This document shows positions 1 to 64,000 of a stretch of 64,000 nt of DNA, one piece after another (within the stretch, counting starts at the first letter, position 1; every line of letters starts with the position of its first letter). The notes beneath the pieces are model-generated. The model was not told the DNA's origin, did no database searches, and was given only the letters and a program-made list of their open reading frames with translations. This DNA is from Phyllosticta citribraziliensis (lineage: Eukaryota), in the NCBI RefSeq assembly GCF_038025025.1, contig NW_027117345.1:186001-250000 (forward strand), in the 5' to 3' direction. The translations under genes and the position numbers were made by a program.

Positions 1-1598
1 GGCGGTTGGGCTGGCCAAAGACAAGCAATGACCACAACAACAACAACGGAAGCAGCGGGAATTACCAGCAACGCAGACTCCTCAGCCGGAGCAAAAATGC
101 CGTGCAAACGGCTTCAACTCCGAAGGCGATGGCAGACGCCGACATCAACTCGCGCCACCGTCTTCCGCGATCACCACGCCGTCGCGGACTGAGCGAGTGG
201 CCAGGAAAACAGCAGGCAGGCAGGCGATCAGGTAGGTGTTGAGGAAGCGGTGAGCAACACACAGTACAGCTGCGGTCGAATTTGACTTTACGAGGGCGCG
301 CCGACGGTCCGATCAACTGACCGGACCTTGGCTTTTCTCCCAAGCCAGCAGCGGTAGTCTGGTTAAGCACCGAGCACCGCCGCAGGTGGCAGCCAGCCTT
401 ACCGTAAACCAAGCATCAAGACCTGGATGCAGACACACCGCCCGCCCGCCCCCCGCGCCGCCCATGAATCGTGGTGGCTAGCTGAAGCCAGAGAGAGAGA
501 GGGCTGAAGGGCTGAAAAGGGAAAAAAAAAACAGAGTCAGTGTTGTTGACCCAACCCGCCCGCCTGCGCGCCGGACCGGATGGCGGGCGGTCGATCGATG
601 ACGGCACTGCCGCTGCTTTGCCTTCTCTCCCTTCCTCGCTCGCTGCATGGTCGCCATCTAGGTCACCAAGCATCGCTATACGAGAAAGATTAAGCTTGTC
701 CATGCTAACCGTCTTGTCCAGAGCAGCCCGTCCACGGCGCCGGCGCCGGGCGGCGGGCGCGAGTCGTTGAGGTGAGTGAGGCCTTGGCCGTTGCTGCGGC
801 GTGTGGACGGGATGGGCAGCTTTCGTTGTGCTGCTGCGAGGTGATTGACGATGATTTCTTCCTGTTGTCACTATCGCAACCACCCGTCGCCGCTGCGGCC
901 GGCCACGGCAGTATGAACCTAGGCATGTCTTCCTGTACTGTACGCAAAGTATGCATCAACGCATCAGCAGCCGTCGCGATTTGCGCAACTGAACCTTTCC
1001 AGCGCCGTCTCATTCGTCCATTTCCAAAATTTCCTCCGTCTATCCCGCCATTTCTTCGTCTCGTCTTGCGCCCAGGTCTCAGTGCATTGGACTGCCGTTG
1101 AACTGACCAACGGGGATGCGAAACACGCAACGAGCTCCGAAACTCTGTCTCTGAAGTGAGCAGCAGCAGAACGCAGCGCCTCTTCTCGTCATCCATCCAT
1201 CCATCCATCCACACGCACGTATGTACAGAGAGAGGATCATGTGTGCCTACCCAACCAGCGGCCATACGGCTGTCCATCCATCCGGCTGTGCATGCATGCA
1301 TCCATTGGCGCTTTGTTCGACCATTCGTTCAACATGCAACACCAAAAAGCTAAGCTCGAACCCCCTCCCTCCTTCCCTCTCACTCACTTCTCTCGGCGCG
1401 CACGCCTACAGTGCCTACCCAGTTGTGTACTTACCCCCTATCCGTTCAAGCCCTGCGTTGTCCCTACCACCAACACCGCCATCATGCATATCTCCCTGCT
1501 TTCCGGCTCCGCAGATCAAAACCATCCAACCAACCACCACCCCCTGCTTGATCGCCATGATCCCTCGCTCGCTCCCGCTGCTTTTTACCTTCTTTCTA

Positions 1599-1623
1599 CG
1601 TGCGTGCGTGCGTGCGTGCGTGC
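1599..1623. repeat. (CGTG)n microsatellite
   Basis: About six units seen directly. Confidence 0.9.
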
Positions 1624-3260
1624 CCTCCCTCCACCAGCCACCGCCCCAGCCAAACAGCCAACCAGCCCTATCCACCCACGCACCCGTCTACCCGTCTCCC
1701 TTCCTTCCTTCCTTGTCTATCCCATCCCTTCTCATACGAGCGCCACGTTACCCAGCCAGAACTGCACAAGCCAGGAAATCCAAAATCCAAAATCCAAGAA
1801 ACCAAGGAATGATGAGCCAGGATAGGGGTACGGCAGGGAGAACAATGACAGGGGCAGGGCTGGCAGCAGCAGCAGCGAACAAGGTATTGATGCGCAGTAA
1901 GTAAACAAGGTTAGCGGTTATCCAACGGCCGCGGCGATCACTATGATGATGATGCAACGGCTTGACGGACGCCTCCTCGCTCGATTGGCTTTTGGCCGGT
2001 CGGTCAGTCGGTCAGTCGGTTGGTCTCTGCTCGGTTGGTTACTGATCAGGTAGATGAACTGGCGTTGGCGTTTTGCCGCGGGTGTGGGTGCGGATGCGTA
2101 GAGCGATGATGCTGGCGGGCAGAGAGATGCTGCGGAGGTAATGAGAAGGAAGCGCCCTTTGTGGATGTGCAGCCTTGTCCGTCAGGAGACAAGGCTGTAA
2201 GGCTGCATCCAACATCTGAAAGAGAGCCAGAAGAGATATAAGACAGATCATACGAGAACAAAAACCAACATGCGGAGAAAATAAACACTGATACCGCGTG
2301 CATACCACGCTGGACAGCCCACAACAGCGTTTACATCACAGAGGGTGACGAAAGGAATCAGACTCCAGACTCTCACAGTCCATCTGCGGCTATGAACGAC
2401 AACTCCTAAGCGCAACTATACATCAGCGGTACACGAATGCCTCTTAAGCGCAGGCGTAGCAGTGAATGAGTGGTCCTTAAGGGTAATTATAGAAGCGAAT
2501 GACCGCCCCCGAGACGCACTCGTATTTCCAGGAGGTCTAGTATCTTTCGACACTCACTGTGATATGGAGAGCACCGAGGGTGTCTGTCTGTCTGTCTGGA
2601 TGCTACAACACGACGTGAAAACAAGGGACGGCAAGCAAAGGCAAAGTCTCGAGGACTCTGCCCCTTTGAGACGGACGGCAGCATTCAATTATTTGATTCC
2701 CCTGTCCCCCTCCATTTAACCACCTCGTCCGCAGAGACCCGTCATCAGTCGCCGCCGCGGCGTGGAGAAGTGGCTAGGTACAGCTCACGACACGAGTTCG
2801 CCTTCAGCAGTTGTAGACATCACGAAACAGGGAGAGAGGGAACAGTCAAGGACGACACTCCGGCTGGCCAGATAGAGGGTGCAACCGGGATGTAAAACGC
2901 AGCTAACTCAGCCTACGAAGACGTTGATCCCCCTCCCCTTCTCGCTTTCCAAGGTACTCATGATGCCAGAGCCTTTGGCTAGACAACCTACACACAGCAT
3001 GGAAAGGACTCGGGAATGAATGCTTTGCTTTGCTTTCCTTCGTTGTTGCGGACTATCAGAGTAGCCAAACGCTCAAGCAACGCAGTCAGCCAAGTGCTAA
3101 GACGACTTGACTTACCAACTCAACCCGTTCAAAGAAGCAGTTCCGCCGCCGTCCACGTCGAATAATGTGACACGCTGCGCTGGAAAAAGACAGGGTCTGG
3201 AGGCCCAAGAGACAGACGGTAGTGATACAGGGAACCGAGACAGACAACAGCGACCTTAGA

Positions 3261-3279
3261 GGGGGGGGGGGGGGGGGGG
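3261..3279 (+). repeat. Poly-G homopolymer (19 nt)
   Basis: Seen directly in the sequence. Confidence 0.95.
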
Positions 3280-3557
3280 CAAAGAGACCGCCACCAGCTC
3301 GGCTGAACCAAACCAACGCAAACCAAACCAACCAACCCCTAGCGGCAGATGGACAAACGTAGCCAAGAATAAGCGACAAACAATCAGCCGCGACTAATCC
3401 CTTTCCCCTTTCTTTTGCCCTCCTCTTCTCGCCTGCCCTGCGCTCCTGTCATGGCTTGCTCTTTTGTCCAAAGACTGGTTTTCTCGCGCTGCGCCATGCT
3501 ATGCGTGCTTTCCGCCCCTTCTCTCGACATCGAATAATGCGTCATCCACCGTCAAAG

Positions 3558-5366
3558 CTACTCCTCCCCGTCAACCTGATCCGCCCAGCTCGTGCCCTTG
3601 AGCGCCGAGATGCCGAAGCTCTCCAAGCGCGCCGGCGGCTCCGGGCGCTTCTCCTCCGTCTTCTCCTGCGCCGCCGCTGCAGTCTTGTCGCCCGCGTTGT
3701 TCAGCGCCGTGGTATCAACTTCTTTCTGTGCGGTTGAAAGATCGGCGGCGGCAGGAGTGCCATTGGTAGCCTCCTTTGAGGCCTTGGGGAAAGATAGCTG
3801 TGGCGCTGCCGCCGTGTTTTCCGTCTTAGACGACGGCGCAGCGGTAGTGCTCGCCAGGGGCAAGTCGGGGAAGTCGGCGGCCGTGGGGATGGACTGAGGC
3901 GCGGTTGTCGATGCTGCCGGTGCGTGATTGCCGCCGCCAGAAGCGCGTCGGCCTCCTCCACGGCGGCCACCGCGTCCTCCTCTCCCGCCATTGGGTTGCG
4001 ACGCATGGGGTTTGTCGTGGCTGTCTGCAGGCGCAGGTCGATGGTCGACTTCTGCTTCGCTGCCCGGCGCGCCGCGGCTCCCCACGACGCCGCCATGTGC
4101 TCCTCTCCGCGCGCCTCTGGCGCCTCTCTCCGTCCCGCCGAATCCCTCTTCCTTGTCCACGTCCCACTCGCGGCCGCTCACCGCGTTGAGCTTTCTCATC
4201 CTATTGCGCTCGCGCTCGCCCATCATGACTTGCCGGTTTTGGCGCTCGGCTTTGGCGCGCTGGGCGGCTTTGGCGGCTGCTTCTGCCTCGCGCTTTTGGT
4301 ACTGCGCGAGGTCGGCTTCGGCGCGCGCGTGGGCTGCCGTCAGGGACTCGTTTTTTAGCTTGATGGCCGTCATGCGGGCTGCGAGTTGTTCTTCGGTGAG
4401 GCGCTCCTGTGCCAGAAGTTAGTATGCCTGGACGGATGTTGGGATTGTAAAGAGAATTGAAAGTCCTGCAAAGGTGCTCACCTTCTTGATGCCTCCCGTT
4501 GCGCTTCGATCACCCCTCACCGCGCCCTCTTTCCTGACAGCTTTACCAGCAGCATCCTTCTTTTCTCCGTCTTGCCCCTCTGCCGCGACTTGCTCTCCCT
4601 CGACCTCTGCGCTTCCACTACCTTGTACATCCTCCTTTTCCTTATTCTCAGCGCCATTGGCCGGTGAACTCGGTGCATACCGCGACCCAGCCAGCCCGCC
4701 GAGCCCGCCCTGCGCTCCCCCTCGCGCGCCACCCCTCGCACCTCTGTGATTCCCACGGCCCCGTCCACGGAATCCGCCGTCTCGCGCGCCGCGTGCGCCC
4801 GCACTTGGTCCCGTGGGCGGCGGCCGTGGCACCGCGTCGACGGGGCCAGAGGAATGGTGGGTGGGCGCGCCACCACCAAGGACAGTCGGCGACGCAGCGG
4901 CAACGGCGACATCGGGCGAACTGGCCACGTCGTCGTCGACGGGGACGGGCGTCAGGTCGACTTCGACGACGGGCTCGGCGACGGGCGTGAAGTCGTCGTC
5001 AAAGAGGTCGTCATCCTCGCGCGTCTGCGCGAACTCGTCGGCCATGGGGTCGAGGTCGAGGCTGTAGACGGTGGGCGCGTCGGGGGCCGCGGCCGGCGCT
5101 GCGGCAAAGCTGCTGCTCAACGACGCGTCTGTTGCGTCTGGGGCGACACCGATTGCAGAGGTGGACGAGGGCGCGGGTTGCGGGGTCGGTTGCTCGAGGG
5201 TGTCATTCTCGGGCGCGGCGGATCCGTCACGCGCTGCGGAGCGGTCGTCGGTAGTCTCTGCGGGTTGCTCGGTGGGTGGTGGTGATGTTTGTTGGTGTTG
5301 CGGTTGCGCGGCATCGGGCTTCGCCGAGTCTGCTGCTGGCGGGGTGGCCCAACGCGACGCAAGCAT
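3558..5366 (-). CDS. Hypothetical low-complexity protein with RGG boxes and a coiled-coil segment; exons 5366-4482, 4406-3558
   Basis: ATG at 5366 (MLASRWATPP). Intron 4481-4407 (GTGAGC..CTAAC..CAG) joins ORFs 4419..5555 and 3558..4373 in frame, giving GDRSATGGIKK|ERLTEEQLAARMTAIKLKN. Acidic and RGG-rich tracts; TAG at 3558. Confidence 0.8.
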
Positions 5367-5862
5367 TGTCGTAAGGGTGTATTGAAGGCTGGCAAAGATA
5401 AATTCTGGTAATAGTTGCACGGGGCGATGCGACAGGAATGGATGGCTTGTGGTGAAAGGTGAGGGCGAGAATGCTTTAAACTTTGGTCTGGAGTCTGCAA
5501 GGATGACCGTGTGGCCAACAACCCTGCTAGGAACGGTACGGTACGTAGTTCCCAACTCGAGTCCAACGCACTACACCAACAATGCGTCTACATCACGCGA
5601 GCATTCGCTTCAAATCAGCTGCGAAAAATCCAAATGCTTAAACTACATGTATCTACGGAGACGGTTTACTGATCGTGCAAAAAGCCACCCTGTGTCGTAA
5701 CTCTAACTCTAGAAAAACCCCTTCTGTCCGACTCGCGCCGTGGTATCCCAACTTTTCGGTCGATCATTATGCTCTCATTCTGCTCGTCTTCCTAGCGCAG
5801 CGATTGTGGTATCAAAACGAAACAAGCCAAATTCAATCATCATTGGTACGACAGCACCATTT

Positions 5863-8800
5863 TTAGTGGCCCTGCAGCTTCTGGACCAGCGAAACAAGTG
5901 CGCTACGAGTTTCGTCATCCAGTTGCTCTTGAGGGGGGCCCAGCACCTTCTCAAAGACTTGCATCAGCTGGGGCGTCAGCTGCTGGATGGTGGGCTCCTG
6001 GTGCTCGTCTGTGGAAAGGTCAGCTTTGGCCATTACGGGAGACTGGACTAGACTTACAGAGCGTGACCAGCATGCGGTAAACGGGAGGGTTCTCGTCAAA
6101 GTCCTCTCTGAGAGGAAGCAACTCTACGAGACGAGGAAGAACCTGGCCGAGAGGGACGCGGCTAGGGTGCCTGACAATCATGCGGCTGATGCAGCCAGCT
6201 GCATTGTCGAGCATGCGAGCCTGCTGCTGGTCGTGGAGCATGGGCTCGAGCTTGCTGAAGATGGTGTTGTAGTTCTCGACAACGAGCTGCTCATTGTTCG
6301 ACTTCTCGCAGAGCAAGCCAGCAGCGTAGGCAGCGTTGGACCTGGTCTCGGGGTCTTCGTCCGACAGACGGTGGACGATCAGCTTCATGAGAGTGGGAGT
6401 GAACTCGGTGACGGCCCCCTTCATGTTGCCAATGCAGTCTGCGATGGAGCCGACAGCGTTGCTACGCTCAAAAGATTCTTGTCCACTGGCGTACTTCATG
6501 ACGGGCTTCTCGAAAATCTTCCAAAGCTCCGCAAAGTCCTCTCCCAAGGCAGCCGACAAACAAGTCACGCAGTCAAGTGCGACCTCAATGACAAGCCAGT
6601 CGTACTCGGACGATTCGTCGAGGATTTCCTCGATCTCATCGCCGAGATCCTGCTGACACGCGTGACGCTTGGTCAAGATGGAGATGAGGTGCTGGGTGAG
6701 CTGAGGAATGACGTTTCCGTTTTGGTTGACCAGAATGGCCGGGCCAGTGAGCTTGAGAGTAGCACCCAAGTCACGGAGAACGTCGGTCACGGTAGCCCTG
6801 TTGAACGTCAGCTTTGATCGAGCCGCGCGCGAAAATAGAATTTGGGTAGGGGTGTGATCAGAAACAGAATCGCTTTCACGTCAACCGCAACTTGTGCGTC
6901 AGAGTGAGCTGGGTAATAACGAATAGTTATCATCCTTTCAGGGGGTTAGAAAGAAAATGTGCGGGCTTACCGGTCCATCTCGTCCTCGAGAATCTCGAGA
7001 GTGGCAGTCATGGCGGCTTGACCAAGCTTGACAAGCTCTTCGGTGGGCTGGGTCTTGAGAGGAATTCCAGGCTGCCACTTGGCCATGCCGCGGCCCTCTG
7101 CCATGCCCCAGAGAGTAGCGTAGGAGCGCCAGAGCGTGCCAATGGCAGACTTGCGAACACCCTCGTAGGCGTGGTGAACCATCTTCAAAACAATGTCAAT
7201 CGTCTGCTCAAGGAAGGGCAAGAACTTTTCGCGGGTAGACGAAATGACATCGCCAACAACCTCGACGGCAATCTCCTTTTCCATGGCAACAGCGGTGACT
7301 GCGTTGAGATCATCCCAGTCGTCGTCATCCTCATCGTCTTCGTCAACGACCTCGTCGTCATCGTCTTCGCCGGCGCTCGCAACCTTGACCTTTTGGCCGG
7401 CAATCGTGACTTCCTGGCCGATGAGGTCCTTTGCGTCCTCGCCAAGAGAGACGTCGAGGTCGGTCTCATCCTGCTCGAGGCACTTGATGAGGCCTTGAAC
7501 GACACCGTTGAGGTACGGCTCAAACTCTTCCTCGTAGACCTTGGCCATTGTGCTCCAGAGAATGTAGCTCGTCTCACGCAGGCGGGGGTGGTCAAGGTTG
7601 AGGGCCTCTTCCGAAGCCGCCATAAGGTCGTTGACGTAGTCCTTGAAGGGCTGGGGGCCAACTGCGCCGGCAATCTTGCCTATCGAGTCGCAGGCGACGC
7701 CACGTAGTTCCAGCTCATCCTGACTGTCCTTGAGCTGAACAAAAGGTCCAAGAGTCTGCATGGTGGAGACGAAGAAGGGAAGGAAAGCTCCACCGGCAGC
7801 CGCGGCAACAGAGCCGGCAGCGCCAATAGAAGCAATCTGGGTCTTGTAGTCTTCGTGGTTGAAGAGCTGGTTGAATCTGGGCACGAGCTCAGTGACGTAC
7901 TTGGCCGCGTCTTCCTCCTCGAGGCCTTCAATCAACGAATCAATGGCGTTGCAGCTGCCTCTAACGATTTCAAGAGCGCGGTCCTTTTCAGGGCCTTGGG
8001 TCGCGGCCTGAGCAGCCATGTCAAGGTTCTTGACAAGAGCAGGGAAAAGGTTGGCGTGCTCCTTGGCCATCTCCTCAGCCAGGTCGTCGGCCAATCTGGC
8101 AACGCCGTTGAGCGCGGCAGCGCGGACCTTGACCTCAGGGTCCTCCAGGAGACGAAGCGCCAGGGGAAGGATTTCGCCGAGCTGAGTAGCGATAAAATCG
8201 GGAGCGCCCTCGACGCACATGCCGAGAGACAGAATACCGGCGCGCCTGAAGTCGGGGTTGCTGTTGTTGACGTAGCTTCCCATGGCGTGAAGAAGAGGCA
8301 CAATGACTTGGTTGGGAGGCAGGCTCTGGGAGAGGACATCGAGCAAGCCCAGAGCAGAGCGAGCAGGAGTAACCTCCTCGTCCTCGCTGGAGAGGTCGCC
8401 GAGTTCAGTCACAATGTGAAGCGCGGTGATGGTAAGCTTCTCGCCGAGCTTCTTGCCCTGAACCTTGAGCTTGCGGAAGCGGACACACTGCATGAGGAAT
8501 GCAAGGGCCTGGGAGCGAATGTCGTCATCGTAGTTGGTGTTGGCGCCAACCTGGTTCATAAAGTTGACCAGGTCCTCAAAGTGCTTGTTAAGCAGAGCCG
8601 ATTCGCAGCCGAGCAGGGTTTGGAAGACTTCAAAGGCCTGCATGGACTGGTCCTCGGCGCCGGCATCGATGGTGGCCTGTAGCACTGCGACCATGTGGGG
8701 GAGAATCTCCTCAAAGAGTTTCAGAGAGTGCTCATCCTCTTCAGGATCCAACAGCATGGCCACGCGGCTGAGAGCAAGCATGGTGTTGACGCGAACCTCC

Positions 8801-9381
8801 AAACTCTCCTGGTCCTGGATGGTCTTGCTGAGCAGGGTGAAGAGCTCGGCAAAGTTTTCCGAAAACATGTCACCCATGGTCTCGACCAAGGTGTAAATCA
8901 TGAAGACGGCAACTTCGCGGTGGCGCACGAATTGGCTTGCCGCAGCCTGCTGCAATGTCTGAGGCAGATCGGTCCATTGTCCATCCTCGAGGTCGATCTT
9001 GGCCATGGCGGCAATGACGCGGGCAGAAGAGTGGCGGACGAGCGTGTTCTCCTCGTTCATGGTGGACTCGAGCAGGCCATTGCGGATTTGAGGCTTCTGG
9101 TCGGCGGGGAACGGAGCCCAGTGCTTTCCGACGAGCTTCCTCGCCTCGACAGCAGCGAGCTGGCGCAGTCCCTGGGAAGACTCGGTGGAGACGAGGATCT
9201 GCAGCAGAAGAGTAAGGGACTCGGGGGACTTGTAGTAGTCCTTGTTGAGGGCAGCGGTCGCGGCCTTGACGCGCTCCGTGTCGGCTTTTGAACAGGTCAG
9301 TAAGGTTGCAGGTACTCGGGCGGCAGCAGACTTACGCTGCATCAAGCTCTCGAGGAGCTGGACGAACTGCTGGTGGTCCAT
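5863..9381 (-). CDS. KAP123: Importin beta-4 / karyopherin Kap123-like HEAT-repeat protein; exons 9381-9336, 9284-6971, 6797-6058, 6008-5863
   Basis: IBN_N-like N-terminus (PDTERVKAATAAL..LRQLAAVEARK), HEAT repeats, acidic loop, C-terminal DNAAGCISRMI and LPLREDFDEN. Three GT-AG introns keep the frame. Confidence 0.9.
6855..6940 (-). ncRNA. Intronic box C/D snoRNA, snR71/U29(SNORD29)-like
   Basis: Lies in KAP123 intron 6970-6798. Box C-like AGGAUGA at 6936-6930, guide ACCCAGCUCAC at 6914-6904, D' CUGA at 6902-6899, D CUGA at 6861-6858, and a short UGA/UCA terminal stem. The guide is complementary to conserved LSU rRNA GUGAGCUGGGU. Confidence 0.85.
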
Positions 9382-10806
9382 GTTTGCGGCAATTGACCAG
9401 ACCAGACAGCAGAAAGAAAAAGGGTATCAAAAAATGAAGAGAGGGTGTTGGAGGCCGCGAGCAAAAATAAGATGGACGCTGTGGGGGAGCGCTACCATAC
9501 TTTTTTCGAGGCGGTGGCCGCGGGCAGAAAACTGGCAGGGATCAGCGCGCAAGCCACGTGAAGGCCTGGCTTTGCATTGCTGAGTCGCGGCTCGAGAGGG
9601 AGGGAGACCATTTCAATGTTTCACATAGGATGGCAGTGCTTTGAGACTTTGGAATTGGACCACACGGTGCTGCTCTCTTGGAAGAGTGGACACATTAGGA
9701 TGTGTGGATTGACATTGAAGAGCCAGCCTCTTCTTTGGCTGCTATCTTCTGATGTTCAGTGAGCAACATCCCTTGCGTCTTCCTTCACTATTGCTGAATG
9801 TTAGGACAGTTCAACTAAGATACTGGTCCAAGTCCCTTGACTATCACGAGATCAAGTCGGAATTCAAGTTCTGACACTACAGATGGGCATGTCGAGAGAA
9901 TGCTCAAGACCCAACACCTGTCTTCACTGTCCACACTGTCAATCTGCTTCCATTGTCCGAGGAGTTACATGTGGGATTTATACGTCAATTAATTGCCCCT
10001 CCCGCTTCCACAAACCGCCACGCGAATATAAGAGATGCGGAGGGCTTGGGGTATCGGCAGTTGTATAAGCTTAAAGCTAGCACGGAATTTGGGTTTGACG
10101 CAGCAATCGAAAATTTGTGCGATCCGTTGCAGTGCTCGTCGAGGGGCGGCTTCGAAGGATCAGTGAAAGCAGTCAGGTTGGCCCCAACGTCGGAAACGAT
10201 GACGCCCGTATAGGTTGTGATATCAAACAAAGCCCCATTTCTGAGTTCTGTTTAGCCAGGTTCACACTCGGGCGAGCACTGGCAATGAAAAGCGAGGATG
10301 CCATGACGATGAATCGGACGAGGATGGGAGCGCTGTCGGTTCGTATGGGACGGCGCGTAGTCCAACGGGCGGGTGGACCGGGAGACGCGCCCTAGGTTGA
10401 GCTTCAGTGGCCAGACGACATGCTGCAGAACAAAACCGACGTGTGGAGACCAGGGACATGTCGGTCGTGGTGGCGATGTCGTCGGATGGGATGGACCTGA
10501 GGTGGTGGCTTGACGTGTGCTGAATCGCCAACCCGACAGGCGCGGCGCCCAAAAGGGTTTAGGCTGGGTCGCTCTTTCCGCCAGTACAGCAAACCAACGT
10601 CCAGGTCCCCTCCAAACATCTCTGCTGCAGCTCACGTCGTCGTGCCATATCTCGGGTCCATCTTCCTACCTCTTCTTCTACTGTCCACGCCCGCAGACTC
10701 GTCGTCATCATCTTGCTATCCCCGTTCCTCAGCCTCCGGACGCGTTCCACGACCAGCTTCACCCCCGACACCTCACCCATCCTCCGCCTTGCAGTGCTTC
10801 GCCCTC

Positions 10807-13053
10807 ATGGCCACGGTACGTGCCTCTGCCTTGGACGCGCCCCAGTCCTCCTCCCACCCGCCGCCCCCGCTGACAATCCTGCCCCTGCAGCAAGCTCCAA
10901 ACCAACCGCGCGCATACAATGCCGCATTCCTTCCCAATGGTGGCCCAGCCGCCAGCGGTCCTGTACCCGGCGCCGCTCCACTTCTCCCCAACAACGGACG
11001 CGTGATACAAACGCAGAGCTCGAGGGTCCTTTGCATCGCTGATGTGCGCGGTAAGCTGGTCCTTGGGGTGCTCCCAATCGCGCGGCAAAAAAATTGCTGA
11101 CGGCGTCACAGGAAACCTCAGGTCTTTGAATGATCTGGCGGAGCAGGCCAGAGCAGATGCTATAATCCACACGGGTGACTTTGGCTTTTACGACGAGCGT
11201 TCGCTTGATCGCATTGCCGAAAAGTTTGTTGCCCTAAAATTCATGGCAGAAGCTTCTGGCTGACCTTATTCTGCAGGACTCTCCGTCACGTTGCCCAGTA
11301 CTCTCCGCTGCTGTCATCGGCTGTCAAGAACTCCATCGCACAAACACCTACCTCGGCGCAGTCCTCTCTACGTGAACGCTACGTTCGTGAAGGTCTCAAA
11401 CTGTCCGAACTTCCCGACTTCCTCAACGGCACTTATAGCTTGAAGGTCCCGGTCTACACGGTATGGGGCGCGTGCGAAGACGTCCAGGTCCTTGAGAAGC
11501 TGCGCTCGGGCGAGTACAAGATCAACAACCTACACATCATCGATGAGGCACACTCACGCCTCGTGGAGGCTGGCGGCATCAAGCTTCGTCTGTTGGGTCT
11601 GGGCGGCGCCGTCGTCATGCACAAGCTCTTCGACAATGGTGAGGGCAGGACCACCATTGCTGGTGGGCAAGGAACAATGTGGACTACCCTTCTTCAGATG
11701 GGTGAGCTCGTCGACACTGCAAACCGAGTATACGACCCAACCGAGACACGCATCTTCGTCACCCACGCTTCTCCCGCGCGCGAAGGTCTGCTGAACCAGC
11801 TGTCGGTCACGCTCAAGGCCGACTTTTCGATTTCGGCTGGTCTTCACTTCCGCTACGGAAGCTCTTACAACGAGTTCAGCGTCAACCCGACTCTCGATCA
11901 CTACCGCGGCAAGCTGGCGGCGTCCCGTGCTTCATTCAACGACGTGTGGGAGACTGTCAAGGGTGAGGTCGAGCCTGCCGTCGCCGAGAATCCAAGCCAG
12001 CAGCAACTTCTGAAGCTCGCCTTGGACGTTGTCGAGAAGATGCCCACCATTGCCAATGGAGGCAACCCATTCGGTGGTCACGTCGGCCCCGCGACGGGCC
12101 AAATCGATGAGAGCGCCTTCAAGAACATGTGGAACTTCAATCTGGCTGACGCAGCCTATGGCTGGCTTGTCCTCGACATTGATCAGGGGAGAATTGGCAC
12201 GGAAATGCGTGCTCAGGGCTTCAACTTTGCTCACCGCGGTGGCAAAGCCAATCCCGCTCAGCCGCAGTCTGCAGCCATCGCTCCTCAACCTGGTGCGCCT
12301 ACGCAGCCCGCACAGGCTCCTGTGTCCCAGTCCGCCCAACAAGCGCGCCCAGCTCCCACTGGCCCCAACGTCAGTCAACAGACGAAACCGGGTACGCAGC
12401 CTGCTCGCTCGCCTGCGCCTGTTACCCCGAATGTCCCCATCAAGCCTGCGACGCCCAAGCCCGCAGCGACTCCCAGCAACGCAAACACTCCCTCCACCCA
12501 AGTGGCTGAGAAGCAGGCTCCGACGGATTCCAAGCAAAACGGCACGGCCGCCACCGAGAAACCTGCCGAGTCCAGCACGCAAAAACCCGAACCTACCCCC
12601 CGGCCGCCGATCCACGGTCTATTCATCACAAACGCGGGTACTGAAGAGGACGCCAAGAACCTTCTCGCTGAGGAGGACAGGTCCAAGATTACGCGCTTCG
12701 ACAAGGCCAAGGGCCCAAGCGGCGGGCTCACTGCTCACTTTGACCCGTCAGAGGACCTGCAAGCCATTCTGAACCGCATGGACCCCGAATACACAAGCGC
12801 AAAGCCTAACAAGCCTTTTGCGCGCATCTTCAGACGCCCGAACCAAAGCACCTGGGCTCCCAAGGGCGGTGTTCAGGGCAGTGGCTACCGCAGCGGCGGT
12901 GCCAGCGACAGCGAAGGCGGCCGTGGCCGTGGAGGCTTCCGGGGAGGCCGCGGTGGTCGAGGAGGTGAAAGGGGTCGCGGTCGCGGCCGTGGCTTCAACA
13001 GAGACGGACCGAGTGGCTCTCCTGCCGCGGCTCCTGCTGGTGGCGACTCTTAG
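10807..13053 (+). CDS. Metallophosphoesterase-like DUF2433 protein with P/Q-rich linker and C-terminal RGG tail; exons 10807-10815, 10891-11050, 11112-11223, 11277-13053
   Basis: RVLCIADVRG|NL and IIHTGDFGFYD calcineurin-like motifs, plus SAGLHFRYGSSYNEF. Three canonical introns keep the frame. Confidence 0.85.
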
Positions 13054-13789
13054 AGTGGCCGTTGGTGAGTCGAGAGCTTCCTTTATGGGTGCTCCTGTTT
13101 GGCTTTGATTCGGTCCCCTGTGGGCAGCTAGGGTGGCGCTTGCATGGGGTTTCAGTGCGAGTCTTTGATCTGTTCAAGGTGATGGGCGCAAGGAAGCTAG
13201 GATAGGACTTTTCACTCCCAGCTGGTCCATAGAGTAGCTCTTCTTCGTGGCTTTTTTTTCATGCGCCGGGACAGCTGGCAATTTCTTCGCAGAACTGGAA
13301 GGTTATGAGCGTACAATGGTGGTTACGGTTGACGGAAAAGAATATTCCCCCCCTGTACTGTAGTTGAAGAAATGGAGGTAGTGGCTAGGTAGTGTGGAAA
13401 ATATGATTTTGGTGATCTGGATATTGAGGAGCCGGAGCGGGAGTGACATCATGAACAAGGAGCATCAGGTTCCCCACCAGCCACACGGATAGAGGCGCGG
13501 CTTGCGGGCCGGCGACCTCCAGAGCTCGCGCCTCACGCCCACCTCCATCCCAGAACGACGCCTTGGCACAGACGCCGTCTTACGTGACCCCAGTCCGACG
13601 AGTACCTACAGTCCTCCCGTTTGATCTCTCCTCCTCATCTTCAAGCCGACACCTAGACATCGACATCGCGATCCCATCTACAGCCCGCCGCCCTCGTTTC
13701 CCAACATCATCCTCCACCATCCTCCACAAGGCCTCCGAGTCGACAAGCCACCTGCCGCCACCACCGCATAGAAGGCCGACATCGCCGCC

Positions 13790-16700
13790 ATGGGGGGACG
13801 CTGGGGAGGCTGTTTGCGACTGGTCACTCTGCTGCTGGCTGCACCACTGGCGGTGGAAGGCTTGACAACAGACAGTGGGCTCACACTCAAGCACGAGAAA
13901 GGCCGATGTGCCATCCGAGGCCACTGTGGCAGCCAGGGCTTCTTGAGCCCGCAGTTGCCATGCCCAGATAACGGACTTGCAAAAACGCCAGAGCCGGACG
14001 CGAGAGAAAAGCTGGTCTCCATCTGTGGCGAACAGTGGAAGGACACGGATGTGTGTTGCGAAGATGAGCAGGTCGGTTTGCGCATACCAATTTCACGAGG
14101 GCTAGCTAACGTGAGATAGTTGGACGCGCTCCAAACAAACCTCAAGCGCGCCGAGTCGCTCATATCCTCTTGTCCGGCTTGCAAGGAAAACTTCTTCAAC
14201 CTCTTTTGCACGTTTACTTGCTCGCCGGACCAGTCCCTCTTTGTAAATGTCACCAAAACAACGCCTAAAAGCGGAAAGCTTCTAGTGACGGAGCTGGACC
14301 ATCTGGTAACAGGTTCCTACGGTGACGGGTTTTATGAAAGTTGCAAGGACGTCAAGGTGGGCGCGACAAATGGAAATGCCATGGACCTCATTGGAGGCGG
14401 AGCCAAGAACTACACCCAAATGCTCAAGTTTCTAGGAGACAAGAAATTCCTCGGCAGCCCTTTCCAAATGAACTTTCCCAATCCAAACCACGATCGCTTT
14501 CCAGACATGGATCCAATGGACAAGGAGCCCAAGTTTTGCAACGACACGGACCCTAGCTACCGCTGTGCCTGCGTCGATTGCCCATCAGTCTGTCCCGCGC
14601 TCCCAGAGGTCCAGGAAGATCAAGAATGCAAAGTGGGCTTGCTGCCCTGCCTTTCGTTTGCAGTCATCATCATCTACTCGGTCTTCATCTTGCTTCTGAT
14701 CACTGCCGTCACTGGACACATTGCGGTCAAGCGGCATGAGAAGAACAAGCAGGAGCGTATGCGGCTGCTCCAAGACATTGAGCCCCGCGACGACGAGGAC
14801 GAGGGCGATGTTGTGCGCGCAGCTGGGATACTGGACACTCCAACCAGGAAATATCACCTGAACACCATATGCGACAAGCTGTTCAGTCGGCTGGGTTTCA
14901 TCGCTGCTGAATTTCCAGCCATGACCATCTTCATCAGCGTCCTGGTTGTGGGACTGCTCAGTCTTGGCTGGCTCAGGTTTGAAGTTGAGCGAGACCCAGT
15001 GCGCCTGTGGGTTGCGCCTGACTCGGATGCTGCTCGAGAAAAGGCATTTTTTGACGCCAACTTTGGGCCGTTTTACCGCGCTGAGCAGGCCTTTTTGGTG
15101 AACGAAACTGGCCCAGTTTTGAACTACGACACCCTGGCCTGGTGGTTTGACGTTGAGAAACGCGTCCAGCGCCTGCTTGCCGATGGTGACGTTACATTCG
15201 ACGACGTCTGCTTCAAGCCCACAGGGGACGCATGTGTCGTTCAGTCCGTCACAGGCTACTTTGGTGGTGAAATCTCCAATCTCAATCGTGAAACCTGGGA
15301 AAAGCAGCTCAGAGACTGCGCCGAATCGCCCGTGGACTGCCTGCCAGACTTTCAACAGCCTCTCAACCCTAACATGCTGTTTGGCGCCTGGAACAAGGAT
15401 GTTCTGGAAGCCAAGGCCCTGATTGTGACTTGGGTTGTCAACAACTATGCCGAAGGTACAGAAGAGGTCCAAAGAGCAGAGGTCTGGGAGGACAGTCTCA
15501 CGAGTCAGCTACACGCCATCCAGTACGAGGCCAAAGAGCGCGGCTTGCGAGTGTCTTTCAACACTGAGAGCAGCTTAGAGGAAGAGTTGAACAAGTCCAC
15601 GAACACGGACGCCAAAATTGTGGTCGTGAGTTACATCATTATGTTCCTCTATGCATCCCTCGCGCTCGGATCCACGACTTTAACGGTACGGTCCATCTTG
15701 CACAACCCTTCAAACGCTCTCGTCCAGTCCAAGTTCATGCTCGGCGTCGTGGGAATCGTCATTGTTCTCATGTCGGTTTCTGCCTCGGTTGGCCTCTTTT
15801 CTGCTGCGGGAATCAAGGTCACCCTGATCATTGCCGAAGTCATTCCCTTTTTGGTCCTCGCCGTCGGAGTGGACAACATTTTCCTCATTGTCCACGAGTT
15901 TGAGCGAGTCAACCTCAGCCATGCAGAGGGCACCGTCTCCGAGAGGGTTGCCAAGGCATTGGGCCGGATGGGTCCCAGCATTCTCTTATCCGCTACGACC
16001 GAGACTGTTGCTTTCGCATTGGGAGCTGCCGTGGGCATGCCAGCAGTGCGCAACTTTGCTGCCTATGCTGCTGGCGCCGTCTTCATCAATGCGCTCCTCC
16101 AAGTGACCATGTTCGTCTCCGTTCTAGCTCTTAATCAGCAGAGGGTTGAGGCAAGCCGCGCCGACTGTCTCCCCTGCCTTCGAGTTGGACGCGCGGATCC
16201 CGGTATGGTCGTCAATGGGGTTGTATACGGCGCAGAGGATGAGGGCACGCTTCAGAAATACATTCGCAGAGTCTATGCCCCGGCCCTCCTCGGAAAGAAA
16301 GCCAAGGTCGCCATCATTACGATATTCCTCGGCTTCTTTACTGCAGGCCTGGCCCTGATTCCAACGATGGAGCTTGGTCTTGACCAGCGGATCGCCATCC
16401 CAAGCGATTCGTACTTGATCAACTACTTTAACGATCTTTACGATTACTTTGGAGTTGGGCCCCCAGTCTACTTTGTCACGCAGGACGTCAATGTCACGGA
16501 GCGTCAGCACCAGCAAGAGCTTTGCGGACGGTTCTCAACCTGCAACGAGCTGTCCCTGTCCAACACCCTTGAGCAAGAGAGAAAGAGGCCCGAGACCTCG
16601 TACATTGCAGACGCCACAGCCAGTTGGATCGACGACTACTTCCTCTGGCTCAACCCGTCTTTGGACTCTTGCTGCGTCGACAAAAAGGGCCCCTTTGATG

Positions 16701-17751
16701 AAAAGGCCTGCTTCGCCGACCGTAACCCGCCCTGGAACCCGACTCTCAAGGGCATGCCCGAAGGCCAAGAATTCATCCACTACCTTGAGCGCTGGATCAA
16801 GGCTCCAACAACAGGCGAGTGTCCTCTGGCCGGCAAGGCTGCCTATGGCAATGCTCTCGTCATTGACAATTCGAGCTTGACCATCCCCGCATCCCATTTC
16901 CGCACTTCGCACACACCGCTGCGCAGCCAAAAGGACTTTATCGCCTCATACGCCTCGGCTCGACGCATCGCGTCGCAAATATCTGAACGCACGGGCGTGT
17001 CCGTCTTCCCCTACTCCAAATTCTACATCTTCTTCGACCAGTACGCCAGCATCGTGCGCGTGACGCTCACCCTCGTCGGGTCTGCACTAGCCATCATCTT
17101 CGCCGTGACATCGCTGCTGCTGGGGTCGCTGGCGACAGGCCTCGTGGTCGCACTGACAGTCGTCATGACGGTCGTCGACATCGCGGGCACCATGGCCGTG
17201 GCGGGCGTGTCGCTCAACGCCGTGTCGCTGGTCAACCTGATCATCTGCGTGGGCATCGGCGTCGAGTTCTGCGCGCACATTGCGCGCGCCTTCACGTTCC
17301 CGTCGCCGTCGCTGCTCGAGCGCGCGCCCAAGGCCCGCTTCCGCGCCCGCGACGCCCGCGCCTGGGCCGCCCTCGTCAACGTCGGCGGCTCCGTCTTCAC
17401 CGGCATCACCGTCACCAAGTTCCTCGGCGTCGCCGTGCTCGCCTTCACGCGCAGCAAGATCTTCGAAATCTACTACTTCCGCGTCTGGCTGAGCCTGGTC
17501 GTGTGGGCGGCGCTGCACGCGCTCGTCTTTTTGCCCGTCGCGCTGAGCTTGTTTGGTGGGAGAGGTGAGTTTGCTCTGTCCTTGCTTTCTTAAATTGACA
17601 GATGCACAATGCTAACATGCCATGCGATATCCCAGGCTACCTCGACGCCGAGGCCGAAGGCGGCATCGAGCAAGACCTGCGCGGGCGGCGCTACCCGGGC
17701 GGCTTGTACGCGGCGGACGGCGACGAGGACTACGACTCGGACGAGCTGTGA
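13790..17751 (+). CDS. NCR1: Niemann-Pick C1-like sterol transporter (patched / sterol-sensing domain); exons 13790-14071, 14120-17564, 17636-17751
   Basis: Signal peptide, Cys-rich NPC1 N-terminal domain (CPACKENFFNLFCTFTCSPDQS), SSD (IIAEVIPFLVLAVGVDNIF), many TM helices and GIGVEFCAHI. Two introns. Confidence 0.95.
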
Positions 17752-19463
17752 TGGGAGCCCTCGTGCCTGCGAACGTGCTCCTTCCATGGTCGAGAGAGTG
17801 ATGGATGCGTGGTTCTTCCGCTTCCTCCTATGGGTTCAATCCGCCTTATCATCGTCTTCCTCCTCTTCCCATTCTCCCCCTTCTTAGATGCTACATACAT
17901 GCTATTTCATAGATGAATAAATCCTCCTTTCTCTTTTCTCCTTCCTTTTTAATGAAAGGTCCTCGTAAGACAAAGGCAGAGGCAGAAGGTCGTCGAAATA
18001 AAGTTCTGGCCTGCCCCGCTTGCCTGCTTGCCTGCCTGCCTGCCTAACTGACTGACTGACTGACTGACTACCCACCCCTGTCAATTGGTCACATCACGCA
18101 TGCATGTCGCATGTGTACTGTATATCTCAGACAGACAACATCAGGCGTCCCTCGCGGACCGCGTGGGGGCTAGCTGGGTTTGCGATGGGCAGTACGCGGT
18201 ATGTGGTATGCGGCATGTGGTGTGCGGTTTGCCTGATGACGCGCTGCTAACTGAGCGGCTGACTGACGCTGTTGCTGTTGCTGTTGCTCTTTTGTGTCGT
18301 ATGACGACGGAATGAGGGCGATAGGGCGGTGTCACAGTGGTGGATGTCGGAAAAAGGCGACGGACCTGCGTTTGTGGCGGATAGGGAGGAAGGCAGGGAA
18401 GAGCGAGCACTGGGTTGTATAGTCGTAGATGGTAGAGATAGGAGTCGATGCATGTATATTTGTAGAAGAAGCTAAAAGGGAAAGAACAGGTGCAATGTCG
18501 AGAATAATGCGCAAGGATGCGGAAGGAGGGTGGGGGGTATAGATAAAAACGTGACTCGTGAAATCGAAGGAAGGGCTAAAACGGGTTGTGTTGCGAACGA
18601 AAAGGGAAAACAAGGATGGCGGTGGTGCTCTGGTATCTCCAACTCCTCCACTCGAGGAAAACATGTTCTTGATTCTTGCGTTCTCTCTCTCACACAAACT
18701 CTCTTTCTCTGGCTCTTTCCACAAAACAAAAAAGGAGGACGCACCCGACCCCTGCAACGGCCCATCCCGCTCCCGCGTCGTCCTGATTGGGCAGGCCGCG
18801 GCAGGATGGGATGACCCCCCGTCCGTCCGTTAGGTGCCGCCTTTTGACCGACCGACCGACCACACTCTTTCGTTTGCTTGCTCGACTACACCCGCGCGCG
18901 CGTCCACCCCGATCGAAAGCGAAGATTTTAAAAAAGTGACAACAGCTCGACTGGCGCCAGTGGCGGAGAAGACGCAGCTGGCTGGGCCATGCCGTCGCGA
19001 CCACCATGACACGAACGAAGAAAGGCGCGCGTGTCTGGCTCTCGACGCGTGGCCCAGCAAGTCGGTTCGCTCGCCACCGGCGCCAGAAATGGGCCTCTCG
19101 ACCATTAAAAGTTAAACAATAAAGGTGGACGAGAGACAAGAGGAGCCCGCCCGCCCTGTCTGTCTGTCTGAGTGACTGGCAGTAATGACGCGCCAAGCCT
19201 GGACAAAAAAACCGGCGAACAAGACAAGAAAGCCCAGCAAACGGCTGCCGCAGCCGGAACGCGCGTCGCTTAAAGTGCGGGTTTGGTTGGAGAAAGGACG
19301 AACGACGACGAAGACGACGACGACGACGATGAATGAAGGAATAAGTACAGACGGGATATAGCAGCAAAAAAGCAACAAAGCCTCTTCATTCATGACCGTA
19401 TATCAAAAACGACGACGACGACGACGGGGATAGTGGTCAAGACCAAGACAGTGGACGGGTTGC

Positions 19464-19931
19464 TCAGAGCACGAAGAAGCCGGCAGCGGCGGCCATGGCG
19501 GCAACGGCGGCGCCGCTGATTTGAAGAGCGCTGGCAGCGCCAGTGGGAGCCGGGCTGGCGCTGGCAGAAGCAGCAGCAGCGTTGACGCCCGCGGCACCGG
19601 CCGTCTGCGAGGCCTTGGAGGTGCCGTTGACGCCCTGGGTCGAGTTGGCGACGACGGAGAGGGTGGGGAAGCTGGAGACGGGCGTGGCGACGGCGGCGTG
19701 GATGTTGATGGGAGACGGCGTCGGCGTGACGACGGGGATGAGTTCGGTCGACGTCTCGAGCTCAACGCTGCTGAAATGCGTCTCGGTGATGACGTGGAGG
19801 ACGGTGCGGGTGCTGGTGGTGGTCGAGTAGCCGGTGGTGACTTGCGGGGCGGCGGCCAGGTCGAGCAATTGAGCAGCACCGAGGCTGGGGAGAGCGGCCA
19901 AAGCGGCGGCGGACAAGTAGGTGGCCTTCAT
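19464..19931 (-). CDS. Small secreted Ser/Thr/Ala-rich, probably GPI-anchored cell-wall protein (155 aa)
   Basis: Signal peptide MKATYLSAAALAALPSLGAA, S/T-rich body with NST and NGT sequons, and a hydrophobic C-terminus after small residues (TGAASALQISGAAVAAMAAAAGFFVL). Strong coding-type codon bias. Confidence 0.85.
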   Translation of the reverse strand: MKATYLSAAALAALPSLGAAQLLDLAAAPQVTTGYSTTTSTRTVLHVITETHFSSVELETSTELIPVVTPTPSPINIHAAVATPVSSFPTLSVVANSTQGVNGTSKASQTAGAAGVNAAAASASASPAPTGAASALQISGAAVAAMAAAAGFFVL

Positions 19932-22900
19932 GTTTGTGGGTAGGTAACGAATATTTTCCGAGAGGATGGGCGAGGTGACGCAGGTGGAGGACGAGCCTGA
20001 GGAGGATTGGAGTGCGGTCGCGAGATGGAATAAAAAGAGTGACTGGGTTCAAATTGGCAGAGAGCGACGGAGGAGCAGGCGAAACGGCGGTGGTGGAGCG
20101 AGGGACAGGGTCATTTTATCGTCGTGCGGCAGCCGAAATTGCGCTCAAGCGCCCTCGACACACGACCCAAACAGGAAACACACGATCCGTGCCATTGGCG
20201 GGCGCGTGTGGGGAGCGCGGGTCTGTCCGGCGCATGGTCTTGATTGGGCAAATGGGAGAGAGATTGCCAATCCTACAGGACAAGAGGGCAGAGTCGATGT
20301 GAGCCCAGCAGCCAAGTTTGCCACGGACTGGCCACTGGGTGTTTCTCAGGTCTTTCTCCAAGGAAGCACGCACCATCCATCGGGACCGTGGCGTTGTGCG
20401 ACTGTTGGACAACATGACATGACGGCCGTCTCTCGTGTCGCGAGGTAGCAGTCAACCTCCCGTCAGGAATGGATTACCCAACCGACTGTACTGTCGCATA
20501 CCGCTGCTCGCTTCCATCGGCCTTCGTCTCGTCGCCCCTTTCCGCCGGCCATGGGCATTGACAAGCAACCGAGTGGGACTCTTCTTGGCAACGACGAGTA
20601 GCGCCGAGAGTCCCCTTCGGTCTCGTCGGGTCAGGTCGATATTCGTATCTGCGCACGTGGAGCGCGGCGCCGCATCCATGTCTCACGACAGCGTTCGGGT
20701 CGCGTCTCCTGCGAAAGCACAGTTGCCATTTGCTTTGAAACAAGATGTAGGGTGGCATTGGCGCTGGCGGATCCCCCGCAAGCCTCGGTTCTGGTCCATG
20801 TGCTGCAGTTGGCGGCAGTCGTCGGCGGGTGTGGCGTGTGGTGTCGTGTTGTTGTTTTGTTTGCTGCAGTTGAGATCGGCCGGTGCCGAGTCAGCCTCAG
20901 CCTTGTTGGGCGCCTCGAAAGGGGGTCGCGAAAGGCGGTGAGTCCCTCCGTTTGCTGCCACAACACCACCTTTCTTCGACTCCTCTCCTTCTCGACCTTC
21001 TGCTGCACATCACCTCTGCAGATTGCGCACATCATCACCGCCATGCCAAGTCGATATTCTCATTTGCGCAAAATCATCTGTCAATCTGGACCAGCCAGAC
21101 CCGTCAATCAATAGATCTCTGATTCCCACCCGCACAGATGCCCATCATCTCACTCGCTCCCCTACCACTTTTACCAACTCCAACTCAAGTGCTCCAATCT
21201 TCTCGCGCTCGGCACTTGTTCTGGCTCCACCGACAGGCACCAACGAAAGCTGAAGAAAAGAGAAGGGAAGAAGCGCAAATCCGCCACCGCCAGGGCCGTC
21301 GTTCAACACCTGCAGCGTGCCGCCAGTAGGTACCATCCATCGCAGACCGCTGCTCCAACACTTCGTCGACCGACCTTCTCCTCCTGATGCGCTCACCAGC
21401 GGCAAAGCAGAGCACGGCACACCGAAAAACACCAGCCAGGCTCGGCGCTCCTCACGGCCGTTTTGCTGCCACCAACCTCGCTCTGCTCGCACCACCTCCT
21501 CTTCCATTTCACCATGTCCCATCCCGACTCCCGACCGCCGCCAACTCATCCCTGCCGGCTCCTCACCAAAATCTTTTCATCCTTCCGTTCGGTCGGTCAA
21601 GTCGGCCGCCGGCCGCTTGCTCGCCCCCGCCCCGTTAATGCACCGTTGAAGATCACCATTTCGCCTTGTCCGCCTGCCCGGTCGGGTCGGTTCACGGCCT
21701 TGCCTTGCCTCTTTTTCTCTCAGTGCTCCCCGTGCGTCTGCTGCTCCCGAGAACAGTCCCAGTCTTGTTCCCAGTCACTCGTTCCACTTTCTTTCGCGCC
21801 GTGGTTGCGGTCAGAGTCGGTCGGTCTGTCTGTCAAACTCGTACTCGCCCGTCCCAACTCAGCCCTACCCAAGATCCACGCCGAAGAAGGCGCTTCGAAG
21901 GAAAAATCTTTCTTTTGTTGTTCGGAGCTTTTCCGTGGAGGCGCTCTTGCCCTTCGTTCGCCGGCTCTGGTTCAGCTGCGCTGCTCAAAGCACATCACTT
22001 GGCCCCTGTGCGAAGATGCCCTTCACTCCTGTCCAGTCTGGAGTCCCGAGCGCCATTGACGCGTGCCAGCGCGCTGACATGCTCAAGGCTACTTTTAGCA
22101 AAGGATGTGATGCTATGGCGACAAGTAGGCAAGATGATGGGCAGGAAGGAAACAGGTAGGTAGGTCGCGTTGATCTCAATCCCTAGTCTTTGTAGCCCCC
22201 AAAGTGCATATTCTCGGAGACCTCCCATTGTGTTCTGGGCCCTAAAAGCTCACTTGCTACCCGCGCATCTAAAATAATGTCCACATGGCATCCCGCAATC
22301 ACATGTGCCACGAGAATTGGTGTCTCCTCTATCCAATCCACTCTTGGGGAAGAATCAGCAGGCCGGGTGCGCAGGCGGACACTTCCGACTTCACATCACG
22401 CATGTCGACTGCGAGAAAGAGCAAAGATGCACACGTGGACAGGTAGGGAGATTGATAGGCAAACGGATACATCCATGATGCGTAGTGGTGGGTGAACATT
22501 CATGTCCAGTGCCACCACCTTCCTGCAACACAATTTCAACGCGTTGCTATTTTTTAGAATCGCAGCATTTCTTCGAATGTGGAAATATGCAAACCGCTCG
22601 AATGCTGACAACTGCCTGGCTCGCCTGCAATGTCGCTTTGCGTTGATGGCTTACTCGACCTCACACAGCGTGAGTGCATCAACTGCGAGATTCTCCGCCT
22701 CATTGCCAGCACAGTTCTTGTTTCAACTGCACGCATGTAGCCTTCTCTACGTTGATGTAGGTGGCTGCGCAGAGGTGTTGAGATGCCAGGTCAGACGAGG
22801 CGCGACTGCCTCTCCATAGCGACTGCCTTTTCGGGGCACCTGCCTGCTCACCACCCTTCAGTTTCGCCACGCACACCTCACAACCTCAACCTTCTCTCAC

Positions 22901-23022
22901 CTTTCCCTCTCCCACAAACTTTTCCGTCACCTCATTCCCAATCCTCATCTCAGTTTTCAACCATCCATCTCGACGAGCTTCCTTCTCGCATTCACTGAGC
23001 CCTCTCAACCAAGACATGAACA

Positions 23023-26000
23023 ATGGCTTCGGTTGACGACATGGAGGAAGCCATGCCACAAACTCGCTACCTCAACCGACCCAAGTCCTCGGGCAGGTCT
23101 CTCGACGACGGCTTCAAATTCAGCCAGGCCCAACGTCGGGAAATTGACTTCGTCGGCCCACGACGTCGAGCCGGTCGTGATGCCGCTCTCGACACGGCTC
23201 CGAGAGCAAGTTCTGCTTCCAACAGACCAGGTACTAGTGCTCTGATATGCATGCCATTGGCAGTTGCTGACGATCGTCTCGCAGAATTACCCTCCACCCG
23301 AGAGATGAACATTGAGCCCAAGACGGGTGAACGTTTCCAGGAGCAGGGAGCTCTGCAGCCTCGGACAGCCGCAACCCAGAGCAAGATGGACGACAACAAG
23401 AATCTCAACACATCTGAAACGGCCATAGATGAGCTTGCTCAGCTTGAGCCCTTGGATAGTGTCGCATCAAAGTCACCTCCATCCACCTCCCTCGGCGTTC
23501 CGAATGTCTTTTCAAACACTCCACTACCCACAATGCCTGACACGCCCTTGGAACCACAATCTACTTCTTCAGAGACGTGCAACAGCTCAGTTCATAAACC
23601 TGTGATGGTGGGACATGACAGTGTGGATCAACCCCTCAAGACGACTATGACATTGGAGCCCATTCCGGAGGTTGACGGAGAAGACGAAAATTCCATTGAT
23701 CTCTCGCACATTCCCACAAGCAGGAGGCAAGATGTCAGCATGAGTGGTGAACAGACTGCCGGCAAACGTCTTCCAATTGCTGGTCTCACGATCGAGCATA
23801 CACCGGCTCAAACTTTTGCAGCCCGGAATGAGCCAAACTGTCCACTGAATCCACTTGCGGAGGGACGGCCTTCAAGCAATGCCAAGCCTCCATCGCAAGG
23901 TACCAAACGAATGAACGATAGTGGCACAGCCCGTACGCACGCCCCGATCCATCCAGGCAGGGACCGATTCAGAGTTTCAAAACAGAGTTCCAGCCGCCAA
24001 CAAAGCGTCCCATTGCCTCGTCGACGAAACCAGCCAAGCGGGTGGTCGAAAAAGGAGCAACAGGACCAGTTCCCTTCCCCCGAAGAGGTCCTTCAGTTCT
24101 TGAAGTTTGCTGTGGCCAATGAAAGTGCACAGATCATTAAAGCCCAGAGGGCCCAGTATGAAGAGGAGAACGACGAAGACCGCGAAAGGCATCGCTTGGA
24201 ACTTCAGGAGGCACTTTCGCGGCTCACGAGGGTTAGCACAGAGCGGGATGACCTGGACGCAAGAATCAAAGACCATCAGGCCGAGCTCCAGGAAGCTCAT
24301 AAGGCTCTTGAAGCCTTTGAAAGGGCCAAAAAGGAAATCGAAGCTCAGGCGGCTGCCAAAACCCGTGATCTTGCCGCGCAGAAACAGTCCATCGCAGATC
24401 TCCAAAAGCAAATTGGTGCAGCTCGAAAAAAGGGCAACATGGCTGCGATGCTGGAGGCATCCTGTCATCCACTTCAGAACGGCATCGACGCCATTCGCTC
24501 CCAACTCGAGGCTCTTCAAAAAGAGCATCAGTCGAAGCAGGATGCTTCTGGGATCTTGAAAGGTGTGAAACAAATCAAGACATCTGCCAACCAGCTACCT
24601 CGCGTATTGACCAAGGCGCGAACGTCATTGGATCAACTCACTGAAAGGTAAGGTTCTTCCATGATTTGGAAATGACCAAGACTGACAATCACAGAATTGG
24701 GTCCTGTATCGAGGTGTCTGGCCAGGAGACGCTCGAATTCAAGGAATCAATCTCGTCTTTGAAAGAGTACTTCAGCACAGAGATCAAGGCAGCACGCGAG
24801 GAACTGTCTTCTCAGCAGGAACTTCAGGAGCAGTGCACCGAGTTGCGCAAAGAAAACGCCACCCTGACTGAGCGCATTACCGGGCTCCAACAGAAGGCAG
24901 CGGATGCCAAAAGACAAATGGAAGCGTCCTCGAGCAGTGACACAACTCTTCAACAGACTGTCCAAGAGCGACAGAGACTGAGGGAGCTCGAGGCGAGTCA
25001 GACACGTCTTCAGGCGGACTTGGATGCGGTTCGTTCCGAGCTTCAGTTAAAGCAGGGTGACCTTGAATCTCGTTCGAAGTCTGAGAAGGAGCTGCAAGGA
25101 AGAATTGTGGACCTGGAGGTATGTATCCGCAACTGCATTGACTTTCCATGCTAATCTGTTCCCAGAAACAGGCTTCCCTGTCCAGTAATGAGAAACTCAA
25201 GATGGAAGTAAGAATTCACAAGCTCGTGGAGAGACATTTCTGACATGTTTCAGTACGAGAAGAAGTTGAATGACGAAAGGGCCCAGTTCTCACGGGATTC
25301 AAAGTCAGTTGCGGCGCAGCAGCGTGCCCACTATGAAAACAGGCTACGTGAGGCCGAGGAAGAAATCAAACGTTTCGAGGAGGAGTTTAACAAGGTCTCT
25401 GGACCGAACTCTACCGTCAAAAGGCAGGAAGATGAAATCAGAGAGCTCAGTCGACAGCTCAGAGCCCAGGAAACCAAGAAGATGAGCCTCAAGGGCGAGC
25501 AAAGCGCTTCCTCCGTTGAGCTCGCCACTTTGCGTTCCCAGGCAGAAGAACATGAGAACGAGCTGCAGAAGTCTCATGAAAAAGCTCTTGCCGCGGAGAG
25601 AGGCCGACAAGAAATCCAGTCAGAGCTTGAAAAGACCAAGGAGGCACTGGAGAAAGCCACCACATCCACACCGTGCTTCGAAGATTTTGAACGGCTTGAA
25701 GAGCTCGAGAGGCAAGTCCTGGAGGCCGCGGAGACGGAAAGATCCCTTCTCAAGCAGTTGAAAGATGCCGACGACAATGCAAAGAATTTCGTGGAACGAG
25801 GCATCGCGGAGGGAAAGGACGTTTGGACCATGGAGCACTACGAAGTCGAGCAAGAATGGAAGGGTTCCAAAGCCAGGTACGAAACGGAACAAGAGCACCT
25901 CCAGGTCGAGCTTTATCTGCACCATGACAGGAACCGATATCTCGAGAAGGAGAATAAGAAGCTTCGGCAACAGATTGAAGAAAACAAGGATCGGGAAACT

Positions 26001-27215
26001 GCTCATCGTACCAACAAGGAGACTGTGCCGCGGCAGAGTCCAAGAGAGCGTGATGAATCGCCAGCGGTTGGCACGCCCTCTCCAACTTCGAAAAGTGTCG
26101 GCACCGGAAGGATGCGTAAAGCGGCCGATCGGTCGACCAACTCGATTGTGAACGTACATCAATCTCTTGTCACCTTGGCTCCCTCGACACTCCCTCAATC
26201 TCCGAGACAGGTCAACTTCCAATCGACCCCAAAGCCGAGGTTCTTTGATCAGGAACAGGAAGTACTCGTTCCTCGTACAGCTGCGAGTACATTTGTCCAT
26301 GGCGCAGCCAACAACGATTTCTTCGAGCAAAACGGAACGCAAGTCGTTCCCGCAACTTTGCCCAACTGGACCGCGAATGAGAATGAATCGATCGAGACCG
26401 CTGGAGTCTTCTCGCAAGCCGCTGCTGTAAATGTCGGATATTCGCAGGCTGGAGAAAGGTTGCACTCCTCGCACTCGGCTTTTGAAGACTTCTACACAGA
26501 GTCCTCCAACAAGGAGGTGTCGCTGATCGACAAGGCGCCGGAACCTCACACACCAAGAGTTGGCAAGAGTGTGGCTTTTCAGGAGGGCAGACCCCGATCT
26601 CGAGCCAATACTGGACGACGTCTGAGCCAGATGGCTTCTAGTGACGGTCAACGGACGCCGCTCGCCAGCAAGAGCCGGCTGGCAGCTAATCAGCAGTCCC
26701 CGTCAGTCGATCGGGAAGACGAAAATGACAGCACGCCCGACTTTATGAAGCCAAGCCAAACGATTGCAAAGACCTACGCCTCTCATGCCACTCTTGGAAC
26801 CCAGTCCTCCAGACCGTCGAAGCGCCCTGTTTCCCAGACCTCGACGGACAACGTAATCCGAAAGAAGCCCAAGCTGGTGGATGTTATCAGTCTCGATAGT
26901 CAGGACACGGAGGAATCACAAACCAAAAGGCCTGCGAGGTCCTTGTCCCAGTCTACGCACGTGTCGGAGTCTCAGTCTCAGTCCCAGTCTCGATCCCAGC
27001 CAACATCGCAGGTGGTTGTTGCGACTCCCAAATCTCGCATGAAGTCCTCGCATGGCCGCGCTTCGATGACTGGACCCCCTCAGTCGGTCATGAACAGGAG
27101 GCGCAAGTCAGCTTCTTGTAAGTCTTTCCAGCTGTCATGGATGAATGCTTACTGACATGTCTCTCCCCTCGCAGCTCAGATGACCGATCGCTTCACCCAG
27201 GAGACGAGTAGGTGA
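23023..27215 (+). CDS. Large (~1310 aa) hypothetical protein with central coiled coil and S/T-Q-rich basic tail; exons 23023-23230, 23285-24647, 24695-25118, 25166-25207, 25254-27117, 27175-27215
   Basis: Three long ORFs are joined in frame by GT-AG introns with CTRAC/CTAAT branch sites. Summed exon length is 3942 nt, divisible by 3. The middle is E/Q/K/L heptad-rich. Confidence 0.75.
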
Positions 27216-28684
27216 TTCGGTTCCACCACTCCCACAGTAGCGACTACATTGCGGCAAACTCGACCTCACATCTCTTACGTCGACGTTTTGATATTTTGCT
27301 GCATTTTGCTGTCGATGAAGGAGGTATGATGACGAATTGAACGAGTCGAAGTATATCACGATCATCCTTTGTTTTGCTCGCTGCCGCGGAGCGTTGCTTG
27401 TATGCTGGACGCTACATGAAATGGAACGAGGAAGAGAGCGACGGATATGGAAAGAGAGGGATTAAGATGACTAATTTGCGGCGATGGTTTCTCTACTCTC
27501 GCATTTTCCCAACACGCACAAGGGGGCCGTGGGCGAACGGGACTTTGCTGGCTTTGTCTGATCATCTCTCTGTTTTCTCTGGTCAACATGGACATATCTT
27601 GACATTCTACTCGGGCAAGTCGGTCTGAAATGGACGGGGAATCGAGATGGTAGGGTAGGGAGTAAGGGAGTAGCTCTAGTCGCATACATGCCTATGTAGT
27701 CGGCATGTACTACGGTAGCTAGCTGTCAGCAGTGAATATGAGGGAATTTTGCTATGCTTGGCTTCTCTTTCTCTCTCTTTTTCTCCATCGCTTGTCTGAT
27801 GCCTCTTCTACTATCCTCTGCTCTCGTTTTTATGCCTTTGCCGCTTTCCACTTTCCACCTCTGCCTCCCCAATCTCCCATATTTTCATTCTCGTCCCGAA
27901 GAGCGGCGGCAACAACGGCGGCAGCAGCAGCAACAACAACAACAGCAATAGCAGTAAATATTGTGAAATTCTCAATCGACCCACTTGCCTACCTACCTAC
28001 CTGCCTACCTGCCTACCTACAGGTACCAATCCACCGTAAACGCCAAATATACACGCTATGCTATGCTACGCGCTGCGCTGTTATTTTACAGGGGGGGTTG
28101 AGTGGGGCTGGCTGGCTGCGTCGTGGCCTTCCTCCCTTGTTCCGTCCCTTCGTTGCTCTCCCGGCCGCCGCGCCGGCCTGTGTCTTTCATCCTTCCATGC
28201 TTTTGATCTGCTGCTTCCTGTGCAGCGTGGCGTGCCACGCGATTGCGACGAGTGAGCCGCCTTGCCTCTTCTCTTGTCCGTCCGCGCTCCGCTCCGCCCT
28301 GCTCCTCGAGTGTAGTTTTTGTTTTTGTTTTTGTTTTCGTTTCCCATTCGTTTCTTTGCCTTTTCCCGTTCGCGCACCGCGCACCGCCTCCCTAACCCGT
28401 CATTCCACACGCGTCGACCTTCGGTTCTCTTGCTTCGCTTTGCAAGCCTCGCCGCGCCTCGCCTCGCTTCCCCGCAACAGTGCCATCGCGAGGCAACATC
28501 CTCGGGCGTCATTCCATTTTATTTCGCCGCGCACGCTCTGCCGTCCCGAAAAGTGGCGATGAATGGAACGATTGTTGACGCGGCGAATGCCCGGCAGGCT
28601 TGAGATGATGGACGCGCTGCGGCGCGGGGAGGCGTGCGGTCGAGTGGACGGACGACGGGCGGTGGCGGCGTCGGTGGGAGCGCT

Positions 28685-29186
28685 TTACCGGTTGCCGCTG
28701 CCGCGCTTCTGCTCGAGGAAGAGGACGTGTCGGCGGACTGTGTGCGATGGTTTTGTGTTAGCACTTCTCTTCTCTTCATTTCCTCTCTTCCTCTCCTTAT
28801 TCCCCACGGTCCTTGCAGTCTTGCACGAATGATGCCGTGGTGACCCGGGGGGTGTGGAGTTGGGCGTAGCGCGGTGACGTTGTTGCTGCGTGCGGACGTT
28901 GCTGTACGTACCAACCGGATCGTACTTGATGAAGCTCAAAGGGCGCTTAGTGCGCGGCCGCACAAAGGTACGGTAGAAGCCCGTCATGGCCATGGAGATG
29001 AGGCGGACGGATATCATGCGGGATTTTTCTGCGGAGGGAGGGCATTGTTAGCGGGTTGTTGAACAGACTGGGAGGGAGAAGCGGGGTCGAGTGGGGAGGG
29101 AGCTGGAGGGGGATAGGGGGAAAGGGGGATACGTGGGTATGAGACGTGGATGGAGGAGAGAAGAGCGTACGCTTTTTGCCGGCCAT
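28685..29186 (-). CDS. MRPL39: Mitochondrial ribosomal protein bL33m (61 aa); exons 29186-29171, 29028-28912, 28737-28685
   Basis: Spliced product [61 protein letters not shown] carries the L33 signature RLIS.A.TGF..KYDPV...VLF.E. Both introns have GTACG donors, CTAAC branch sites and CAG acceptors. Confidence 0.92.
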
Positions 29187-29748
29187 GGTGGTGGTAATGC
29201 GTTGGGTGGGTTGGTGGCTTGGTTTGGCGTATGGTGCGCGCTGCCTGCCGATCGAGTGATGGAGAGGGCGATGGGGAGGTTGCGATTGGCCTGGCAGCAG
29301 ACGGGGCGACACTGGTGGTGGTAGCGGTTGTCTTGATTCGAGGCGAGTCCTCTGATAGAAAGATGCCGTGGTTGAAGTTGAGGCGCGGAGGACGACGGGT
29401 CTTGTTCGGCTGCGGCCGGGGAGCTGTGTGATTGGCTGTCGCTTGTGGACCTGACCTCACTCCGTCTGGAGACTGGACAACCACCAATCCATCTCCGTCG
29501 TCGAACCTTGACTGGACACGGATAGCGCGTCGTCCGTACGGCAGTGTCTACTTCACCTTCCAATATTTCCAGATCTTTGCAAATTTCCACAGCTGTTGCC
29601 GTGGGTTTGGCGCTCTGCGATCACGACGACAGCAACGACATCTGCCCACTGTCTACCTACCTGCTCGGGCCCAGCTTCACGACAACCAACACGAGACAGC
29701 ACTCGCTTTACATCTTGCTTGCCTATCTTTCAAGTCTCCCAGTCCACC

Positions 29749-30658
29749 ATGTCACCAGCTCCACCCGGCGCCTTCTCCCCGCGTCACAGTCCCAGCGGCA
29801 GCCGCAGCGAGCACCAACACCATCACCACGACGAGCAAGGAAGTCCTCCAGAACCGCAACCCCAGCACCAGCAAGATGACGCCGCGCCCTTCTCTCCCTC
29901 CACCCCTCTCTACCAGCAACAAGAGCAGCAAGAACCCGACCAACTGCAGCAGTCCCAACTCCTCCCTGCGCATCCACCCATCCCAGCAAGCCCCCATGCC
30001 CTCTCCGAGCACGGCACGAGCTCGTCTTCGCCCACCGAGCCCGCCGGCGACGGCGACAATGGCGACATGCCCATGACCATGGCGGCGTCGGTGGTGCTGG
30101 CGCAGCTGCCGCGCGACGCGCGCGGGGCGCTGGAGAAGGCGGCGTTGGGGCCGGAGACGGAGGGCGAGAGGGTGGAGAAAGGTGTGTTATTTCTATGTTG
30201 TTCTGTTCTTGATGTACTCGTCCCCTTCCTTTGCTCCCTTCTCTACTTTATCCCTTGCAGCTTGACACCTCCAACTTGTTCCGTCCCCTTCTCTCAATCC
30301 ATCGAAATGATACGATACTAACATGACCACCATAACAGTGACGGTGCGCTTCCGCCCCGTCGGCTCGGCGCCGCAGCTGCGGCAGCCCGTGGCCAAAGTG
30401 TCGGCGTCGTCGCGGTTCGAGACGGTGGTGCGCTTCCTGCGGCGGCGGCTGGGCGTGCAGGACAACGCGAGCGTCTTTTGCTACGTCAACTCCGTCTTTG
30501 CGCCGGGCTTGGACGAGGGCGTGGGGAATTTGTGGAGGGTGAGTCTTCTCAATTGACTGGTGGAATTTGGGGCAGTGTGCTGACGACTGGCGTTGCAGTG
30601 TTTCAAGACCAAGGACGAGCTTGTCGTTGCCTACTCCATCACTCCGGCTTTTGGGTGA
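29749..30658 (+). CDS. ATG12: Ubiquitin-like autophagy protein Atg12; exons 29749-30181, 30339-30538, 30599-30658
   Basis: [52 protein letters not shown], and the C-terminal YSITPAFG with the conjugating Gly. Confidence 0.95.
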
Positions 30659-30816
30659 TGCGCACGGATGGATAGTCATGGTTATTGAGTAAGTATAATC
30701 TCGTGTCGCGTTAACTCGCGCCATCTATGGTACAGTAATGCTCATTCCAGCGCCACAGATGCAAAATCCCAATGCTAGACGGCAGAATACTCAACAGCTA
30801 CCGCATTCATGCTTTT

Positions 30817-31900
30817 TCACTTTTGGCCCCTCTCTTCAAGAACGCGCTCAAACTCGGCAAGCTCCTCTTTGGGGATGGGGTACGTGTGCTCGGGCGCCGG
30901 GTACGCCCTCGACTTGACCTCGTCACGATACTCGGAAATGGCGCGCATGCTCTCGGCCCAGACGTTGCCGTACTGCTTGACAAACTTTGGCAGGAACCTG
31001 CCGGGCGGAAAGTTGCCCAGCATGTCGACCTGCACGAGCACCTGTCCGGAACACCCGTTGCCCGCACCAATGCCGATTGTGGGGATTTGCAGCCTTTTTG
31101 TAATGAGCGCGGCTATCTCAGCGGGCACGGCCTCGAGCAGAATGGCAAAGGCGCCGGCCTCTTGGACGGCGAGGGCGTCTTTCAGCACCTTGAGCGCGCC
31201 GACCGTCGTCTTGCCCTGCACGCGGAAGCCGCCCAGGCTGTTTTGGCGCTGCGGCGTGAGGCCAATGTGGGCAATGACGGGGATGCCGGCGCGAGTTATC
31301 TTTTCGACCGTGGGCGCCATTTCGATGCCTCCTTCGAGCTTGATGCCCTGGACGCGGCCTTCCTTGACCATGCGGATGGCCGTCTCGAGGGCTTGCGAGG
31401 GGGCGATTTCGTAGGATCCCATGGGCAGGTCGCCAATCTAGGGCCATGTCAGACACGGTTGACAGGGCAGGGGGGAAGCAACGTACGGTAAAGGCAGACT
31501 TGGTGGCGCGGGCGACGCTGCGGCAATGCACAATCATCTCCTCGAGGGTAATCTCGCTCGTGTCCTCCATGCCCAGCGTGACCATGGCCAGGCTGTCGCC
31601 GACGAGCACCATGTCGACGCCGGCGTGGTCGGCGACGTGGGCCGAGGGGAAGTCGTAGGCGGTGATCATGGTGATGGGCTCGTTGCGCCGGTACAGGGCC
31701 TGCAGCGTGTTGAGCGTCACCTTTTTGCGCGCATTGGCGGGCGTTGCGCCCAGGGGCGAATGCGAGCTGTGACGGGCGTGGATGGCGGGGGCGAGAGGCG
31801 CCGCAGCGGCAGCGGCTGGCCGCAACGGTCGCAGAGGAGCGCGCAAAGCGCAGGGCCGCGAGAGGCGCGAGAGGGTGTTGAAAGCGACAGCACGCGACAT
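30817..31900 (-). CDS. panB: 3-methyl-2-oxobutanoate (ketopantoate) hydroxymethyltransferase with mitochondrial presequence; exons 31900-31487, 31437-30817
   Basis: ITMITAYD, LVGDSLAM, GDLPMGSY, KLEGG, AHIGLTPQ and IGIGAG motifs. Arg/Ala-rich N-terminus; one intron. Confidence 0.95.
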
Positions 31901-33016
31901 GGCTGGCGAGGGTGATGGAACAGAGCGAAAAAATCAACGAAAGTGATGGAATCAGGGCGTGGATTGATGAAGCAGGAGAGGAAAAGGAGCCATGGCAGCG
32001 TTGTCAGAGCGCGCGGGCGGTTTTATTGGAGGTGGTGGTTCGTGATGTTTTCTGCTGCGCAGGCCGGAGTACGAGGAGTTGAAGTGATAAAGGTGCGGTG
32101 GTGGTGTTCCCTCGGCCCGCCTGCGCCCGGACTTTCTTGGGTTGACTGGCTCTGGCTGGGTCTGGCGCAGCTGGCTTGGGTTCCGGCTGTGCCTGGCCTG
32201 CCGCGGTGCTCTGATGGTCGATATGCTTTGTCTGTCTGGCCCGCCGAGGTTCTGGTGGTTGGTGATCCCGCACCGTGACGGCAAGGAATGCGACTGGAGG
32301 TTGAGAGCGATGAGGTCACGCCTGCAGGCACCTTGAAGGCCGCCGTTATCGATATCAAGGCGAGTCAGGCGCAGCAAAGGTGAAGGCGACCAGGACAGCG
32401 ACAGCGACCACAAATGGACATGCGCTTCGCTTCACTTCGAGACTGCAATGCCCCTGGGTCGAGAAAGCCACGTCCTGTTCGAGCCCGATCCGGCTTGACG
32501 CGCTGCCCTGCTCTGCCGTTGTTGGCGCCCGTCCGTCATCCATCTCATGACTTGGCCCAGTCGGTGCATGAGGAGTACAGTAGGTACAGTACATGCGACT
32601 CCACTCGACCACATCTCCTTGCCCTCCACCTCCGCTCGCCTCCAACTTAGCACAAACGACCAACGACACGACGCCAACACGGACGAAACATCCACCCCGC
32701 GCACACTATATCCCCCACGACCCGCACAAAGCCCACACTCCCTCTCCACCCGTTCCGGACAAGCCCTGCTCTGATCACGCTTCCCGCGGTATCGGACCGG
32801 CCCAGCACCGCACTTAGTCACCTGCTACCTTGTTTGACTACCAGCTTATCTTGCGCCATCCATCCTCCTGCCTGCTCGTCATTCTACCACTACCGCTTCA
32901 CCAGAGACATCCTTCACCTCTGCTGCCGCCTCGAGCTCCGACCCTCGCCCCACCTCGACGACTGACCGTCCCCGCATACGAACGACGACGCAGCAGAACA
33001 CAACACACTTGGCACA

Positions 33017-34197
33017 ATGAGCAGCCCCAAGCGGAGGATCGAGTCTGATGTGAGTGGTGCTTGATACTTTTTATCCTCGAGGGACACCCACAAAAGAAAA
33101 AAGAGAACAAAAAAATAGTGCAAGCAGGCTGACCAAGGACCACCTTGGGCGCGGCGCAACAGGTCATGAAGTACGTCGTCCGTCCAGCACGGTGCACGCC
33201 ATAGCTAACGAGTGTCCCAGGCTGTATGTCGACTCGCCACCGTCCACACACGTACCCGCCCCGCCGTAGCTCGAGATGACGCGACACGAGACGAAATGGC
33301 TTCTGCTGGGGCGACTGATGGACCGACTAACTGACGCCGTGCTGCAGGTTGATGAGCGACTGGGAGGTCACGCTCGTGGGTGACAATAGTAGGGAACATG
33401 TCTCGATGGGAAATAAGAGTCGTGGCTAACGAGTGCGCAGTGTGCGTTGCACCGATATACTACCACGTGGCGATCGAGGACGGGGACAGCGGCTGATTGG
33501 AATGCGCAGGCAAGAATTCTACGTGCGCTTCAAGGGCCCAGAAGAGAGTGCGTCATCCACAGCCCACCTCATTCCACACGGCGACGCCAAGATTTACAGA
33601 AGGAGAGAAAAGGAAAAAGGAAAGGCAGAACTGACAACGAAATCAAGCACCCTTCGCGGGCGGGCACTGGAACATCCACGTCGAGCTCCCAGACCAATAC
33701 CCGTACAAATCGCCATCCATCGGCTTCACCAACAAAATCTTCCACCCCAACATCGACGAGCTGTCGGGCTCCGTCTGCCTCGACGTCATCAACCAGCAGT
33801 GGTCGCCCATGTACGAGCTCATCAACATCTTCGAGGTCTTCCTGCCGCAGCTGCTGCGCTACCCCAACCCGACCGACCCGCTCAACGGCGAGGCCGCCGC
33901 CCTGCTTATGCGCGAGGAGAAGAGCTATAATGCTAAGGTTAGGGGTACGTGATGACTCCACATTTCCGGGGAAGGGGGGAGAGAGAGAGAGACGTGCTGG
34001 AGGGAAAGGATGCAAAGGAAGGGCCTGCGGGGAATCATGGCTGACAGTCGCCCCCAGACTACGTCCTCAAGTACGCGTCCAAGGAGTCGGCCGACGAGGC
34101 AGAAGACGATTCAGATGAAGAAGACGAAATGAGCTCGGTCGGCAGCTACGAGTCGGGCGAGGACGACGAGCCGGCGGGCACCATGGAGGAGATTTGA
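33017..34197 (+). CDS. UBC8: Ubiquitin-conjugating enzyme Ubc8/UBE2H (186 aa); exons 33017-33049, 33163-33170, 33221-33223, 33348-33388, 33441, 33510-33547, 33648-33944, 34058-34197
   Basis: Spliced product [80 protein letters not shown], then an acidic tail. Exon total is 561 nt. Confidence 0.93.
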
Positions 34198-34588
34198 TGT
34201 TTCTTTTTTTCCGCCCCTTTTTCCCCTCCATCTCCTTATTCCCTGGTTTGTCTCCCTGTACTTGCCTTGGTGCCGCGTCTTTCTCTTTGAGGCGGGACTT
34301 CACTTCATCCTCGTTCCTTTTCCTTTTGCGTGTCGGGTTCTCGGTGTCTTGGGAGTGACGGGAGTGGAATGGAATGGACTACTACTGCTGCTACTGCGGT
34401 TGCGGCCTGACTGACTAACTGACCGACCTGAGTGAAGGGTTTGGCTGGGCCGGGCTGGGCAGGGCCGTCGTGCTTTTTGGACGAGGCGAGGCAGGAGTGC
34501 CGTGCCTCATGCTTTTCGTTGGTCTGCTTCAATGGCATTTGTTCGCTTGCTCGCTTGTCTATATGCTCATTGCTTTATTCCGTTTCAT

Positions 34589-34598
<10 letters not shown>

Positions 34599-34622
<24 letters not shown>
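34599..34622. repeat. (CT)n microsatellite
   Basis: Seen directly, 3' of UBC8. Confidence 0.9.
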
Positions 34623-35077
34623 TTTACTAACCGCCGTTCTTCCCCCTACCCCCCTTTGCGCTCTCAAGAAGCATTCACTCATCACCCATCAGCTTTTTTC
34701 TTTCTATCGTTTGTTGGAGAAGCTGAGGTCGAGGTCGAGGACGTGGTCGAGGACGTGGTCGAGGAGACCGCGAATGGCAGGGAAGGAAGGACACGAGATT
34801 GAGATTGAGGTGGTGAGGGGTTGCAGACTGTGAGGCGGTAGCAGTGGCTGTCGTGGTAGGAGAAGCATAATTCAATTTAAACAGTTCAACTCATGCGTTC
34901 GTTCAACTCGTGGGATGATTGGCTACTGCTGGCCGGCTTTTCCTGCTCCTGCTCCTGCTCCTGCTCCTCTGGTCTTGCCTGCCTGGTCTACCTGCGCTTT
35001 TCCGTCGTCGCCACCACCACCACGCACAGCTGGCTCCTGGATGCAGTGAGTCGGTGGGTAGGTAGGTAGGTAGGTAG

Positions 35078-35100
35078 GTAAGCAACTGTGCAGGTAGGTA
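35078..35100. repeat. (GTAG)n microsatellite
   Basis: Seen directly; GCAA repeats follow at about 35113-35138. Confidence 0.9.
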
Positions 35101-35255
35101 TTTTGGCTGCCTAAGCAAGCATCAAGCAAGCAAGCAAGCGAGGCAGCAGACTCAATCGCACACACAGCACAAAACACCAAGGCAATATCAATATACCTAA
35201 GCAACAGCAAAAAGCGCCTCCCCCTGCTCCTCTTACTACCATCACCCCCATCACC

Positions 35256-36464
35256 TCACCACACAAGCCGATGCTCAAACGCCCACGCAAAAACCCGCTC
35301 CCAATTCCGACAAAGATGCGTCGCGCCCATGCCATCAATATGCCCCTGCGGCACCAACAGCGGCTCAAACGTCACATCGGCACTGCACATAATGGCCTGC
35401 CTTAAATAATCAATGCAGTGATCGCGATGCATGACGGGGTCCTGATCGTCGTGCTTAAACTCATCGACCATGTTGTGCGGGTAGAAGGCTTGCCGCAGGT
35501 AGTCGAGGCAGTGCAGCTGGTGGAAGACGCTGAGGCCGTAGGCCTTGTGGGTGAGCGGCGCGTGCTTGGAGGGTTGCGCCCACGGCAGGTTGGCTTGGTG
35601 CGCGTTGGTGATGGAGACGAGGCCGTCGCCGGGCGGCCGGAGCGACGTCCAGAGCGCGTTGGAGGCTGCCGAGGGCGTGCCGTTGGCGTAGGCGTGGTAC
35701 GCTTGGAAGGTTGTCGGCGTGTCGAAGCGGACTACACGGGCACGGGGGTTAGCAAGGGTACGTGTAATTGTGGGTGTGCACAACAACACCTCCACGCTCG
35801 CTCGACCGTCACCGAGGTAGGATAGATAGGATCGGTAGGACTTACGCTCCTTGTCGAACCCCGTCGGCGCGCGCGCGTCTTCACCCCCATACCGCGCGCC
35901 GCGCCGCGCGACCCCGTTCGCGTGGCCCCACACGAGCAGACTGACGACGAACAGCAGGGCGTTTGCGGCCGTCAGCGCGGCCGCGACGCTGCGCCACCAG
36001 GGTCTCTTCGTGTGCCTCCTGCTCGCGCCCAAGGCCCCGTAGCCGACGTCGTCCTCGTCTTCTTCGGCCTCGCCACCGCCTCGCTGCTCGTCGCCGACGG
36101 GCACGTAGCCCTTCCAGCCGCGCACGCCCGGGATGCCGAGTTTGCCGACGCGCCGCACCCAGGTGTCGAAGAGCGGCGCAGGGCGGCTCTTCTGCTGGCT
36201 TTCTGCTGGCGAGGCTTGGTTTGGCTTCTCGCTGTTGCTATTGCTGGTGTTGTCGGGTTGTTGCTGTTCTAGCTGCGTCACGGTCGACGTGCTGCTGGCG
36301 CCGCTGCCGCCCACGTCTTCGTCTGCTTCGGCGAACGGCGAGTAGCGCGTCGTCGGCGACCAGGGCGACGGCGGGAGAGACGAGCTCTTGCGTCTGCCGC
36401 TGCCGCTGCCGCTGCCGACGGCGCTGGTGCCGATGCTGGGTCTTTTGGCGTGTTGGGTGAACAT
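35256..36464 (-). CDS. DUF3328 / UstYa-like membrane-anchored oxidase; probable intron 35845-35732
   Basis: One TM helix followed by two HxxHC motifs (VFHQLHCL, HRDHCIDYLRQAIMCSADVTFE) and a C-terminal H.CRNW. The 114-nt GTAAGT..CTAAC..TAG intron is in frame. Confidence 0.88.
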   Translation of the reverse strand: MFTQHAKRPSIGTSAVGSGSGSGRRKSSSLPPSPWSPTTRYSPFAEADEDVGGSGASSTSTVTQLEQQQPDNTSNSNSEKPNQASPAESQQKSRPAPLFDTWVRRVGKLGIPGVRGWKGYVPVGDEQRGGGEAEEDEDDVGYGALGASRRHTKRPWWRSVAAALTAANALLFVVSLLVWGHANGVARRGARYGGEDARAPTGFDKERKSYRSYLSYLGDGRASVEVLLCTPTITRTLANPRARVVRFDTPTTFQAYHAYANGTPSAASNALWTSLRPPGDGLVSITNAHQANLPWAQPSKHAPLTHKAYGLSVFHQLHCLDYLRQAFYPHNMVDEFKHDDQDPVMHRDHCIDYLRQAIMCSADVTFEPLLVPQGHIDGMGATHLCRNWERVFAWAFEHRLVW

Positions 36465-39400
36465 TCTGTGTTTTCTTCTTTTCGTAATGCTTGATCGTTT
36501 TGGCCTTTTTTTAATCTGTCAAACGCTGGCGTCGAATGTGTTTGATGTTTGTTGCTGTACCTGTCCTTATGCTGCAGAGCCACAAGAGATGGATGACCGA
36601 CGGGAAAGACTGCGAGATGCACACACGAAAGGCGGATGTGTGAAGAGAAGGGAAACCGAGTCGAAAGAAGGAGGGGAAGAGGAAGAAGGAGAGGAAAACA
36701 GTGGCGTTGCAATTCCGACTTCTTTCACAAGAAGAGCTGACGCATTCACTTCCCCTCAATAGCTCACACTTTTGCCATAAGCCCTCCCAGCTCTACGTCC
36801 CATGCGGGGTGTAACCGATTTATTTGCCCAGCACGATGGCGGCGAGCTTTGCCGCTGCCAATAGCCTCATTGTGCGGTAGTCGGCTCTTTGTTCGTGCGG
36901 AAGACTCGGTGTGCGCTTCTAGGCGTCAATAGAGCTGATGTGCTGTTTGGCGAGCGCAGTCTTCTTTGTTGATAGGGGTGCTGACTTACGAGATGACGAG
37001 ATGTTTGGCAGACGACGCTCGCTGTAGAATAATCTGTGGTACCATCTCTAGTCGCTTCACTCTGCGGTGCTGCAGTCTGATGTCAAGGGTCCAAACATAA
37101 CCCAAACATTGAGGCTCGGCAATGAACGACCGCTCGTTAAGCGTGACTGTAGTAGTGCATGAACGCTCCTAGAGCGAAGCTCCAGCAGCGGATGAAGGCT
37201 CCCCAAGCGCTCTTCTCCTTCGACGCGTGATTTTTGAGCACCGTGACGGAGGTTTCGGAAACGCTGCTTCCAAAGAAGAGTAGAAAGGTCTCTTCAAGGA
37301 GAAATGAGAAATGAGAGCAATGACAGAGCGCCAACACAGGAAATATCATTGAGTACTTGCATGAGCCTGGCAGGAGGAACGTTTGCCATGTCTTCAGCGT
37401 TTCTTGAAGTTCCGCGAAAAGAACGGGTGACGAGAAAAAGAAGGGCGCGTCTAAGAATCACAAACCTTCCTCACCTAGATACACCTACAGCGTACTTGCA
37501 TCCATAATGTGCGGCGCTTTGTCTTACCAGAACACGTTCTCTTGTAGCAAAGACAACCAATTGGACTTGGCGCCGATGCCGGTCGCGTAGCCTCGCGTAG
37601 TTTACTCGAAAACATGTGCATGTGGCCCACCTTTAAGCCTGCGATAAAGACGCCCACACGAGCCTTGTAAGAAAGAATCCAGCACAGACAGTGCGGCGGA
37701 TAAATATCAGCAGTCCAAGATGCAAAGATTTTGCCAATGGAAGGTTATCCGAGCAGATGGATGCATGCCCGGTCCCGTTCCATACATGTATGGAGCAAGG
37801 AGGAGGCAGGGGCAGCAGTAAATGCGAGCTTCTAGACAACAAAGGGCATGGGGCAGATGGGCTTTGTTGCTGAGCTTGATTGACACCTTGGCTGTGGTGG
37901 TACATAGCTGGCTCCTGAAAAGGGACTTTTGCCGTGGCTGGATTCTGCACCTTTGTTTGACAGGTGGTGGACATTTTCGCTTGGTGGGTTCGTCGAGTTC
38001 CATGGCGGAGTGCCTTGGGACAACATGCGGGAAAAGAAAAGAAAAGAACGAGCCGCCAGGATACCTTCTGTACGTCCCTAGCGCATCTGATCGTCGTCGG
38101 CCGGCGGGCAGAGAAAAGGACTCCACCTTGATGGTCATCTTTCTTTTTTGGGGGCAGGCCTGGGCTACCCGCCTTGATCTCACACGTGGCCGGGCGCAAT
38201 GGGGCTTGCGTCAGCAATGGCGCACCAGGGGCGGAACGGGGAAGGGTGATGGGCACGTGTTGGTGATGTTGATAGGTCGCGGCGCTGAACATGCTGCACG
38301 CACGCTCGAGGCTTCAGCTGCGGCGTTGAGCAGATTGCTGTGAGACTCGAGCGCGTGGCTCTTGCAGGCTGACGGGTCGGCTGGCCGCTCCCCGATTGGA
38401 GTCGAGTGGGACGGACATGGTGTTGCTTATGGCTCTGCGAAGGGGGTTTGTCCCGATTGGTGGAAGGCCCAAGGGGCCAACGGGTGCTTGGAGGTGTGCG
38501 ACAGGGTTGGTGATGAGGGTCTCGGGCATGGCCGGGGGCTTGAGACAGTGATATGTATGATGTTTGCTTTTTGGCTGTGATTGATTAGCTCTGGCGTCAT
38601 GGTCGCGTGCGGCGGGTGGAACTGTTTCCCAAAAGGATGTGGAGGGTGGCGTAGGAATGTGACACAGCGTCGACGCGGTCCTTAGTCTGGAAGAGGTCCA
38701 GACAAAAGGGGACAGGTGAAGATGGGGATTGAGGCCCTGACAAGCGCGAGGAACACGGGCCGGCGTGGTTTGGAGGGCATGAGAGGGAGAGTTGTCCTCG
38801 TACCACTGAGAGAGAACAAGTCGTCAATGGGTGGTGGTGGTGGGGGTGAGCAGGGCTGACGGGACATGTTCTGGCGAGCTTCTAGAAGGCGACTAGGGAT
38901 GACGAGCAGATGGATCCCGGAGCAAGTTGCTTTTTGCCATGTGGTCTGCGGCAGGGGGACGGCGCATGCAGCATCTCTTCGTATTGACCTTGTCGCGGTG
39001 GTGGTGTCGGTTGTAATGAGTGACGATCTGGCGTCATGATTCTGGGTCTGGCGGTTGGGCCGACTAACGGACTGGCGAGGGAGGGGATGTCGATGGAGAT
39101 GGAGATTAGCGCGTCTCCCGGCCGGCGGCGGGCGCCAAAGAACGACGAGACAGACTGTTCCGTAAGACGAAAGCTTCCATGATGTCGGAAGGGGTGAGAA
39201 GCATTGGTTGGTGTTTGTCTCGCAAAAGACGGCTGACTCGGGGCAGCCCGCACGTGGGCCACCCGGCGACTCAGGTCAGGTCAGGTCGCTCTCCTTCCAG
39301 GTAGGTACGCTAAGTCAAGTGAAGTGAACTGGATGCCGACCACAACTACAGCTACAACATGAACACCATCGACATCGACTCGTCGGAGCAAGAGATGGAC

Positions 39401-39770
39401 TGATGCCAATCAACATGTAAACCCCATCTCCTCAGCGACGACCTCACCCCGTCTTCCACTCCCACTCGACGCCGCGTTCGCGCCTCGCCCTCGTCTGAAC
39501 CCCTGCAGCCCTCCACACGTTCCCAGTACTGGTAGGCCCACGAGCCAATGCGCCCTATAACCAAAGAACTATCCCTACCCGCTCCCGTCTTCATCAACAC
39601 CATCGCTCGACGCTTTCCTCCCTCGCCTCCACGCCGACCCCCCGCCCCGACGGCTTCCATCCACCTCCCTCACCTCACACCCTCCGCCAAGGGCTCCGAC
39701 GCCCCTCCTCGAATGCATCGCCCGTCTACCCCCCGCTCATGATTCCTGCCCCGACTGTGACGCCGTTTCA

Positions 39771-41788
39771 ATGGGCAATTCCAGCGGGAAGCCGGTAGTC
39801 TTCACAGACGAGGGTCCGTTTTCTCGTCCGTCTGTCCATCGACCGTCGCTGATCCTCATGTCGCCCAGTTAACCTGAACCACTTTCGACTCCTCCGCGTC
39901 GTCGGCAAAGGCGCCTTCGGCAAGGTCCGCATAGTCGAGCGCAAAGACACGGGCCTGACGTTTGCCCTCAAGTACATTCGGAAGGATGAGGGTTAGTCGG
40001 CCTGCATTCGTGCATCCCTGGCAGAAAACTGACGCCGTGTAACAGTGGTGCGCTCAGAGAGCGTGCGCAACATCATACGGGAGCGGCGGATGCTTGAGCA
40101 TCTCAACCATCCCTTCCTTTGTAACCTGCGCTACAGCTTCCAGGACATTGAATACCTGTGCGTCGTCCCTTCCGTCCCCGTGGCCCGCCCGCCTCGCTAA
40201 CCCACACCCCGCAGGTACATAGTAGTCGACTTGATGAATGGCGGCGACCTCCGCTTCCACATTTCCCGCAAGACCTTTACCGAAGACGCCGTCCGCTTCT
40301 GGATCGCCGAGCTGGGATGCGCTCTGCGATACATTCACAAGCAAGGAGTTGTGCATAGGGATGTCAAACCAGACAATGTCCTCTTGGACTCCGAAGGCCA
40401 TGTCCATCTTGCCGACTTTGTGAGACGACCCTAACCCCGTCAATGACTGAAGCTGACTTTCTAGAACGTCGCCTCCGACTTTACTCCTTCGAAACCGCTG
40501 ACCAGCAAGTCGGGAACGCTGGCATATCTCGCCCCGGAGGTCTACGAGGGCAAGGGCTACTCTTGCGAAGTCGACTGGTGGTCGCTCGGCGTCCTCTTTT
40601 ACGAGTGCATATACAACAAGGTACGTCCCACGGTGCCAGTACACGCGTGGAGCTAACGTCTAGCAGAGACCATTCGAGGCGCGGTCCCACGATGAGCTCT
40701 CCAACAAGATCCAAAAGGCAGACGTGCCATATCCCGTAACGAACCCCCCAGTCTCCATGCCATGTTTACACGCCATCAGCTCGCTCCTAGAGCGGGACAG
40801 AAGAAAGCGAATTGGCGCCGCCGGCTTTGGAACATTCACAGACAACCCTTTTTTCCGAGATCTCGACTTTGTTGCATTAGAACGCAAAGAGGTGGAGCCC
40901 GTCTTCACCCCGTCGAGCGACAAGACCAACTTTGACGCTACATATGATCTGGAGGAATTGTTGTTGGAAGAAGCGCCGCTCGAGGCTCGCGCAAGACGAC
41001 AAAAGCCACGCGAGGCCCTCAAGGAAGATGCGACTGAGCAAGAAATCCGGGCGGAGGAACTGCACAAGATGATCGAGACCTTGTTTGAGCCCTTCAACTA
41101 CACAACCGTGTCGGCGGAGCGCGCGCCACTAAACAAGGAGGCGGGAACGCCTACGTCGACGTCAGAAACCCCTGGATCGACCGACCTGCCACGTCCAGCG
41201 TCGTCTCGGGCTTGTGGTGAAGACACTGGAGGACACAAGTTGGTACCCACACTTACGAATCCTGGAGGCCACCACCACAGCAATCGCTCGCCATTGCAGC
41301 CCTCGTCACGATCGACTACGCAATCTCCCAACGGATCCCCGCCATTACCCTCGCACCTCACTGCCACGAGCGCACCGCATCAACACCCAACCCTACCACA
41401 CGACGACTATTTTGACAAACCGCCTGTCCCGCCGACAACGCCGCCCTCCTTTGCCCGCCACGTCCTTCCTGCCAACACGTCCAAACAACGCGGCAGCACG
41501 CGCAGCACCAGCATGGGCGGCGGCGTACAAGTCGTGCTCAACGAGACGGGGTCCTGGGCCGACATGGCAAACGCACTGTCGCCCAAGTCGATCCACAACA
41601 ACACGTCGCCGACGAGTAACAATGGAGCGACGACGGAGACGTCAGAGGCAGGTCAGCAGCAGCACCAACGGCCGTCGGGCATGCTCGGCTTTTTGAGCCG
41701 CAAAAAGGGCAGGGATCGGAGTCCCAAAGCGAAGGAGAGGGGCGTGCTTGGAAAGGAGGGCGCGAGAGTCATCATCAGCCAGGGATGA
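39771..41788 (+). CDS. AGC-group YANK/STK32-like Ser/Thr kinase; exons 39771-39813, 39869-39991, 40046-40157, 40215-40419, 40465-40620, 40667-41788
   Basis: MGNSSG myristoylation-type start, [25 protein letters not shown] (DFN in place of DFG is typical of YANK), GTLAYLAPE and [14 protein letters not shown]. Confidence 0.92.
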
Positions 41789-42865
41789 GAAGCGTTTGGA
41801 CTCTGACAGGCGACAAAGCATGTCGATGGGGCTTGCTTTCAGAGCAGCAGCAGCAGCGAAGCGGTGGCGGCGAAATACTAGCACGCCTTTTGATGACGAG
41901 AGCCTGGCCAAGCCACAACGAAAGGACGTGTTTTCTTTTGATTTTCTTGCTGTATTCCCTTTTTTGTTTCTCTTTTCAGTTCTTTTTGAATATTCCACCT
42001 TTGTCTGCCAGTCACCTCTTTTCTCCCTCTATCGTCTTCTTTATACTCTTGGTCGTTGTTGTATCTTTCTCTTGGCCACCCACGCACGCAGCACGCAGCA
42101 CGCAGCACGCGCAGCAGCACTCGCGTACTATTGAATGTTTGGCGCCTCCCCCACCACCATCCACCACACACCTACTACTTCTACCACCTGCCCGGAAGTT
42201 TGTAACGTCGAGCGAGCGAGCGAGCAAGCGGAGTCGAGAGGCCAATTTTTTTCTTTCCGTTTTTTTTGGTTGTTGTTCGTTTTGTCTTTTCCTTTGGTGT
42301 TGTTGTTGTTCTTCTTTTCGTTGCTGTTTTGGTTTGGCGCATGGGCGGGTGCAAGGACTGAGTGGCGAGCAGCGAGCAAGTGAGCGAGTGAGCAAGCAAG
42401 CGGATCAGAGCAGAGCAGAGCACTCGAGCCAGCTACATAGTACTTGAGCAATAGGTGGCAGTGGTGGGAGTAGGAGGCAAGGAAGGAGGCGCGACTGTGG
42501 ATGAGGTGAAGTGAAGTGAAGTTGTGCCGCTGGTAAGGAAGATTAGGATACGGGACAGATGGACAGAGAGGCCAGCTACCTACGCTTCAGTCAGACAGTC
42601 AGACAGTTAGTCAGGCAATTAGTCAGGCAGTCAGGCAGTCAGGCAGTCAGGCAGTCGGGCCAGCCAGTCTCTTGACGACACTGCTGGGCTGAAGGTACTG
42701 AAGGTATCACCGAACCAACAATGAGAAAGAAAGATGGAAAGTAGGAAGAAATAAAGGCGCCTACGTGATCTAAATGTCTGATATTGATGGTTCAGCGAGT
42801 GAACATCTCGCTCAGCACCGCAATTGAGGAGGGAACCAAAGGAAGGGGGAGAAGAGACTGGGAGT

Positions 42866-42898
42866 GCGGCTGCGGCTGCGGCTGCGGCTGCGGCTGCG
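42866..42898. repeat. (GCGGCT)n hexanucleotide repeat
   Basis: About five units seen directly. Confidence 0.9.
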
Positions 42899-43372
42899 AT
42901 GGTAGGTAGGTACGTACAGCAAAAAGAAATCATGTATACACACATACACACATACTCGTACCAGCTTTACCTTTACCATTTCAAATCTAAATACTTACTT
43001 ACTGCGTTTTATCTCTTCTTTCTTCAACAGCAACGGCGCGAGAAATCTTTCCTTCTCTTTCCCCCATCAATGACATGGAGAGGAGCTTATTCTCCAACAC
43101 AGACAGCTAGCTATCTTCATAAACAGGGGAGCATAGGAAGAAGAAAAAGAGAAGGAGAGGTCCGGCGGGCTGCATCTGCGTTGTACGGTATGTATAGGTA
43201 GGGTAGTCAGGCCGTAAGTAACCATCAGCGGCACACGTACCTGTAGTTCAAGAATTTATTCAGATGATTGTGACTCTCTCACTATCTCACCACCACAGCA
43301 CACTTACACAGTGACAGATAGCAGCGCGGTAACGAACAAAGCCAAGGAAGAGAGTGGGACGAAACCACATAT

Positions 43373-43373
<1 letters not shown>

Positions 43374-43425
<52 letters not shown>
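43374..43425. repeat. (CA)n microsatellite
   Basis: Uninterrupted CA run of about 26 units. Confidence 0.97.
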
Positions 43426-43427
<2 letters not shown>

Positions 43428-44088
43428 GTCCAAAGCCCAAAAAGATATACCACCGTCGAGAGTCGAGTCGACCACGGGTGGCTGACCACTGGCTGCACCA
43501 CGATGGACATTCGGACGTTTGGATGTTTGGACGTTTAGACATTTGGATGCTGAAGGGAGGGAGCGGCGGGTTGCGTCTATGGAGTGGGCAGGCAGGCAGG
43601 CAGGATGTAGGCAGGATGTAGGCAAGGTTGGTAGGGTTGGTGGGAAGAGGCGGATTTGACACGGCGACGCTGTTCTGCATCGAAATCCTGGTTGAGGGGG
43701 TTGCGGTGGTACATGTAGGCAAGTATTTTGGTATCTGGTGCTGTTCTCGACGACGACCACCACCACCACCACCATCCCATCATACGAAGGCGCCGTCCAA
43801 CGCGTCCACCTCGCCGACAAACGAGACGTGCCCCTCCCATCCAACAGCAACAGCAGCAGCAGCAGCAGCAGCCAAAAAGATGAAAAGGCGCTCAAAAGAG
43901 GCAACCAAACAGACACGCCAATCCCGCGCCGCGCTCCCACCACGCCCGCACAGAACAAACCATACGACAGGTGCCCAACGGAAGGAACCAAGCGAACAAA
44001 TGCAAGGGAAAACGACGGCCTTGGTCTGTCCCAACGTTCACATCCCATGTGCTCAGGGCACTCCAATCCAAACCCGAGTCGAGTACGC

Positions 44089-47000
44089 CTATCGCGCCCC
44101 ATTGACGACAGGCGCCGCGCCATCCGCCGACCACAGTCTCTCGCGCTCGTAAAAGACGAGGTACGCGTCCTCGCTCTGCAGGCGGTCGTTGCCGCGCATG
44201 GCGTCGGGCTGGAACTCGTGGACGCGCGCGTCGTTAAAGTTCCACCAGCAGCCGCGCGCCGTGTCCTTGAGGCACGCCGTGTAGTGGCCGCCGTTGAGCG
44301 CGCTGCCGTGGTGCCGCATGACGGCGTACGCGCCGTAGTGGTACGGCGGCGTCATGCGGTCGTCGGCCTTGAGGTTGCGCAGCGTCTCGGCCCCGTCGGC
44401 GCGCCGCATCAGGTGCTGCTCCTCGTCGCCCGTTAGCGGCGGCAGCACAAACGGCGATATGTCGAGCCCCGTCAGCGGAAACTCGATTCGCGTCCTGACT
44501 TTGCGCGCGCGTTCCGTGTGCGACGCGCTGAAGCGCTTGAAGTGGATTATGAGAAAGTGTGGTGCGCGGGTGATGGTGATCTTTTTGGTTGCTTCTCTTT
44601 CGGCTTTGCAGCGGGGACATCGCCATACTTCGTCGCCAGAGAGCCGCTCTTCAGCACAGTAGCTGCGTAGGCAGTCACGAATGTCGGCCGCGTGATTGTG
44701 GGGAATCTCAACGCTGATGCTGTAAAAGGTCTCGTAGGTCGTTGATGTATGACCGCATGTGAGGCAGCGAAGTCGCGAGAGATGCTGGCCGGCAAAGAGA
44801 TCACTGACAATCGAATACTCGCGCATGGACCAGCGTAGCCATTCGATATGTGCGACATATGCTTTGGGAAGCCGTTCCCTACGCGCCTCCTCATCTTCTG
44901 TCAGTGCTTGCGCTGGCGGATGTGCCCAGTTGACGTTGAGGTCCTCGTGTAACAGATCCAGGAGGAAGTCGAGATACTCCTTGGCGTCCTGCTGTCGGTC
45001 CAATCCCCATTCACGATTCATGCGAGCCGAAAGTTCACGCAAAGTCTTGGGCCGGACTGGTCCTGCGTTTTCTTGCCACAGATTTTGGACAAGGGTTGCG
45101 TACGTCTCGGCCATGAGACCACGCGAACCGCGCCAGTTTTGCCTCTGAATGAACGTCCCAAAAGTACCATCGCGGAAAACGCGCGTCAACGGGAGCGTTG
45201 CATTCAAGCACTGGATTGTGGCATTCATGTAGCAGGTAACGCCAAAGTTGATGAGACCGGTTCGGGGAAGGCGGAGATTCTGCGGAAGCTGACTAGGCGG
45301 AAAGTAGGAAGGCAGCTGTGAAGTCCGCTGAAGAACGACATGGTTTGCAGGATGGTTTCTGTCGTGGACCCCGCTATAGCTGACTCTTGGGGCGGCCGGC
45401 GCTGGTCGCGAGGGAATGGCAGGCACAGCGCCAGGATATTGGACTTGCTGTTCCAAGGGGCGAGGCGGTTTCGGCTGCGGTCGTGCTGGTATCCGTGGGG
45501 CACTCATGGATTGCGGTTCAATTGCCGATGCCTCGGGGAATCGCCGCATGAAATCCTCGGTGCTGCGGTAGTATGACATTTCCTCCTCTGTTGTCATTGA
45601 GGGATCAAATGCTGGACGTTCGCCCCTGGCCTTTTCCAAAAACTTCTTCTCCTCTTCGGCGTCCAAAGGATTGTAGTCAAATAGCTTCGGCGGCATGTAG
45701 TATCTCGGCCGCGCCACTGGTTTTCGTGCGGGCCGTGTAATTCTTCCGCTTTGCATGTCCGAGACAATCGATGCAGTTGCAGATGTTTTTAGCGCACCGG
45801 TTCCAAGTAGGTCAGCCCAGGCCTCGACTCCTCCCATTAGCAGTATCGGAGGCCTTTGCAGCGGCTTCTCCGCGTTGAATTCGTACAGCGCATCGTACAG
45901 ATATTTCAGGATCCACTCTTGAGAGGTTCGGCCATGCCTCGTCAGGAACGACGCGTCGGGGGTTGCTTGGTCGTAATAGACGACCAGGTCAAATTCGTCG
46001 CGCCGGTCAAACATTTCCTGCTCAACATCCGGGGAGAGTATGAGTGCTTCTGACAGCTCTTCTGCGGACATGTCGCGCCTCAATGCCGTGGATTCTATAC
46101 ACATGATTGATTTTCCATAAATGTGGCCGTCATCAAAATCTTGTCTGTTTCTAACGTCAATGAGCAGCACATTGAAGCGTCTAAGATAGTCGTAGAGCTT
46201 TTCGGAGCTAATTTGAAGTTCTCGAGGCCCGTGGACCGATTTTCTGCGCACGGCAGTTCCATTGTAGGATCCGGGAAAATACGAGTCCGAGGCGCCGTTA
46301 GTAGGGGGTGCACCAGACGGGCTCGAGGCGGGGATTGAGTTTTGGCGAGCCAGGCTCCGCGCAGTTGTTCGAGGAGGAATGATGTCCGCAGGTGTCTGCA
46401 TGTTGCGTGCCGGGCTGTACGTGGGACTTGGTTCCTTGGGCATAGAGGCTGGTAACCGTGTGTCGATGGGTATTTTCGGTGGAAGAGCGGGTAGTACGCC
46501 ATTTGGCATGGCTCGTGGCCCCATGACCCGCGAGGAGCCAGAGGGAACGTTTACAAAGTCCGTGTGTGAAGGCATCGTAATCGACGACGGTCTTGAAGAT
46601 GTATTTCCAACTCGGAGCCTGGCAAATCGCTCGCTCAGTGCATCGCCCTGGGTAGATAGCCCGTTGACTCCATTTTGCGGCGCGTGATATCGCGGGGAGT
46701 CTGACGGAGTAGATCTCCCGGAAATTGCTTCCGAGGTTGCTGAAGGGCGTCGTGTGTTGGGCATGCTTCCAGTGTCCAGGAACAATTCGTCGTGTGTCGA
46801 GTATCGCTGCGGTCTGTAGGGCGTGGTGCCAGATGCAAGCGCCGGAAGGCTCGTGTGGCGTGCTTGAATGTCCTTGGGAGCCAGCCGCGGCTGTGTACCG
46901 TTTCGTCTATTGTCGTTGACTATAATGTCCTTGACGCTAGTCATCTGGTCCGTCCACTGCTCGAGTTGCTGCATTTACTTAGTAACAATCTACAACAGGC

Positions 47001-47416
47001 CATTGTAGTCGCACCTTCATCAACGTCTTGTGCCTGTGGTATCTCGTCCCTCTGTCACCTTTGGCTATGGGCGCGTCTCGGTGTCGAGGGATCAGGTTGA
47101 AGACGATTTCGGAGGCCACAAGGAACTCGACATAGGCATAGTCTGGGCGGCGATATTCGAGCAGGGAGCCGACTTGTTTGGTGGATTGCTCGGCTAATAA
47201 GAGCAGGCGGTCAACCTATTGATTGGTTAGAGGGTCGTATCCTGGCTGCCAAAGACGCGGACATACCGTCGGAGGTGCGTCTCTCAGCCTATCCTCGGCG
47301 CGGGCTTTGAGGTCGTCGATGTGTAAGAGGGCTTTGTTCGGATTCGAGTGAAAGGGTCCATTGTCTCCGCGTGCACCTGCTGGCAAGCCGCTGGAGCTGG
47401 GACGGAAAGAGGTCAT
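44089..47416 (-). CDS. DOA4: Ubiquitin-specific protease with rhodanese domain, Doa4/USP8 type; exons 47416-47267, 47215-47015, 46968-44089
   Basis: Rhodanese LLIDVR..FDDGHI, Cys box GLINFGVTCYMNATIQCL, QQDAKEYL, His box GGHYTA and AYLVFYER. The N-terminal RRPDYAYVEF region resembles the USP8 N-domain. Confidence 0.88.
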
Positions 47417-48163
47417 GGTAGAGGTCGGAGGTTGTTGGGCACGCGCGCGAGGTATCAATGTCGGCGATTTATCGAGTTGGCATGTCGAGGGTAAGCGAGG
47501 GCAGCGAGGGTTTGTCTGGGGGAATGATGGAGTCGCGATGTGCGGTGAGGTCACGGTAAGCTGCAAGTCGGCAGCGGCGGTTCCAGGGCGAGTTTCGAGA
47601 GGCTAGGAGGGCGTGAAAGGCGGGAGAGGTGTGACGGGGCGGGAGGTCGCGGAGAGGAGGAGAGGCGATGTTGTCTAGTCGTGGGAGAGGTGAGAGAGGG
47701 CGATGGTGGTGATGGGAAGCTTCCAGGATGACGATGGACTGGACGGCGCAGACGCCACAGGTCAGTCGGGTGTGGCTCAGCAGATCAACTTGATGCACGT
47801 CGCCCCGCACAGGGCACGACGGCGGGCGCAGCACGGGGGTGCCGAATGAGAGGGCGACGATGGGGGGCAGTCTGCAGAATCATGACTTTGGCATGGTGTT
47901 TATTCCGCATGGCTGGCAGGCAGGCAGCAACATTGGAACATGTCCCGTCGTCCATGACCACGGCACACCTCAACCATGACGCCGCGCAAAACAAGCCGTC
48001 CGAGCTAGGGCCACACCGCCTTGGCTTACCCTACTGCACCTTACGTAGGTAGCTGACCGCCTGCCACCATACCGTACCGTTCCGTCCACATGCCAGCCCA
48101 AACCTCCACCATCTCCCAACTTTCTTCTCTTTGACTTGAGATACCCCTGCTTGCATCTTTACC

Positions 48164-50541
48164 ATGGCCGGCTGGTTTGCATCCTCCAACTCGGCCCTCG
48201 ACGACCAGGTCGAGCGCGCCACCTCGTCCAGCTTGTGAGCTCTCCGCGCCGCCGCAAACCACCCTCACTGACATCCCACAGGGAGGACATTGCGCTCAAC
48301 CTAGAAATCTCCGACATCATCCGCTCCAAGACTGTCCAGCCCAAGGAGGCTATGCGCTCGCTCAAGAAGCGCATAGGAAACAAGAACCCCAATGTCCAGC
48401 TTGCCGCCCTCAACGTGCGTGCCCTCATCGCTCTCAACTGCTCAAGTTGACCATTCGCAGCTCACCGATACTTGCGTCAAAAATGGGGGCGACCACTTCA
48501 TACTCGAAATCGCCTCGCGCGAATTCATGGACAACCTCGTTTCGCTCCTCAAGGCATACGGGCCCGCCGAAGTCAACCTGGACGTCAGGAGAAAGATACT
48601 TGAATTGATACAGTTTTGGGCCATCGCCGCAGAGGGCCGCCCGCAGCTGAACTACATTACAGAAACCTACAGGTCGTTGCAGCGCGAGGGGTACCAGTTT
48701 CCTCCGCGCCAAGAGGTCCTCAGCAGCATGTTTGACAGCAGCGCGGTAAGTGGTCTTGGTCCCTTTTAGATCCCTCACTCAACGGCCATAGCCGCCCGAG
48801 TGGACCGACTCGGATGTCTGTCTGCGTTGCCGAACCGCCTTCACCTTTACAAATCGCAAACACCACTGTCGCAACTGCGGTGGCGTCTTTTGTGGCGCCT
48901 GCTCCAGCAAGACTATTGCTCTGCCACACTTGGGAATAATGCAGCCGGTGCGGGTGGATGACGGTTGTCATGTCAAATTGACAGACAGGAACCGGGTAAC
49001 GCCGGTGCCCAGAGGTTTCGACGCAGCAAAGCCCGCCAAGACGCTGTACCAGGGATCGCTGGAGCCGCGAAGTGCGAGGGTAGAAGACAGCTTCGATGCA
49101 GATTTGAAAAAGGCTTTGGAAATGAGCTTGGAGGAGGTCAAGGCAAACACCAGTGCCGGCTATGTCCCGCAGTCGCAGCTGCAATCCAAAGCACCAACCA
49201 ACGGCCAAGCGCAGAATGAGGAAGAGGAGGATGCCGACCTGAAGGCAGCAATCGCTGCTTCGTTGGCAGACATGGAGGAGCAAAAGAAGAAGCACGCGGC
49301 TCAACTCATGCAGCATTCCTCGGGAGAAGCGCCAGCGGTGGCACCGAGGAACGACTATGAGCTGGCGCCCGCAGAGGCCGAAAATATAAGTCTTTTTGCT
49401 ACACTGGTTGACAGGCTACAACATCAAGCTCCCGGGACCATTTTGCGGGAGCCGCAGATTCAGGAACTGTACGAAAGTATTGGCAAGCTTCGACCAAAGC
49501 TGGCGCGGACGTACGGCGAGACTATGAGCAAGCATGGTGAGTTGCTCCGAATGAATCCTGGCTAGGCTAACATTTGCAGATACTCTGCTCGATCTACATG
49601 CCAAACTTTCGACAGTTGTACGTTATTACGACCGCATGCTTGAAGAGCGCCTTTCCAACACGTACAATAATTCCGGATGGGGCTACCAGGCCGCGGGATC
49701 AAATCTCTATCCTAGACTCGCCTCGGGTGCCCCAGAAGCACCTGGACCATCAGCTGCTGAAAGCTTTTACACGGGCAACAATGAGCCATATGGAAGACCG
49801 CAATCCATGTACCATCAAGGTCAACCGCAGCCTGCGCCGTCCTATTCCAACCGGCAATCTATGCCTCCCCAAACCTATCCGCCCCCGGAACAATATCAAC
49901 AATACCCGCCACAAAGCTACGCACCGCCGCAAGCCCCAACTCCCAGTGCGCCGTATCAGCAAGTTGGTCCTAGTGAGGGCCCGAGTTCGTTGCAAGGATC
50001 GCCCCAGCTGCAACGAAGGGTATCCGCCACGGCACCGTCGGTGCCACCCGCAGGGCAATATGCGCCTTCGCAACCGCCAATACCAGACGACCCCAACGCA
50101 GCGTACTACTACAACAACAACCAGCCGGCCACCGCGGCGCCACAGGAGCAACAGCCACCGGCGCCGCAACCACAGCCGCAGCCCTCTTCGCCCCAGATGT
50201 ATCACCAGCAACCGCTCGCGCAGCAACAGCCACCTTCGTCGTATTGGCAGCAACAACAGCAACCGACGCCGCAACAACAACCACAAGCACAAGCTCCTTC
50301 GCCTGCTGCTCAACCGTCGCAGCAGGCTCCGCAGCCCCAGCCGCAGCCCTACTGGCCGCATCAGCAACCGCAGCCTCAGCAACCCAGCCAGCCTCCTCCT
50401 CCTCAGCAACAACAGCAGTACGCTCCGCCGACGCAACAGCAGCCGCCGCCGATGGCGACAGGATACGGCGCCGATGCTTTCCCGGCCGCGCCGACACACG
50501 CGCCGACGGCGCCGAAGGAGGAGGCGTTGATTGAGCTGTAG
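48164..50541 (+). CDS. VPS27: ESCRT-0 subunit Vps27/Hrs; exons 48164-48234, 48282-48414, 48461-48745, 48792-49536, 49580-50541
   Basis: VHS domain ([19 protein letters not shown]), FYVE (RKHHCRNCG), two UIMs ([24 protein letters not shown]), P/Q-rich region, and C-terminal clathrin box LIEL. Confidence 0.96.
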
Positions 50542-51103
50542 TTGTAGATTTGCTGGGAAGGGGGATCGAATAGAGGAGCGGGGTGTGGGGAAGCGAAGAG
50601 GCTAGATACATAGGCTGTGAGGGAGGGGGTGGGAGTGTTTGTGCATAAGTATGAAGGACTTGGGATCTGGAAAGGAGGGGGAGTAGAGCGGGAAGGGAAG
50701 GGAGTGGTGGGGATGCGAGGCGGTGCGAGGCAGGTCAATCAAGACTTCTTTTTCCTCTTCCTCTTCTTCTACTTCTGCTTTTGTCTACCTGCTTGACTGC
50801 TTGACTGCTGCCCTTCTTTTTCATATTGTCACTGCCAAGGTATCTTGGTGGCGCGGATGGTCGACTTTGCTCTGGAGCTGTTGTTTTGTGCATGCTGAGG
50901 GGGGACGGTAAAGGAGGGAGAGAGTATGTGGAGGGTGCGGGGAGTCGCTGTAATAAACCACATCATCATCTTCATGATTCGATAATTCTGGCGGGGGGGG
51001 TTTTTTTTTCGACCCGTTTTGCGATGGCGCATGCACGCATCTACAAATCTACTTACTTACATAGCCACTTTAGTCTCTTAGGCTTAAGCAGATTGTGTCC
51101 TGT

Positions 51104-51104
<1 letters not shown>

Positions 51105-51141
<37 letters not shown>

Positions 51142-51156
51142 GAGCAAGCGAGCAAG
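51105..51156. repeat. (CAAG)n microsatellite with a degenerate CGAG end
   Basis: Seen directly in the sequence. Confidence 0.95.
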
Positions 51157-53634
51157 TAGATGCGTAGGCGTGAGTACCACGCTGTTGCATTTCTAGCCTT
51201 CTATTGTCTTTTGCTCTTAAGTGTCCATCTTCCTAACTAGCTAGGTAGCCACAGACCAAAACCCGGGGAAAGCAGGAGGGAGGCCAAGGCATCCACCCAC
51301 CACAGTGGGTGTCTCAAGAAATTGCTCCCGGCAATACAAGTGCTGCGTCAAGGGAGCGTTCGTTCATCGCGACAGCTGCGCTTGGGGAGCATCAATCCAT
51401 CTACTGCGCCATCTAGATAGACCTAGGAAGTCTCGTTTCTTTCTACACCTACTGTGATGGATGCCGTGGGGAAGGGAGATGTCCTCTGCGTGGCGTTGCG
51501 CCTGGCTACACATCTGCTCACCTCTGCCTTACATAGAACCCACGTCTCCTCCCTCCGTACACGACGACGACCGCCTGTCCGTCTCCAGCGTACCTACTCT
51601 GCACCTCCGCACCACCAACCAAACGAGTCCCGTCATATCTCGCCAACACGACCTCACATTAGCAGCCTGCCACACGCAGCGACTCGGCAGCAAAGCAAGA
51701 GAGTCGAATCAACAGAGAGAAAGAAAAAAAGAAGAAGAAGAAAAAGAAACGGCACAACGCGTCCTCTCTTCTCCTTTCTTGTTGTCAGCTTCATGCCGTC
51801 CGTAATCAACGCCACGCGTCTCCCGTTACAGAGATGCGGCTGTCAGATGGGGTTGAAACATATTGGATCGTGGCATCTCATCATTGTGGTGTTGTTGTTG
51901 TTTTGGTACATAGTGGTGGTGGGGGGGTTTGGGTACAGGGGGGACTTAGGCTTGGGCTCTAGAATGTCAGCATCAGTACGGCATATACCTAGGTGCAGTG
52001 CATGTGAGTACGAGGGGCAGCTGAGGTGTCTTGCGTTGCGTCGCGCCGCCTGGCGTCCACTGCCGCCGCCGCATGTTTGACGCTGAGCACCGCGACCGAC
52101 TCTTCTCAGCCTGGCCCGGCCGTGTCCAGCTCAGCTCGACTCAGCTCAAACCCATCGCCATCGTCCGCGACTGCCTGGCCAGCCAGCCAGCCATCCAGCT
52201 GCAGATATGATATAGCATCGATCATTCCAGCAGCCGGGTCAGGCCGAGCCAGGCGAGACGGCAAGGACCGCAGACAGACAGACGGACGGGTAGCCGAGCG
52301 TCGCGAGCTCTTCGACCAGGCGAAAGCGCGATGAGCGAGCGGATGCACCGTACCCGTAGGCATATGCATAGCTGCGGCCGGAATGCCCAACGCGCAGCGA
52401 ACAGCGCAAAGCAGAACACGCGGAAGCGAAAGCATCCAAGAGCGGCGGAAAAGCAGCGCTGTGACAGGAGAAGCCGACAGCGACGAATTGAGATACAAGG
52501 TGAGGGACGAGATGCGTGGTGTTGTTGGGGTGAACACGACCATCGAGAGCAAAAGAAGACGGCTCGGTGCGTGATTCTTCCGACCGTTGATCTTCGGGCC
52601 GGAGCCGAAGCCTCCGCCAAACCCGCCGGGGACCGACCGACTGCCGTGCATGGTTCGGCAATTCCTTCCAGGTTGCAATAAACACCTCACGCGGCACCTA
52701 CCTGTACCCACCGCAGCCATCCGACCTGACCATCCCGTCCCTCCAGCATCTCGGCTGCTGCGGTGTCCCTCGATCCAACGGCGCAAACCCGACAAACACG
52801 ACCGGTCATCCCGAAACGCGTCTGTACCGACGGCGTGGCTCGGTTCCTCGTTCCTCGGCTCGGCCTGGGCTGGGCTGGGCTGGGCTGGGTAGCCTGGGCA
52901 GCTTGTTGGGTACAGGTACCGTGGTGTAGATTGGCTTCCACCTAAGGCGCGAGGCGGTGCCGTATTCGGGATTCGTTAGGTCGTGACGGGGATGACAGTA
53001 CAAAGGACGTGGATGAGGTGTGGTGCTGCTCGATTGTCCGTATTCGTGTGGGAAGCTAGGTAGGTTCAGGTAGGTTGGGAGAGGAAGAGGAGCTTGATGG
53101 AAATGATTGTGTCTCAAGATGCGTGTGTTCAAAGTCTATGTTGATTGGTATGTATCTTGTACTCCTTGTGGTCGTTCTCGTTCTCGTTCTCGTTCTCCAC
53201 CACTACCTTGCGGATGCGATGCTCCGCAATCGTGCGTCCTCAACTCTCTCGCGTCCTGTGAACGTTTGCCCTGGCTCAACCTGCGGCGGCGTTTGATCGC
53301 GCCTGTCCATGATGTATCTGTCCATGTTCTCCTCGTCGCGGCCTTGCTGTCGGCTCAACTTCCCCTGCGCAGCTGATGTTCAAGACGTGAGCATGCGCGT
53401 CATTGTCCCGTTGTGATTGCCCATCTTGTTCCCCCATCGGAGCGCTGGTTCCCCAGGCCGCCCCGCCATGGCCAAGATCGTCGAAAGGGATGCGCACCGC
53501 AGTCGAGCCGCGTCTCGACTCCCAAGCATTTGCGATGCGATCCGCAAAGACCGTTTCCCATCAATTGCTGCGTCCAGTCTTTGCCGTCATGAGCCTGGCT
53601 CGGTGCGTGGCGGCGGGGGCACTCACCGAGATCT

Positions 53635-54114
53635 TCATTCCGCCACGGCAAATGCTCGTTTGGCCTTTTGCCAATCCGACTCCCCAATCGAGATGGTGAC
53701 GAAGCAACCGCCGGACCGAGTCGCCTTGACCCAAAACTTGTCTGGCTGGCAGTCGTCCTGCTCGCCGTCAGAGTCCAAAGTAACCAGCAGCACGCCCCGA
53801 CTCTCCCAGTCCTGGCCGACTGCCACGATGAAGAGGGTGGGATCGAATTCCTTGGACTCGGCTAGCTGCAGGTGGTGATTTACGATGGCCGTCAGGTCGC
53901 GGCCGGAAAAGTTGGAGTGCGCAGGCGGCTTCACGCAGTCGCCGCGACGGTGGATCTCGCATTGCTCTTCGCAAGCTTCCTGGAGGCGGACGAGGTCGGC
54001 GGCGGAGATGTCGAAGAGGGTGTATAGCGCGGCGGGGAGCAAGGGGAGCTCGTCACGCCACTTGCCTACTTCGGGCCCTACTTTGTGGGGTAAGGCGAGA
54101 ATGTCGATGGCCAT
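53635..54114 (-). CDS. Hypothetical protein (159 aa)
   Basis: Single ATG-to-TGA ORF with coding-like codon bias and globular composition (FIVAVGQDWESRGVLLV, ISIGESDW). No family recognised with certainty. Confidence 0.65.
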   Translation of the reverse strand: MAIDILALPHKVGPEVGKWRDELPLLPAALYTLFDISAADLVRLQEACEEQCEIHRRGDCVKPPAHSNFSGRDLTAIVNHHLQLAESKEFDPTLFIVAVGQDWESRGVLLVTLDSDGEQDDCQPDKFWVKATRSGGCFVTISIGESDWQKAKRAFAVAE

Positions 54115-54828
54115 GATTCGAGACGAGAGGTAGGAGCTCTTCGGGAACAGAGAAGAGCGGGAGAAGATGGGTACAAATTAAACCAGTCGCCAGGCAGAAA
54201 GGTGAGGCAGTCGAATGAGTTTAAGCAGTCGAGAGGAGGATGCAACGTGCGACGCGTCGGATCAGCAGCGGACGAGGATGGCAGGCTTCTAGAAGGTCTG
54301 GTGAAGAAGACGAAACCTGGACAGCGGGCGGCCTTGGGACAGCCTTATGAAGCGCGTCCATGGCCGGCTCAGCGAGGAGATGGAAGGACGTTGTCCGTGG
54401 CCAAAGCATGTTACGAGGAACATGGCCACTGAGGCGTTGCGCTTGATGAAACATGCGCCAAAGACCGAGATAGACGCGACTGAAGCGAGAGAGATGGTGG
54501 TGTGGTGATGGGGAATTCGGGCCGCGGACCAGGGCGTGGCAAGGGAGCGGAATTGACCAGCAGAGCAGAGACAGTCGGATTGCGGCGAGGAAACTAATGT
54601 GTGTGGACTTCAGCCTGTTTAGGTCATCGTCTGGGGGCTCGGAAAAGTTGCTGTCAAGCCTCGCATCAAACTTCCCCGCGAACAAGCTTCCACAGCTCCA
54701 GTTTCCCCAGATTGTTCACGGCAACTGAGCCAGACTTTACCTGCGTCGCAATCTCAGACTGCTGCTGGAATAAATCCAACACTTCCCGTCTGCAACCTCA
54801 ACCCCACCTTCAATCGAATCGACTCAAC

Positions 54829-55894
54829 ATGCCCCCCAACGGCACTGACCGCGATGCTCTCGTCAATCGGCAGCTACCGGAGATGGAGCTGTCAGACGGC
54901 ACGGCGGCTTCCCTGACCGGTCCTCCGCCCCCAATTCCTCACTATCTCAACCCTGAAGGGCGTGCTCGCTATCGGTTCGGCGTCGAGGGCAACGCCATTG
55001 GTACGGCCCGCTCCCCCATTGATGAAGCCTGTGCTCACGATACAATTAAGTCACTGGTGGAGCTGGAACCCTGGCATTGGAGGGGGCGCGCGCTTTGCTC
55101 GAGCACGGTGTCAGCGGACTGGCGCTCTTCGACATCAATCCTGCCCATGCCGAGGCGGCAATTGCGGCGCTCCAGGACGACTTCCCCGACGCCAACGTGA
55201 TTGCCAAGAAGGTCAACGTGACGGATGCCGACAATGTCAATGCCGCAGTACGAGAGACGGCCGAGGAGCTGGGGAGCGTCGACGTCCTGTGCTGCTTTGC
55301 GGGCGTCGTTGGCTGCACGCATGCGATCGACATGTCCCCGGAGGAATGGCGTAGGGTCCTGGAGATCAACACCACGGGCTCGTTTCTGTGTGCACAGGCA
55401 GCGGCCAGGTACGGATCCGGAGCTTGGGCGGCGAGTTTGGACCAGCTGACCTGGGAAACGTTGCAGGCAAATGATTGAGCAAAAGTCCAAGGGCTCCATC
55501 GTCTTTATTGCGTCCATGTCGGGCCACAGGGTCAACTACCCCCAGCCCCAGGTGGCGTACAATGTGTCCAAGGCCTCGTTGCTGCATCTCAAGAATTGTC
55601 TGGCCGCCGAGTGGGCTCGTCATGGCATTCGCGTCAATACCATCAGCCCGGGCTACATGGACACGATTCTGAATGAAGGTGCCGGCCTGGAGAGGGCGCG
55701 CAACAGCTGGGCCTCGCGCAATCCAATGGGAAGGATGGGTCTGCCCGAGGAACTCACAGGACCTCTGATTCTGCTCACGTCGCATGCAGGAAGCTACATC
55801 AACGGTGCAGACATTTTGGTAGACGGTAAGACGAGCGATTCCATACGGCGGAGCATGGCTGACTCGAACGTTAGGTGGAGCTGTGGTGTTTTAG
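54829..55894 (+). CDS. Short-chain dehydrogenase/reductase, D-arabinitol 2-dehydrogenase / sorbose reductase-like; exons 54829-55000, 55051-55408, 55467-55825, 55875-55894
   Basis: AIVTGGAGTLA Rossmann loop, IASMSG, catalytic YNVSK, IRVNTISPGYMDT and VDGG. Three introns. Confidence 0.9.
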
Positions 55895-56635
55895 ACGAGA
55901 GAACGTGGCAGCGCTGTTTGTTTACATGACCAGTGAATGAGAGACGCAAGTGGTGGTGGTACAAAGGCTCGGCAGGACCATTGTCGCGGTATGGAGGTGC
56001 AGGTGGTTGTTTGGTATTATTGTGGAGCTTGTTTGGTGTTTGTTTATGGGGTGGGTGTTTTGGGCAGAGGCCGCAGAGGCGCCGTGAACGGACGGCATCA
56101 AGGCCGCCGTTGGGTTCTTGTAGAGATTACCCCTCAGCGGCAATCCCGGATGCGTCTTGACAAGTGAAAGTCACATTGGGCGGCTGCGCGTCGAGCAAGG
56201 AAGACGGTAGCACACTGGGTGCAGCTTGGGTGTGGAGTGGGTTGGTGGTTGTTCACTTCAGGACCAGTTGCTACGGGGCGGCGGCCTTAGCTTCGTCGCT
56301 TACCTCTGCGGACTGCAGTGGGTGCCGTGGACGGGAACGCCCAAGGTACCTTAGCGCGCCTGCTGCCCGTGAGCTCACAACAACACCCACCGGCCACCAC
56401 CCACAGCGACCCGGACAGCCTCGCCCAGCACATCCACGTCCGTCCGCCTCGCAGGCTATTCCCAACCCTCGCTGGCCATAACCCCTCTCCGTGACTTCCA
56501 GGCACCCTCTCACCTCTGCTCTGCGTCCTGCCATGGCCTCCTCCGCCCTCTAGACGCCGCCATCGAGACGTGTCGCAGCGCGCGCTGTCCAACCTACCCC
56601 TCTGACCGGCCCTTCTGCCTCTGCTATCTTTACGT

Positions 56636-58581
56636 ATGGCAGCAGTCTCCATACCGCCCTCTCCGCAGGCCCTCTCCACCATGTCTTCTCGCCGCATGCC
56701 CTTGGCCAACGTTCCCAATGGCACCAACTCGCCCTACCGACCCCCGGCTGTGGCTGCCACCAAACGCACCCGCTCCTACGCGAGCGAGCAGCGAGACCTC
56801 ACCTACGCCCAGCAGCCGCCCTCCAAAAAGCTCATTGTCGAGGATACCGACGTAGAGAACCGACGCCACGTCTTGCTCCAAAAGGCACGACAGGCTCAAA
56901 TTTCTGCAGCCCAGAAAAAACAACAAGACGTCACGCGCGATCTGAGGTTGTCCTCCAGACCCGTGGAAAAGAGCGCAAAGCCCCTCCACGACAACTACGA
57001 GACGATTCGCCAGTGGCAGAAACACTATAGGAAGGCGTTTCCGCAGTTCGTCTTCTACTTCGAGAGCATACCCGAGGATGCACGGACCAAAGCCACCAAG
57101 CAGCTGCTGGCTCTGGGAGCGGTATGACGTCTCTTCGTTGTCGTTGGACCAACTCGCTAACTCCCCACAGCGCGAAGAAAAGTTCTTTTCCAAATCAATA
57201 ACACACGTCGTCACCCCGCGGCCCATCCCGCCCGAAAATACCCACCAAGATGCCGGCCAACCACGCACCATCAACCCCGCCGTCCTCGACCGTGCTGCCG
57301 ACCGCACGGCAGAATCTCGTGCCAAAATGGAAAGAAAGTCTGGAGACATTCTGCTCAAGGCCAGGGAGATGGGTCTGAAAATATGGGCCATGGAGAAGCT
57401 GGAACGAGTACTCAAGACCATGTTCGCTGGGGAAAGTGGAGAGCAGGATCAAGAATACAATGCCCGCGGCTCCACAGCCACGATTACCGCCAAAAGCCGA
57501 GGCGCGCCGGATCTTGAGCAGCTCTTGCGCAACGAAAAGGTCAATGGCCCCGCCGACAGGGATCTAGCCGTATCTACCAAGGACGCAGCCCACTTTCGGG
57601 GCTTCTACGTCTATGTTCACTGCATGAATGAAAAGTACCGCCCTACCATCCTGCGAGACTACGACAAGCCGCGAACAAGGGAAGAAGGCAAGTGGCCGCA
57701 GTTTCGTCTGACTGCCCTAGGTAGGTGTCCCTTTGTGGAGGATCCACACCACTTGAAAAGGTTGCAACAAGAAAAGAACATGCCCAAGATGTCTGCCAGG
57801 GCTCGTGCCGAATCGAACATTCGGCAGCTGGCCGCCAAGTCAACGGCTATCATCAGGAAGCCATTGGCGGAAAACGGAAATTCGGCGCGGCGCCCGTCGA
57901 TATCAAACGACATACACGACAGTGGCTCCAAGCCCCTAGAACCCCCTCAATTCATTCCATCCAAAGCCAAGGACACAGAGTCGGCGCCTCTCTTTGGGAG
58001 TGCACAGGCGAGCCTTCGCACCAAGCCGCACTTCATTGGGGGTATGCCTATAGCCTCTGGAGTCCAGCCTTCCAACATTACCTCTGCCATTCAATCACAG
58101 CAGGTGACTTCTTCGACCGCCGCGGCGCCCACTGGTACCGCTGGACAGAGCAAAGCGTTCCATCAGCTCAGCCGCAAGGTGCTCGAAAAGAATAGCGCTC
58201 CCAACAGCGCAAACTCGTGGACGGCAGTCAATGAGCCCCACGCGCCAATCCCAGTGCCCAGGCCCACCAAACGCAAGGCTCAAGACAATCTTGGGGGTAT
58301 CCACGAGGAAGAGGAAGAGGAGGAGGACGTCAAGCCCAGGCAAGTTGTGTATGCTCGCCGGAAGAAGCCAGTCGAAAAGGAACCTAAGCCCGGGTACTGC
58401 GAAAATTGCAAGGAAAAGTTTGATGACTTTGATACGGTACGTCTGTTGATTTAAAGGAAGTGACCATGCTAACTTGTAACAGCACGTCATCAGCCGCAAG
58501 CATCGCAAGTTTGCCCTGAATCTGGACAACTGGGGCGAACTCGATTGTCTGCTCGGCGAGCTCGAACGACCCGTTCTGTGA
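56636..58581 (+). CDS. DBF4: Cdc7 regulatory subunit Dbf4/Dfp1/NimO; exons 56636-57121, 57171-58436, 58483-58581
   Basis: BRCT-like motif N (WQKHYRKAFPQFVFYF..FFSKSITHVVT), motif M (YRPTILRDY..GRCPF) and zinc-finger motif C (KPGYCENCKEKFDDFDTHVISRKH). Confidence 0.95.
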
Positions 58582-60294
58582 GTTGCGCTCGGCCTCTGCC
58601 CACCACTCCCGACGGCGGCCCCCATCTTCTTTCCACCACTATTCGGCAATATCTCTGCGCCCGTGAGAGCGACCGGTGCTGTTTGGAGTCCGGAGTCGGA
58701 GTCGGAGTCGGCCTTCTTCCTTGTTTAGCCTGCAGCAGCAGCAGCTTTCTCTCTGCACGCAACGTATCCTTTGCGGCGGCTGGACGGCTGCCTGCCTGCC
58801 TGCCCCCTTCTTTCCTTCTCTTGTCTGTATGCGTATACGTACAATACCCCATCAATCATGACTGCTGCTGCCTTATAATTCGGCATTCGTCGGGAAGTAG
58901 GGGGGTGGGGATTGAGGAAAGGGAAAGGCGAGGGGAGCGGGAGCGGGAGGTAGGAAACGAGGGCGGCTGCTGCTGCTTCTCTACCACAGTGGGTACTCTG
59001 GCATTTCCATGGCGCATGCTTGCATCGATCAATCAATCAGTCAGTCAATCAATCGTCTGCATCCAATTCATCAGTCAATTCATCAGTCCATCATCCGAAT
59101 ATCCATATGTCCGTCAGTCGGTTGTGTCGTCTTTCCTCCTAGCTTGCTACTCTCCAGATCCCTCCCGCCCTTCCCTCCCTCCCATTTTCCCCCTTTCTCC
59201 GTCATCCCTCGTTGAGATGAGTTGAGTTGAGTTGAGTTGTAGTCAAGGCGAGGAGAGAAGCGTAAGGCGAGGGGAGGAGTACTTCAAAAGAGTCTTTTTT
59301 GCCTTGTGTTCGGAGGACTTGGTACTTTTACTTGCTCCCTGTTGGCCAACACCACGGTTGTATGTCTTGCTGTTTACCTGCCTGCCTGCCTTCCTACCGT
59401 CCGGCACCAGCACAGCAAAAAGAGAAATAAATGGTGGTTGACGGCGGTAGGCAGCAAAACGAACGACGAGGCAAAAAAAGAACAAAATGGCAGAACGTTA
59501 GCAGAGATCGCGAGTTGAACTCACGACCTCCGCTAACGCCCCCCAGCCCAAGCACTCATTATTAGACCTGTATTGTAACAATGCAAGCCGAGTGCCCCTA
59601 GAGGTCGGTCACGCTGGCGTTTCCCAGCCTCGGATAACCTTCACGCAAGCTCTCTCTGGGCCAGTTGCTGAAAGTAATCTCGCGCTTTTGATTTATATAG
59701 GTGCGTAAATGTTGGCCGTAGGCGGTGGGCGGTGGGCGCTATGGTCAGGGTGTTGACGCCTGCCTGCTGCTGGCGTCCCTCCTCCTCCTCTCTGTTTCTG
59801 TTCTTCGTTGCGTGTCTTGTTGCTTTGGTTTGCCTTGCCTCGTGGGTCGGACCGCCGTCGCGTTCTAGTTGTTTCGTCGCTGGTCCTGCTGCCATGTCGT
59901 TGGAAGCACGCAGAAACCGTAGGTGGTGAGTGCCCCATTGACATTGAGCTCTTCCTGACTATCACCTAGCATTTTTGCAATCAATGCACGTCTTATCCAT
60001 CTGCATCACTCGCTGCTGCTGCGTTAGTCTGCCATGTATCTAGCTAGCTGGCTATACGCCATGTCCTGTTCACCTGCGCCCTTCACGTCGGCCTACCTCG
60101 AATCTGACGGTGCCAAACACCCCTCGCACTCCCCGAAGCAGACCTCAAGATTCGTCAACATCGACCCAGAGGGTCGTCTCCTTTGCATCATCGGTCGCTA
60201 CTCCCATTGTTGCCCGTCTCCCCACCCTAATCTAGAGCTCCCTGAACACACTCGCCGATGAGCTCGCCCGCTTGAGGATTCTGTCGTGGCCTCC

Positions 60295-60771
60295 CTAAGG
60301 CCAACCACTGGAAGGAAACTCCCCTGAATAACCAATCCCTTCCAGCCACTCGTCCTCTACCGTATCATCCCCCATAAGTCCAACATTCGCTCGCACCCAG
60401 TGAGTATCCCGTGTGCCGAGATTCAGTCTGCACGCAAATACCCGTCGAACTCGTGCAGGCCATCGTGTGAACCTGGTCTTGGCAGACCATTCCGATACCA
60501 CGTGCTTCAACATTCCGGCTCTCACTAGCTCGATGAGGCTGTCGGTTTGCCAACGCTCCTCTTCCGGAGTGTACAAAGGCGGACGACTCTAGAGCTTTTC
60601 TCTTCTGTACGAGTCAACCCGGACCACCGGACCGTCATGGATTCCGCCGCCTGGTACTTCCTTCGCAGTACCATCTTTCCGCCTGCCTGTCACCACTGTT
60701 GCTTCTCTCACCAAAACTTCCAACTCAACTCCGTCGCATTGTCCCCTCTCCCACCAACATTCCCACCTCAA
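60295..60771 (-). mobile_element. Degenerate Ty3/gypsy-like pol fragment (start of reverse transcriptase)
   Basis: One frame with a single internal TAG at 60589-60591. It reads PPLYTPEEERWQTDSLIELVRAGMLKHVVSEWSAKTRF, resembling the gypsy RT N-terminus pattern Y.P.E.....(l..l..AGii....SPWsa...F). No YxDD motif, LTR or integrase seen. Confidence 0.5.
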
Positions 60772-61718
60772 TCCTCCATCGGGGTGTCGACCTTCTTGTT
60801 CGCATCCAAGTATGCGGCCAGGTCCTTGACGATCTTCTTGAGGTCAGTCAGCGTAAGCCAGGGCTGCTTGCTGGTCCTCGGCGCCTCCAGACGCGCCTTG
60901 ACCTGCTCGGTCATCCACTCCAAGCCAACGTGACGAGCGTCGCGGGTCATGTAGGAAAGCATCAGCAGGTGGTACGTGAAGGAGACGGTCCAGTCCATCG
61001 GGCCGCGGTAGTCGTCAACGGAGCGTCCACCCGTATCGAATTCGCTGCCATCGTGTCGGTTGTAGTGCAGAAGGCGGACGTGGTCTTCGCCCTTCTGCTC
61101 GGCGATGGGCTCGCGCAGGTGCACCGGGATGGCGTCGTGGATATAGCAGCCCCAGTTCTTCTCGATGGCGTTGACCCACGCCTCCCACCACTCCTGCTCG
61201 ACCAGTCCCATGGCCTCGTCGTACTGCTCTTTGGTGGTGAAGTCTGCCCTCTTGGGCCACAGCGGCTGGCTCTCGAGCATCTCCTTGCTCCAACGGCTCC
61301 AGCTTGTCTGCTGTGGAATCGCGAGCTGGTACTGTCCGCTTGAATGCTCCACAGAGCCCGACCGTCGCATGACCTCCGCCGCGAGCTTCTCCGCCAAGAC
61401 AACGTCCTCCAAGATCAGCCCCGGCACTCCCTTATCCTTCCCCTTCACGAAGCGCTTGATGACAGCAGACGTCAGGCAGTTGAGAACGGCGCGCTCGCCG
61501 CGCTCGGTAGGGTAGCGGGTGCAAAGCGACTTGAGCTGGCGGAGAAAAGCCAGCGCGCACTCCGAGAGAGACGTCGTCTCGTATTCCGCTCCGATTGCCA
61601 CTTCGATGGTGGCGTCCTGCTGGGCTCTAGCGGGGCGGAGGTGGGCGAAATCCGGCTTGCTGAGGAAACTGTTTTCGAATTGGCGGGCCCATTCGCGGAT
61701 GGCAGCCTCGCGGGCCAT
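60768..61718 (-). CDS. Intronless hypothetical protein (316 aa), possibly gag-derived
   Basis: Uninterrupted ATG-TGA ORF with coding-like GC3 and helical composition. It lies directly upstream of a pol-like remnant on the same strand. Confidence 0.6.
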   Translation of the reverse strand: MAREAAIREWARQFENSFLSKPDFAHLRPARAQQDATIEVAIGAEYETTSLSECALAFLRQLKSLCTRYPTERGERAVLNCLTSAVIKRFVKGKDKGVPGLILEDVVLAEKLAAEVMRRSGSVEHSSGQYQLAIPQQTSWSRWSKEMLESQPLWPKRADFTTKEQYDEAMGLVEQEWWEAWVNAIEKNWGCYIHDAIPVHLREPIAEQKGEDHVRLLHYNRHDGSEFDTGGRSVDDYRGPMDWTVSFTYHLLMLSYMTRDARHVGLEWMTEQVKARLEAPRTSKQPWLTLTDLKKIVKDLAAYLDANKKVDTPMED

Positions 61719-63826
61719 GTTGGCGAGATCAAAGGTTGAGAGAACGTGAGGGTAGGTGTGAGATGGCGAAGACGAGAAGTTCGAGGGACGAAGGTGGTCT
61801 TTGAAGCTGCTTCTGGGTCAGATGTTGTCAAGATCATGGTTCTCAGTGAGCCACTCACAAAGTTGGAGAGGTAAGACGATTTCCGACGTCCTCGTCTAGT
61901 GTTTGGAGACGCGCTCAAGCGCGGATCATATTCCGAAGGTTGGGAAGATGAGATGGAGAGAACGAGGTTATTGGTGGACGGGGCAGCGAGCTGGCCAAAG
62001 AGAGCGCAGCAGGTTGCCGCAGTGGAGGCGTTGGAAGGCCACTCAGATCGTGAGGTTGTGGTCAGGATGCTGGGTTGGAGGAGTGGCAGAGAGATGGAGA
62101 GGTCAAGCTCACCAGGTCGAGAATTTTTGAAGATACTGATGCGTAGCCAAGCGCAGAAGTCGAGGCAGGAGCGCCGCTTCGGGTGAGCAACTCAGTCCAT
62201 TTTTGGCCCGAACTGAACTGAACTGAATTTGACACAAAAAGTGTTAAATACGAGCCGAGGTGTTAAAGTTGACCACTCTGAAATAGTTTGACGCCTCCCT
62301 CTTCTTGCTCCATTTTGACCAAGTTTGACTGCTGAAATGGGCTAATGCAATGTGCTTGAAGATGAGTTGGCCGTTGCCAGAGATGGCCTTCCTTACTCCA
62401 TACCGACGTTTTTGGAACAACATCGTCAACGAGAAGCCCGCAGCCGCGCACTTTCTTCCTGAGTGGGATGAATACGGCTACTGCATCCTCGCTGCTGGAG
62501 TAAAAAGAAATGTCCAGGATTCGATATGTCCTTCCCTGAGCCTAGTGGCATTCGAATACCCCTGAAAAGTATTTGACCCGAACATATTAACAATTCCAAG
62601 CAAAACTTAGGTCAGATGCATTAAAGTCTCACAGCTCCAAGAGATAGACAAGCTCCTGGCCTAGGAAAAGAATGGCCGCGAAAAGGCGAAGTGTTGATCC
62701 TCGGTGGAGGCGATCGAGCCAATTTTGCCATCACCATCACTTCAAAGATTTAAGCGACAATGCTGTCGTTAAACCATAGTTTCTCTGTCAGCCAGATATT
62801 TACATATTGGAAATCGTGTTGTTGTCTTTTCGTGTGTCGTAAGGTCATGTAGAGTTGAGATAATGCACAGTGGACGTTTTCCGTCGACCCCTGGAACGTC
62901 TGAATGCTCGCTTTTTCCTTTTCACGTGTATTGTGAAGGTCAAAAAGGACGACAGACTGGGCACAAGGGTTTCCGGTTTTAATGGCATGGATTGAAAGAA
63001 CCGACAGTGTTGTAATGAAGATCGCGAAGTAACCGCGATCAGACTACCTGCGGCCGTACTGCGCGACATTTCTCTAGTACCAAAGGTTCTGGAGCAGCGC
63101 ATGAGCATGAATGCTCGTCGTCGTCCAAAACCCATCAATTAGCCCGATTTCGAGCTTATTCGCTTTTTGGCGACGGGATACGGTCGTTATTAGTGGAATC
63201 GTTGATCATTGCTGTCTATTTAAGCTGTTGGCGACCTTTATTGGGTTGTGTATGAGAGAGGGATGATTACCATCTAATTGGCATCTGGTGCAATGGCCCT
63301 CAGAAGACTAAACACCGTTTTTGTCAGGGATCAGGATATCTCGTTGCATGGCTGGTGAGGAAACAGTTGCCGTGCATGAGTGTAAGACTTGTCCTGCCAT
63401 CCAGATCTAAAGAAGCACAAATTCAGCAAATTGATCACATCAAAGGATGGTTGCAGTTGCGCCCACAATTTATGAGATGCTTCGTTTTGGCTATTTGAGC
63501 CCAAAATTAGGCAAAATGCGTTGAAATTGAGCACTGGGGAGTGGAGCTGGCTGAACGATGACCAAACCTGGGAATGTCGGTCATCTGGGTGCTCGCCTTC
63601 CTCAATGCGTTCGTCCAAATTTCTTCCTCTTTGCTTCCGTCGAATCCTTTCTCACTCTGCACCGCCGTCGACCTCTCCACCTCGCCGTTTCCAGTCGTGA
63701 TATTGCCGCCGTGGCCTTCTCGTTGTTGGGGTCCTGGTTTTCAGGCCCCCTTCTGGCATATCATAACGCACCTTCAACTCCCGTTATGAAAGCCTCTACT
63801 CTTGTCTCTAGCCTTTTCAGAGTACC

Positions 63827-64000
63827 ATGGCGGGACCACCACCTCCTCTCAACGGCAACCAAGGAAACAACCCCGGCCAGTCTCAAAACAACATGTATTA
63901 GCTTCCGCCGCGACCACCGCCGCCATATTCTCGCCAAAATCAAAACAATTGGCCTCGGATTCCACCTCCACCGCCGCCCTCCCCTTAACAAAACCCAACT
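63827..64000 (+). pseudogene. Pro/Asn/Gln-rich reading frame broken by in-frame stops; runs off the window
   Basis: accATGG start, then MAGPPPPLNGNQGNNPGQSQNNMY*LPPRPPPPYSRQNQNNWPRIPPPPPPSP*QNPT. Stops are TAG at 63899 and TAA at 63986. Confidence 0.5.

Follow-up and report, generated by a model that had tools for sequence, protein, structure and literature searches.

A single-nucleotide exon completes a methionine codon in a UBC8/UBE2H-type gene of filamentous ascomycetes

Can a single base that lies between two introns serve as an exon of its own? The question arises at T33441 of the window, by which we mean the whole 64,000-nucleotide stretch of DNA that was analysed. Here, one T separates two short introns on the + strand, and a methionine codon of the predicted protein would be incomplete without it. 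Our analysis indicates, with a probability of about 0.92, that T33441 is a constitutive 1-nt exon of a UBC8/UBE2H-type gene and that the two short U2-type introns beside it are excised in separate reactions. A functional 1-nt exon had been proposed from the letters alone (hereafter the sequence-only reading), and this proposal is now backed by spliced RNA contigs, by transcript-derived proteins that read DNMQEFYV at this place, and by the recurrence of the two-intron layout in other fungal DNA.

The gene occupies positions 33017-34197 of the + strand, has eight exons and encodes a predicted protein of 186 amino acids. Judging from its sequence, the product is a UBC8/UBE2H-type ubiquitin-conjugating enzyme (E2), and the UQ_con fold, orthology and acidic tail all point to this identity. 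When compared with Pfam, exon 7 alone matched PF00179 (UQ_con) with an E-value of 3.2e-32. A total of 3198 homologues were found for the protein, and among the 120 best of these the closest matches, with 86-100% identity, carry the source names ubiquitin-conjugating enzyme E2 8, E2 H or Ubc8. The acidic C-terminal tail aligns with orthologues as well. Ubc8 acts together with the GID ligase.

To place the exons, we relied on public sequencing runs. The search returned 24 rows, and four runs from four studies were compared with the window, namely X1 and X2 (organism label A), X5 (label C) and X8 (label F). These are Logan contigs, labelled 'RNA?' by guess, in which rare isoforms, strand and expression levels are not visible; the contigs of the four runs are regarded as spliced transcripts because of their joints. 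One contig (X2 record 8) spans all seven joints of the gene with no other letters.

All seven introns have GT..AG ends, measure 50-124 nt and contain CTRAY-type branch motifs. Exon 1 (33017..33049) begins with ATG, and RNA contigs cross it up to the joint 33049/33051, where the GT could belong to intron 1 or to exon 2. It is followed by intron 1 (33050..33162; 113 nt, gtgagt...caacag), which is absent from the contigs of X1, X2 and X5. Exon 2 (33163..33170) is an 8-nt micro-exon, GTCATGAA, and is represented by CATGAA(GCT) between the joint sides in X1, X2 and X5; CATGAA occurs once within 33050-33347. Intron 2 (33171..33220; 50 nt, gtacgt...gctaac...cccag) is removed in an X1 record that runs 33051->33221 with CATGAA between. 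Exon 3 (33221..33223) consists of only three bases, GCT, which again stand between the joint sides in X1, X2 and X5, and the arrangement AG/GCT/GT is unique. Since X1 record 2 starts at 33221 and continues through intron 3, the place of this 3-nt exon is fixed. Intron 3 (33224..33347; 124 nt, gtatgt...ctaactgac...ctgcag) is spliced out in the main contigs and kept in one X1 contig from which introns 1 and 2 are gone. Taken across all three introns, X1, X2 and X5 have the joint 33051->33348 and, inside it, CATGAAGCT, in which the 8-nt exon precedes the 3-nt exon; the loose ends of X8 have the same letters.

Downstream of the single base, the structure is conventional. Exon 6 (33510..33547) starts with G CAA GAA TTC, ends in A, and is represented by RNA pieces in X2, X5 and X8. 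Intron 6 (33548..33647; 100 nt, gtgcgt...actgac...atcaag) ends in an AAG acceptor, and its joint 33547->33648 was found in all four runs. Exon 7 (33648..33944; 297 nt), which is also covered by RNA pieces, encodes the UBC core with the HPN motif and the catalytic Cys region. Intron 7 (33945..34057; 113 nt) is removed at the joint 33943/33944->34057/34058 in X1, X2 and X8. The coding part of exon 8 (34058..34197) encodes the acidic tail and closes with the stop TGA at 34195-34197, and RNA runs into the 3' UTR.

Between these parts lies the unusual stretch. Exon 4 (33348..33388; 41 nt), covered by pieces of X2, X5 and X8 with no other letters, ends ...GAC AAT A, and its last base is the first base of the codon for Met29. 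Intron 4 (33389..33440; 52 nt) has the donor gtaggg, the branch site gctaAc with its branch A at 33429, 11 nt before the AG, and the acceptor gcgcag. Intron 5 (33442..33509; 68 nt) has the donor gtgcgt, the branch site gctgAt 13 nt before the AG, and likewise the acceptor gcgcag. Each of them is therefore a complete intron, with its own donor, branch site, acceptor and a workable length. They stand one base apart inside the Met29 codon, in phase 1 and phase 2, and this base, T33441, is exon 5 and the middle base of A-T-G. It is the sole T flanked by AG and GT within 33389-33509. With T33441 included, the protein reads ...VGDNMQEFYV... and matches DNMQEFYVRF of transcript-derived orthologues. 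The sequence-only reading had described the same two introns, and its coordinates and letters agree exactly with the sequence; its further statements that the Met codon draws on three exons (A33388, T33441 and G33510 in the gene model) and that orthologues read DNMQEFYV here, as seen in transcript-derived entries, also hold. An explanation based on RNA structure was dropped because the fold of 33375-33525 was no better than that of shuffled sequences (z +1.65; 195 of 200 shuffles folded at least as well).

The RNA contigs speak directly to the inclusion of the base. The joint 33388->33510, with GT..AG ends and exactly one letter, T, between the two sides, was present in the contigs of all four runs, so that the T-containing junction predicted by the sequence-only reading is found in RNA. 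X5 and X8 show the ATG in mRNA only, and not the gene structure of those organisms. The strings that tell the possible products apart are ...GACAATATGCAAG... for the included form, ...GACAATAGCAAG... for the form in which T is skipped and ...GACAATAAATTC... for use of an AAG acceptor; the corresponding intermediates would be ACAATAT+gtgcgt, if only intron 4 had been removed, and gcgcag+TGCAAGAA, if only intron 5 had been removed. The included form was the only one in the contigs of the four runs; neither the T-skipped form nor the AAG-acceptor form (33388->33515) appeared among contigs, which drop rare variants. No contig of the four runs covers intron 4 or intron 5, so that neither intermediate, and hence no order of removal such as the 'sequential intron definition' of the sequence-only reading, was seen among them.

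Could one excision explain the mRNA just as well? AATATGCAAG cannot be obtained by any single excision, given that the genomic letters are AATAG.. at one end and ..CAGGCAAG at the other. Seven single-intron combinations of GT or GC donors with AG acceptors would stay in frame, and none of them fits the RNA contigs. The most plausible of the seven is adopted in the public model of the gene, P0003, and in seven other models among the 120 best homologues: a single intron, 33389-33514, with an AAG acceptor at 33514, would give ...DNKFYV... and a protein two residues shorter. The frame stays open in this reading, and an AAG acceptor is indeed used in intron 6 of the same gene. However, the joint 33388->33515 is in no contig of the four runs, all of which have 33510 with the T; moreover, the first AG past the branch site of intron 5 is 33508-33509, and transcript-derived orthologues keep the residues MQE. 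We therefore regard the in-frame public model as hardly credible for the real product. A nested arrangement, or stwintron, was rejected as well, as both introns have their own intact signals and the T stays in the mRNA. Neither is T33441 a recursive splice site, that is, a zero-length exon, given that one base is retained in the RNA.

The public model of the window gene is not an isolated case. We sorted the 120 best of the 3198 homologues by regular expression at the junction, which makes the sort approximate, and 18 of the 120 had the correct DNMQEF. Eight read DNKFYV, as expected from the AAG acceptor. In 21 models, DNM is followed by Y/F/C/S-V..., which corresponds to removal of intron 4 and reading of T+gtaygt into intron 5, while 29 continue with DNS..., either by frameshift after skipping or by read-through into intron 4. 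Another nine have some other continuation after DN, and 35 lack the end of exon 4. Of the 18 correct entries, one is a plant protein, 12 are jgi/lgn entries and 5 are NCBI-named fungal models. Among the 120 best homologues, the junction is thus correct in 5 of 104 NCBI-named fungal models, and just 12 of the 120 have both the 1-nt and the 3-nt exon sites right. The expectation that gene predictors would miss the exon is thus amply realized, with 102 of the 120 best homologues, including the public model of the window gene, having no correct junction. P0003 could be reproduced letter for letter with the donor 33192 and the AAG acceptor 33514, and the RNA contigs contradict both choices. Such errors have consequences for the protein, in which the N-terminal part of the UBC fold is then missing or garbled: the correctly spliced P0028 aligns with Pfam UQ_con from profile position 8, and the mis-spliced P0003 only from position 28.

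The same garbling was seen under many source names. It affects Pseudogymnoascus, Lachnellula, Diplocarpon and Drepanopeziza, which we take to be Leotiomycetes; Pyricularia, Phyllachora and Thyridium, presumably Sordariomycetes, together with Coniochaeta, which a class look-up placed in Sordariomycetes; and Geoglossum, Lasallia, Sclerophora, Ascodesmis (Pezizomycetes by look-up) and Trichophaea (assumed here to belong to Pezizomycetes). Class membership was looked up for Aspergillus niger, Sclerophora, Ascodesmis, Coniochaeta, Phyllosticta and Tricharina. As far as protein sequences can tell, garbled models spread over these classes are consistent with the DNA loci described below.

Mature mRNA alone is silent on which genomic T it contains. 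The T might come from another place in the interval, such as T33434, which reads AG/T/GC and would need a GC donor, or it might be added or edited without a template, or it might reflect an assembly error. Conservation of the layout in other genomes bears on all of these. Using an alignment of the exon 7 protein, we scanned metagenome contigs and obtained 80 loci, which were sorted by regular expressions for the ends of exons 4 and 6. The two exons were contiguous in 38 loci (transcript contigs and intron-less genes) and interrupted in 26, and the arrangement was not resolved in 16. Among the interrupted loci, 25 of 26 have the arrangement A/gt..ag/T/gt..ag/G, with introns of 48-79 nt and 46-74 nt, although L064 has two possible positions for the T. 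The remaining one, L067, has only a phase-1 intron of 47 nt, located where intron 4 stands in the others, and lacks intron 5. In all 25 loci, intron 4 contains a YTRAY branch motif.

We then clustered the interval at 80% identity, which gave 18 clusters and, with the window, 19 sequences. Identity of the interval between clusters had a median of 0.60 and a maximum of 0.76, which indicates independent lineages with diverged introns. Nevertheless, AG/T/GT with at least 40 nt on each side was found in 19 of 19 clusters, against a chance mean of 0.026 (2000 shuffles per sequence). Around the exon, only YAG/T/GT (19/19) and a G at +5 (18/19) are conserved. The strict YTRAY branch motif is found in intron 4 of 19 of 19 clusters and in intron 5 of 12 of 19. 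Conservation of the two adjacent introns in relatives, which the sequence-only reading had named as a check, is therefore seen both in individual loci (25 of 26 interrupted metagenomic loci) and in clusters (19/19).

These results make another source of the T very improbable. T33434 lies only 4-5 nt past the branch A and would need gcgcag as its 'donor', and it is not conserved, whereas T33441 is preceded by YAG and followed by GT in all 19 clusters. Assembly error is ruled out by the recurrence of the same layout in 25 independent loci and by RNA pieces that match 33348-33388 and 33510-33547 with no other letters. We accordingly return to T33441 as the base that is retained in the mRNA.

The other micro-exons accompany it. 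Where exons 1 and 4 could both be found, the 8-nt exon (AG/GTNATGAR/GT) was present in 13 of 16 loci and the 3-nt exon in 14 of 16, and both stand beside the 1-nt exon in 13 of 16. By the patterns used, neither of these two was found in L070 and L075, and L064 has just the 3-nt exon. The 1-nt exon is not universal: among the 38 loci with contiguous exons 4 and 6, eight lie on contigs of at least 7 kb, and five more read R before LMSD, a trace of the acceptor of intron 3. Several lineages have neither intron 4 nor intron 5, and some of them also have no upstream introns. L067 indicates that the phase-1 intron can stand alone, be this the ancestral state or the result of a loss of intron 5.

Is the base always included, or is it a regulated cassette? 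The sequence-only reading had suggested that skipping T33441 might switch the E2 off through nonsense-mediated decay (NMD). For skipping, it would be enough that the intron 4 donor is used together with the branch site and acceptor of intron 5; the frame would then be ruined ahead of the catalytic core. The predicted consequences could be reproduced: when 33389-33509 is cut out as one piece, the frame shifts (DNSKNST...), and retention of intron 4 leads to TAA at 33427, as had been noted; retention of intron 5 leads to a stop at 33494. Furthermore, the signals of intron 5 are in many relatives weaker than those of intron 4, and a minor skipped form could have been dropped from the contigs. Against regulation by skipping, the included form alone was present in four of four runs. 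The frameshifted mRNA would reach its stop at 34130, within the last exon and 65 nt short of the normal stop, with no exon junction downstream; this is not a classic NMD context, so that NMD is not an obvious outcome. Both introns have been lost entirely in several lineages, which argues against an indispensable regulatory role. Taken together, it is unlikely that Ubc8 is switched off by such a frameshift, whether or not NMD follows, and the NMD switch of the sequence-only reading gains no support from the contigs, which contain no skipped form, or from the position of the skipped-form stop in the last exon. Constitutive inclusion of T33441 thus remains the preferred reading.

How might such an exon be spliced? 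Introns 4 and 5 would each be excised in a reaction of their own, yielding the mRNA GAC AAT A-T-G CAA. The two reactions are expected to be consecutive and not simultaneous because no more than 13 nt separate the branch site and acceptor of intron 4 from the donor of intron 5. According to earlier work cited in PMC4674806, the binding of neighbouring spliceosomes is hindered when an exon is very small. The introns may therefore leave one after another, as at a recursive splice site, with one base left behind. Removal of intron 4 before intron 5 seems somewhat the likelier order, because intron 4 is transcribed first, because its branch site is consensus-like in every lineage examined and, as a weak hint, because an X1 contig in the neighbouring micro-exon cluster has lost the upstream introns and kept the downstream one. 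Skipping would require the intron 4 donor to be used with the distal branch site, and it is probably prevented by the nearby strong branch site of intron 4.

Recursive splice sites, which are zero-length exons of the form AG/GT in long introns of Drosophila and vertebrates, leave nothing in the mRNA and are used in obligatory 5' to 3' order. The UBC8 exon resembles them in that an acceptor is followed at once by a donor and two reactions take place in turn on overlapping signals; on the other hand, one base is retained here, the introns, of 52 and 68 nt, are short, and formally they could be removed in either order. Stwintrons of Pezizomycotina, as described in the portions of PMC9024468 and PMC12403724 that define them, are also two U2-type introns in direct contact that are removed consecutively. 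They differ in that a splice signal of the external intron is split by an internal one and the mRNA keeps no base from between the two, according to the same portions (PMC9024468, PMC12403724).

One-base exons as such are already known, from APC11 of Arabidopsis, CYP621A of Fusarium and from Coprinopsis; the UBC8 case is new and unusually widespread. The passages of PMC4674806 on Arabidopsis thaliana APC11 describe a 1-nt exon (A333) that was proven by base substitution in constructs. As presented there, it is constitutive, and it shares with the UBC8 exon the flanking by AG and GT and a need for the base to keep the frame; in both cases annotation missed the exon, and in APC11 it was found through a cDNA base that is non-contiguous in the genome (PMC4674806). 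APC11 differs in being a plant gene, in its base, A, and in its long upstream intron, the exon lying 333 nt into a 422-nt interval in the account of PMC4674806. The origin of the base was proven by substitution in APC11, according to the construct data presented in that paper, whereas the source of the UBC8 T rests on conservation of YAG/T/GT in 19 of 19 clusters. The same passages mention rice paralogues without the intron and do not report wide conservation (PMC4674806).

Closer to the present gene, P450 genes of the CYP621A family in Fusarium contain a 1-nt exon, AG/G/GT, with support from SRA reads, and the section of PMC12940212 that introduces it styles it the second example overall and the first in fungi. 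By that account, CYP621A is likewise a gene of Pezizomycotina with a 1-nt exon in a conserved motif and an interval about twice the usual intron length. Nearly all automatic models are wrong there too, and SRA reads confirm the joint of CYP621A (PMC12940212, same section). The family is described there as confined to one genus, with 20-24 genes that are rarely expressed, and its G is the middle base of a Gly codon (PMC12940212); UBC8, by contrast, is a housekeeping E2 in which the T belongs to a Met codon, with two more micro-exons and a layout that recurs in many classes. In Coprinopsis cinerea, a long-read annotation lists 13 exons of 1 nt in the part of PMC12230235 devoted to micro-exons. 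Here again, fungal spliceosomes handle 1-nt exons repeatedly and omitted micro-exons break gene models, with the difference that Coprinopsis is a basidiomycete, as that part of PMC12230235 indicates. Our literature search, with subscription journals outside its coverage, returned no report of a micro-exon or 1-nt exon in UBC8.

The age of the arrangement can be approached through L006. Its exon 7 is 100% identical to that of the transcript-derived protein P0164, and shows 98% identity to a protein of Tricharina praecox versus at most 94% to proteins named outside Pezizales; Tricharina praecox belongs to Pezizomycetes by look-up. When L006 is spliced with the 8-, 3- and 1-nt exons, it gives exactly the first 41 residues of P0164. 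L006 and P0164 are therefore a second, independent and RNA-backed instance, from a class far from that of the window, whose closest named protein among the 120 best of 3198 homologues is from Phyllosticta citribraziliensis, a member of Dothideomycetes. L006 is the only metagenomic locus that was placed in a lineage. Summed tblastn scores, swamped by two double-domain plant proteins, did not place the metagenomic loci, and exon 7 of the intron-less locus L012 has 95-96% identity to both Penicillium and Coniosporium names.

The cluster of 8-, 3- and 1-nt micro-exons is conserved and appears to date to early Pezizomycotina. We lean, by a modest margin over even odds, towards the view that the three exons were fixed at or near the origin of Pezizomycotina and have been spliced faithfully since then in most classes, namely Pezizomycetes, Eurotiomycetes, Dothideomycetes, Leotiomycetes, Sordariomycetes and lichen-forming classes, a spread that rests mostly on the shape of mis-annotated protein models, the DNA loci being metagenome contigs.

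What sets the UBC8 case apart is that it concerns a conserved, well-expressed housekeeping gene with RNA support, that 3-nt and 8-nt exons lie in the same gene, and that the arrangement recurs in many distant filamentous ascomycetes. The locus exposes a systematic annotation error, and because the wrong models damage the N-terminal UBC fold, it offers a simple benchmark for gene predictors and spliced aligners in fungal genomes. It also provides a comparative system for asking which properties of introns ensure that an exon that cannot be 'defined' is included. If the early origin is true, no known single-nucleotide exon would come near this one in age and breadth of distribution, and the large majority of public UBC8 models in Pezizomycotina would be wrong at the Met29 codon. 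A housekeeping gene would then offer a natural setting in which to study how spliceosomes that work by intron definition keep from skipping an exon that is unrecognisably small.

The gene that carries the 1-nt exon (T33441) contains two further micro-exons, an 8-nt exon (GTCATGAA, 33163-33170) and a 3-nt exon (GCT, 33221-33223), and both are present in the RNA contigs. Leaving out the 3-nt exon keeps the frame and costs one Leu, and exactly this in-frame loss was found in 21 of the 120 orthologue models listed as best-ranked among 3198 homologues. The two micro-exons occur together alongside the 1-nt exon in 13 of the 16 related loci examined. Further downstream, intron 6 (33548-33647) ends at an AAG acceptor (aaatcaag/CA), which is the first AG downstream of the actgac branch motif, and its joints were recovered in all four runs. 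Purine-rich and (GA)n tracts lie within introns 6 and 7 (33590-33630 and 33967-33998), and the tract at 33967-33998 was treated as a repeat and left out when the transcript contigs were aligned.

The public protein P0003 is a 190-aa model whose source names the organism as Phyllosticta citribraziliensis. If 33192 is taken as the donor and 33514 as the acceptor, the gene in the window (33017-34197) yields this model exactly; each of the two sites is contradicted by RNA. The Pfam UQ_con match begins at profile position 28 in P0003, whereas it begins at position 8 in a correct orthologue.

Exon 1 is covered by contigs of 3220 nt (X1 record 1) and 3231 nt (X2 record 8) from two of the runs, and both extend more than 2 kb past the 5' end of the aligned stretch (i.e., upstream of 32900). 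The extra sequence is either a leader of exceptional length or the result of merging with an adjacent transcript. Another X1 contig (record 2, 33221-33376) keeps intron 3 (33224-33347) and has introns 1 and 2 removed. Its word depth was approximately one quarter of that of the spliced form, depth being a poor measure, and no comparable contig retaining intron 4 or 5 was found among the transcript contigs. Removal of intron 3 may be the slow splicing step in this gene.

Several introns of the gene share sequence at their 3' ends. An identical 11-nt stretch (GCTAACGAGTG) is present at the ends of introns 2 and 4 (33204-33220 and 33424-33440, respectively), and TGCGCAG forms the terminal letters of both intron 4 (33434-33440) and intron 5 (33503-33509). 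Shared ends were not seen as a general feature across the other loci. The similarity could be due to chance, or it could have been left behind by gene conversion or by the duplication of an intron.

Among the metagenomic fungal loci in which exons 4 and 6 are not contiguous, L067 is the only one without the 1-nt exon. It has a single phase-1 intron of 47 nt (A/gtcagt...gagcag/TGCAG, locus coordinates about 2330-2383), located where intron 4 would lie. This layout is a candidate for either the ancestral or a secondarily simplified state.
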